A program made the position numbers and the translations under genes. The notes under the pieces are model-generated. The model worked only from the letters and a program-made list of their open reading frames with translations, was not told the origin of the DNA and made no database searches. A DNA stretch of 64,000 nt from Euprymna scolopes (lineage: Eukaryota), in assembly GCA_053919585.1 (NCBI GenBank), contig CM132790.1. One strand, given 5' to 3'. Of this stretch, positions 1-64,000 are shown piece after piece. Position 1 is the stretch's first letter. Each line of letters opens with the position of its first letter.

Positions 1-400
1 ACAAAATCTGAATTAAAAAGTGTCTAATTACTAAGGAGAATTCATTTCTGTATGGAGGAGAAAAAAAGCAGGCCTAACTAAAATAGTAAAATAGAAAGAG
101 ACTTAGCACTTGCATCAGTCGATTTCTCAAATGTCCTCAATCATAAAAGAAAACAAATTAACTAACATTTTGTAAAGAGAAAACGGGGATCCTCAGCTGC
201 TTACTATGTAGTTGTTTAAGAGATTTAAAACAGGACAACTGTTAAATACATGGATGTCTAGTCGATAACACCATTACACCGATAAGAATACATCAAATAG
301 TAAAGTTACAATTTATACTAAAGTTTAAATAAATGAATAAATAAATAAAAATAAAAAATAATCTATTAATAAGTAAGTTTAAGAGTACAAACTCTAATCT

Positions 401-570
401 NNNNNNNNNNNNNNNNNNNNNNNNNNNNNNNNNNNNNNNNNNNNNNNNNNNNNNNNNNNNNNNNNNNNNNNNNNNNNNNNNNNNNNNNNNNNNNNNNNNN
501 NNNNNNNNNNNNNNNNNNNNNNNNNNNNNNNNNNNNNNNNNNNNNNNNNNNNNNNNNNNNNNNNNNNNNN
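401..570. other. Assembly gap (N-run); other gaps at 5045-5178, 7355-7483, 19406-19534, 30558-30708, 49501-49637
   Basis: Runs of n in the sequence. Confidence 0.99.
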
Positions 571-1379
571 GGAATCTGAATTGGGGATCAGAAAACTCGG
601 AACTTTTTGGGTTATCCAAATCGGTATCGCTATTTGAAAAATGTACATATTTCCGATACTAAAAACGATTCTTTAAATTATATACTTTTTAAAATTTTGT
701 TTAAAACATCTTTCATCGCTGGTATTAATGAAAAGTATTTGTTGATTTGCTCCCCTACTCTCTATATATAGCATCAGCCTTAATATATGTTTTTTATTTT
801 AGGAAAAATGTATGCATAGTTTTACTTAGTTTTTGCGGAAATCGGAAACAGCGTTCTATTGAAAATATATGAGATTTTACAAAAGAATCACAGTCGAAAT
901 CGGTAACTCTATCGAAATCTAGAATGTATTATCGAATCGGCAAATGCATGGGACCGCACTACCCTCGCGCTAACACATATGCACGCACTGACACACATTA
1001 AACAGAAAAAATCATGAAAATATTCACCAAATAGAATTAACACCTACCAGCCATGCGATAGACATTACACTAACCGATTGAACTCTTAAGCTGCCCCACT
1101 GGATACAACACATCTCATATTATCTTTTTTCTCAAAGGCATAATCGTGTTAGCAGAACAAAAAATGATATCCAAAAGGAAATTCTATAAACTTTTTACTC
1201 AAAAATACTTTTCGCTAAAAAAACTTTTAACAAACTATCTGAAAAGAGAAGGCTTTAAATGCTTTATGAAAACATTTAAAAATATAAAATGATAAAAGTC
1301 TTAAAACCTACAATTGTTACTGTCTACACACGGTTTAATATACATTTATTCTGGTTAGAACCACACAATCATTACTTTT

Positions 1380-1383
<4 letters not shown>

Positions 1384-1445
<62 letters not shown>
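1384..1445. repeat. Compound (TA)n(TG)n microsatellite
   Basis: Direct reading. Similar (TA)n tracts occur at about 2577-2638, 7185-7250, 9471-9537 (TC/TA), 20753-20804, 21678-21760, 21900-21962, 25030-25215, 30496-30530, 30760-30800, 36930-36972, 38508-38595, 40850-40905. Confidence 0.97.
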
Positions 1446-1446
<1 letters not shown>

Positions 1447-1457
1447 TACTGAGTCCG

Positions 1458-2070
1458 AATCTTTCGACTATGGTCTTAATCGTAACACACCCTGCACTGG
1501 AGATTCCCGAAAGGATTAAATACTACTGTATGTAGGTATTAAATTATTATAGTAAATAATTATGCCAGTCACTTTATGAAACAATTATCGTGGAGCAATC
1601 TCAGTTGAATTAAGTCGGCCCATTTATCTCTTATGGATTTATCATCGTATGATTATTACATCACTCTGACTGATGTAAAAAATATTTTAAAAAAATTTGT
1701 TTGATTTCAAAGTTATTTTACGCCGTTAATGGTAGACGAATGGTTACGGTCTTTGATACACAAGCCAGGGATGCCTTGTGTTGCCAAGTTTGAATCTATC
1801 GACTGGTCTTAATCGTGACACCCTGCACTGAAGATTCCCGAAAGTGTGAAACACTAATGTCCGTAGTTATTTAATAATTTTAGTAAATAATTATCTCAGC
1901 AACTTCAAGAAACTCGTTTCTTATCGTTGAACACTTTCAGTTGTATTAAGTCGGTTTATTTAGCTCTGATACATAGATCATCATATGATTATTATATCAC
2001 TCTGACTCACGTAAACACATGTAAAAATAAAATGATTAATTTCAACGTTATTTCACGCGGTTAATGGTAG
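1458..2070 (+). repeat. Diverged tandem direct repeat, period about 331 bp (copies about 1458-1734 and 1792-2070), each with a hammerhead-like motif
   Basis: Both copies share GAATCTwTCGACT..GGTCTTAATCGT.ACAC..CCTGCACTG.AGATTCCCGAAAG ... TAGTAAATAATTAT ... TATGATTATTA.ATCACTCTGACT ... GTTAATGGTAG. Confidence 0.9.
1822..1866 (+). ncRNA. Degenerate type I hammerhead ribozyme motif (a more decayed copy lies at 1491-1536)
   Basis: CCTGCA-CTGAAGA-TTCCC GAAA GTGT-GAA-ACA CTAA TGT-C-CGTAG. The CUGANGA, GAAA and GUC core is intact and stem III is ACA/TGT. In copy 1, stem I CCTGCA pairs with TGTAGG. Confidence 0.55.
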
Positions 2071-2576
2071 CAAGAAACAGAGATAGAGAGTCATAAAGAT
2101 ACACAGATGGATAGAGATATATACACACATTTGTATTGTATTGATACCACTGCATTATTTGAACAAAAAAGACTTCAATGGGAATAATGTAGCTATACAT
2201 CCATTGTAAGTTTGCGTGCAAACATTGGTGTCCCTTGTCCGAATAATATGTATATCTTTAGTTTCTTTTTTGTTGTTGTTAGTCGAATAGCAAATAGAAG
2301 TCGTTTACTAAAATTTTCGTTTCATCTTGCATGCTTTTATATTTTATACTTGCTGCTATTTATTGGTGAAGAGGGACTATAAAGGAATGTAGCCCCTCAC
2401 GCGACCATTTATAGTGAACTTTAGTCAAATGGAAAACATTAAAATTCAAATGAGTTTAAAAGAAGAGAAACGGGCGAACTGACAAAGCAATCTATGACTG
2501 AATTAAAAAAAAAACTCTTTAGAATAGAAGTGTTATGAAGCTCAATTCAACAGAAATATTCTATAAGTAACGATTA

Positions 2577-2641
<65 letters not shown>

Positions 2642-3015
2642 AGAATATCGACATGTTGGGTTTTCTTTTTATGTGCTCGAATATAAATGCGTATGACTAT
2701 TATTTCTTCAGGTATTTTTCAATTGAGCGAAAAAAAATTTTTCAATTTAAATATTTGATCTTTTGCTATAAGCATGTCATAAGAATAATGCATATTTCTT
2801 TCTTTGTGTTGTAAATAGCTGAATTTTCATTTATTTTTTTATATTTTTATAGAAAGAGCTTAAGACCTTTTCTCCTGTGCTGATTAAAAATTAATGATCG
2901 AATAAAACTTGCTCTCTAGACGATTATGTTCAACTGCAACTCTTTCGCTTTTTCCTTCGATGATCTACAAAACGATTTACGCCCGAGAGCAGTTCTTTCT
3001 ATGTTGTTAACATAA

Positions 3016-3444
3016 TCTATACTACAAATCTCACCTGTTTGTTTATATGTATGTGTGTATGTATGTATTATGTATTTTGTATATCTGCCTTAAATTAAGG
3101 CCACACATTTTCACACGATCGGTATCATTTTTAAGTTTGACGTCACGGACGACAAATATCCAAAGTTTGCCTAAAACATTAATGCCTGCACCCTCGACTT
3201 GGCAGTTTTCTACAATGAGGGTTTATTTTTGCGAGCCATTTTTGCAAATCCTTGTATCGGTTGGATTGATTTTGCCTAATTTTTACGTTCTAAACTTCCG
3301 GTCGTATCATAGATTAGCGGTAAGACGTGAGATTTTCTTTCATTTCTTATCCGCCTTTGCGTTACAATTTCTATCCTGCCTGCCTACCGCCATTTTTTTT
3401 CATACACCTCTAAACACCTGAGTAACGCCGAACACTCAGGCTAG
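3016..3444 (+). mobile_element. Non-autonomous Helitron-like element
   Basis: Starts TCTATACTAC after an A, followed by a GTAT microsatellite. Ends in hairpin CCTGAGT-AACGCCGAAC-ACTCAGG directly followed by CTAG then T. A|T insertion with no TSD. Confidence 0.7.
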
Positions 3445-3499
3445 TAGATAATAAAAAGTTTTCTGAAATTCTGATATATGTTTGTTTTACGGTATTTCA

Positions 3500-4280
3500 A
3501 ATGCCATAGAGGCATTTTATGATGGAGCAATACGCATATTTACGGAGTGTATCTTTACGTGCCTGATCGGTGCTTTCAATAATTTCCCACACGTTTTGCT
3601 TATGGATTTTTTTTAATTGATAGTACACATATTCATGTTTAGTCCGAATCAAAATTATCTCCTCCGGCTGTAATGTATTTCTTGTACCGTTCTAAAAATT
3701 TCTGAAAAGACACTATAATTCTTATTATGTGAGAGTGTCAATTACCTTCGCCACAGCCTCATTCATCTTTTCAATTTTCTCATAGCAACAGGTTCCAAAT
3801 TTTTTTTTAGATTAGCAAATAACCGAAAGTTCAAACACACCTTTTTGCCACTGAACGAGAAAGAGGGTGAGGAACTTTGTTAATGCCAACTTTGGTCAAA
3901 TAGTCTATGACAATGTCAGAGTAACCTTGAAACACGCTTCCTGATCATTCTATGCATCTAAGTTTCATCGCGAATAATTGTGTACAGGTCTGTCACTAAC
4001 ATCAAACTGTACGCTTATTGTCTATAGACACACAGCGGTCCTTACCCATGAAATTCTTTATTTGGTGTTATGACATTCTTACGTCTATCACATCCCTCCT
4101 CATCACTCACAGACTCCCTGTTGTCCATGGATATCTTATGCCATACAAAAACTAATACTCGATTCATGTAAGATGGTCACAAAGCAATCTGACGCATACT
4201 AAATGTTTAAAATAGACGTTTACTGAACACCGTTTTGTAAAAAATTACTCGCGTCAAGATTGCATTTTTGAAATACACCA
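3500..4280 (-). mobile_element. Decayed mariner transposase, N-terminal part
   Basis: Minus translation MNRVLVFVWHKISMDNRESVSDEEGCDR resembles the mariner HTH motif (VFEWHKRF..GRESVEDDERSGR). Shares DNA with the 19150-19400 copy (ATAGACACAC..CGGT.CTTA.C.ATGAAA). Confidence 0.65.
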
Positions 4281-4924
4281 GGTGTGACAATGAGACTTTA
4301 GTAGGGCGTACTTATTTTCCTGTGTAGCAGTTTAGTTGAACCTTAAATTTACCCTCAAAATAGTGTAAGTCTTTTCATTATATACAACAATGACATACTG
4401 CATTTTGAGAATCTAACACAAATATAAATTAGTGTACTAAAAACCTGGAAACTCATTCAAGGCACCTAGCATATTTTCTTGGCATATTGTGTATGAGCAA
4501 GTTTTGTATGCCCTATTGTAGATGCGCATTAACGGCTATTAATACTTGTGACACATTTAGTGCAACCATTATTCTATGGGAGTTAACTGTGCACCCCAAC
4601 TCTTCTAAATGATGTATTCGAAGCGCACCTATTGTGCTAGCTTAAATTATATACAAAGCATTGCCACAATGAAAGACTTTTGTTTTAATTATATATAAAT
4701 GCTCACTCATTATTCTATTTAAAGATCTTGGAGACACTTCATGTTAACAGAGGGAATGCTTCTTGAGTGTGAGCGTTATTAGACACTAGAATCGTTGCTT
4801 TATTGTAATCGTTTCCTCTATTTTTTTTCTTCCAACCACCATACAAAACTTAAAACCATGATTTTATTTAAAACTGTACATATTTTCGACTCTCCCTTCT
4901 GTTAACCCATACATCCTTCGAGAC

Positions 4925-4958
4925 AGCTTTGAGAAAGCGAGCGCGAAACCAGTCAGCT
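4925..4958 (+). ncRNA. Minimal type I hammerhead-like motif with U3-A8 core variant
   Basis: AGCT-TTGAGAA-A-GC GAGC GC-GAAAC CA GTC-AGCT: stem I AGCT/AGCT, stem II GC/GC, GAAA, GUC cleavage triplet. Confidence 0.55.
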
Positions 4959-5499
4959 TACATACCTTCATTTTTCTCTCTTTTGCTCTTCAACACGTTC
5001 ACTTTCTTTGAAAACGTTTTCATCATAAATTATAGAAGTCTTCTNNNNNNNNNNNNNNNNNNNNNNNNNNNNNNNNNNNNNNNNNNNNNNNNNNNNNNNN
5101 NNNNNNNNNNNNNNNNNNNNNNNNNNNNNNNNNNNNNNNNNNNNNNNNNNNNNNNNNNNNNNNNNNNNNNNNNNNNNNTCAGTTATAAGATATTATTACC
5201 AACTCTTCTAAAACCGTAATAAAATGACGCCGGACGTAGTATTTATAATTTTATCTTGCTGACTAGAAGTTACTTGTGTAATTTGTTTTATTAATTAAAT
5301 TTAATGTCTATCGTCTCATTTAATTTGTAATACTATAATAGATCATTGTACTATCCAATCAACCCCCGCTTATTTTTTTAAAATAAATAATTAGCATATA
5401 TACACTTTGTATTGCGATAGAAAACCCTTAACACGGATTAGTTAAATGACTTAACAAAGCTCATTACCTTTTTCACATTCTAAACAAAATCAACAAAAA

Positions 5500-6935
5500 A
5501 GATTCTGTTATGAGAGGATGTATATAGAGACCCCAATAGAGATCTAGATAACACGTAGTATATTTTCCATAGTTTTGTTTCATAGAGAACGACCTAAGTA
5601 TAACGATTTTACATTAATGATAAAGTAAGTGGCATTCTAAATATTACTCTGAAACTAAAATAGCAATACATAGAGACAATAAAATGAACCAAATGGAAAA
5701 GATTATAAAAGTAATCACCCGGGCTCAATCAATAAAGCTATTATCTCTAGTTTCTCTCAAGGAATATCGAGAGTTTCTTAAACGTAACATATGTTTTGTA
5801 GAAGCAACGACTGTTTTGACGAAACATTAATCACCATAAAGCACTTCAACAAAATCATATTATAGATGAACCCAATGAATCAAGGGCGCAAGGTGTTAAA
5901 ACATAAAAAACACAATCCAATGGTATATAATATAATATGGTTATGAGAAACCCAAGACCTATTAATCTAAAACTAATATAATAAAAATATCTCTAATCAC
6001 ATCAATAGAAACATAATAATAGAAGCATTCTTAGAACGAGGTATAATACGAAAACAATATGTAGAAAATGTATACCGTTTAATCAGCCTTAAATTGCGCA
6101 AATGATGAGTAAGATACCAAAATAAAATTTACGGGATTTCTATAAAAAAAAACTCTTTTCCAGATTTGTAGCTTATTTAAATTCTTTAAAAAAACGCAGT
6201 GAACTTATTCATATCAAATTTTATTGATTAAGCTAAATCCAAAATAAGTTCAATTAAAGAAGGTGGGAAAGATATCAGTAAGAATGAAGACGAAGAACCG
6301 CGTTGTTATCGTAAAAACACTAATGGGTGCTCCTAAAAAGGTAAATGCATTATTGCAAACATCGTATAAAAGTGTAAAAAGTAAAACAGAACTATAACAT
6401 GCATTATATACACACGCGCGCACACACACTCACACGCACACACGCACACACGCACACACACACACATATATATATTTATATATTTAGGCAGCATTTTTTC
6501 TCTATGGTATATTTCATTGAATAAAGTATACGTTTTTTTTGTTCTCTATTAATTTTATTATCGATCCTGGTGGGAACTGCCCAGTGTAATCCCCATATTA
6601 ATCAAAGATCCAAGTACTTTCCAATCCTTCAGGATTCACAGTCATGCATGAATATATGTTACTGCTTTGAAAGAATTTATAATATTTATTTAATTTTTTT
6701 TCTCTTTTGATGGTCAATTATTTTATCCTTTTTTTCATTGATTAAAATTAATAGCATCCTGACATATTTGCAAAGCTATTAAAATTAATAACTCTACAAA
6801 CACTCCAGGATATTATTACTATATCTAAAGTGTATTTAATTAATAGTTGTTTTATTTTGAATTGTATTAAACGGAAACTTGAAATACAAGAAGCATTACT
6901 AATAAAATATAAAAAGAAAGCACTTATTAATAAAA
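5500..6935 (+). mobile_element. Highly decayed Penelope-like retroelement remnant (post-RT linker and GIY-YIG C-terminus)
   Basis: KRKLEIQEALLIKYKKKALINK at about 6868-6935 matches the Penelope C-terminal L.I.EAL.I....P.LN pattern. Weaker matches are ITRAQSI (5714) and NLKLI (5963). Flanked by hammerhead-like motifs. Confidence 0.4.
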
Positions 6936-7110
6936 TCTACTTGAGCAAGAGCCATAGTAATAACATGTTAAGAATTATATCAACATTCCTTGAGCAGATC
7001 TTCATTGTTATTACCGCTCCCTGCATAGCGCGAGTAGACTTAATTACCGACAATAACATTAGCGTTTATGCTCAATGTGAACAGTCTCTTCATTAAACAT
7101 CCTCTAAAAT

Positions 7111-7179
7111 TACCCTTTACTTTTTTTATATTTTGCGTAGCGTCCTGGACTTGATAAGCTTGGTCTTGATCGTAAAAAG

Positions 7180-7254
<75 letters not shown>

Positions 7255-7354
7255 CTCTAAAATAAAATAGCATCCCTTTTAAAGGATTAACATTTCTGGC
7301 GGTACCCTTTACTTTTTTTATATTTTGCGTAGCGTCCTGGGCTTGATAAGCTTG
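7111..7354 (+). repeat. Short direct repeat (7111-7161 and about 7302-7354) around a (TA)n tract; possible pLTR end
   Basis: TACCCTTT(T)ACTTTTTTTATATTTTGCGTAGCGTCCTGGRCTTGATAAGCTTG occurs twice; the second copy runs into an N-gap. Confidence 0.75.
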
Positions 7355-8299
7355 NNNNNNNNNNNNNNNNNNNNNNNNNNNNNNNNNNNNNNNNNNNNNN
7401 NNNNNNNNNNNNNNNNNNNNNNNNNNNNNNNNNNNNNNNNNNNNNNNNNNNNNNNNNNNNNNNNNNNNNNNNNNNNNNNNNNNGGTTAGAGAAATAAAAA
7501 ATAAAACGAGCAGTCATGTATGGTCGTGTAGCAATAATGGCAGAGACGTATCTACATATCTATTTATTAAACACACTTCCCTTTATCATACAAACATCAT
7601 CAAAGTAGCTGAAGTGTCCAGGGAAGATTTACAGTCTGTTGGCGGTATGGGACTTTAATTTATTTCGGGATAATTCCTCTTCTTTTGTAAGTGAAACAGA
7701 GGTGTTGTCCAAAATGACCGAAGGTACCAAATACGCAGCAAAACTTTAGTACCGCAGTCAGATATGAATAGTTTATTGTGTACGTAACTGGAAAGCATTT
7801 GTTACTGACTATTTTCGGCAATACTATATTATTTTTAACGTTATTACTATTTAGTTATTTTTCTTTCTTACGGATTGTACTTATATAGTCAAATTATTAT
7901 ATTATGATAATATAAATTATTTATTTTAATATTAGCAATGCAGCAAAATATAGTAACGCATTAAATTATGGTGCTATGAAAGTGACTTTATTTACATTTT
8001 ATCTTTTTGTTGTTTTTATATTAAGTTGCAAGTGAGCTAATTGGGCTTGGCTTCTTATATTTTTATTTTGTTTATATTTTATTATATTTATTTTTTTTGT
8101 TATTATTTATTTTTTCTTCTTCGTATTCACTATTTTCTAACTTAAGCTTCCATCTCTATCGCATCTTACGTTTTTCAATTCTTATTCAATCACTTATCTC
8201 TTTTTGCCTTTTATTTTGTATCTCTTTTTTATACTTATCTTTTTAATCTAATAATACATATAGATATTTTTTTGCACCCACTTCGGAGTAAGATAAAAT

Positions 8300-9450
8300 G
8301 TATCGGATCTCCAAAAAACAACACCCAGAATTATTTAACAGAAACTACCAACCCCTCATTACCGATAATTCCCTAGAACACTTTGTTATCGCCCCTGCAG
8401 AAGCTGAACAAAATTGGCTACGAAACTCTGTCTCATTCGGTATACTCTCGTTACCTATTTTTACTGATTATCATTTTTTCAACCATCTCGACAAATTTCT
8501 GTTTAAGTAATGCTGTAAACGCAGGCAGAGGACTGCGTCAAGAGTGTTTTATTTGGGGGCGGGTTTCAAATGGCACAACATTTTCTCCAACGACTTTGGC
8601 AACATATTTTATAAAGGGGTAGCATTTCAGATCAGGGGTGAACATCAGACCAAGAACATTGTCAAAGAAAGTAAATTAATTCAGACAAGAATCGTTCATA
8701 TAAATAAGAATTTAATTGGAATCTTAATGTTTGTTGTAAAAATATGGAAGCTTGCTTTTTTATTTGTAAAAATAACGACTTGTTGAATGGCAGAGAAAAG
8801 GGCAAAGAAATATATTGGTCGTTTTTGACCGTTGAAGTTTGCCATACACGTTCATGATGTTTTCAAATATGTCGTCATGTTAAATAAGATTGTGATTTGG
8901 GAAATCATTGATGAGGATAATAAACAGAATTAGGCCAAGACTTTATCATTGAGGCACGCAAGCGTTTATACTTATGGAAAACAGTCGATAACTTCGAAGA
9001 CATTCTCAGATACTCACCGTTTGAAAGCTTGCTTGTTAGACTTTTATGCTAAACCCTAGCAACGTTCATAGAGATGTAAAGAACTGATCAGTAAACCGCC
9101 ATCGAAGATTCACATATTCTATGTGAAATTACAATCATTACATCAGCTGTCGTGCTCGCAGATCGGAAACTATATTGGTTGCCACAGTGTATGTTACTTC
9201 TGCTATAGGGGTTCATATTTGTCAATTTAATACGCGGCAAAGAAACCAATTCATGACACACAAAAAATATTTAGTCTGTACTGAGGTAAAAAAAATACGC
9301 CGATCTCCAGCATTTTGATATTGACAGATTAATAAGATTTTTCCAATGTATGTGTAGATATTTCTCTTTTAGGCATCGTTTGAACAGCTTTAGAAAAATC
9401 AGTGCTAGTTTCTGTTGTAGCCTTCTCGTTACAAAACTGGAACATGGTCG
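8300..9450 (-). mobile_element. Decayed CR1/Jockey-type LINE reverse transcriptase fragment
   Basis: Minus strand at about 8960-8865 reads VPQ..SLGLILFIILINDFPNHNLI*HDDI, corresponding to GVPQGS.LGP.LF.IYINDLP...FADD. Confidence 0.65.
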
Positions 9451-9493
9451 AGACTGGTGTATTTATTTTTTCTCTCTCTCTCCCTCTCTCTCA

Positions 9494-9537
<44 letters not shown>

Positions 9538-9544
9538 TGATTTA

Positions 9545-9998
9545 TATAGATATATAAAATAAAATATCAGGTATGTATGTTTCTTTGTAGAAAGTAATTC
9601 ATAATTTGTAAACTAGAAACGCTTAAACAAGTATAAAATTTTCGGTATAATGGCAACAGCCCCGAGACTGTACTGTCCGTTTAATTACGTTTATAGATCT
9701 TTTTCCACATTTAGTAAAAGACATAATAAGGCAGTTTAATAAGTTAGTTATAAAGACAATGGATATTATATTCCAATGGATCAAATATGATTTTGTTCTT
9801 GATGACTAAGTTCGAGACATGTGTATTCTACTTTTAATATTATTACGTAATAGGTTTGTTTTAGTGGGGAAATATCAGTGGTAATAGTGCGGTAAACGGA
9901 TAATTGTTTATTATGTGTGTTTTTTAAGTCGATTTTATGTCGGGAAACGAAAATATGTGCATTAATTTTTTCTTCGAATATTCCAGCTTCTTACTAGT
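9545..9998 (+). mobile_element. Possible non-autonomous Helitron-like element
   Basis: Begins beside a TA tract with ATATATAAAAT..GTATGTATGT and ends TTACTAG|T; the 3' hairpin is degenerate. Confidence 0.35.
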
Positions 9999-10389
9999 AC
10001 TAAAACACGATCTAATTGTATAAAGTAGTTTCAATATGGGACAGATAGGTTATTATTAATTAAATCGTCAAAATTTGAGATGCATATAATTATTTATTTT
10101 AAAAAAGTAGATATCTCTCTCTCTCTCTCTCTCTCGATGTATATATATATAGATAAAGAGAGAGAGTGAGAGAGGGAGGGTGATAGATAGTTAGGTAGAT
10201 AGATAGATAGATACAGTGAGAGTTACGGAAAACAGAGGTTTGTAATAAATAACAACAGAATAAACGGCATCTTATTAGATATTAAGACAAGCTTCCTCCC
10301 TCATATCCCTTACTATTGGATGAAAAGAAGCTTTCTAATAAAAATACCAGTTTCCCGTGATTCACCCAGTATATATGCGTGTTATAAAA

Positions 10390-11250
10390 CTTATAATCCT
10401 CTCAGCTGTACCTATGCTTAATTAATAATTACTTGCTTGCGTTTATTGGTTAAAAATTCTATAACCAATGTTTCGCTCCATTGCACTTTCCTGGAAGGTG
10501 GACACCTTCTGCTATGCTCCTGGCATTCATAAACTCTGATAAGAGAACCGACCAACACAATTATCACCCTCTAATTTCCCTCTAGCTATTTGCTTAATTA
10601 ATCACTCTAAGGAAAGGCAAGCACAGTTTTTCCATCATCATTCCAGATCAGTTAGGTTCGTACTTCGCCAAATATCCTGCTGATAATCTTTAAATTCATA
10701 TATCATACACTATATAACGCAGAGAAAGCAACCTAGTAAAGATTGATAAAGTCAACATATTACAGGATTACTATTCAAAAAAATAAAGTTGCACAGACCT
10801 ACAGAACGAATATTTATATTATCGAGTTCCAAAAGGAAGGAATGACCCAAGCTTCACATCCAAACAAATTAGATTAATGCATTCTTCAATAAATGAACGG
10901 TTGTAATTATTGTACTATAGTAATGCGTATTTATTTTAACGATTTTAAGGAACCTTTTTAACCATTAAAAAAAAACTTACACTAATTTTCAAGTTTTAAA
11001 CAGTTACTGGTGAAATATGAAAGAAAACCAATGGACAAGTTTTTTTTGCAAATAGAGTTTGCTCCACCTATAGGGCAGAAAAAGTTCTACTCCTTACTTT
11101 CTCATATGTTTATCAAATTCCTACGTTCTATTATGTATACGAGCTGTCACACCATGAAGGCTGGTTCATCAACAGCAATAGTCGTCCTCTTAGACTGTGT
11201 GTAGAAATATCACTTTTATCCTTTAGGTCACTGCTGGTATTCCAGAATGT
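10390..11250 (+). mobile_element. Decayed, internally deleted CR1/Jockey-type LINE fragment
   Basis: KFYNQCFAPLHFPGRWTPSAMLLAFINSDKRTDQHNYHPL resembles the RT N-terminus (FP..WK...V.P.FKNSG.R.DP.NYRPI). RSIMYTSCHTMKAGSSTAIVVLLDCV resembles MEYCCHIWAG....L.LLDRVQ. Confidence 0.6.
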
Positions 11251-12649
11251 AATTGCTTGCATTTTAAATTTCAGTGTATATAACACTAATTTCTATATTC
11301 TTCCTTTTGAGTTTTATCATTTCATGACATTCCAGTAGTAAAGAACTGACGTCTCCTGGATATTGTTAAAGAATATGTATTCATGTTATTTTGTTTAAGT
11401 ATTTAAAAAGGTTCACATATTGTGACCAGCGAATAATTTCACTAACTCACTGTTTATGTTTTTTGTTCTGTTCGATCACTCATGGAAACTCTGTCCACAT
11501 TCCCAAGTCAGCCACCGTTATACTTATATAAAATCCAATTTAATTTTAATTTGTACAAAAAGATGGCAACTGCGATAATTTGGCTTCCGAACACAACACT
11601 GAAAGTGCGAGCGCCTCTAAGGTCGTCGTTTTGGCAGGCTTTTCTTATAAAAACCGCATCCCATTTGAATGTTTCGTTCGATATCTTCATTTTTAATTTC
11701 AATACAATTCAAAACATAGATTTGCCTTAATATTTCTATCTCATGATGCTCGTTACACTTTGGCATTCGTCCTATCTGCAATGCTCATTTACTGAATCGT
11801 GCGGCTTTATCATTTGTTTCGTAATTAAACTAAGAGATAAAAATGTAGTCGGCTTTACGGAATATAGATTAATCGATTATCTTGATTAATAATATAAAAC
11901 TTTAAAAAATGAAGTTTTTGTTTGAAAGAATAAATGTAAACATAGTGATAGACGATTAGAAAATAGCTATGCAATTAAAAAGACTAAATTGGTGTAACCT
12001 TTGTAACATAGCATGCATTATTAACTACTGTGATAATAGTAATCTCCTCGCAGTATAAAGCCTGGTTAACATAATACTTCGCCGAGCGGACAAAAAATTT
12101 ACACCAGTCTTGCTACGTGTCACTATCAAATAAAAACTGTTGTCTGCGTAGTGGTTGGAATTTAAAAATTAAGACACCTTTTTGTACATATTATACCGAG
12201 TTTGGGACTAATGTTCTCATTTCTACTTCGACTATTTAAATGATATATTGTCGAAATAAAACAATCAACGTGCCTTGGCAAAGTAGATATTGTATTTGGT
12301 GAATTAAGATAGATATTACCCACACCCGAAGAATAAAGTATTACTGCTCATATTCGAGCAACTCTAAAAGTACAACTAATTACTTTTATCAAGGTATGTT
12401 TGATAAAAAAAGGACGCGTTACGATAATCGATTAAATAAAGAATGCAGTCGAAATCGGTGCAGCTTCCCGAGTTGTACAGAAATATGTTTGCATTCGCAA
12501 GATATATGTGAAGAAGTTCGGAAGTTTAATCGTCCAGAACGTTATGCAATTAATAATCTGGATAGGCATAATTGTCCGGAGAATCCAAATATTAACAATC
12601 ATTCCCTATTTAAAAATACTAGGAAAATAAATTACGTCTTTATCACATT

Positions 12650-13400
12650 AAAATTATAGGTTTCTTTTGAAAAACGTTGTTCCTTTACCATACAACCGTT
12701 AATGCACATTTTTATTCTGTGTTAGATGTGACTTCCATGAGTTAAGCCATATTCTGTGGCATTGTTTATTGGAACTAGTTTGCATGGTGTGTCACAAATC
12801 AGTTACTGATGCTGCACTTAAAATTATCGTCACACCTTTATTTCAATTGACTGAGGCTGTGTGATTTTTCATCCAGAAAATAGATAAAGGGTATTATGTC
12901 TACAAATAACAGTTTGCCTACCAATCAGTTCGGATATTACATTTCAAATTATATTTTCGCCTACTGAATAAACTCAAACTTTATAACTTTCTATTGGATT
13001 CACAATTGGCCTGTCATTCTAGAAATCACAAATGCAATTTTATACTCTCGGAATGTTCGCCTAAATTATAGTAATTAAAATGTAACATACTATAGTATTT
13101 GTCCAAATCTTAGATGTTAGCTTAGTTCAGTGTATAGACCACACCTCTGCAAGTTAGATATATAATTGGATTGCGTTGAGGCATGAATGTGAAAATAATT
13201 ACTGGATAAAGAAATCCTCCCACTTACTAAAGCGAATTTATGATGTTGGCAGCATCACAAAAAATGGGTCGGTCTTTAAAATACACATTGGCTGGATTAT
13301 TTCAGAAAATTAATATTTACTTGTATTCAGTGATTGCTGAATCCAATAAGTTTGGTGTTATCTTAAGTTCTGGTTTCCGAAGTCCTCGCAAATGTCTTAA
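12650..13400 (-). mobile_element. Possible hAT transposase relic (C-terminal dimerisation region)
   Basis: Minus YPLSIFWMKNHTASVN*NKGVTIILSAASVT resembles PL.WW..N...FP.L..LA..ILSIPATS. ATCGAT motifs at about 11872, 12427, 13405 and 14223 resemble hAT subterminal motifs. Confidence 0.3.
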
Positions 13401-13659
13401 TAGAATCGATTAATTTTTGCATTTTTTATTATCGTTTGTATAATTTAGTAATTAATACGGAAAATATGTTCATATCTTGAATGTGTTTCGAATAGGCCTA
13501 CTGAGTGTTGCAGATAAACTTTAAGGATGCAATAACATTCTTTCTGAGAACATGTCAGATTATCAGATTCCTGTCATTACCTATTTTTCTTCTATTACTT
13601 TTTCTTCTTCTTATTATTATTTTGGTTATGATAATCATAATAATTATCATATCACCACT

Positions 13660-13680
13660 AATAATAATAACAATAATAAC

Positions 13681-13732
<52 letters not shown>

Positions 13733-13752
13733 TTAATAATAATAATAATAAT
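13660..13752. repeat. (AAT)n microsatellite (others at 20163-20222 and 59606-59663)
   Basis: Direct reading; it explains the poly-I, poly-N, poly-L and poly-Y ORFs in the track. Confidence 0.97.
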
Positions 13753-14394
13753 AGGTTGTACATGAAATATGGAGACTCTTTGTAACACAGACTCCAAAGA
13801 ACACTGTGTTCTTAAAGAGAGATCTGTGATGATGGCCTGTGTGAAAACACGTAGTACATAAAAACAATAAATTATTGAAACCTAAAAGGATAATTGACAA
13901 ATTATCTTGGTGTTGCCTCAATCGAAACACTAACTGAATTTTCTTATCTTTACACCTGATGTATTTAATTGATTTGACTCGCAAACACAATGTTTTCTCT
14001 ATAAAATTAATGCAATAACTTTGAAACTGGTCAAAATATTTGCATCGTCACTTTTTGGTAAAGAATAGGAATTGTAATTATTCATCAGTAAGTACTTAGT
14101 TCCAAAGTTTGCAGTATCGACTCACAGAATTACATCTCATGAATTTTAATTACATTTATATTTACTTACGTTTCTTTGAACATGTTTGGTAATGTTAGAA
14201 ACGCCAATCTAGCTGATTAATCATATAAATATGAATAAACTAATCGATACTTTTAAAAACATTATTTAATAGACCATCAGTATATAGATGTAAATTTATA
14301 ATTGCTTATTATTTTATCAGATTTGTTGTTGTAATGATTAGCATGTTTAATAAAAACTAAAATAAGAACGGGTTCGCACGTGCTTTGAACATTC

Positions 14395-15945
14395 TAGCAA
14401 CCTACTTGGTACAGGATGTGCGCTTCCAAACGAAATGGATGAAGAAGATCTGCAAAAGTTCATGGCGTTTTCACATTGGAAGACAACTAATTTGCTAAAA
14501 AGAAACTGAAAGATGGAAAACAATCATGAGTAGACACTGTTACTCCGGAAGTGCTGAAAAGATGCGATCTGGGCGACATTATACTTTCTTTTCTAAATAA
14601 GCTTTTTGAAAATGTGAAACCTGGTCAATGGTCCAAGATTGGCATGATCCCATTTCCGAAGAAAGGAGATCTGAGCTCAAATAAAAATTATCCAGGCATA
14701 TGTTCATTATCAATCGTCTCAAAAGGTGTAAACAAAGTGATGCTAGACAGAATACAACCAAAAATAGATACGTCTTCATCCAAACTAAACTCTTTTCCGA
14801 CCTGGACCTTCAACAATTGCTCATATGCTCGCGAGACTGCGATTGATAGAAGGAATGAGAGCCATACACGGAAAGTAATCATAGTGTCTTAGATTTCTAA
14901 AGGACGTTTGATTCAATACACAAACGCATGATGATGAAAATATTGAAATCTTATGAGGTTTCACCTCATCTACTCTAAGCAATAACTAAAATCTGTGAAA
15001 ACAGAAGCACAACAAGTATAAGACCAGACGGAAAAACATATTTTTTTCAGTATCATTGCTGGAGTCTTACGAGGAGACACATTAGCACCTTACCTCCTTG
15101 CCACAATACTTGAGTATGTTCTAAGAAAGACATTCAATAGAATGAATAGAAACTTGGTTTTCGTCTGCACAAGCGAAAGAGCAAGCTTGGTCAACCCATA
15201 GGTATTACTAATCCTGATTTCGTTGATACCTAGCATTACTAACTGAGATAATTGGTCAAGCCGAAGAAGTCCTAAGCAATCTGGAAAAGGAAGCACAATT
15301 GGTAGGTTTGAACTGCAATCCCAAGACAAAAGAGATACAGGCCTTCAATCACATTGATCCAATTGCGGTGAAAGGACTTGATGGGATTGTGCTCAAAGTT
15401 ATCGAATACATCAATTTCCCTGTGAGGATGCTGAGAGAGCACTGAAAGTGATTTTGAAGTAAGAAACGCATTTGCATTGTGTACATGTCATACGTTGAGG
15501 AAGATATGGTCATCCACTCTCTCAGAAAAGATAAAAGTAAAACTATTTGTTGAGAGTAAAAACAGTCCTTCTCTATGGTGCTGATACATGGACTCTTACA
15601 AATTCGCCGAAGTAGAGACTGAATGGCCGTTACACAGTAATACTTAGGATGGCGTTCAATACATCCTGGAGGAGCCATGCAACAAACCAACAGCTTTATG
15701 GTGACCTACCACCAGTGTCACTGAAAGTACAGAAGAGAATGATGTGAATAGCCGAAGAGCGAAAAGAAAGTAAGCAAGCTAGATCTCTGGATACCAACCG
15801 TGTTTGAAAAAGAATCACGTACATCGGTAACCTGCTACATGACATAAGGTTGGAAAGTGTTTGGGACCTGCAAACTTCATCCAAGATCGAGAGACTAGCG
15901 AGGTCGTATAGATTCGGTGGTAAAACGTCCTGAAAGACGACAGAT
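14395..15945 (+). mobile_element. 5'-truncated RTE-group LINE, decayed RT and C-terminus
   Basis: PEVLKRCDL..IILSF.NK...KPGQWS...MIPFPKKGDLS..KNYPGI; GVLRGDTLAPYL (15061); DFVDT for the FADD motif; VLLYGADTWTL; many stops and frameshifts. Confidence 0.85.
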
Positions 15946-18900
15946 ATAAGAGATAATGATTGTTTAAATGGACTTGACTAGTTAACTGTCCGAAAATATA
16001 TTGGTCAATAAGATTTGTTCTTTACTGTGAAATTATAGAAAATATATTACTTTCAATATTGTTAATTAATTATTTTATGAATATGAAACAAAACTGCAGT
16101 TAATTCGAATCTACAAAATTGAAGAGAATACAAATAAATCTGCTACATCAATCACTCTTCAGAAGCTTCGCAATGAGCAACACATTATTCTCCTACCTAG
16201 CATGTAAAAATTGACCCTTTCTAGTATTTTACTCTGACGGAGAAAAGATACAAGTTGAATCAGTTTAATTCCGGTGTTAATAAATAGTCTGAGTAATTGT
16301 TTCACTTACAAGAGAAACTCACGCCTAACTTCTATGGGAAGCAATCTATTCTTTATATAATGTTTATTAACAGTTTCTTTAATTTATATAGACTATCAAC
16401 AATATATCATTAATATTGAAAAATTTTAGGAAATCTTAGGCGTATTTCTGGAATATAATCACATTTATTTCGTTTTACAATGTGGGGAATGTATATCGTA
16501 TTATGTTCTTATGTGGACTAATTTTTTTTCCAATTTCGATAGGTCGACACACCCACTATTGAAAAATTATCCTTGCTAATGTTTCGATTTACGTTAAGAT
16601 GAAAAAATGACCTAATGGCGTACGCATTGATCTACTCAGATTTAATATAATAATAATCAGAGGTCTTATCATTTCAGGTCGAAGGGAATAAATTTATAAT
16701 TTGAAATGTTTGTGTTTAAAAAGTAAAGATAATATTATATAGAGATTCTAAAAAATAGGTCGCAATAGAGCATAAACTTATAAACATCGTGTAACCATAA
16801 TTATTATTATTATTGTTGTTCGGAAAAGATTAGCTTACCAATCAAATATATTGTTCAATTTGGAGTAATAGTATTTTCATTTTATTACATTCGAAAATTT
16901 CACCATAAATCGTGGTGAATTGAACCCACACAATGTCCTTCCTCATTTATAGTTTACGACTAATATCATGTCCAATAGCATATTATCTCCACTAACAAAG
17001 AGGCGGTTTCTTTCAAATCAATTCAAACAAAGGAAATAAAACACAATTTAGATGAAACAGAAAAAAAATAATTGATATTTGCGATTTTATAACACTTTAT
17101 TTTTATACGTGCCTTTGTTTTAAAATGAATTTCAAGCAGAAAAGAAAAAAAAATCAGATAAAATTGTTGCAGATTCTTTTTCCATGCACATTTGTTTAAT
17201 AAATTCTGACCTAAAAGTACAAAAAAAGCAACGATTAAGATTAAATAGAAAAGTAAATTAAAAAAACAAAACTCCACTCGGAAAAATAGTTCAAGCGATC
17301 ATTTTATCTCTTTCGGTTCATCAGGGGGAGACAATTACGAGGTAAACGGGCGTACATTTCAAGTGATGGATACTACAGAATCATAACATAAAAAACGCAT
17401 TCACTTTCATCAATTTTTTTTCAAATAAAATCATGAATAAAACAAAAATGAACTTTACACTAATTCGAAATGAAGAAATGGACAAGAATGAATCTAATTT
17501 AATGAAACAGAAGGAAACAAAAGAGAAAACATTGGCAGTTATTAGTTTTTGTTGCGAGACGGTTATACACTGATTTAATCTCAGAAGTTGAGGACTTTTT
17601 TCTACATCATTTTATTCTTTCAGGTCCGATGAAGTAGTCTTTTTTATCATTGCGCATTAAGTGCATATCAAGGTTCAAAGAGAAAATGTGTTAACTGCTA
17701 AGTAAATATGCGTCCCTATTAATTCCTACTTCTATTTGATAGAAACATATAAGACCAAGATAAATAGATTTACTTAATTTTGAGTTTGTGGTGTATATTA
17801 ACCTTTTAAATTATCTACGATGAGGCTTTGTTCAGTCACAAGATACAATGGATACGCTCTGTAAGAGAAACTGCGCAAGTTGTTGGGTATCAAGCCTTGC
17901 GCAATGACCACCACAACCTCTTTGCTTCAGTTTATCAGAAATTAGAACTAAGGACGATTTCTAATAATGCCGAGAGAAGCGGAGAGCAGATACATCATGT
18001 GGGATTCACAAATAGTCCCTTACTTTAGTGATGATCAGCCACATTTCTCATAAATTCGGTGATCTAACGGGAACCGGTCTGAAAGCCTGATTATTTTTGT
18101 ATATATTATCTGTCTTGTACGTTGTATATTTGATGTGGAACACAGGAATAAACGAGGATTAATAATAGATCAATGTGAATAAAGGGAAATTCTATTTTTT
18201 AAAAAATCAAAACTCTTAATATATCCACGTGTAGAGAGGCGTTTATATGAACGAGGACAATTTTAGACGAACTTGTGTGCGTTTATGTGTGTGTGAAATT
18301 ACTTGACACAGTAAATGATTCATGCATGATTCTTTCTTGGAGTATATATATATATATATATGCGTGTGTGTGTGTGTTTACTAGCTTTACTAGTTTAATG
18401 CGTGATGAGAGAAGGTCATGGCAGTCGAAGTTAAAGTCTCACGTAGAAACTTCGTATGGAAGAAAATACGGTATTATTTACATTGGCAGTTTCAGATTAA
18501 GAAAGATTGCCGTATGTTTTTTGTTTCAGATCAAATGCAGGGTAAAAAGTAGGAGGCGATTAAACAAAAGACATAATCAAATAGATCTTGTTTATTTAAT
18601 TGTATGATTTTGCGTAAATCAGTTTCTGAAAATATATCCTGCCAATCCGTTTTTTGTTGAAAGAGAAAAAACAGGAAATAGCTAGGATAAACGTCGTGCT
18701 TGGAGTTTAAATTAGCTAATGTTTTGACATTATTACGGTGGGTAAGTATTGGATCATTTGGGCCCTTTTCGCGATTAGATAATCATGATAACACAATAAT
18801 TTGCTAATAAACATGAGGATGTGATAGCTAGAATAAAGTAAAACGTGTTATCTTTTATTATAAACGCCAGACGCGAATTATTGAAAGAACAACACGCTTT

Positions 18901-19149
18901 TTAGAACCAATACGCTAACTAGTATTTTTTAATGAATACAATATGTTGAGTGAGCATTGTATATTGTTACAGACTTTATTCGTATGGGCACGTTTATTGA
19001 TAGTGTATATCCAAACCTCTAGTCTATTTGAAGCAATCTCCTATAGCTAAACTGCACTATTTGTAAAGCTCTAACAACTACTGGGAGGCGCTACTGAAAT
19101 TCTCTTGTGTGAGCATGTGAGGGAGTTTCTTGATTTCGATTCTGATCAA

Positions 19150-19400
19150 ATAATCTGTGACAAGTATAAAGTTATGGATTGATTCATTGGGGCCAACTTA
19201 GCGCAAACCTTCTGCATCCTCGGCTTCACGTTAATAATTTGGTCTACAATTTCATCTGAAATCAAACTGTGAACTTATTGTTTCCATAGACACACTACGG
19301 TTCTTATCTATGAAAGCTTTTATTTTTCGCATCCGCTCTGGTATTCTGATTTCCCTACTCCACCCACACCTCAAACCACCCCTCTCTTATTCGATATTTT
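19150..19400 (-). mobile_element. Mariner transposase N-terminal fragment, same family as 3500-4280
   Basis: Minus REIRIPERMRKIKAFIDKNRSVSMETISSQFDF...IVDQII...RMQKVCAKLAP matches the mariner second HTH and the KVCAKWVP linker. Confidence 0.7.
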
Positions 19401-20035
19401 TAAGTNNNNNNNNNNNNNNNNNNNNNNNNNNNNNNNNNNNNNNNNNNNNNNNNNNNNNNNNNNNNNNNNNNNNNNNNNNNNNNNNNNNNNNNNNNNNNNN
19501 NNNNNNNNNNNNNNNNNNNNNNNNNNNNNNNNNNATCTATCAATATATATATAAAGTTTCACGGTGTGCATTTTCTTTTGGTGGGATGACCATATGTCTG
19601 CCAAGCTTTAATTTTTTGGGTGGGTGGAAGCGGATTGTTAATGCGTACATTTAGAAATTTACGGGATTTTTGTTTTTAGATAGGGTGGGGGTTTATGTTC
19701 TCTTTTTTATATTTTTCCTGTTTTTTCAACTTTATAATATATTGTCTGCTATAGTATTTTCCAATATCAAGGTCTGATATGGAGTAAACACTGTTTATAG
19801 CAACATCCTCATAAAATATTGGGAATCTATTTTGACGGTCGTTTTTAAGATGCGGAGGTTGCGGTGTCTACTCGGACAAACGTCCGTACCATGCAGTGGT
19901 TAACTGTGTCTATTCTAATACCAATTTTAATATGCGGAATTTTTGGTTTGGATACCAACAACCGTAATTTAAATTTATACGCAGGGGGGGTTAGGTCCAC
20001 ATGGCAACGCAGGTTTACAGGTCCTGCTTGTTATA

Positions 20036-20070
<35 letters not shown>

Positions 20071-20162
20071 AAAATTACAATTCTTCCCATTCTCCATCTG
20101 ATATAGTTACTAATCCAATATACCACTCGAGCATCCCCTCCATCCACAATCGTACAACTAGC

Positions 20163-20223
<61 letters not shown>

Positions 20224-20259
20224 TTGCTCCTACCGGCAATCCTAACGCGAACAACAATC

Positions 20260-20732
20260 ATTATCCCCTCCAAAACAGTCGTACTATTATTGTCCCACCT
20301 TTTGTTGAACACAATGAACAAAATTCAAAATATTTCATTAATACAAATCAGCAAATTAATATTAACATAAGACCTCGAGCTTTTAATAAAGTGCATACAA
20401 TATCGGCGCTACTTCCACATTTATTAAGAAAATAATATCAACCCACATTTCTGCTTTTATCAACCATAATTCTAATAATAACCAAGGAGCTTCTCTAGCC
20501 ATTTTACTTAAAAACTTAATTCTAATAATACCCCTTTCTCAATCAAATGGACTATCATAAAAAATTAAGTCTTATACTCCACGCTCTAAGTTATGTCGCC
20601 TCTGCACAACCGAAGCTAAAACTATAATTACTTTCCCTCAAAGTAACAATATAGTAAATTCTAAAAACGAACTGATCTCTTTCTGTAAACATGAGTCCAA
20701 ATTTAATTATGGTAATTCTGAAATTACATAAC
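20260..20732 (+). mobile_element. Penelope-like GIY-YIG endonuclease C-terminal remnant
   Basis: With two frameshifts: YNIGATSTFIKKIISTHISAF...GASLA...FSIKWTII..KSYTPRSKLCRLCTTEAKTII..PQSNNIVNSKNELISFCKHESKF. This has the YIG, IKW.I, CxLC..E and N...EL...CxH motifs of Penelope GIY-YIG domains. Confidence 0.8.
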
Positions 20733-20749
20733 TATTACTTTAACCTTTC

Positions 20750-20805
<56 letters not shown>

Positions 20806-21488
20806 GTTTTCTTTAACATTATAATTTTTTCTACATACTTTTTTAATACTTTTTAACTCAATAATTTTTTTATTTTTACTCTTTATTTCTTGTTTTCTTG
20901 ACCGTTTTCATCTGCAATTTCCGTTTTAGTCTTTAAATATTCTTATCTATCAATTATATCAATCAACTTACACATTCATATTCTGTATGTATATTTACTT
21001 ATATTTTACTATATGCATTTACTTACATACTTACTTGCTTTATCCGGAATTTGCAGATACGGCCACCCCTCTTCTTAAACTTTTTTTTACATTTTATTTT
21101 ATATTTATTTTTTATTTATTTTTTGTTTATTAATTTATTTCTTCATTTACTAATTTATTTATTTATGTTTTCTATTTAGTATCTTTTAATAACTCTTGCT
21201 GACATTTTCATAAATAATAACCTGTACATATCCGTTGACCTCCTTTTTTGCCCTATAATATTCGGGCCTTTAAACGTTATCCTGTCTGGTTCATTTTGAC
21301 ATTAGCTTTTCTAATTTATATTTAATTCTATCACCATTTAATCTTGTTTTATCTCTCTCTTTTTCTTCTTTACTGATTTTTAAAAATTACACTTTATTCT
21401 CGGCAGCCGTGTTAAAAGCATCTCTTATTTTTCGTTTATTATTATTATTGGGGCCCCCCCTTTCCTTGTACATATTTGTGAATTATTC

Positions 21489-21530
21489 AACGGATTTCGG
21501 CCTTTTGGATTATTTTGGGCCATCTTCCAA
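21489..21530 (-). ncRNA. Decayed hammerhead-like motif (Penelope pLTR type)
   Basis: Minus: TGGAAGA-T-GGCC(15 nt)GGCC-GAAA-TCCG-TT. Stem II and GAAA are intact; the core has 2 mismatches and stem I is lost. Confidence 0.3.
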
Positions 21531-21673
21531 TTCGCGATTTCCTTTAAACAATTTCAATGATTTAAAAACATTATTACAATGATCTAAACATAATTTTTAA
21601 TGAAAAACCAAGACACGGTATATTAAAATAATGTAAAAAATACACATTGTTGGTGACCTTCCCCTTATTTGAA

Positions 21674-21761
<88 letters not shown>

Positions 21762-21893
21762 CTTGTACATTTTGATGAAAAAGAAATCCCATACAGTGCT
21801 CTATTATTAGGGAAAAAACCTTTCTCGAAATAAGAGCAATATACTTTTTTTTTTGTATAATATATACAGGAATTTACATCGGTAGTCGGTACC

Positions 21894-21964
<71 letters not shown>

Positions 21965-22411
21965 GGTTCTTTCGATGTAAAAAATATTACGCACATCTGC
22001 ATTGACGCATATCGTTATTACTTTCGTAATTTTTTAATTACAGGATTTGATGGATTACAAAATGTACTTTGTTATTAAATAGCTGTGTTAGGATCAACAG
22101 GCAAATTACAATAAATCTAGCCACAACAAAAAATATAAAGAGACAAAAAATAAAAAGTACACATATTAAAAAACAACCGACACGATCGGTTATGGAATGT
22201 AGTCATTTTGTTTATGATTATTGCAAAACAATTTAATTTTATAAAGAAACGCATATCTAATGTTAACTATGAAAAAATCCATACAGCCTAGCAGTAAAAT
22301 CCATTTAGGCGTTGCAACTTATTGATCCATAATGACTCATTTTAAATAATTTATGCATGAATGTTTTAATATATATATATATACATATATATATATATGT
22401 ATATATATACT

Positions 22412-22622
22412 GTACATACATAGTGTGCAAATACATATAGTGCAAGCGAATATATATATATACATCTCTACACACATATATGCATATATATATATAGTGT
22501 ACAACGATATAACAAATAATTCTAATATATACGTCGATCGATACTTCGAAAACATAGTACATACATAGTGTGCAAATATATATAGTGCAAGCTTATATAT
22601 ATGTATATATATACCTATATAC

Positions 22623-22674
<52 letters not shown>

Positions 22675-22731
22675 TACAACGATATAACAAATAGTTCTAA
22701 TAAATACGTCGATCGATACTTCTAAAACATA
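22412..22731 (+). repeat. Tandem duplication (22412-22556, 22557-22731) with an internal TA tract of differing length
   Basis: GTACATACATAGTGTGCAAAT...AGTGTACAACGATATAACAAATA.TTCTAAT..ATACGTCGATCGATACTTC.AAAACATA occurs twice. Confidence 0.9.
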
Positions 22732-25048
22732 AATGTCCTAATCAAAACAGAAACTTTTAAAATAAAAAAAAATCCAATAAAAATTCTTCCAACATTTACT
22801 CAATTAGTTTATATTGTTAGAGGTATCTATCAGAATTGGTTTCTATCAGAATTGTGCCAATTACAAGTCACAATATCTACGTGCGCTAAAGTAATACTAT
22901 GAGCTAGATGAAGAATTCATAACATCTGAGGGACACGCGCTTTCGACTCTTTTTTTGTTAGAAGAAACATTTAGCATGCGTAAACTTTTAACATCTCTGC
23001 AAGACCCTGGTCAGTGACAAAAATACTAAGAGATTTTGACCAATCAGAGCTTAGCGATAAATCCCTTAGACATAAACAATAAATGTTTTTTCTACGGTCC
23101 TTAATACACTGCACTTAATGACCGATGCAATAAATTGTTTTTTTTATTAAAATTTTCATATGACAACATGTAACACGCGTGATATATATTTTTCAGCTCT
23201 GTAGAAATTTCTGTCATGTCTACGAATGTCACCAAATCCGAAAGTGCTTGGAGGGAAATTCCGACATATAATGGCAGATAATGATACTATTTTAGTTATT
23301 TCATTGTACTTGAGTTTATATCAAATTTTGTGTAATTGGCTGTTTTATACTGCATAAACAAAATTTAATTGGTAAGTGTGTATGTATAAAAAGAAAAAAT
23401 GAACAGAAATAATACATTATTTTTGTATATAATTTTTTTTTTTTATAATACATTATTTTTTATCCAAACAATATTTATTTATTTTCAAAACACATATTTC
23501 ACTTACAGTTAGAAGAATAATGATATTATCCTTGATGATCTAAAATTTTTGGATATTAAGAGCCATTTGTTTCTTTAAAAGAGCCAAATCACCTTTAATT
23601 TTTTAGAAAGATGCCGATGTGTGCCAAACTAGATTTTACTTTAAAAACACATTGCAGCAAACTAATAACACCAGCCAGAATAGAAATTCATGGCATTCAA
23701 GTAACAGAAATTATTTTAACTCATTTTCGTTTGGAATAAATATTACGGGTGCAGAATGTTTTGAAATTAACTGTTTTTCTTAAGGCCGCTTTCAGATACA
23801 AAAATACAAAAAATGGGGTAAACAGATCAAATTATCTCTCATTATTAATTAATATATTTTTGATTAACTTGCTTGTCTCATAGTATAATGCTCTTAGTAA
23901 TGGATATACTTATCTTATATTCATTTAGTATTACATTTATTTGTATTTCTAATTAATAATTAGTTTTATGCAGGCATTTATATTTTAGATATTAATTTGG
24001 TATTCTTCAATACATATTTTGAAATAATATTCATGTACACTAATAATATTAATGACCAAAATGTATATCTTGATGTAAAATAAGTAAACAATACATTTGA
24101 AATATTATTGTTTCCTACTTTCAGAGAAATGACTTATAATAGTTTCTTTGTAATGATCAGGTTTTCATCACGGATTTTCATAGAAAAAAACTAATAAATA
24201 TATTATTTTTATTAATTAATATATCGTGTTTATTTGTTTATTCAAAAGTAGATTGTGAATTTCATATTATAATATATTAATTTATTTCAGTTGCTGATTG
24301 TATAAAAAGTATAACGGATGGGTCATTTTTCATTACAATTTTATACATCAGGGTAGAAAATCTCGTTATTAATTATTACAATTATGTTAATTTGCTTCTA
24401 ATTTGGATACATTATTTATATTTATATATGAATATAAAGTAGTATTTTATTTATGTTATTTATTTTATATAGATATTTGTTGATAAATATTGAGAGCTCA
24501 AATCCGACCTAATCTTTACTTTTCTATTATATGTTAAGGCAATAAATAAAAGAGAAGCAACTAAAACAGCGGTGGCAAATAAAAAAGTGTGTATAAAATA
24601 ATTTAAAATAGATTAATTTGTTTTTATATGTTGCTACGGTTCCTTATTATTCTTTTTAATTTTTTTATAAAGAGTTAAACTATTTAAGTGATAGTGATCA
24701 CTACAAAGTCAAATATAACCATTGAAAATATTTTTCACTAATTTAAAGCTGTTCGAGATTTTACCTATGGGTAAATATGATTTTGCAATTTTCTTACATG
24801 TCCGCACCCTATTCTGTAATAATTATAACCGCGAGATTAAATATAACAAGACGTTGACTGGGTCGGTTGAATATCGGTCCTTGATAAATATCTTAACATT
24901 AAATCGTGTAAAATCTCCCTTCATTGGGCCCCTTTTAATTAAAGTGTTTATAATCTTTCTCATATACAATAATATAATGTGCATGGGATTATTTATATCC
25001 ATTTATCTATATCGTTTTCTTAAATTCTATTTCCTCTATCTCATTCTG

Positions 25049-25111
<63 letters not shown>

Positions 25112-26235
25112 GTATATATATTCATACATGCATATGAATATATATATATACATTCATATAGATTTAATTATATATATACATATATATATATATATATAAA
25201 TTAATATATATATATAATATGATATTATGATTAATGCAGATTTCGTATTTATTAGTACATTATATTATATTGCACCTATTTATAGTAATGATTTAAAAGG
25301 CTTTTTTCAACATGATTCGTACGACACCACCCATAATTGAAATCAAAACGTTTAACTTACGATTTACTTTTTTCTTTGACATTAACGCTGAAGACAGGAG
25401 GACATTTTTGCTGTAAGGCTTAAAATTTTAACATAAGCTATTGGCTATTACATTGCGCATGCATATTCGTAATGCCGTCGCTTTACCTTCACCTGCCAAA
25501 TTCCATTTTTTTTATTTTTCACACTTTTGCACCGATTATTTCGGAAAAAAAACAAACCAAAAGTTCGCATGGGTGGAATATCCTATATATTAAGTTTAAT
25601 GTCTGTAGAACAAAAACTGACAGAGAAGATTTCAAGGAAAAATGTAAAACAAATATATATATGCTTACATAAGTATATATAGAAAGAAGTTTGCATTTAC
25701 TCTAATATTTCTACGCAGATATTTCGCAAGAATATATCATGAAGAATATCAGCATGAATATAATGAGACGTAATATTTTACTAAAGAGTATCTTCTCAAG
25801 AAAAAACCGAAAAACTATTACCTTTTAATCTCAAGATTTTAGTTAACGAAATCATAATTTTAAATCAACAAAAACAAATGGAAATGCAAGGTTGATGTTG
25901 GGTAAAAACCGTAGTATATAGGTATGAATATAGAACGCATGTTATAACCTCAATAAATATTGTTAATACTCTGCATTAGCCATAATAAAAACAGACAAAT
26001 GTGTAAGTTAAAACGTGTATTAATAAAAGACAAATAAAGGGTTGAAGAATGAAAAGAGTGTTTGCCTCCAAGAAGCAGGTGAGGTTAACTCCAGGACTTT
26101 CCTAGGATCGTTAAAAGTTCCGATACATATAGATGCCCGTTGAGTTAATTCAGATAGTGCATCCTCTCCAAAAGATGTAAGGTCGGGTTTAATTTTATTA
26201 TGATATACTTTTTTTATTCTTTTAGCATTAATATA

Positions 26236-29200
26236 ATGGGACCGCTACCTTGACGATGTAAAATACCTAGTGTGTCTCAGTGAATCTGAGAGCGATGCCG
26301 TCTGGAGCTTTATGCTCCTTGTAGGGCCACCCATGGCGGTAAGGTGTTCCGGATTAAGAACTTTTCAAAATTACCTAAACGGCGTAGTGCGCGCATGATG
26401 GTAGCAGCGCAATCTCCAAAACAATCACAAAGACAGAGGAAGACTGCATCAAAGATGGATCCGCAATTGTCTTGGTCTCATGCATTTGGATCCTTGTGTA
26501 GTTTTTGCCAAGGACAGTGTGGTTGTAGCTTGTGCACCAGTTACCCCATTTTAATAGGCTTTCTCGTGGAGGGCCTACTATTACTGCTCCCAAAAGTCCT
26601 ATTGCTCCCATGAAATAGTATAGGGAGCAGGGCAGTGAGGCATGGGAGGTTCTTGCTATGTATTGTCTCATCGGAGATGGGTGTCTGATTCAGTCGCCCT
26701 GCTCTTCGGCCGAGGCAGAAAGAACATGTCGGCAGCGGCAGCCACGTATGAGTAGTCCTAATAAGGATCTGGTCTGCTCATCCACATGGGGATAGAAAAG
26801 GCACCGTAAAAATAACCTGCCTCATAGCAGCCGACTGAATATTGCGCCGATTGCCTTCACATCTGTGTGGTAAAATACGAAAAATAATGACCTTTGGATA
26901 ATAAAATGTGCGAACAGTGATAGACAGTGCATCCAGCAATTTTCAAGAAAGAAGAACTACAATATTAGCCAGGGAGGCGAAGCGGGCCAAGATCGACATC
27001 GCCGCTAAATCAGAGACGCTCTTAGACTAAAAAAGAGACTAGTTTATACACTTTTTTCATGAGGAGAAAAGCAGCTGTTGAACCCAAAACCCATGATGAT
27101 GGGTTTGTCAACAACAACCAGCTCATTTCCCAACATTCTGAATCTCTAGTATACATCAATGATCGTCTCATATCTCTATGATTGAGTCTCTAAAATAACC
27201 AGATTGCCATGGATGTGAGTGCCTATGTTGCAACTTTAGACTCACAGAATAAAAAGAAAAGGCAATCTTTCATGCACCCCTTGACCAGGTTACTTAAAAC
27301 ATCTAAAAAGAAGACACAACACTTCTACTCGTGGATTTCAATGCCACGATTGGCAGGGATCACTACTTCCAGAAATACACTTTAGGCAGGGATAGTGTGG
27401 AGAATGTATATCAACTTAGCCATCCTGTACATGAGCTTGAGGTCACAAACACCCTATTCCGTAAGAGCAACCGACACAAAACCTCCTGGATGCATCCCTG
27501 ATCGGAGCGCAGGCATCTCATTAACTATGTGATTGTAAAGGCCCAAGATGGAAAAGAAACACACGTTAGCTAGGCTATAACCAGTGCGGACGAATCTTAA
27601 CTGACTACCTCCTCAACTCCTATAACATGAACATGAAGGTGAGACGGAGAAAAAGACACAAAGATAACAGTTCATCAGAAAATTCCACATGGACCGTCCG
27701 AGAGACACAAAATAGGTGCAACAGTTTAAAAACTCCCTTCTTGATAGGCTCCATGAAGGATATCCAGAGGGTGTGGAGGAATACTGGTAAGCGCTTAAGA
27801 TAATATTTCTTTAGGCCAGCAAAAACACCATCGGTTATAATACCAATAAACACTTAGATTGATCCGATGACAACGACGTCTTAGTACATCTTATTGACGC
27901 TAAGAAAAAAATCCTTCTGGATGTTGCAAGATGACATCAACTGTATGCCCCAAAACAGACCAACTCAAACATAATAACACTTGTCCAGACAGAGAGCCGA
28001 AGAGAAAATTACGGGTGGAAAAGGCCCTAGAAATCAAGAGGCTTGCTAACTCAGAGGTTTCTGTAATACTAGAAAAGCTGTATATGGACCCAGCTAGCGT
28101 GGTGTAAACCCTCTTTGATTCAACGATGGACAAATTCTGCTGACACAGAGTGTGGGCATCGATTTCAGAGGTAAAAACACTTCCAGGAGCTCCTAAATCG
28201 AAACAACAAAGTTTAGATGGAAGCTATCAACTATATATTATTGAGCGCCCTGCTGTTGAACACCTGGGTGCCTCTTCCCCAACGGAAAGTTAGGTCAAGG
28301 ATGCCATCAGTAAACTGAGCAGCAACAAGACCTTTGGTTTAGATGGGATTGCTGAAGAAATCCTCAATCAAGGCGGACTAAAATGCTATTGCCACATCCA
28401 TAGCTTCCTTACTAAAATCTGGGATAATAAGGAAATACCAGCGGCATACAGTGATGCCTTGATCATCACAATCTTCAAGAGGAGTGATAAAGCGGACTGG
28501 GGCAACTACAGAGGTATCTCCCTCCTGTCCAGAACAGACGCAGTACAACCCCGTATATTGGCCGACCGTTTGCTGCCGCTGTCAGAAAACATCCTACCAG
28601 AGTCGCAGTTTGCCTTTTATCATGCTAGAAAAAACATCTGATATAATTTTACAGTCATCATCTGCAGGAAAAATGTCTGGAGCTACACTTTCCCCTGTGC
28701 ATGGTGTTCATTGACCTCACAAAGGCTTTCAACTCTGTGAAAATAACTGCCCTAGTGTCGCTACTTTCCAAAATTGAATGTCCAGACATATAATTCAAAA
28801 TCTTGAAACTTCTTCATGATGACATATCGGAGGTTGTGGTCGGCAATGGCGACTTGGAAACATCTTCCTTCAAAGTTGGCACCGGTGCCAAGCAGGGCTG
28901 CATCATATCCCAAACCTGTTCGCCATCTTTATCTCACAATCCTTCACCTCACTATCCGTAGCATACTTGATTAAATCAGACTCAGGTACAGGACAGATGG
29001 CGGATTATTATAATCAGCAGGTTCATCGCAATAAGCAAGCTTCTCACATCGTCCATAATGGGGTTTCAATACCAAGATTGCAATGCACTGGTTATGCACT
29101 CAAAAGTGAACCTCCAGAGAATCTTGGATGGTTTTGAAAGAGCTTACCGGCTTCTGGGATCTGATATTTATATGAGAAATTCCCAGCCAAAAAGTGAACC

Positions 29201-30056
29201 AAATACTGCCACACACCCAGCCGCCCACAATCTTGGTGGAAGGCGACACCTTAGAAAATGTGGATCAATTAGCGTACGTTGGAAATCCTTCCTCCAAAAA
29301 AACTCTCATCGGTGCAGAGATTCACCGGCGTATCAGATGCCACAGTGCACCCTTTGCCAGGCTATAGACGCGGTTGTTAGAGAATCGGGACATATACAGC
29401 AGGATAAAACTGCTATTAATAAAGTTGTTCTGCCCACATTTTTCTCTATGGGTCTGGGAGCTGAACTACCCACAGCAAACATCTGACGGCCTTGAAGTAG
29501 TATCACCAGCGTTGTCTCTGCAAGATCCTCAGGATTAGATAGGAGGATCGACGAACAAACGTAAGCGCCCTGAGGAAGGCCAACATACCTACCACCACCA
29601 CAAGCATCATCTAACACCATCTGCGATTGACGGGCGGTGTTATGCGCACACATGATAACCGCCTTCCAAAACAAAGGCTCTACGATCAACTGAATTAAAG
29701 TGGTCCCCAGGGAGACATAAAAAATATATCACAACATAAAGACCCATCAGAAACAGTGTAACATCAGATTCATCAGCCGGAAGTATGCTATTCTTCAGAA
29801 GGGCATGTGGACCAGGATGCTCACTGAAGGCAGAGCAGTAGAAAATAGGAGGAAGCAGAAAAAGGAGGGATCTACTACCAACGCAGCTCGTTCCGCCACT
29901 TCCACTGCCCAGTGACTACCCACGCATGCACCCACTGCAAAAAACATTGCGGGTCAAGGATCAGCGTCCACAGCCATATTGGGAACCAACAAATAACCAG
30001 ACACAATCTCCACGACAGGAGAACAATTATACTCATCACGAGTGATTGCCGATATT
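26236..30056 (+). mobile_element. Near full-length decayed RTE/BovB-type LINE (5' leader, APE endonuclease, RT, C2H2 finger)
   Basis: RTE-like 5' leader; APE start TFG**NVRTVID (26889); IITIFKRSDKADWGNYRGISLLS; VFIDLTKAFNSV; GAKQGCII; C-terminal HACTHCKKHCGSRISVHSH; RTE-type end ATACTCATCACGAGTGATTGCCGAT. Confidence 0.9.
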
Positions 30057-30489
30057 GGAAACGTATTACATAAAGCACAAACCTGACAAACGATATGCCA
30101 TTTAAAAAAAAAAAACAGGAAACAACTTACATATACATTATTCTTACCTTAAAATACAGGTGCGTCAATTTAACATTTACACTTGTGATGTGAATAAAAC
30201 ATTTTCGGGAATACCGCCCACAGGTGGAGTATTTTTTTAAATAAAAATAAAGCAAATGTAAAAGTTTTAAATGAAGTATTTAAAGTAAAAGTAAAGTACA
30301 TGCCGACTAAGAAAAAAAGATAAATGTAAAAATTTAAGTCATTGCCATCATTACTATAAATTGTGTTCTGTTTTAAAAGAATTTGAAGAAATTGTATGCA
30401 TATTTTATTAAGCCCTGAAATATATAAATAAAGAAACATAAAATAAGTTATGAGTTTTTAACGTTTTTTACACGTTAAACGAAAAAATA

Positions 30490-30533
<44 letters not shown>

Positions 30534-30753
30534 TATAGATAAATATATATGAATACANNNNNNNNNNNNNNNNNNNNNNNNNNNNNNNNNNNNNNNNNNN
30601 NNNNNNNNNNNNNNNNNNNNNNNNNNNNNNNNNNNNNNNNNNNNNNNNNNNNNNNNNNNNNNNNNNNNNNNNNNNNNNNNNNNNNNNNNNNNNNNNNNNN
30701 NNNNNNNNTATATATAAGCTTACATATATATGAACACCATATATATATGTATG

Positions 30754-30802
<49 letters not shown>

Positions 30803-31419
30803 TTACGAATTTTATTACGAATGCAAATAAAAAAAATAAAACGACATTCATGGAATACAATGGATATTTAAAACACGTGAGACCTGGGTTCGGTGTATCT
30901 TGCTGAAATAGAAAGTATGGGGAGACTCTTTTCAAACCCGGAAATATACAGAAGACCAACGTATAGCGTATGAAAGTAACGAAGACACGGCACACAATGA
31001 TAAATTTCAAAGTTAAATTTTATTACAAAACAATTTTAACTATGGTAGGGGGTGATTTTAAGTAATACTAAAAGTAACAGATTACGAGGGTGTGGAATGG
31101 GTTTCTTGATATACTATCTGCAAATGCCGTCGAGATACAAATGCCCTCAAGTTTTAAAATGGGGAGTATGGTGAAAATGTTATGTACTTTCACCTAACTA
31201 TTTAATAAAAGCGATATCGTAACAACGGAATGCCTTGTTTAAGTATTTCTAAATAAGAAAAATCATTTATCTTTTAAGTCCAACTATTTTACTGTGCAAT
31301 ATTTATAACCGCGTGAAATAGATTAAATTTTTTAAAATTAATGGCCGTTTTTGTTATCCCAAAAGCTTATTAATAATTATTTGTGGTAAATGTCGTGGCC
31401 CTGTAGTTGTCAGAATTTT

Positions 31420-31578
31420 GGAGCATATACTTCCAAAATAAACCATTAAAAGTGTTTAAAAAAATGACAAAAATATGTTTTTATTTAAAAATAGTGTTTA
31501 CAAAATGCCGGCAATAAGAAAATAATATTTCTATTATTTTTTAAACAATTTTAATAGTTTATTTTGGAAGGATATTCC
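31420..31578. repeat. Inverted repeat, arms of about 50 bp
   Basis: ATATACTTCCAAAATAAACCATTAAAAGTGTTTAAAAAAAT versus ATTTTTTAAACAATTTTAATAGTTTATTTTGGAAGGATAT. Confidence 0.85.
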
Positions 31579-31680
31579 ATAAAGAAAATAAACAACCAAC
31601 TTAAAATAGAGAAATTACGAGTTTTGTATATGTTATTCGCAGGTTGTCAAAAATTCCCCCCAGATTCTGATACTCTTACT

Positions 31681-32235
31681 AGCGCTGTAAACGAAAATAA
31701 CGTTTAAAATTACGGCAAACGAGTAGTTTCCAAGATATGAAGAAATGTTAGTTTTAAAAAGTAAGGGATCACTTTTCTACAAAAAAAATACGTAAAATGA
31801 TCACCCTCTTTATGGCCATCGTTTCTTTTTAGAGCGCTTTCTTTTTAACAAATAAATGCGAAGAAAAATAAGTACATCCACCTTTATGTTGGGGGTTGGG
31901 AGTCAACGTACAATGAACACAGTTTAACGTAAAATGAGCATCCCCTTTCCAAAAGTGTAAACAGAATTTTTGTCGGATATAGAGGGTACGCTGTAGGTGC
32001 TCATTTTACGTTTAGTTGTGTTCATTCCTACATCAAAGTGGCACTTCGCCTTGTTTGAGGCGAAAATATTATTTTAAAAACATTTGCTCGTTGACAATGT
32101 AAAAAAAAAAATTGGCCATAAAGTTGGTGGTCGTTTTAGGTTAAATTATCCCCCACTTTTTAACTAACCTCTCTTTATATCTTGGAAACTACCAGCTTGC
32201 CGTAATTTTAAACTTTACTTTCGTTTTCAGCACCT
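31681..32235. mobile_element. Foldback/MITE-like imperfect palindrome of about 555 bp
   Basis: Left AACGAAAATAACGTTTAAAATTACGGCAAACGAGTAGTTTCCAAGATAT pairs with right ATATCTTGGAAACTACCAGCTTGCCGTAATTTTAAACTTTACTTTCGTT. Inner CTTTATGGCCA/TGGCCATAAAG and AATGAACACA..AACGTAAAATGAGCA/TGCTCATTTTACGTT..TGTGTTCATT also pair. Confidence 0.8.
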
Positions 32236-32396
32236 CAGAAAACTTATAAATGTGGGAATTGTAAAGTATTTTTCGAGGTTGGACTAATTCTGCATATTTA
32301 CCTTATTTTTTATTTTATCGTTTTTTGCCATATAATTTTTTTTTTTTTTGTATTAAGTCAAACATGGTACACTTTTCTTTTAAATTATTGTTTTAG

Positions 32397-35325
32397 GTAT
32401 GTGAACTTTATTTTCGACCTGAAGACATACACTGAGAGACATCAGCATTTGATAAAAGGACTGGGAAGACAATTAGTGTTAATTTTTTTTTAAATCCCTA
32501 TCTTAAGGATGGTGCTATTCCTCGAATATTACCAAACTGTACCGCCTACTTATCGTCATAAACCACTTTTAGAGAGTCTCCTAACGCAAACAAAATGCGT
32601 TTAGATAAGTCTGCTCTTAAGCGTGCATTATGTGAAAGTGTTGCTGACGAGTTAGATTTACGGAAACATAAGACTTCTCATAATATTGATGATTTAGAAA
32701 AAAAATTAACGTTTATAGATAAAAATTGCTGGACTTCTATTCGGCAAGACAATACTATCATTATATGCCATATAAAGAGATGCCCCCCAAAAAAAAAATT
32801 ATATTGTGATTGAACCGGACTTGGTCGTTATAGTATTCTGTAGTGATGTGGAAATGAGTGCTATAGGGGAGTATGGAATTCCTAAATATGTAACAGAGGA
32901 AAATACTCTTCAGATTTTGATGGAAAACATGAAAAAATGGGCATCGAAGAAAAGGAAATAAAAACGTCTAATATTAGTTCTTTATGAAAATTAATCTTAT
33001 CAGTTTTGCTATTAGTGCAAGATGAATCATTTACTTATTTTAATGTCATTAAGTTCACATATGAACAAATTAAAATAATGGCAATAGATAAGGTTAATTA
33101 TTCGAGTGAAATGATGGTATTTTCCTTATAATACAACTGCTCCCCTAGAGAGTACAGAGTGTTAAGAGACACTAAAAATGTAATTTTACCATGCTATTCA
33201 ACCATTCGAAGATTAACCTTATCAACTTCTATGAATCCTGTCATTGAACAACACGATGACAAATTTCTCATATATAATAAAAATAAGGTCAAGTTACTAA
33301 TGTAGAATAACATCACAGTATCTTTACTTGTTGATGAAATACATCTCAAACCTTATCTTGATTATGAAAGTGGTAATATTGTTGGCTTAGATAACAACAG
33401 CAATGAACCTGCCACAAGTGCATTTGCTTTTAGGCTTAGCAGTGTATTCTCACAATATAAGGATGGTGTGCATGTTATGCCAACTAAATGTCTTCTAGCT
33501 GAGAACTTATTTGACATAAACGTGTAATAATTGGCTTAGAAGATATAGGGTTTAAGGTATTATCTGTTATAACAGATAATAATGCAATAAATAAAAAAGC
33601 TATGTCTTTCTTTTGTGGCCCATCAAAACTCTCAATTGTATATCCCCATCCAGTTAGAACGTCTAGCCCTCTTTTATTTTTATACGACTCAGTGCATATA
33701 TTAACATGCATTAGAAACAATTGGCCTGGCTAAAAAGATGAACGTACATGCATGATGGTCTCAAAGTTTTGTTATAATGGAAATCATTAATTAGATAGCA
33801 TCCAAACTTCTCCATTTTCTAGTTTACATCAACTTTATGTCCTAGTATCTCAATCACTCGTGAAATATTGCTATAAGTTGACTTCAAAAGCTTTTTCTCC
33901 GACTAATTTTGAAAGGCAAAATGTTTATTTGGTTTTGCAAATTTTCAACGAATATACTATTCAAGGTTTGCTAACCTTAGGAAAACATGGTGTATATATT
34001 ACCAGGAAAGTTACAGACAGATAACATTGAGGCAAGGTTTGGCCAGTATCGACAACTTAGTGGAGATCAGTATAATATATCGATACGTCAGGTGTATGAA
34101 TTAGAAAAAAAACTCAGAATGTTGTCAGTTTTAAAATTGAGCTTACCAATTAATAATCGAACTATTGAATTATAAAATTTAAAATGAACTAACTGGGATT
34201 AAATGACAAGAGAGCAAGCGTTGCATGTTTATAAATTTAACATAGATGTAACAGAAGATGATGTTAATCAATGCAAGGAAGTACTTTTTGATATATTATA
34301 TAGGTTATTGCTGTCATGCATTTTCCAAAAAAAAAAAACTGAAATGCAATAGCGGAAAACATTTAATACCCGGGAGAGAAGTTGTTGAAGAAATATCTGA
34401 ATTAAATAGCTACCTTCAGGTATTAACAGAGGTTCACTGCAATCCCCAAATGATATAACCAATAATTTTGTCTTATATAATTATATAGATATAAACAAAC
34501 TTACAAAATGCGATTCTTTTTTACATTTGATTCATCAGAGAAAATTAGCCATGTATATATCTTTAAAAATTGTCTGATCAAAATCGATTATTTCATGTTG
34601 ACTCTTGTAATGAGGGTCACACTATTCAGCAAATTTTTAAAAAATGCTCATATGGAGTTCATCGAATTCCTTTATAAACAATTTTGGTCGCAAAGAGAAT
34701 GACAATATTAATTTAAAAAATATCAGAAAAAGAAAAAAAATGCCTTAGAAACTTTGTTTATACTAACATTTGTTATAATTTAATTTTTAACTTGTTGTTT
34801 GTTATTCAGATAAACTACTTGTTCGTTATACAGTTAAACTAATGCATTGTTCGTTATTCAGTTATACTAATTTATTGTTCGTTTTTCAATTAAAGTAATT
34901 CATATTTCAGTTAAACTAATTTATTGTCCGTATTTCAGTTAAACGGATTTATTGTTTGTTTTTGAGTTTTGATTTTTAAAATATTGTTTTTTTATTTTAA
35001 AAATATTTATTGTTCATTTTTATTTATTTCTATTGAATGAACTTCAGTTATATACAAATTAAAACGTATTACTTTTCTTTGTACACTTTTAAACAACTTT
35101 TCTCCCTTTCAATTCGTTTTTTTATTATTATTAATATGTTTATTATTAATATTGGAGGAGTTTCAGTACAAAGTATCATGTTTATCTTTTTTAATTCAAT
35201 TTTGAAGTTGTTTAACGCTTTCTGTAAAAAAATGTCTGCTCATTATCGACAGTCTGTGTTCCACTTATCTTGCTTGCTAAGGACTATGGGGATGACGTCA
35301 TTTTTCAGCTGACAGGCCATCTCTG
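32397..35325 (+). mobile_element. P-element superfamily (THAP9-like) DNA transposon relic
   Basis: After a TTTTAG acceptor: VCELYF..LKDGAIPRILPNCTAYLS (THAP C-terminus); SPREYRVLRD; LLVDEIHLK; VITDNNAINKKAM; FLYDSVHILTCIRNNW; FERQNV; YILPGKLQTDNIEARFGQYRQLSG. Candidate right end GACAGGCCATCTCTG at 35311-35325. Confidence 0.88.
34793..34960 (+). repeat. Degenerate 28-29 bp tandem repeat (about 6 units) in the 3' region of the P-like element
   Basis: Recurring TTGTTCGTTATTCAGTTAAACTAAT. Confidence 0.8.
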
Positions 35326-36926
35326 ACGATGGTCACGGGTTTATTACCACATTATTGTTTTTTAACCTAATGGTTTTGTGATAGAATATTTTAGATGACG
35401 AAGAACGCTAACGAACTTGAGAAGACAACTCTGAAGCATCAGTGAAAGCAAACGGCAATATTTGAGATAATCTTTTCCAAGCGAACATCACTAATCGAAC
35501 ATTTTAAACTTCTGCAATTTACTGTCTTGCATCACCAAGATTTCACAAAAACACAATAAAATGGTGAGCGTAAGAGCTTGGTAGATATGCATTTTTTTTT
35601 TGTTAATGTAAAGAAAACAACCCAGATCGAAAACGGCCGAGAGACAGAGAGAGAGGGGACATAACTGATGCGATTATTTTCCTTATTTTTACTTGCTGCT
35701 AACAATAGAACTGTTATACTTTTTTCAATAAATCTTATGAAGAAATTATATTTCGAGGGGAATTGGATCTTTTATCGCTTGGAAGGAAACCGGCAAAAGG
35801 CAAATTTATTGAACATTTATTTTTACGTCGACTGTAAAACTGCATATTTCCTATCTCAGATTTGATGGCAAAAAACTTTCACGCATGGCGGTAATATCGT
35901 CTGCATTACCCAAAACTAATAGTTGAATATGGGAAAGGTTTAACCATGTCATAGAAGTAATCGAATCGACGGTGAACTAAAATAAAGTTGGTGAAACTCA
36001 CATTCCTGACAGACCACGGACACAATATTAAAAATTCGAGATTTTTTGTCATAAGCAGGAGGACTTAAGGAGGGGAAGTGGTATAAGGCCGTAAGTAGAT
36101 CATTTATTTGCTGCTAGAGCGTTTTTGCATTCAAAATAAAAAAAAAACGGCAAAGCGGATGACATGGAACATTGTTATTAGTTTGTATCATCTCTCTTAA
36201 GCACACCACGGAGCTTGACGTTCTGTGCTTTTATCTGTGACTGGGGTGAACTACATATTGCGTCATTTCGACACGCACAACTCGAACTGATTGAAATTAC
36301 TTAATCTACATAATAACGGAAATTGTTGCAATGAATGTAACAGAGATTATACTGCGGCAGTTGCTGCAACAATGTTTGATTTTTTTTTTAAGAATAAAAG
36401 AAGGAGCATATAACTGTCGTTTTTGTAAAAACGTTAAGATTCCCAGTCGCGGGTAATAATTTGATGAAGAAGTGAAAGTCGGTTGTAAGAAGACTGTGTA
36501 TATATTTCGACTGAAATAATTTTAATACATCACAGCACCATTCAATATAGGATGTGTTTACGTGATGTAAGGATAATGTGACATATACGCTGCGTGTGTA
36601 ATTCTTTTTTCCTGTAAGCTCCTTACAGGATAGTCATGAATATATATTTCTTCACGATTATGACTACATATACGTGACAACGTTTTCACATTACTTGATT
36701 CGGTGATCTTACAAGGACAATGCCCGTGTGATAAAAGCTGTTATAATATACAAATGCACTCACAAACACAAAAAACACATACACATACATATATTATGCA
36801 CATGTGCATATATGAATACAACTTACAGCATAATAAAGATATATATGTGTATGTATATGTGTGTATTAATACTTCAAACAGTATAACGAGTTCTGTTCTT
36901 ACGAGTCTATAAAATATAATACAACA

Positions 36927-36976
<50 letters not shown>

Positions 36977-38504
36977 TCATATGCTATTGATTAGAATACG
37001 GTCTATTTTTCCGTTGTGAATCATTTTCAGAGTTAGATAAATCTTTTCAAGTAAAAAATAAACGTGGCGGCTTCAGAAACAAAAGTGATCATGGATACAT
37101 AAATTTAAAAGTAATAGAAAAATACCGAATATTAATTCATTTAATAAAACACACAACTCGGAGCCCTCGAGGGAGTCAGTATATATATTTGATCAAAATA
37201 TTCAGATATTCCTCATAAAATTTTGGATATTATATCCGAGGAGAAGATATCAAGCATACTTAAATATAATTAATTTCTCACTTGGTGTTATTCAACGCAA
37301 TATCCTCCCGAAATTACGTGTTAAAAATAAACTACTTTTGCAGTAACTACCAATGGTTTGTAAAGGCATTTATTTCACCGTGTGAAAAAAAACAATGGAT
37401 AAAAAATGCCTCGAAAACATATTTTTTCTAAATAATGAACAGTAAGTTTACTATAATAAATTAGTTATATTTATCATGTGATTTATGTCACAAAAAAGAG
37501 TGAATGAAATTCAACAAAGATAAATGTTAATGAAAGTTAATGAAAATCTGACAAAGATAAACACTAAAAACAAAAATTACTAAACATTAATGTACAAGAA
37601 ATCCCGTTTTTTTTGTTATAATATTTGACAATTACATAATGGCCTTTTCAACTAAAATAAAATACGATCACGTCTTAATTTAAGGAAAATATAATAATTC
37701 GAAATGTAGATTGTATAATCTCTTACCAGTCATGATATTCATGCCCCACAGAAGAGCATTTGCTTTCTTATATCATAAAAATAGGTTGGCTTAGTTTAAA
37801 TATCCGTGACAACAATAAAATGTTCCACCGCATAATTTTCATGTAACAACAACCACGATATGTACTGTTTCTTGTTTTGTGTTCCTACACGTATATACAC
37901 TCTGACAAAAAATAGTCCTTATTCCTCTAAGGTACAAGTTAATATCACAGATTGCTTACTTACTATTAAAATAAAGCTATTTAATAGTCGATTATAAAAT
38001 GAAAATAATCAATTATATGATAATATTACGATCATTTCGATTATCGATTACAATTTTCTCAATGCGTTGTATATCGTCGGCAAGCAATCAAATTGTTTTC
38101 TTTCATTGACTGCCATAAATACATGCATATATTGTTATAAGACACATTACTGATATAAACCTATATTTTAATATTATAATTTTATTTGTAAATAATTTAT
38201 TATATTATATTTTTATATTAATTTATTCATTATAAATATACATTAAAATATTTTAACTTCGTTTACGAAATTATAGAGAAATATTTGAAAAATATATGCA
38301 GTAACGTATATAAAAGTACAATTCCTATAATGCAATTATATTTGTAGATAGGATGTACGACATTTATAAAATAATATAAGTTAGATTATGCAATTGTGAC
38401 ACCATAGATTTAACAGAAGGTAGCTTTCGTTTTGATATGACAGACAACCAATAAGGGGTTTATTTGTTTTAAAAACTCCAGTATAATTCTAAAGCGTATG
38501 TGCC

Positions 38505-38595
<91 letters not shown>

Positions 38596-38596
<1 letters not shown>

Positions 38597-38800
38597 TAGC
38601 AAGACCCTGCCACGCGTTGTTGTGGCTAAATTTAGTGGAACGGAAAAAAAAATCCAAAATGAGAAAATGCATGTTTCTAATCTGTTCAATTTTCCAGTAC
38701 GTGTGGATACAATTTTCTGTGTTTTTGTTTTCTAAGATTATATCGGGATTTTCTAGTTGGATGACTCTTGACCACACAACATAAATTACTCACAAAAGAA
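38596..38800 (-). mobile_element. Helitron-like 3' end fragment
   Basis: Minus: GCCAC-AACAACGC-GTGGC hairpin, then AGGGTCTTG-CTAG|T into a (TA)n tract. Confidence 0.6.
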
Positions 38801-38809
38801 ACATTCAGC

Positions 38810-39501
38810 CAGGTACGGCTAACGATGGAGTACTGTTGCCACATCTAGTCAGGGGCTGCTGGGAGCATCAAATTTTGCCTTGAAAGAGTTCAAAATACAC
38901 TTCGTAGCTTAGACGATGATGCCTTTTTCCCCTCTCCTGCAACCTCTTCCCTACAAAAGAGACGTTTTGAGCCTTTCTCTGCGTTATCGGTATATGGCAA
39001 GTGCTGTCTCTGCGTTATCGGTATACGGCAAGTGCTGTATCTGCGTTATCGGTATACGGCAAGTGCTGTCTCTGCGTTATCGGTATATGGCAAGTGCTGT
39101 CTCTGCGTTATCGGTATACGGCAAGTGCTCAGCTGAGCTTACCTGTATGGGCCTCCCTCGATAAACATTCACGAAAAACACTCGTCTAGCCAAAACCACG
39201 ATCAATAATTTCCCACACTCTTTTTCTGTGGCTAAGCCTTAATAGAGATTCCATAAACAAAGCTCCTTTCTTAGAACTGCACGCATGTGGAACTCTCTTC
39301 CGATTGCATGCTTTACAGCTGACTAAAATTTGACTGTCTTCAAGTCCAACGTAAACTAGTTCTTGATGACCCTTTCCACTAATTAATCTTATTTACGAAA
39401 TTCCCACCAATTACGTTTGCTATGCTAAAATCACATTAACTAATGTATACCCATATACTCCTATCCTCGAGTTGTATCTTGGCCTTGGTAAATGATGATT
39501 C
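38810..39501 (+). mobile_element. 3' fragment of CR1/Jockey-type LINE including the 3' UTR
   Basis: QVRLTMEYCCHI*SGAA...LERVQ...LQPLPYKRDVLSLSLRYRY..GKCSAEL; SSFLRTARMWNSLP; 3' UTR CCTATCCTCGAGTTG..GATTC shared with the copy ending near 40916. Confidence 0.85.
38976..39129 (+). repeat. 31-bp minisatellite, 5 copies, inside LINE coding sequence
   Basis: Unit TCTCTGCGTTATCGGTATAYGGCAAGTGCTG at 38976, 39007, 39038, 39069 and 39100, with no spacers. Confidence 0.97.
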
Positions 39502-39507
39502 TTGCAT

Positions 39508-39529
<22 letters not shown>

Positions 39530-39538
<9 letters not shown>

Positions 39539-39950
39539 TAAAGTGAAAAAGTATGTCGATCCGTCTGTCTGTCTGTGTACATTTCCCTACCAAATAACTC
39601 TGTTAATTTTCGGTGTACAGACTCGAGATTTGACGTAAGGGGTATTGAGATTTGGGAACATCGTTTTAATACGTTTTCGGCCAGAAATTTGGCTGACAAG
39701 AGGTCAAAGCTCGACGATTTAATCGTTAAAATCTCTACCAACCTCCTCCGTTTATTTTGGGTCTACACACATGAAATTCAAAATGTAGGTTACTTGGGCA
39801 TGGATCTTACTTTATAATTTTATTTGAGCCTCAAGAAATCAATGCAACGGCTTCAAAATTAGGGTCAAAGTTTAATGAAACGGACTTTAGCTAATTTGTG
39901 GCCTAAACATCTGAAATTTTGCATAAAAAGTATTCAGAAAAAGGGAAAGC
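39530..39950 (+). mobile_element. Helitron/Helentron-type (DINE-like) non-autonomous element, 5' part; a related fragment lies at about 40575-40850
   Basis: TATAGTAAAG head followed by GTCCGTCTGTCTGTCTG-type microsatellite. ACTCTGT.AATTTT...ACrGACTCGA is shared with about 40630-40660. Confidence 0.45.
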
Positions 39951-40575
39951 GTAATTAAGTTTAGAGTTTAGAGTAATAGTAAATAAGTAGAAAATAATTA
40001 ATATTAATAGTGAATTACAAGTAAATAAGTTTAGAATTAAGAAATAAAACTAAATTAAGAGCAAATAATGTTTGGTTTGAGATTAATTGGGAATTAATAG
40101 CAAACACATTATGGAGTTGAGAACAATAATAAATAAGTAGCAAATTACTGTGTGTTTGAGATTAATAGTGAGTTAATGGTTAATACGTTTTTAGTTGAGA
40201 GTAATAGTAATTTAATGGCAAATAATGGACTTGAAAACAATAATAAATTAACAGTAAATACTTTTCGGTTTTTAAGTAGTGAATTAATAGTAAAAAAATT
40301 GATTTAAGACTCATATTAAATTTGGATTTGAAATTAAAAGGGAATTAATATTTAATAAGTATGGAGTTGAGTAAATTAATATCAAATAATTTGGGGGTTG
40401 AGATTAATAGTGAATTATTAGTAAATAAGTTTGGAGTTGAGAGCAGTAGAAAATTAATAGCAAATAATTTAAGGTTGACATTATTAGTGAATAATTAGAA
40501 AATACGTTTGAATTTAAGAATAATAGTACATGAGGAGCAAATAATTTTAGGTGGTAGATTAAATGTGAATTAATC
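39950..40575 (+). repeat. Degenerate minisatellite of about 38 bp, roughly 15 copies
   Basis: Recurring AATTAATAGyAAATAAkTTTGGrGTTGAGATTAATAGTG. Confidence 0.75.
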
Positions 40576-40847
40576 TTTGTATTTATATATTAAAGTAATA
40601 TTGTGTGTGTGCATATTTTCCAAGCATACTACTCTGTCAATTTTTAGTCACGGACTCGAAATGTTACTAAATAGGTATTGGGATTTTGGAAACTCTTTTT
40701 AAACGGATTCTGGGCAGGAATTTTGTTGTTTAATTGTCATAGTTCAAAGATTTGAGCTTTGAAAACTTTACAAAACTACTCTGCTAATGTTTGGTCCGAA
40801 CACTACAAATTTAAAATATAGGTTTCCTGAACATGAGTAAAAATTTC

Positions 40848-40908
<61 letters not shown>

Positions 40909-40915
40909 CATAGGA

Positions 40916-43060
40916 ATCACCACTTATCAAGACCCAGAGACCACCCGAGGATAGGGGTTAAGAGTGTACAGTAGTCAATCGGGCAATATAGTAATCGTTA
41001 GTAATGGAAATTCGATAAATTTTAAACTTAAATGGAACGACTCATCAAGAACGCTTTTACTTTGGACTTGAATACAATGAGATTGTAGTCAGCCGGAAAG
41101 CAGGAAAACGGAAGACAATTCCACAGGCGTTCACTTCTAAGAAATAAACTTTGTTTATGGAATGCACGTTCAGTTTAAGGCACAGATAAAGAGTGAGGCG
41201 AATTATTCAGAGTGTTTTCAGCTAGGGAAGTGTTTATTGTGGAAGTTTGTACAATGGTGACCATTGATCGTTGCTCTGTCAAGCACTTGCCATGGAAATT
41301 ACGATAAAGCAGAGACAAACTCGCAACATCTCTTCTGTAATATAGAGGTTGCGGGGAAGAGTAAAGGACATCTCCTACGAGGCTACAAAGTCGATTTTGA
41401 ACTGTATCAAGTCAGGAAGAGTCCTTTCTAGCAGAGCCTGCTCAGCTGCGGCAAGAGCACCCTATCCTTGGGCAAACCTGACTCCCATATAGATAGAGAA
41501 TTTCATCAGCAGGAACATATCTACTGGATCGATAGAAGGATCCCACCATTTCCCCAGCAGCCTTAGCAACATATTTGATGTATGTGCTCCATTTCAGATC
41601 AGAAGTAAAAGTGAAGCCTAGAGGCTTGTCAAAACATGACGCATCCCCAAGAGGAGAGCCATTGATTTCAATTGATGTCAGATGGGGACATGACGTTGAT
41701 GATGTAAAGATAGATGCTTTGTTTTAAATGCATTAAAAGAAACCAGCCACTCCTTTCCCCATTGTACACGTACTCAAGATCAGAGGAGAGAGATTCGGAG
41801 GGAACTTGGTCATTTACAGTCTTAGATACGCTACCATAGATCATAGTGTCATCAGCAAAAATGTCTACGAATGATGTAAGGATGTTATTTGGAAGACCGT
41901 TAATGTAGATCAGGAAAAGAGCTGAGGGGCTCCAGCACTAATGTGAGCTTCTGCTTTTGCCTATAAACTACTACTATTATGGACCTGTCAGAGAGAAATG
42001 ATTTAATAATTGAGAAGACATTTCCAGCTTTACCATAACTGGAGATCTTGTAAAGTAACCCTTTATGTCATACTCTATCAAAGGCTTTTGATATGCCAAG
42101 AGCAATTGCCCTAGAAAACTAGCCTCCGTCGAGCTGTTCGCTAATCATATGAGATATAACTGTAAGCACACCTGCTGTAGATCTAACAGAACTGAAACCA
42201 CATTGCGTTTAAATAAGAAGGATAATTTTGCTGAGATGGTCGATTACTTCTCTATTTAACAACATATTCCAACAATATACTCATGACGCACAGAAAATTA
42301 TTGACCTGTACTGAGGGGGAGATGAGTGATCACCTGAAAAAACACTCCATATTGTGAACATTGAACTCTCCACAAACGTGAATGTCAGCTGATGGATATA
42401 AAGATAGGACGTGGTCAATTTTCTCAGATATGCTTTTAAAGATAGTAACTCCGCTGTTGGGGGATGATAGAGAGTAAATATAAAATCAGTAGTATGAGCA
42501 AGTTCAACCCGGATGCTCATATAAGGTATGTTATGATCTTCTCTGGAGATGTCCTTACCACATGGAAATCCATCTTTAATATAGGCACATATTCCATGCC
42601 CATGGCGATCTTGCGGGTCAGGGTTGGAAGTAAAGTTAGAGTATCCTTTACTTACGAACTCCTCCAGGGAAATCGTCTGTCCAATGCCAGTTTCACTTAG
42701 AAATAATATGTCTGGTTTAGTCTCCTGTAATTTGGTTTAAACCTCTTGAAGGTTTGAACGTAGACCCCTGGTGTTGGAGAAGGAGGCATGGTAGTAGTGG
42801 TCTACGTTGGAATTTTGAGATCCGGGTTTAATCGTGTTTTTTTCTTGGAGACTTGTCATGATAGCGTTTTGGAATTTGTGAACTAGGTCGTCAGACTTGC
42901 TTAAGGCAAGACAGAGAGGGAAACTAAGAGAGAGAAAGAAACGAAGAATTTTTTTTTTGTAGCACAGTATAAGGTAAACCCGTAACAATTACCAACTAAT
43001 ATGGCATCGGGAGGAGGCCAAGGCCCGAGTAAAATCGGACTGAAATATCCACTTCAACCA
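40916..43060 (-). mobile_element. CR1/Jockey-type LINE with APE start, RT and 3' end, carrying a large internal deletion
   Basis: Minus: SFSNTRGLRSNLQEV..KPDILFLSETG; DIHVCGEFNVHN; RAIALGISKAFDRV*HKGLLYKISSYG; LFLIYINGLPNNIL..VDIFADDT. Confidence 0.9.
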
Positions 43061-43199
43061 ACAGAGACAATTAGCATTAACTTATGCTTTCATTGATTCA
43101 TTTCCCGTCGTGGAATGTTATAAGAAATTATTAATTCAGCACAAATTTTTACATACACTATATTAAACTTTTTACTTTACGATGAAGTGTAATTCACTA

Positions 43200-44260
43200 T
43201 TCCAAAAACTTATTTCTTTGTGTCACGGAGGATGCATTGCTTGAAGAGGGATCATTCGGCCCACCAGCAATCCTTTTCAATCATTTGACAACATTATACA
43301 GGGGAGGGAGCAGTATCACCGACCAAGGAGTTAATCGAAAAGGTAGAAGCAATCATTGATGAAACTCCCCAACGAACTATTGGGAAAATTCAATGAGTTT
43401 AATGCACTTTACACAACTGTTAATGCATGTCTGAACATTGACTTGAAGAGTATACCTTATCAGTGCCAGACAAGCCAGAACTAGTCTGGGAAGACAAACA
43501 ACCTCAGGCTAATCAAGTTCGTAAGGTTGTTCAACAAACTGAAGCATCTCCAGACGCATAACATACATTTTTTCTTTTAGACAAAACAAATCTTCTTCCA
43601 AGATCAAGTTCACAACAGCCAGATCTATCATTACATTGCCATTAATCACAGGGACTGGTTAATGGTATTGAATATAGTTTCATGCCACGGTTATAGTTTT
43701 TGGTTGGTTTCAAGTAAGGGCCACACCATGTCACATCACATCTTCGAAGTCGGTTCGAAAGTAAGTACAAATGTGTAACCGCATGTGCTGAAGAGTGTGG
43801 GGATATCCTGGTGCAATCACATTGCCGCTGAATGATCCTGGGTGTGGCAGTAGGACTCGGTGACGCTCCACGTTCAAAGAGACCTACGCTTGGCTTCAAA
43901 AGCAGTTCTACGACTTTGTGCATGCCCATCACTGACCCCTCCTTCCTCCACCATAACCCACTGGACTGCTTATTTTAGCTAATCATTGAGAAGGTCACCA
44001 AGATGATATTCCACAATATCCAAAGTAGTCTGGCCGCCTTCATCGGCCAGTATTCTACGAGCTCCTGTCGACGCTTGTCTAAAAAGCATGCTTCAAGTTC
44101 CCGACCTGTATCGAGGTGGGGACTGATACTGAACGCAATAAATGTCATCTCTACTATATTATCAAGCAACACTGATTTGTTTCTCCAATAAAAGTTTTTA
44201 GATAAAACTTGAAGTGGTGTTTTCTTTAATGTAACACAATGATCAATTCAATCCGTATTA
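43200..44260 (+). mobile_element. Tc1/mariner superfamily (maT/DD37D-like) transposase relic
   Basis: KVEAIIDETPQRTIG; VLKSVGISWCNHIAAE*SWVWQ*DS; PPSSTITHWT overlapping an NPLD frame; KACFKFPTCIE. Confidence 0.75.
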
Positions 44261-45939
44261 ATATTGTTGTAAGTTAATCCGTTGTTATATTTTGTTTGTG
44301 TTTAGATTTTTTTGTTTTATTAATCGTAGCAATTAAAATACAAATAATAAAAATACGTCTACATTACCATATAATTCTCCACCACCACTAAGGAAGACTA
44401 ATGATATGCTATCATGAAAGCTGGTTCTTTCAATTTCACGGCTTAACAAACATAGTGAACTGGAATTGGATTAAATAAAGTCAAGCACTTGCCAGACTTG
44501 CATCAAATAAGGTGAGCAGTCTTAGAAAATTCTTTCTATCTGAGTGTATCCTGCATCTCGCAAACCATGCATCTGTAGTATAGTGGGCTTCCATATTAAA
44601 TAGATATGACGGGGGTTTCATATTGAGACAATACATATATAACGGATATAACGATAGTGATGAGAAGTTTTTATATTTCTTGGGGCTTCACACAAATATT
44701 GAATGTAGATGTATACGAGTTCTTAACACAGACGAGGGGAGATGCAAATTCTTGTAAGAGTTACACAATGTTCATTACAAGATGATTAATACATTACTTT
44801 TTGAGTGTTGAAAACGAACATATGACAAAACATACAAAACACAATAATGATTCTTTATTCATTGGATCGGTCGAATGCTGATGACGTCAGAAATTCAAAT
44901 TTGGGATCTTCAAGGTTTAATGTTCTTCCTTTCGCTTCCAAAGGAATGATTCCAACTCAACCCAACTCTGCTCTCGACTCTACTCTTCTGCTGATTCACA
45001 GACTCTCTTACTAATTCCGGCTCATATATTGAGAATCCCCCTTCGTCCTTGACGTCAGAAGTGGTTTTAAACGTTACCAATTTACGTGGTTATGCATGTT
45101 TTCCAAACACAGTTTTAACAAAAAAAGAATTCTCAACATAATACTAACCTATTTTTAACAATATATTTTTAATTTGTATTGTTCATTCTTTAGCTGACAT
45201 TTTTAATATTCAGTGTTCTAAAAGAAAGAACAATCAATTATTTTTACGATATATACAATATCTTACTCTTACAAAAGAATTTAACAATATACTAAATTTT
45301 AACATTCCAATCCTTAACCTTGCTTATCCTAATCATTATAATAATATACCTATCTAATACTTCTCTTATTTACATGGAAACGGGGCAGCATTTCCTTGTA
45401 ACACATCTACGAAGTATTTTTGTCAGATTTTGGCTTGTGTATCTAGCACTTAACTGCAACTCTTAGACAATTTTCTTGTTTTGGCTTCAAACGTATATAA
45501 TACGTATTTAATTTATTCAAACTCAACGAGCGCTTCTAAGGAACAAACATCTTAACGTGAATTCCCCGCGACCATACGCACCGTTCCGAGAGTTAAAAAC
45601 CTACCGTAAAAATACAACAAACTGACTTCTATTTGATTATGCTCTACTACAACGACAACATGGATAAAAAAGAAGGAAAGATATACTTAGGATCAAGGTT
45701 TCCTTCGAAATATATTTATGAATTTCAAAATAAATTTCCAACAAAATAAATGTCTGTTCATTTATTTATAATGCGTTGTTTTTGCTTCAAACCTATATAA
45801 TACGTATTTTATTTTATACAGGTTTTGTGTCTGTTTTAAACAGATTTTATAGCATTGTATCACTTTGTTAAAATATATTCCCTCTTCCTGCTGAATAGTG
45901 TATCAATGATACAAGTGAATTGTTCAAAGCGGGTATTGA

Positions 45940-47890
45940 AGTACATATTCCCACACGAAACTTTTATAGCAATCCCCACACTTCTCATAAATTACTACAA
46001 GTTGTGCAGCTGCCATTGCACGAAGACAGCATGTGTTCCGCCGGTTCGTACGTAATAAGTCATATACAAAGCAAACTTTGCTAGATGCAAGAAATACTTT
46101 TAAGAGAGAAATAGCGACAGCAAGAAGAAAGCATGCTTAACTAATCAAGGAACGCATGAAATCGCAAAACATATGAACTAGTTATTCCTGGAAAATATAT
46201 AATAATAAAATCCGTAATTCCTCCGCTATTCAATAAGCAGAAGGCCCCATTAACGGCAATCGAGAAGGCGAAACTGATTGGCCGGGGATTCGCATCCAAC
46301 TCAAAATTAGAGCCAACAAACAACGCATTCCCACGGTTTCTATTCATAAAAAAACACATGAGGTAATGCAAAAACTCACCACTTATGTTCGCGATATCAG
46401 GAAAAAAAAAACGTATATACTTGCAAGGCGTGTGATCTCCTCTCGGCTACACTAATTAAGAAATACACAGCTGGGCAACTCCCCGTACTCTCCAACTCTA
46501 CAATAAAAGCCTTGCTTAATAATCCTTCTTTCATAGCTGGAAGATAGCCACTGTGGTACACGTGTACCAAAATACTAGTGAAAAAGCTGACCCTCTCAAT
46601 TATCGCCCTATTAGTCTCCTGCTTCTATTAACTAAAATATTTTAGACCTTAATCAACCAAGTATTAGTCTATCACCTCGCAAAGGAAATCTCTCTGACAA
46701 AAAGTAAATATTAAGGCAATGCCGCTCTACTGCAGATGTTTTGCAGTCATCTCTAAATGCATATACTATGTAGTATGAGCTAAAGCCTTGATATATCTAA
46801 GACATTTGACAAAGTTTGCCATGATGGCTGCTAATGAAAATTAAATCATACAGAATAACTTGCCATATACTATAATATATTGATCATTCTTAGACAGTAG
46901 GACAATTTATGTTGTCATTGATGCACGTACATCCACTCAACATAAAATTAATTGTTTAGTGTGTCAGGGGGCTCTCCTTGGGCGACACTTATTCCTGATA
47001 TTTATAAATGACATAGCCTGATAATATTTTGTCAAAATGCATATATTAGCTGATGACACAGCGCCCGATAACATGAAAAACGGAAGGGCAGATGCACACA
47101 AATCTCAGGCAATTGCGGTAAACTTAGAAAATGGCCTCTAGACCGTAGTTGTATGAGGCCGCAAATGAATGGTAACTTTTAATGATAGTAGGATCATTTT
47201 AATAAGTACAAGGCAACTCTTCAACCGCCTATATCCATGACAAATAACACTGATGCTTTAGTATTCTTACTTCAAAGCCATCGACCTAACATTTACAGAA
47301 AATATAAATAGAACAACTACATTGAGGGCATTGCGAAAGGTCCTACAAAGAAGAAGCGTTCCTTCTATCGGGCTAGACTACTAATCACACCTGGGAGTAT
47401 CCTGTATCGCTGCAAGGCAACAATTAGCACAGGTATGGAGTATTCTTTCCAAATTTGGACTGGTGCATCTTTCCTCCTTGATGGAGTCAAACAAGGTTTT
47501 GAATCTAAAAGATCCAACCTTGTCAACTAAACTTCAACCACTGTCTCCTCACCACGTTATTGTCTCTCAGTGCCTTTTCATAAAAAATATATTTTAATGG
47601 AATATGATCTGATGAACTTGTTGTCCGTGTGTCTCCTCTATATATGTATCCCCAACAAACCCGCCCAGCAACACAATCTCTTCCCTACACTGTTGATGTC
47701 CCTCTGACCTGAAAGGGTTCTATTCTAATAGTTACTTCTCTCTGCAACAAAACTTCGGAATTCCATTCCTGTTACTTATTAGTTTGTCTGTACTGATACG
47801 CACAAGTTTTATGTAACATAAATTAACATCTTGTTAATGTTTCCGTAGCCTCTTACGTCCAAATTGAAATATGCCTTGTTAGAGGTAAAT
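45940..47890 (+). mobile_element. Decayed CR1/Jockey-type LINE (linker, RT, 3' end)
   Basis: EKAKLIGRGFASNS; ADPLNYRPISLL; ALDISKTFDKVCHDG; VCQGALLG; LFLIFINDI; HILADDT; MEYSFQIWTGAS. Confidence 0.88.
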
Positions 47891-48575
47891 GTGAGAAAGA
47901 AAAACCTCATATAATTGTAAATAAATTTTAAATTAATAATAAAATTGTTTATGCAGTTTACGTTCTGCAAACACGTTTATTCGATTATACATTAAAATCT
48001 AATACGGAAAAAGTTGACACACATATGATGTTATTAATATGTATTCCTTTCAGACGTTTATTATATTATTCTTCCGCTAATACCATGTCATTTTAAGCCT
48101 CATATTTAATTTTCGTTGTTGTATTTTATGAAAAAGCATCCGCCCGCTTACGATGGAGCTTCTTGTATAATTTCGTTTTTTTTATATCTAATGAATATTA
48201 AATTATATATATATATATATTTTTATTCTTATGTTTTTGCATTCGATTCACAATTTCTAAAACAAATTGTAAAGAGAAAGATGCATTACATTTCGTCATT
48301 TATGACAAATTTGAATCAGATAATCGAATATGATAAATCTTTTTGAAAATGTAAAATAAACGGACATTTCTTACCAAAGAACGCGGACTGATTAAACAGT
48401 CATGTGCTGCTGATTGCAGTGCATTAAATTTTATGCAATAAAATTTGTCTAAAATATTCAATGCAGAAATTCATAGCATGTAATTATTAAGGCTAGAATA
48501 TTGAATGCTTTTACACCTGAAAACATATCGGAAGTTTCATTGTGTTTTCCGTACGACTATACACTATATATTAGA

Positions 48576-49500
48576 CTAGCAGGGGGTTCCTCGCTTTGCC
48601 CGATGGTAAATTAATCTCAAAAAATGATATTTTTATTTATCTCCAGATTTTGTATATTCTATCATACAGTCGTGATTCCAAAATGAAAAAGAAAACGAAT
48701 TTGGATGTTACCAACTAGAATTGAAACCGCAAACAAAAATATAGCTTTGGAAGCACGTGACGTTACCCTTGCAGAAACGTGGAACGCATAAGATCTGATG
48801 AAAAATTATAAATTGAAAATAAACTTAGATAAGCATACACAATCTATTACGAGTTTTTTTATTTGGACTCTTTTGGGACCTCTTTAAACTATTTAAACTA
48901 GCAAAACGTCCATAAAAGAACTGCCCATTAAATAAATCTAATAATTTGAGTCCCCTAACGTCGCTCTGCGACTTTTAATTTCGGAGAAATAGAGTGTGAA
49001 AATATTGAGACAGACAGACGGGCAGACAGAGATATGGTGACTTTGATATATTGGACTAGCGGTTGGGGCCCCCGTTTTGCTCGGTGGTCAAATATGATTA
49101 AGTATGATAATTTGTCCAGATTTTGTATACATTATTATTATAGAATGGTGATTTCAAAAGTAAACAGAAAGTATTTGGGTGCCATCAGTTGGACTTCAAA
49201 CAATAAGCACTGCAGTAGCATTGAGAGCTGGTACCGTTACCACTTTACCAACGCGACCCGCATCTTAGCTGAGTAAATATTTTTAAAACAAATAAAGATG
49301 CATATCCAAAATGTATAAGGATTTTTGCAATATTAACCCTTTCCTCCCCTTTAAATGTTATTTTTCCTGTGAAGATCCATAAAAGTATGGTCCATGAAAA
49401 ACATTATTGGTTTGATTCCCGTAGCGCCACGGTGCGACTTTTAGCTTCGGAAAAGATAGTTTGAGGATATGGTAACAGACGGACAGAAATACATAACACA
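48576..49500 (-). mobile_element. Two related non-autonomous Helitron-like elements head-to-tail (48576-49055 and 49056 to the gap)
   Basis: Each has CTAG plus a GC-rich subterminal segment at the low-coordinate end (CTAGCAGGGGGTTCCTCGCTTTGCCCG; CTAGCGGTTGGGGCCCCCGTTTTGCTCG), a shared TCCAGATTTTGTATA and GACA repeats at the other end. The junction is GA|CTAG. Confidence 0.7.
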
Positions 49501-49849
49501 NNNNNNNNNNNNNNNNNNNNNNNNNNNNNNNNNNNNNNNNNNNNNNNNNNNNNNNNNNNNNNNNNNNNNNNNNNNNNNNNNNNNNNNNNNNNNNNNNNNN
49601 NNNNNNNNNNNNNNNNNNNNNNNNNNNNNNNNNNNNNTTTCTAAAGTTGGCTCGAAAATATATATTATCAAAATTGATTAGTTTTCGGGTCCCTGCAATA
49701 TGGCACCGTGGGCCATATATGCACAACTATGCACATCTAAATACAACATATTTATGTTAGACGAAAAAACAAATTAATATGAAGTACAATTTTACATTCA
49801 TGCATACACAATTTTTATTTCCACTTTTAGGTTAGTGTACACCAAACAT

Positions 49850-50480
49850 TACGCTTCTTGCGTAGGGTGGAACGATAAAACTGTCTCCCCAAAGAAAACA
49901 ACTCTACAGCTTTATTTGAAAACTTTTATCGAAAAATCAATTAAAACTAGGAGTGTGTAGTAGAGCACACATCTATTCAATGTAGTCACCTTCAGCCTCA
50001 ATCACCGCTTCTAAATGAGTCCAGAACTGGGAGTATGCCATTTCCACAAGCCCCGGCGTGGGCTTGGCGAATACTAAGTAGATGGCGGCGATTAGGATTG
50101 TTTCGACGTTTTAAGGTCCAATCGGTGATTTTACCGACGTATAGCGAAACAAAGTAGTCCAGTGGGTTCAGCTAAGGGGAAAGTGTACAAGTAAGAAAAA
50201 GGTACAAAGTCGAAGCATTCATTCTGTTTTCATTTTTATTTGTGGGCCAGCGCTGAGTCCTGCTGCCAAACACAGGGCTTGCAAACAGTGCCAGTTCCCC
50301 TGGTCGTAGGACACCAAATGTGATAGGCTCCCTTGTCAAGGAATTCGTGATCACGTATGAGTTGTTTTCCTGGTTGTCAGCAACTAAATGTAACTCGTGG
50401 CAAGACCCTGTTGATCGATGTGTTTGATATGCCGCCTCAGCGTTCTGTCGCGCTAGAAAAGCAATTTCATGCACACAAAA
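49850..50480 (-). mobile_element. maT/DD37D-like transposase relic, C-terminal part
   Basis: Minus KPCVWQQDSALAHK; LNPLDYFV; FWTHLEAVIEAEGDYIE*. Confidence 0.8.
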
Positions 50481-50999
50481 GAAAACAAATCAGTACTCTA
50501 TTCTACTGATTAAATTTTAGTATACATATATATATATATACATATATATACATATATACATAATTATATACAATTGTCTACAGGTCTATGTTGATTGGCG
50601 GACTTCGCTGAGTCGATAAGTAAATTTATCTCCCTTCTTCGGTTGATGCGGGAAGATAGGGGGAAGAGGGGGGAGCGTGTGGCGATTCTCGACAAGTTGT
50701 TCTGTCTCAACTCTCAACAACTCTGACTCCAACTCCAGCTTCAACTTACGGGTTCGACTCTGCGCCTCGTTCATATACTCAGGGGAGGGCTGAACCCTGG
50801 ACGAATCAAATTAAGTCACACCAGGGGTGGTTCTCCCTCCCGCGAGTTCACCTGTGAATCGGCAAACGTTCTTATGCCTCGGGAGGTCATCTGCATGACC
50901 CTTGGGATCGCACCGTACTGCACTTAAATTGCTAACATCCTAAGTATTGAATGCTGAGTCCTTCCAGTTTCGGAGTTCAATTTACAAAAAAATGACACT

Positions 51000-51720
51000 G
51001 CTGTTGATTTTCATAACAAGGAATATCAAAGCTCAATATTTTCTCTCGGCAGATTTTTCTTTTTTTACTGTCGCCCGGTCACACCGCTGATAATTAAAGA
51101 ATAAATCAATCATATATGCCCGGCTTTCTCCAACATTTCGTGAGTGTTGACCTCCCCCCAGCGAGGAGCGTAATTCTTCCCTGGGACGGTCACGTCGTAC
51201 AAGTTCCATCTGAGTGCACAAGAGAATTACCACATTTTTCAGTATATCCAGGTACACTTTGGTCTTGTTTTTCAAGCCGACTGCAGATATGTAAGGTTGA
51301 ATTATGTGATCCTTATAGGAAATCTCCCAAAAGACAATTATTATGACAGAAAACTCGGTTTATTTGGCCCCTTAAGCGTTAAGCAAGCAGAATTTCATTT
51401 TGAAGGTGCTGGCAATGGTCTTATTGCCATAATTTGGATTTCGCTCGTTGGGCATTGTGCCGCTTTCAAACGTGACTGTTGTTCTTCGGGTTTGTACACA
51501 ACTGGCCAATTAGTAGGCGATCTGCAACAAGAAAGCCGGTTTTCATCAAACGTCAATAGAATCGTGTCGTCTTTTCTAGGAAGACAATTTTATCGCTTAA
51601 TACTTACATATTATTTTGATGTTTTATACAAAAGTTTACTAATGCTCAAATACGACACAACTAGAACAAAATGTAAAACAGAGGGAGTTACAAGATTTTG
51701 TTATCAAATTTCATTATAAA
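51000..51720 (-). mobile_element. maT/DD37D-like transposase relic, N-terminal and middle part
   Basis: Minus LKNKTKVYLDILKNVV resembles the maT L.VN...Y.EVL..VVKPW motif and parallels the 43.2-44.3 kb copy. Confidence 0.5.
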
Positions 51721-51799
51721 CGAAAACTTATTCTCTCAAATTCGTACTAATATTCATAACGTAAGAAAGACAAGAATAGGTAAGAATCTAGAAGCCTAG

Positions 51800-52560
51800 A
51801 AAACATCCCAATTTAGTGTGAAATGAAAGATTGCATGGCAAGTAGAGATTCACATCATGTTTTCTACACTGGCTGAATGTTCTCTTCTAACATTGTTCCC
51901 CAGCACATTTTTTTTGTTTTCTTAAGTTTAAACAAGGCAATATTGTATTCCATCCACACGAATATCATCTAACATTCGTTTCGCACCTTTTTTGTGTGTT
52001 ATGGTATTGTGCTTAAACTAGGCAGATATATCTGAGAAAGTTGCTTCTTTGAATTCAAACTGTGTCAATTCCCCACAACACTTTTTTTGCAACAACCAAG
52101 CATGTTGCTCTGAGACGTCAATCATTCATATAAATATACAGTAATACCATGTTTTCCTCGAAATGCAATACGGTATATGTTTATATTTTGGTCATGTCGA
52201 AAAGTTGCTCCCATATCTTTATTATATTCTTTAATCATCTTCGGGTGGTCAACTTCTACACTCTTTGTCTCACCCTGTTAGTACCAACTAACTTTGCATG
52301 AAGAATCGTTTGTATGGTTTGTTGATGCTATTGACACGGCTGATTGATCCATCCGTTTTCATAAAACGATGTTTAACTTTCGACTGTATCAATCCACGCC
52401 GTTTCCTTCTTATATTTCGTAAATACGATAACTGATTTAACTGATTTAATCGAACAAGTTTTACACCTATTTGCACTTATTGTCATTTCAATGTAATTTC
52501 TATCTTTTCACTTCTTGAAGTAGTTAAAACGAAATAAAGAGATTCTCAAAATATATATTA
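51800..52560 (-). mobile_element. Possible Tc1/Tc3-type transposase relic
   Basis: Minus KHNTITHKKGAKRML resembles QHDNAP.H....K.WL, and SYLRNIRRKRRG resembles the Tc3 N-terminus; very decayed. Confidence 0.35.
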
Positions 52561-52753
52561 TATGAAAGTGCTCTTTTTTCTTTGACAATAAATCAATATT
52601 TTTTAAGACTGTTGCAGCACACTTTCGAAATACTTCTTCGTTCAGAGTATTACCTTCACAGACCCGTGTTTGATAAAGATCAAATATCATCAAATAGTAT
52701 GCGTTTGGACACAAAACTGTATACAAATTTTAATTTGGGTTATTCTGATGCAC

Positions 52754-55700
52754 TGTTTTGTTAAAGTAAGCAGAAGGAAAGGAGAAAAAGAAAGGGGAAA
52801 ACAGATCAAACGAACAGGTCTTACCGTGTGTGTGAAGCGAGGTTGGACCAAAGAGACTCTAGCCTTGTACGAGGATGGAAATGGAAGAGCGAAGTAGTGG
52901 CAATCGATGGGTCACGAGAGAAATGCTGAGAGAGGAGGACTGTCAAAATTGAAATCGAGGATACCCGGATGAGAAACTATGCGGCTGTTACTGATCACCT
53001 GGTGCCTGGCGTCCAAGCGATTGTCGGAATGGATGTAATCTGCCAACTTGGAGGTGTCACAGTCGGCAGCAATCGCGTGAGTTTCGGGCCAGCTGAATGC
53101 GGAGTGAGAGAGCAGCTCAACGAAGGAATCAACCAGCTTTAAGAAAAGAAATTGATCTCAATCAGTGGTCCGGATTTTAGAGCGGAATTCGATGGGAATC
53201 AGTGGACAATGGAGTGGGCATGGAAGAATGAACCACGTACGTTTACAAACAGGATGACATGTTACGAGAACACGCTAAAAAAACGAACAAGAAATGATTT
53301 GGAACGAGAAGTGGACCGATGGATCGAGGAGAAATACTGTTGCCCTGGGTAAATGACGTCGAATCGGGCATCTTCCCATTAATGGCAGTTATGCAACCAA
53401 CAAAAAGAAAGGTCAGACCAGTAGAAGATTTCCTAGAATTCAACCGACACGTCGAGTGCCATACTGGGGTGATGCCACATATATATGCAATGAGACCATC
53501 AGAGAATGGAGGCAAATGAATGGTACCTCTAAGTTGGTCGATCTAAAATCTGCCTATTTGCAATTCCGCGTTGTCAGATATAAAGGCAGGACCTATTGCG
53601 TTACGAGGGTGGGATTCTGGCTGAACTCGTCACCCAAGATCATGTCAACCATTCTAAGGAATGTTCTAGAAAATTAGGGAAGGGAGATGGCGCTGTGATC
53701 TCATATACCGATGACATCCTCGTGGATGAAACTCTTGTGACTGTAGGGGATGTCATGTTTCACTTACAGAAGTTCAGGTTGGTCGCCAAGCCACCGAAAA
53801 ATTGGATGGGGGAGCGGCTTTGAGACTAAAGTTGAAACTAAATGCGTCGGGTTGCCTGGAATTTCGAAGAGGAAAGGAGATCCCACAAATTAAAGCAGAG
53901 CTCAACAAGCGGAAGATTTTCTCGATACGCGGCAGGCTGATCGGGCATTACCCCATCGCCAGCTGGCTTAGACCAGCATGCAGCTACATCAAGAGGCGTG
54001 CTGAAGGTAGATGATGGGATGATAGAGTGGAAGGAGAACGACCGCCTTGATTGAAGAGGTTCTGAAAGAAGTGAAAAAGCAAGCCCCAGTTGGGGGAATG
54101 TGGAACGTGCCACAAACACTGGATGGAATCGTATGGTGTGATGCAAGCAGTATTGCAACAGGGGTTGTTTTGCAAGTGATTGGATTGGTTGCGAAGGATG
54201 CCGCCTGGCTACGGACGAAGGATGATGCTAACCACATTAATGTAGCAGAATTGGATTCAGTTACCAAAGTTATTCTGGCTTTAAAATGGGGACTACGCAA
54301 CGTCTGTATGAAAACAGATTCTGCCACTGTGTTTGCTTGGCTGAAATCGAGGATTTCACATGAGAAAAGGATAAGAACGAAAGGGGTAGCAGAGATGCTA
54401 GTGGCTCAGGATGCTGGCTGAGATGATGCAGGAGTATTCTTTGGAGCTGCAGATAATCATGGTTGCCTCTCAGAAGAACAAAGCAAATTCTCTCACAGCA
54501 CTGGGAAAAATCTGGCTTGTGCAAACAAACGATCATATTGCTGCAGTGACTCATCTGGATAACTCTGGGGTGCGAGAATTGCACACTATTCACCATATAT
54601 GGGTAGAGAGAACATTGTACCCGGTGTGAAAAGTAGATCCGAGTATCCCAAAGGAAGAAGTGAAGCAAGTGGTCAGGACTAGTGAAGTGCAGTCAATGGA
54701 CCCTGCTCCAAGGGGGATGAAGCTGTAGAACTAGTGTGACTGTGATCTGGGAAAGACTCGCAGTTATATGTCACCCATTACAGGGGTGGGGTTTACATGT
54801 GGCCGCGGGTGCTTCGCTCTATGGAAAACGCTGCGAGGAAAAACGGGCAATGAAATAGCAGCAGCCCTTGACGTGGTGTTTCTGGAGTGCAGTACTTTGG
54901 AAGAGCTCATAAGCGACAATGGTACTGCTTTTAGATTGGCAGTAGTTGCGGATGTGGTTGAGAAATTAATATCCATCAATTATTTAGAGCTGCCTATAGA
55001 CACATTGGGAACGGGATTGTGGAAAGAAACCACTAGACCATAAAGGCAGTCAGAGATAGGGCGTACCTCGCCTGAGCAAGCGTTCTATTGGTACAAGGTG
55101 TCACTTAGATCGGGGCAACATCAAGAGCCAGTTCCACACCTATCAATATTCAAATACTCCTGGAGGCATTTTATGGTTGAGCTGGCAAGCAGAGATACGG
55201 AGAAAATAGGGACCATCGAACTCGGTGAGGAAGTATGGGTGGAACCCACAGGGGCGCGATGTACCATTCAGTGGAGCAGAGGACGGATAACTGGAAATGA
55301 TACTAGCAAAAACATTGCCGTAGATGGAGTACCGAGACATATTCTTGATATCAGGCCAGTGGAAAATGAAACGGTAGAAAGCGATGTGCAGCGGGAAGAT
55401 ATCGGGACATTTCAGAAACCAAGCAGGGAAAAACGACCGCAACAGTGGAATATGAAATTATGATCCAGAGATCAGGGAGGCATGTTGTTTAACGTTAGCA
55501 GAAGGAAAGGAGATAAAGAAAGGGAAAATATAGATCAAACGAACAGGTCTTACCGCGTGTGTCGGGCGAGGTTGAGCGAAAGAAAGAGAGGGAGAAATCA
55601 AGATGGCTCCCATAGTTTTAAAAAGTGTGCTCTGGTGGAAGTAACGCGAAATCATGTGAAATCATGCGGGAGATAATTATATAAAGAGTTACAGGTTAGG

Positions 55701-55790
55701 TCGGCGAGAGGTAGTCAGACGAAGGTTGGTGTCAGTGGTGATCTCAAACCCGGCGATTGTTTACTTGCAAAGAGAGATTCATTGTTTTTA
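52754..55790 (+). mobile_element. Ty3/Gypsy-type LTR retrotransposon relic: partial 5' LTR, pol (protease end, RT, RNase H, integrase), PPT, 3' LTR
   Basis: LTR heads at 52754 and 55483 share AGCAGAAGGAAAGGAGA.AAAGAAAGGG.AAA.AGATCAAACGAACAGGTCTTACCG. Pol motifs: VDLKSAYLQ; YTDDILVDE; VWCDASS; HINVAELD; TDSATV; ELISDNGTAF; GNGIVERNH; LGEEVWV..DGVPRHILDIR. AGGGAGGCA precedes the 3' LTR. The right boundary is uncertain. Confidence 0.9.
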
Positions 55791-56799
55791 TTTCTTTACT
55801 TTTCTCGTCCTTAACTAGGAACCCTTCATACTGTTTTCACAATGCTTACCATACTAGTGAATCATTGCCTCATCTTGAAAGAGTGACGTGACTGGTTGCA
55901 AAGGTTCTATAGAGTTGCTTGTTAGATTCTAATGAGTGGAAAACATATTTGTTATTTGTAGTAAATGAAGGATTATCGAAAAAAATGAATGCATTAATTT
56001 ACTCACACCGGCTTCTTTTTATAGCTTCTAGACAGCTTCATTCTTTATCATACTTGAATTTCTATAAAACCCCCCCTAAATGACACAGAAAAATGTCAGA
56101 TACTATCAAAATTCTGATGAACACCTTCATTTTTTGTTACTTAAAATATGTTTGACCTGTAAAAGTTGCATAGACTATTGTCGTTTTTAATCAAAAATTC
56201 TGCAGCTCCTTATCAAAAAATAATTTGAAAAAAACTGAACTGAAAAAAGTCTATATTTCATTTTATTTGCTCTCGCAAATATATAGTTAGCAGGTGTCAG
56301 AAACATGACGAGACTATATGTTGCAGGTTAATTGTTCAGGGTGGGTAAGCCATTGCGGGTCTTATAATTTTCAGTAGTATGATATTTGCCAAGGAATATT
56401 AATATATGATAAATAGATCTGACAATATAATTAATTTACAGTAAGTGAGAGAGGAATCTTTCGCTATACTTTCCCCTACACATGTCAATTCAACTCATAC
56501 AATATACAATATGTAATGTTATCAGCTTTTTTTCTAATAGCGAGTAGACTATGGATTCTGAGTTCGTTATCGGCAGCTGCCGTAATTCACTTTCTTTAAT
56601 TTGTCCTTCGGTCCTTATCTCCAATGATTGATTTTTGTTACAAAGCTGTATTCTTGGTCAGCAGTATTTTTGCATTGACGGTAGCCTGAAATGTTGGAAA
56701 TGCTCTCTTTACTTGTGTTACTTGTGATCATGAAACTAATAAGGGTGCTGGAGATAAATATTTTATCTCGGTTGATCTCATCCGCTTGATAGCTAGGGA

Positions 56800-58680
56800 C
56801 ACGAACATAAGATTAACCACTAAGGAGGCTGTTCTTCCAGTAGGTGCAAAGTGCTAGCACTGCTGTATTGTTATTTGGTGAATGGATTCTGGGTATTTCA
56901 GTAGTTTCTCGTGGGGCTTCTCGAGATAGTAGGAACACGTTACGGCTTTACCATATCATGTGTTATAAAAAAGATTTCTCCGTTTTTTTCTCGCTCAGTT
57001 CTCTCATATGTCATGTGCTAACCAATTCTATCGACCTGCCCAAATATTTCCAAACATCCACCGAGAAAAAATACAAAAATAAACCCAAACCTCCTTCTCC
57101 AAAAGCAGGGTCTACATTCCAACCTTCCAGTACAATTAGATGATACTTAGCCAAACCTATTATTGGCAAGCGATACTGTCATCGGACCGAGTATTTTTCC
57201 TAGATGAGTTCGTAAAAAAAGTATATTCAAACTTAACACCCAAATCTGATCACCAGGATCGACATGGCATGCAATGTGTGCCTACATTTAAGAGAGCTTT
57301 CCATGGGATACGAATATCATCAGAGAAGATCCTAATTTACGCAATATGTGCTTCTGGGTTCCATTTGTCCACGCCACCGTGTTCATATCTATTCTGTGTC
57401 GTCCCCACAATAGCGGATTTTTAAGAGCATATTTGAGAAAAGTGACCACATCCTTGCTGCTCATCTTTCGGATAACATTCACCTCTGTGGAGACTTTAAT
57501 GTTCAGAATGAGGAATGGTAAACCCACTAGAACAAGACAGATGGTGAGGGAAGGTTTTGGTAGGATTTCACATTGCTTATGAAGTCACACAGATTGTTCA
57601 CGAACCCACCCGTATGCCTGACACTGGCAGTCAGTATACAAGTATTCTAGACCTTTTTCTCACCACTTTCCCAAAGCTATGATCATCTTTCATTCTTTCT
57701 CAAATGGGATATTCCGACCACTTTGTTGTATCAGTTGAGATAAAAATAGAATGTATTGTCCTACAACGTACCTTTCCATTATACAGTATATCTGTACTCT
57801 ATGGCGAAGGAGGATAACTTAATTACATATATATCAGCTTTACATGTTTAAAAAGAATGCCGCATCTCTAGTATCAGACTTGACAGAATAGTTAAGTGTA
57901 GGTAAAAAAACATTTCATACTCTGGAAATACATTCAGAAAAAAACAAACAGCAAGCCGCGATTCTCCCCCAGAATATGCTGCCGCCATTGCCGAAAGAAA
58001 TCACTTTTTCCATTTCTTCCAACGTCATAGGTTTCACCAGACGAAAGCGGCATTCAGGATTGCCAGCAATTACTGTAAAAAGTATAAAGAGAGCAACAGT
58101 GTTGTATGCTGAGTCCCTTAAGTCGAAAGTAGCTGAGCAGCGGCTTAGTTGGCAAAAGTATTGGCAAATAAGAAATAAAGCTCTGAACAAAAGTGTGTGG
58201 TCTATCCCAATCATCATCAAGCGACCCGATGAAATCTGCTCAGCATCAGACTAACCTCAACTATTTGGTAGGAAGTTCGAAGCTAATACTACCCGTTTGC
58301 AATCAAGGCAGTCAACGCGCTCCCGTATTTCCTCCTGCATAAAAAACACGCTATGCAACATACAAATACAAGTGCGTGATGTTGCAACCCATATCCAACA
58401 CATTGCTTTCAGTAAAGCAACTGACAGCATTTCAAATCGACCAGAACAAGCACCTATACTTACAAAGTTGTTTAAGAGTTGTATTTAGGAAAATTTCATT
58501 CGAACACTCTGTAAAACCCTATCAATATGTCCCGTATTTAAGAATTCAGGTGATCGGTTATCTTCCTCTCAGTACAGACTAATACATTTCCTGTGGGTCA
58601 TGAGGAAGTTGCTGGAATCAGTGTTACATAGAAAAGTAGTTAACCAATTCAGAAAAAAGTTATTAAAATAGTTTTTGCTG
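56800..58680 (+). mobile_element. 5' half of CR1/Jockey-type LINE (APE, linker, RT start), truncated at a mariner relic
   Basis: NIHLCGDFNVQNEEW; TQIVHEPTRMPDTGSQYTSILDLFLTT; MGYSDHFVVSV; FKNSGDRLSSSQYRLI. Confidence 0.88.
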
Positions 58681-58689
58681 ATAGATTCA

Positions 58690-59102
58690 TAAAAGCAGTG
58701 ATTGATGGGCAGAAGAATTCAACAAATACAGGCAGCATTAGTCAACAGAAAGAAAGCCGAAGTCTCTTTCACGACAATGCAAGATCGCTCGTTGCTAAAC
58801 CAGTGCTGCAATACTCGATCAAAGTAGATCACGAAAACCTGCCTCATCCGCAACTCTCTCAAAGCCTCTCACCTACCGACCACCAATTTTATGCGAGAGA
58901 AACACTTTAAAAAATCTTAGCGATATTAAAAAACGCCTTTATTGACTTGATTGCCACTAGAAAGTAAGATTTGTATAGTGTTTAGACTTGTGTTGATTCT
59001 GCTGGTGCTAACTGCGATCAATACATTTTTGTTTGAGCCGAAATACGTTCATTCCAATGTTAAAGTTAAAAATCGTAGAACTTTCTTGTTAAACTGTTAA
59101 TA
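58690..59102 (+). mobile_element. Mariner (DD34D) transposase C-terminal relic with right end
   Basis: LFHDNARSLVAKPVLQ...ENLPHPQLSQSLSPTDHQF corresponds to LLHDNARPH...LPHPPYSPDLSPTDYHF. Confidence 0.85.
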
Positions 59103-59604
59103 ATAATCATAATAATGCTGCAAAAACAGACAAGAGCTGCAGACACATATTTATCATACATGAACTGGTACTATTTTAAGACAGAAAAGGATACATCATG
59201 GAATTATAAAATTGAAACGGTATAATTATGAGTTAAACGCCCTTGGCTTCCGCCCCATTTTTGGATGTGTATGCCATCATTAACTGGAATTACACCATAT
59301 AAATGAGGAAGGGTAAGAAGGGATGGAAAAACTGAGGATAGACCGCACTAGCCAGACCTCAACTTGATTATTTCAAAAACGAATGAGTTTTTAAGAGGTT
59401 TATTGCCACCAAAATTCCATTTAGGACTAATCGGCGATGCTAACGAGAACACAATCTGAAGATGCTGTCGTGATGATGCAAATTAATCTGCCTATTAAGG
59501 TGATCGAAAAGGCTGTTTGTTGGCTTTAAGACTCCAGATAACACCACAAGTGTGTCGCTGCGAGAAACTTTTATGACGGCCTTTGTAACGACTTGTAGTG
59601 TGTA

Positions 59605-59666
<62 letters not shown>

Positions 59667-59816
59667 ATTTTTGGGGATAAATACTGTACCAAAATTAAAT
59701 TAGATTTATTCCAACAAAATAATTATTACAAACGCTAATTACAGAAAATAATTAGCAAATAGTCAAAAAGAAACAATATGGCATTATTTGTTTTCAAATT
59801 TTATCGCTCGTATCTT

Positions 59817-62757
59817 TGTAACCCATATTCTGATGAAGTTGGCTCGGAGCCCTTGTGCCTGGAAACTTCGGCTCATATCGTCTGTTTCTTCTCAGAGGGT
59901 CGTTGTATTGAATCCTGGATGCTGAAAGCGAATATCGAAGCCGCAGCAGAAAGAAAAACAGACACGTGAAATTCTACTCTATGAGGATTAATTCACGAAA
60001 TTATGTACAAATGTTTTTTTACAAATATCGTTAAGTTCTGAGTAAGTTAGTAAGTTTTTCTAAGTCTCAAATCTCTCTTCACATACAGCGTCATACGGGT
60101 GGGGAAGGGGTCACGTCTTCAGGGAACAGCGGGCTTCGAGTTCGCGCACGCACTCTTGCTGGAAACTGCTTCAAACATCCTTCGAAAATTGACTAATTTC
60201 ATGACACTAGTATTAATAGTAGTGGGCGTGGTAAGGCCAATCAGATCACGCCACGATAGTACGGAAAAAATCAGACTGCGAATGTGCAATTCAATTGAGA
60301 TTCAAGTCAACATTAAAATCCCATGACCTCTTAGGTCCTCACTGTCAGTTCGACATCTAGCTTGTAAGTTCGTCAAGACCAGACAGTATTATGTTAATGT
60401 TCTAAGTTCATGTCATCAATTTTAAATGCAAAATATATCCCTTTGACTTCCAAACAATATCTATTTTGACAATGAAATAAAATATATATTTATATTCTCT
60501 ATTTCCAATCTTGTAGATATATGCCGTTACCTGGGATCGATTAAATCTATCTTAGCATACCTTGATCCCTTATTGTTGCGATTATGTTACATTCACCCCA
60601 ATTAAACGCCGTTGCTTAAACAGAAGCAACGGAGTATAATACCTCAATATACCGCTCCATCCCTTTCAGTTCGCCTTCAGATTTTTTCCACAGGCCCCTC
60701 TCTCCATCATCAAATTACCCGTCAAAAAGATAACATATACACAATCCAATATCCTCCTTTGAATCAGGATGCTCCCTCTTTTTCATTCAAAAGTCCATAA
60801 GAAAGTTATTTCAAAAAGTTAATAAGATCATAAAAATGCAAAACTTCAGAGTTCATTGGCTATAATACAGTCTCTCTTTTTTTGTTCACATGCAAGTTTT
60901 TTTTGTTTGTATATTCTTTATTTCAGTTCACATTAATAATTCAAAGATAAGATAATTACCATTTAAAAATTGTCACTCAATAAAATGCAACAAGTTCATC
61001 AATTAGCTCATAAGAGTTACTTCCCTTGTGTAAAAGTTTTGCCCCCTTTCGTTTTTAATTAAGCTAGGGAATATTTCTCACCTTAAGCAGTCGCAGTTGC
61101 ACCATCACCTTTTATTTCACAGTTTAAATCTCCTTTATAAGCATCTTGTCAGAATGTCTTTCATTGAGGACTTGCCACCTCAATAGACGGTCATTCAAGG
61201 TATCGTTAGGATTTTTCTGTTGACATTTCTCAGCTCAGCGCGCTGCAAGGATTTTAGTAAAACAGAGAGAAAAGAAGAGAAAGAAAAGAAGAGAATCATC
61301 AAGTCGTCCTCAGTTCCTTTGGGTTTCCGTATCAGGAAGGCCTTCAGGTTGCACTTCGTTTTCGTTTACACCAGCAGTTGAATTCTCCAGAATCACAGGC
61401 GGGTTCGAACCAGGGTCTCCCTTGCCACTTGTGCAATCAGCCTCGAGATGCTCACCACCTTGCTTTCTTTCTACATTCGCTCTTTTCATGCACCACTCAG
61501 TTACCAACAACAGCACAATTATCGTTACTAGCGCGCTCAATCCCGCCATGTAACCATTACCTTATTAAGCCAATCCCTAGCTTCTGTAATATCCAGACCG
61601 TTTAATCGGTCCTGCAATTCATTTAAATCTATTTGTCTAACTCCTCTCATAGCTTTTAGTAGTCTAAGTCGTGTATGTAATTGTGGACGATGAATCAGGG
61701 GGTCCCAGTGGTCAGTGAGGTTATTCAGTTCGTAATTCACCCACTCTACTTCAGGTGCTTTTAACAAATACCGTTCTTCAACCTGATAATACACAGATAA
61801 GTCTATGCCTTTTCCACTGGCTTCACAATCCCTGCCCAATTCTACCATAGTTAAAGGTGGTCTCACCTTGATTACCCCAGGAAACGTGTTACCGCATACC
61901 TTGGACAATTCCAACTTCTGTTGCGTGGACACCAACCAGGTGCCTTCAGCTACTCTTATAGCCAGTAGCAAAAGACCATCACTTGCCACTTCAACCTTGC
62001 AGATGATATTTATCACTCTCTACTCCCCCTAAAATAATCCCAACACACAGAAAGAAAAACAGACACGTGAAATTCTACTCTATGTAAGTATGTACAAATG
62101 ATTTTACAAATATCGTTCTGATCTTAGTAAGTTTTTCAAAGTCTCAAATCTCTCTTCACAGACAGCGTCATACGGGTGGAGAAGAGGTCACGTCTTAAGG
62201 GAACGGCTGGCTTAGTTCGAGTTTCGCGGACAAACTCTTGCTGGAAACTGCTTCGAAACTCCTTCGTAAACTGACTAATTTCCTGCGACACTAGTATTAA
62301 TAGTAGTGTTTGTGGTCGGGGTGGAAGTTTCCCACTCCAATCAGATCACGCCACGAAATTACAGAAAAAAAACAGACTGCGTTGTGCAATTCAGCCTGAG
62401 ATCCGAGATTTCAAGTCAACATTACAATCTCATGACCGCTAAGGTCTACACTGTCAGTCTGCCATCTTACTTTTGAGTTCGTCAAGACCAGACTGTGTTA
62501 TGTTGTTGTTTTAAGTTCATGTGTTAAGTTCCTGTTCATGTTGTTGTTTTAAGTTCCTGTCATCAATTGTAAATGCAAAATATATCTTTCTGACTTCCAA
62601 ACAATATTTATTTTGACAATGAAATAAAATATATATTTATATTCACTGTTTTAAATCCTCGGGATATCTGCCGTTACCCGGGATCGATTAAAGCTATCTT
62701 AGCATACCGCCTCCGCTATGATAGGTCAATTCGCTCCCTCGGGTCGATTATGTTACA
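59817..62757 (-). mobile_element. LTR retroelement relic with an env-like gene fragment; 3' LTR 59817-60591, truncated 5' LTR 62048-62757
   Basis: A 650-700 bp direct repeat (59947-60591 versus 62048-62757). The complete LTR is bounded by TGTAAC...GTTACA. PPT-like TGGGGTGAA abuts it on the minus strand. Flanks TCTT and CCTT form a 4-bp TSD with one mismatch. Confidence 0.85.
61310..62047 (-). pseudogene. Envelope/fusion glycoprotein-like C-terminal fragment with transmembrane anchor (frameshifted)
   Basis: CVLGLF.../VINIICKVEV...AIRVAEGTWLVSTQQKLELSKVC...VELGRDCEA..IDLSVYY, then a heptad-like IDLNELQDRLNGL, then TM GLSALVTIIVLLLV with basic tail KRANVERK; located just before the 3' UTR, PPT and LTR. 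Confidence 0.6.
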
Positions 62758-62779
62758 CCTTCATTACACTACGAAGTAT

Positions 62780-63850
62780 TTTGGTGGTATTTTTCTATAG
62801 ATGCACGCACTATATAAAAACGTATTTTCTCTCAGAATGTGTTCTATTCTATCTTAAAAGCTTAACTTTTTTGTACGAGGAGTATAGTGGGCTTTCTGTT
62901 CAGGATAATGTTATGAAGAATGCCATTTCTTTTCGGCGATTTAGGACGTACGGTTTTCTCTACACAATTTCTGATGTACATGAGCAGTGTGGGTTGTCGC
63001 ACCATCTTGTTGGAGAACCACACTTAATATGCCTACACAGAATTACAGAATGGGTCAGAGTACATTTAAATACATCCTCAATGTAACGGTTTTTGCTAAT
63101 CCTGAACTTTTGCCGGGGAAAACACGAGGAGATTTTACTCTCTCAGAAATTGCTGGCCAGATCATCACTAACAGCTTTGCTGGATTTAAAGGTATCGCGT
63201 CAGGACGTCTAGAATAGTCTGTTATTTTGAGTATTGTAGGACTGTTGAAGTGATAATAACTTTACATACGGTTTAACAAGTGTCGACTTCTTATGAGCAT
63301 CTGTGCAATTGTAAGTGCAGAGAGATGCTCTCGCTTTTCGAGCGTATGGGATTAGACCTGCAGTGACCTCACCATATTCTTTGCAAAGTGACCTCAACAT
63401 ATTCTTTACAAAGTCCTTGATGCCGTTAATGCTTTCTTCTCTATTTATCTCATGTATCTTCTAGGATTTCGCCTGATTATTTTACTAACAATTTCTTTAT
63501 GAGTGTAAGTGTTCTTGAGGAGTGGGAACGATCTGATTGGTGCCTGTTTTGATCGACAAAATTCCCAGGTAACGATCAATCGTCTTGTTTATAAACATTC
63601 TGTTGTTTTGAGGGGGTTTCCATTACTTGAATATTTCGTGTACACACAATCGCTTTCGAAGCTGCTCTATGATGTACCTTTCTTTAATTCAACAGACATA
63701 CGTAACATTTTTAATCTACTAACATTTATACATTGCAAACATGTTGTTTTATTTTTCCTTATTCCAGCTTTGACTTTAATCCTGAACAGTTAAACTTTAC
63801 TTGTCTTGTTTTCTTTTTATTTATTTTCCTAAATCTTTTTTGTAAAATAT
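62780..63850 (-). mobile_element. Tc1/mariner-superfamily transposase relic
   Basis: Minus at about 63020-62980 reads QQDGATTHTAH (WFQQDGAT.H motif); AIS...F resembles CAIS..GIIGPYFF upstream. Confidence 0.7.
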
Positions 63851-64000
63851 ACTATTATTAACCAACAGTTTTTCGTATATTTAAAAAAAAAGTCTCCCAT
63901 GAAAATGAGCGTTTCCCAAATTATGCATGCACTATTATCTGAACTCAAAAAACACGCGGCTTTCTTGCTTTACAATATGCATTACTTTTAGCTAGTTTAA

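Follow-up and report, generated by a model that had tools for sequence, protein, structure and literature searches.

An LTR-env-LTR relic on the minus strand of Euprymna scolopes contig CM132790.1 (59817..62757 of the window, the whole 64,000-nucleotide stretch analyzed here) is best read as a decayed member, shortened by an internal deletion, of a Ty3/Gypsy family with an F-type envelope, likely from a branch without reverse transcriptase (RT) and likely copied in trans. We put the probability of this reading at about 0.7. Sequence comparison supports derivation from an env-carrying Ty3/Gypsy family with an envelope of the baculovirus-F/paramyxovirus-F type, as an earlier note on this DNA had claimed: a sister env was positive for Baculo_F, pol had the gypsy order, and the target-site duplication (TSD) was 4 bp. 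The relic's kind is already published; what is new is the cephalopod host class with its young intact lineages and the split organization described below.

Layout and decay of the relic

The features of the relic, in window coordinates, were as follows.

59813..59816, no strand: left TSD copy, TCTT, by flank reading; a 4-bp TSD is usual in the family
59817..60591, minus strand: complete 3' LTR of the short-U3 subtype, 775 bp, TGTAAC...GTTACA, by LTR comparison
60592..60606, minus strand: degenerate polypurine tract, resembling the 3' LTR contexts of sister copies
60607..61309, minus strand: 3' untranslated region, ~700 bp, ~185 bp shorter than in most sisters, at ~61050
61310..61561, minus strand: C-terminal env frame with transmembrane (TM) helix (~61549-61487), basic stretch, cytoplasmic tail and stop, homologous to the tail ORF of sister copy L041
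61537..62047, minus strand: end of the env ectodomain and membrane-proximal helix, sister residues 386-512, with two stops at its start
62047..62052, no strand: deletion junction between the cut 5' LTR and env, with 2-nt exact microhomology (4/5 alike)
62048..62757, minus strand: 5' LTR without its last ~130 bp, the primer-binding site gone, by LTR comparison
62758..62761, no strand: right TSD copy, CCTT, by flank reading

Most of the layout given in the earlier note was confirmed. Two diverged LTR copies with TGTAAC...GTTACA ends were present at 59817-60591 and 62048-62757, with the 3' LTR boundary now corrected to 60591, and the PPT-like tract corresponded to the degenerate polypurine tract at 60592-60606, similar to that of the sister copies. 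The two LTRs were collinear from 59947/62048 onward, and 62048-62757 lacked the part homologous to 59817-59946. The cut of the 5' LTR at 62048 and its fusion to env were both seen, and neither gag nor pol was found between the two LTRs. The near-perfect 4-bp TSD was upheld in part: TCTT and CCTT agreed at three of four bases and 4 bp is the family rule, but the LTR pair was about twice as diverged as others of its lineage, so that the TSD and a single insertion are likely rather than certain. Two other kinds of repeat were seen nearby, an (AAT)n microsatellite at 59606-59665, ~150 bp left of the relic, and decayed frames at 57288-58700 and 42281-42736 that by eye resembled the LINE endonuclease/RT inserted in L042.

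The relic LTR pair differed by a K2P distance of 0.131 over 616 sites, with 14 gaps and a transversion-rich spectrum (30 transitions, 44 transversions), compared with 0.034-0.074 in seven other LTR pairs of the lineage. The two LTRs did not group as sisters in the LTR tree, and some solo LTRs (p 0.136-0.139) were as close to each of them as its partner was. These distances, the excess of transversions and a chance of ~7% for a 3/4 flank match (estimated from base composition) would fit two separate insertions joined by a larger deletion, with the flanks matching by accident. We consider that origin unlikely, since both LTRs belong to the same minority short-U3 subtype in direct orientation, the flank match has the expected TSD length, and solo LTRs of similar type differ from one another by a median p of 0.136 (28 pairs), so that an old subfamily explains the distance. 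A single insertion, from an old wave of copies as the equal divergence of the pair and the solo LTRs suggests, is therefore preferred.

The junction at 62047/62048 was spanned by no other copy among the best 40 of 2160 candidates. Because the final part of the 5' LTR and the primer site are missing there, the deletion most likely took place after integration. In the proposed sequence of events, the integrated element would have suffered a deletion whose ends, meeting at the short microhomology, fused the 5' LTR with the last part of env. Having lost the primer site, the relic could not have been copied again and would have decayed neutrally.

The ~246 env-like codons between 62047 and 61310 were split over two frames that meet at a break near 61560, and two stops interrupt them near 62030 and 62020. 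This sequence mapped to residues 386-512 of the L041 env plus the TM helix and tail, so that only the C-terminal ~40% of env is retained, including three of the four cysteines invariant across 114 homologues, in good agreement with the ~240 codons of Cys-spaced ectodomain end, TM helix and tail described earlier. Three ORF pieces from the window gave no Pfam match at E<=1 (0/3), and identification of the relic env therefore rests on the sister copies. Genome-wide matches to the relic env piece were 57-79% identical among the best 150 of 1118 candidates, self excluded. The env-region tree was star-like and leaves the parent class of the relic unplaced.

The relic env appears to be in neutral decay. 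Its codon-position ratio was 0.94, with no third-position excess and neither of two pairs significant, and its branch was among the longer ones in the env-region tree. A TM helix and tail are kept and an LTR lies directly upstream, which could suggest a membrane protein gene domesticated by the host; this is highly improbable for a fragment that lacks a signal peptide, contains two stops and a frame break, has a charged residue within its TM helix, sits on one of the longer branches and has codon positions that change at equal rates, and the neutral decay effectively refutes it.

The parent family and its envelope

The genome searched comprised 5.9 Gb in 925 contigs. The relic LTR had 1932 candidates, with long matches 74-86% identical among the best 40 of them; the family numbers hundreds of copies, and the relic is one dead copy among these. 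According to the earlier note, its reading would suffer if the peptide best matched a host or non-viral protein, or if no other locus paired this LTR with pol or env-like sequence. The family env is of the F type, and other loci join the relic's LTR to env and to pol, so neither was the case. Family members had the traits of Ty3/Gypsy LTR elements, namely TG...CA ends, a tRNA primer site (in the sisters), a polypurine tract and a TSD of 4 bp, within the 4-6 bp usual for such elements. The primer-binding site (PBS) of sister copies, deleted in the window copy, matched the His_GUG 12-mer of the PMC13524379 supplement. The pol order PR-RT-RNase H-IN was found in sisters with the same LTR (L054/53, L062/61, L064/63) and in the related lineages C and D, and Integrase_H2C2 was found in the family pol. 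A 4-bp TSD was exact in five solo LTRs (L002, L003 and L009 scored, L005 and L010 by eye); other family loci showed a 3/4, 2/4 or 3-bp match, L039 showed 5, many were without scorable ends, and some were without a TSD. Troyka (PMC12440569) was ruled out as the identity of the family, having a 3-bp TSD, CG ends and no env in the accessible part of that source.

Several further observations were made during the genome search. A pol-less subfamily of ~6.3-6.9 kb was abundant (L032, L033, L038-L040, L044, L046, L048, L049), with env cut at one common point at ~residue 306 and the PBS intact in some copies; an orf0 of ~120 codons in the short pol-less elements had no Pfam match and a weak codon signal of 1.22. 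Copies of gag(a) and env were dense at ~155-206 Mb of the longest contig (G000 C46), some with near-equal scores, and this group possibly represents local amplification or a low-recombination region. Two clusters on G000 C30 (~36.4-36.7 Mb and ~102.8-103.1 Mb) held 53 molluscan haemocyanin units, about seven genes. One of these units scored highest against entry 6r83, which is linked to squid haemocyanin; in comparisons with single units it reached 746 bits with 4yd9_C (squid), 708 with 1js8 (octopus) and 484 with 8tnv (gastropod), which points to a mollusc and probably to a squid or cuttlefish.

The sister copy L041 carried a natural 512-aa env ORF (L041:6373-7908) with a signal peptide, an RPKR site and a fusion peptide. 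The Baculo_F comparison proposed in the earlier note, negative for the window pieces, was positive for this ORF (33.9 bits, the cut-off being 24.1) and for L042 (42.5 bits). Across sister and related ORFs, the F-type features (signal peptide, furin site, fusion peptide, TM and F homology) were all found, and residues R119, G126, F133 and G134 were nearly invariant in the homologue alignment. A model of the L041 env built with an alignment of 114 rows (113 homologues) had a pLDDT of 78, compared with 35 for the single-sequence model. It resembled known F proteins, matching RSV and NDV (Newcastle disease virus) F in PDB at E 5e-7 and baculovirus F in BFVD at 1e-17, with low TM-scores (0.22-0.41). 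An uncharacterized protein of abalone herpesvirus (A0A145VUZ2) ranked eighth among the structural matches (E 4e-14), and an F-like gene common to a mollusc virus and mollusc retroelements is possible on the basis of this model. The sister env gave no match in a word-based protein search and 1243 proteins at E<=0.001 in a HMMER search, in which the best full-length public relative was a 669-aa abalone protein of 33% identity. By analogy with Drosophila errantiviruses, the family env is predicted to be a furin-cleaved class I trimeric fusogen that would pass particles between cells; the infectious potential named in the earlier note is likewise putative.

Envelope and polymerase on separate elements

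Copies of the relic's lineage fell into two classes: (i) elements with gag, protease and env, together with shorter env-bearing derivatives, all lacking RT, RNase H and integrase, and (ii) gag-pol elements whose gag is of another type and which retain only the env tail. The classes shared LTR, 5' leader and 3' region at ~70-90% DNA identity, while their gags were ~30-48% and their proteases 33-42% identical, each about as far from the related lineage B. None of 25 gag(a) copies had a cognate RT/RNase H/integrase downstream and 13 had env; the other 12 did not reach env within 8 kb, most of them being uninformative (truncated or interrupted), and one copy, L167, had only a 22-24% integrase match. 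Among 29 integrase copies, the N-terminal half of env (env-N) was found in none, the 3' half in three (L067, L138 and L145), the tail only in 15, and no env in 11. Cognate pol was likewise found upstream in none of 20 further env-N copies, with unrelated pieces of 29-41% in L137. Taking the best 150 of 35590 and the best 131 of 1435 candidates, env-N matches of at least 60% identity (lineage A) lay within 8 kb downstream of an integrase match in 1 of 62 cases, those of 50-59% in 5 of 19, and those below 50% (lineages C/D) in 33 of 49. An intact gag-pol-env element was thus seen neither in the relic nor in any lineage A copy examined.

The stretch from protease through a spacer to env was collinear among the RT-less copies, and in four of them tested no RT, RNase H or integrase remnants were found in the spacer (0/4), only protease. 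One exception to the split was L031 (G000:C26:43372600-43382599), a rearranged copy that supplied the integrase query and in which integrase lies upstream of env residues 176-512. Its order was gag(a)-type zinc knuckles, C-terminal half of RT/RNase H/integrase, gag(b) end, protease, N-terminal half of RT, and env, and it is possibly a recombinant between the two branches. A permuted gene order as a lineage trait was rejected; the other pol copies were in canonical order, making L031 a one-off rearrangement.

Gag of the RT-less copies had a dS of 0.49 and a dN of 0.09 (10 pairs), with a third-position excess of 1.6-2.9-fold in four of four disjoint gag(a) pairs (p<=0.004), a pattern that shows purifying selection. 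Because these copies share one spacer and nevertheless show such dS and dN values, the selection acted after the loss of RT. Their env showed an overall third-position excess of 1.87, significant in two of four disjoint pairs. The class without the env N-half (12/20 copies) also showed an excess of 1.38, significant in one of six pairs, and some of the env signal may therefore have been carried over by descent; among RT-less copies, env is under weaker selection than gag.

In the model that we favor, the family would have spread as two halves, with an RT-less env branch copied in trans by a pol branch lacking the env ectodomain. RNA of the env branch would have been co-packaged with the RT and integrase made by the pol branch; tRNA-His would have primed its copying, and integration would have duplicated 4 bp of the target. 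We infer from these data a long-lived, RT-less gag-protease-env partner mobilized in trans by an env-less pol branch. The relic likely originated on the env side, since it holds more env than most pol copies; an autonomous parent is also possible, given the shortness of the retained env, the star-like tree and the three pol copies of 29 with the env 3' half.

The same classes could have arisen from an ordinary errantivirus whose complete gag-pol-env masters have since become rare or disappeared; the RT-less and env-less classes would then be independent defective offshoots and the relic a deleted complete copy. Several findings would fit such an origin: the related lineages B, C and D consist of complete gag-pol-env elements; integrase is joined to the env 3' half in L067, L138 and L145; pol pieces are joined to a longer part of env in L031; and the searches scored best candidates only. 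We judge it improbable nonetheless, because no complete copy was present among the 25 gag(a), 29 integrase and 20 further env-N copies, because gags and proteases differ between the classes about as much as from lineage B, and because the common spacer and the gag dS and dN values place selection after RT loss. With the split model retained for the relic's lineage, we suggest tentatively, as a broader and rather doubtful proposition, that cephalopods hosted a two-component enveloped retroelement, in which an RT-less env element and a gag-pol element without env ectodomain complemented each other (entry / replication), with the same genome still home to several enveloped lineages that are independent and spreading at present.

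Young related lineages and comparison with known systems

Three related lineages, B, C and D, had env 55%, 41% and 37% identical to that of L041, all Baculo_F positive, with pol directly upstream of env. Their loci (G000 C5:8092500-8107499, C3:6103100-6118099 and C23:9381500-9396499 in L073-L078, and L079-L086) carried open gag-pol and F-type env frames between LTR pairs 96-100% identical, and intact gag-pol-env on one element was found in lineages D and C. Lineage D showed an open gag-pol frame of 1636-1637 codons in at least five places and a 668-codon env frame in at least seven, with LTR pairs 99.9-100% identical in the three copies examined and LTR ends of TA...CA. Its RT matched Ty3 RT at 4e-74, the next family at 4e-54 and retroviral RT at no better than 2e-33, in a library without BEL, copia or Odin references; its close relatives were only unnamed database proteins. 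Contigs from four polyA runs of one study covered the lineage D env at ~99.8% identity, which, in runs with no DNA control, is not proof of transcription. Lineage C had separate gag and pol frames and LTR pairs with K2P of 0.001-0.016 (four copies), and lineage B had K2P of 0.011-0.013 in the two of four copies with a detected pair.

Cephalopods are a gap in the accessible part of the PMC13524379 survey, and this genome holds at least three related open-frame lineages, in two of which the identity of LTR pairs reaches 99.9-100%. The young lineages allow questions about soma-to-germline transfer and somatic piRNA defense in molluscs to be asked by observation alone. The split between envelope and polymerase, with selection on an RT-less gag, bears on the retention and loss of env and on the origin of segmented viral genomes. 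In a literature search outside subscription journals, Repbase and Dfam, we found no direct report of cephalopod errantiviruses and none of an RT-less F-env gypsy partner in invertebrates.

RT-less LTR partners that borrow RT are known from plants and vertebrates, among them TR-GAG, VL30, ETn and chicken EAV-HP, which retain LTR, PBS and PPT and sometimes gag or env. The RT-less branch described here differs from these in being an F-env Ty3/gypsy element of an invertebrate.

Intact Ty3/gypsy elements with F-type env, termed "ancient errantiviruses", have been described across non-insect metazoans (Chary & Hayashi, eLife 2026, PMC13524379). The accessible tables list such elements in bivalves and gastropods, with 46 mollusc rows that include at least 30 bivalve rows and at least one gastropod row. 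No Cephalopoda element appears in supplement 1, although 15 cephalopod genomes were screened, and three decapodiform rows hold candidate env ORFs only, with no annotated element. The earlier note's claim that such elements are poorly catalogued outside insects was therefore overstated for molluscs at large and, as far as these tables go, holds for cephalopods. The elements studied here resemble ancient errantiviruses in the available description by their Ty3/gypsy pol and by an F-type env that follows pol and has a furin site and a fusion peptide, and resemble several of the bivalve and gastropod elements by the His_GUG primer site and the mollusc host. Unlike them, the relic's lineage splits env and RT/integrase between elements; the survey took complete gag-pol-env elements only, and the word "non-autonomous" is absent from its accessible text. 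Another source, PMC8672886, offered generic classification only in the part available.

The Drosophila insect ERVs gypsy, ZAM and rover carry F-type env, and derived Drosophila lineages live on as retroelements after losing env (Senti et al., EMBO J 2025, PMC12992720). The pol branch of the relic's family lost env in the same manner; the accessible account of the Drosophila elements concerns an insect host and covers the loss of env but no long-lived RT-less gag-protease-env partner of the kind proposed here. In the canid CfERV-Fc1(a), inherited env and pol deletions common to dispersed copies were read as spread by complementation (PMC6407205). That element is a vertebrate gammaretrovirus with a gamma-type env, and its defective copies, as described in the available part of the report, are near-identical derivatives, whereas the two branches in E. 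scolopes carry strongly diverged gags (~30-48% identical), that of the RT-less branch being under selection.
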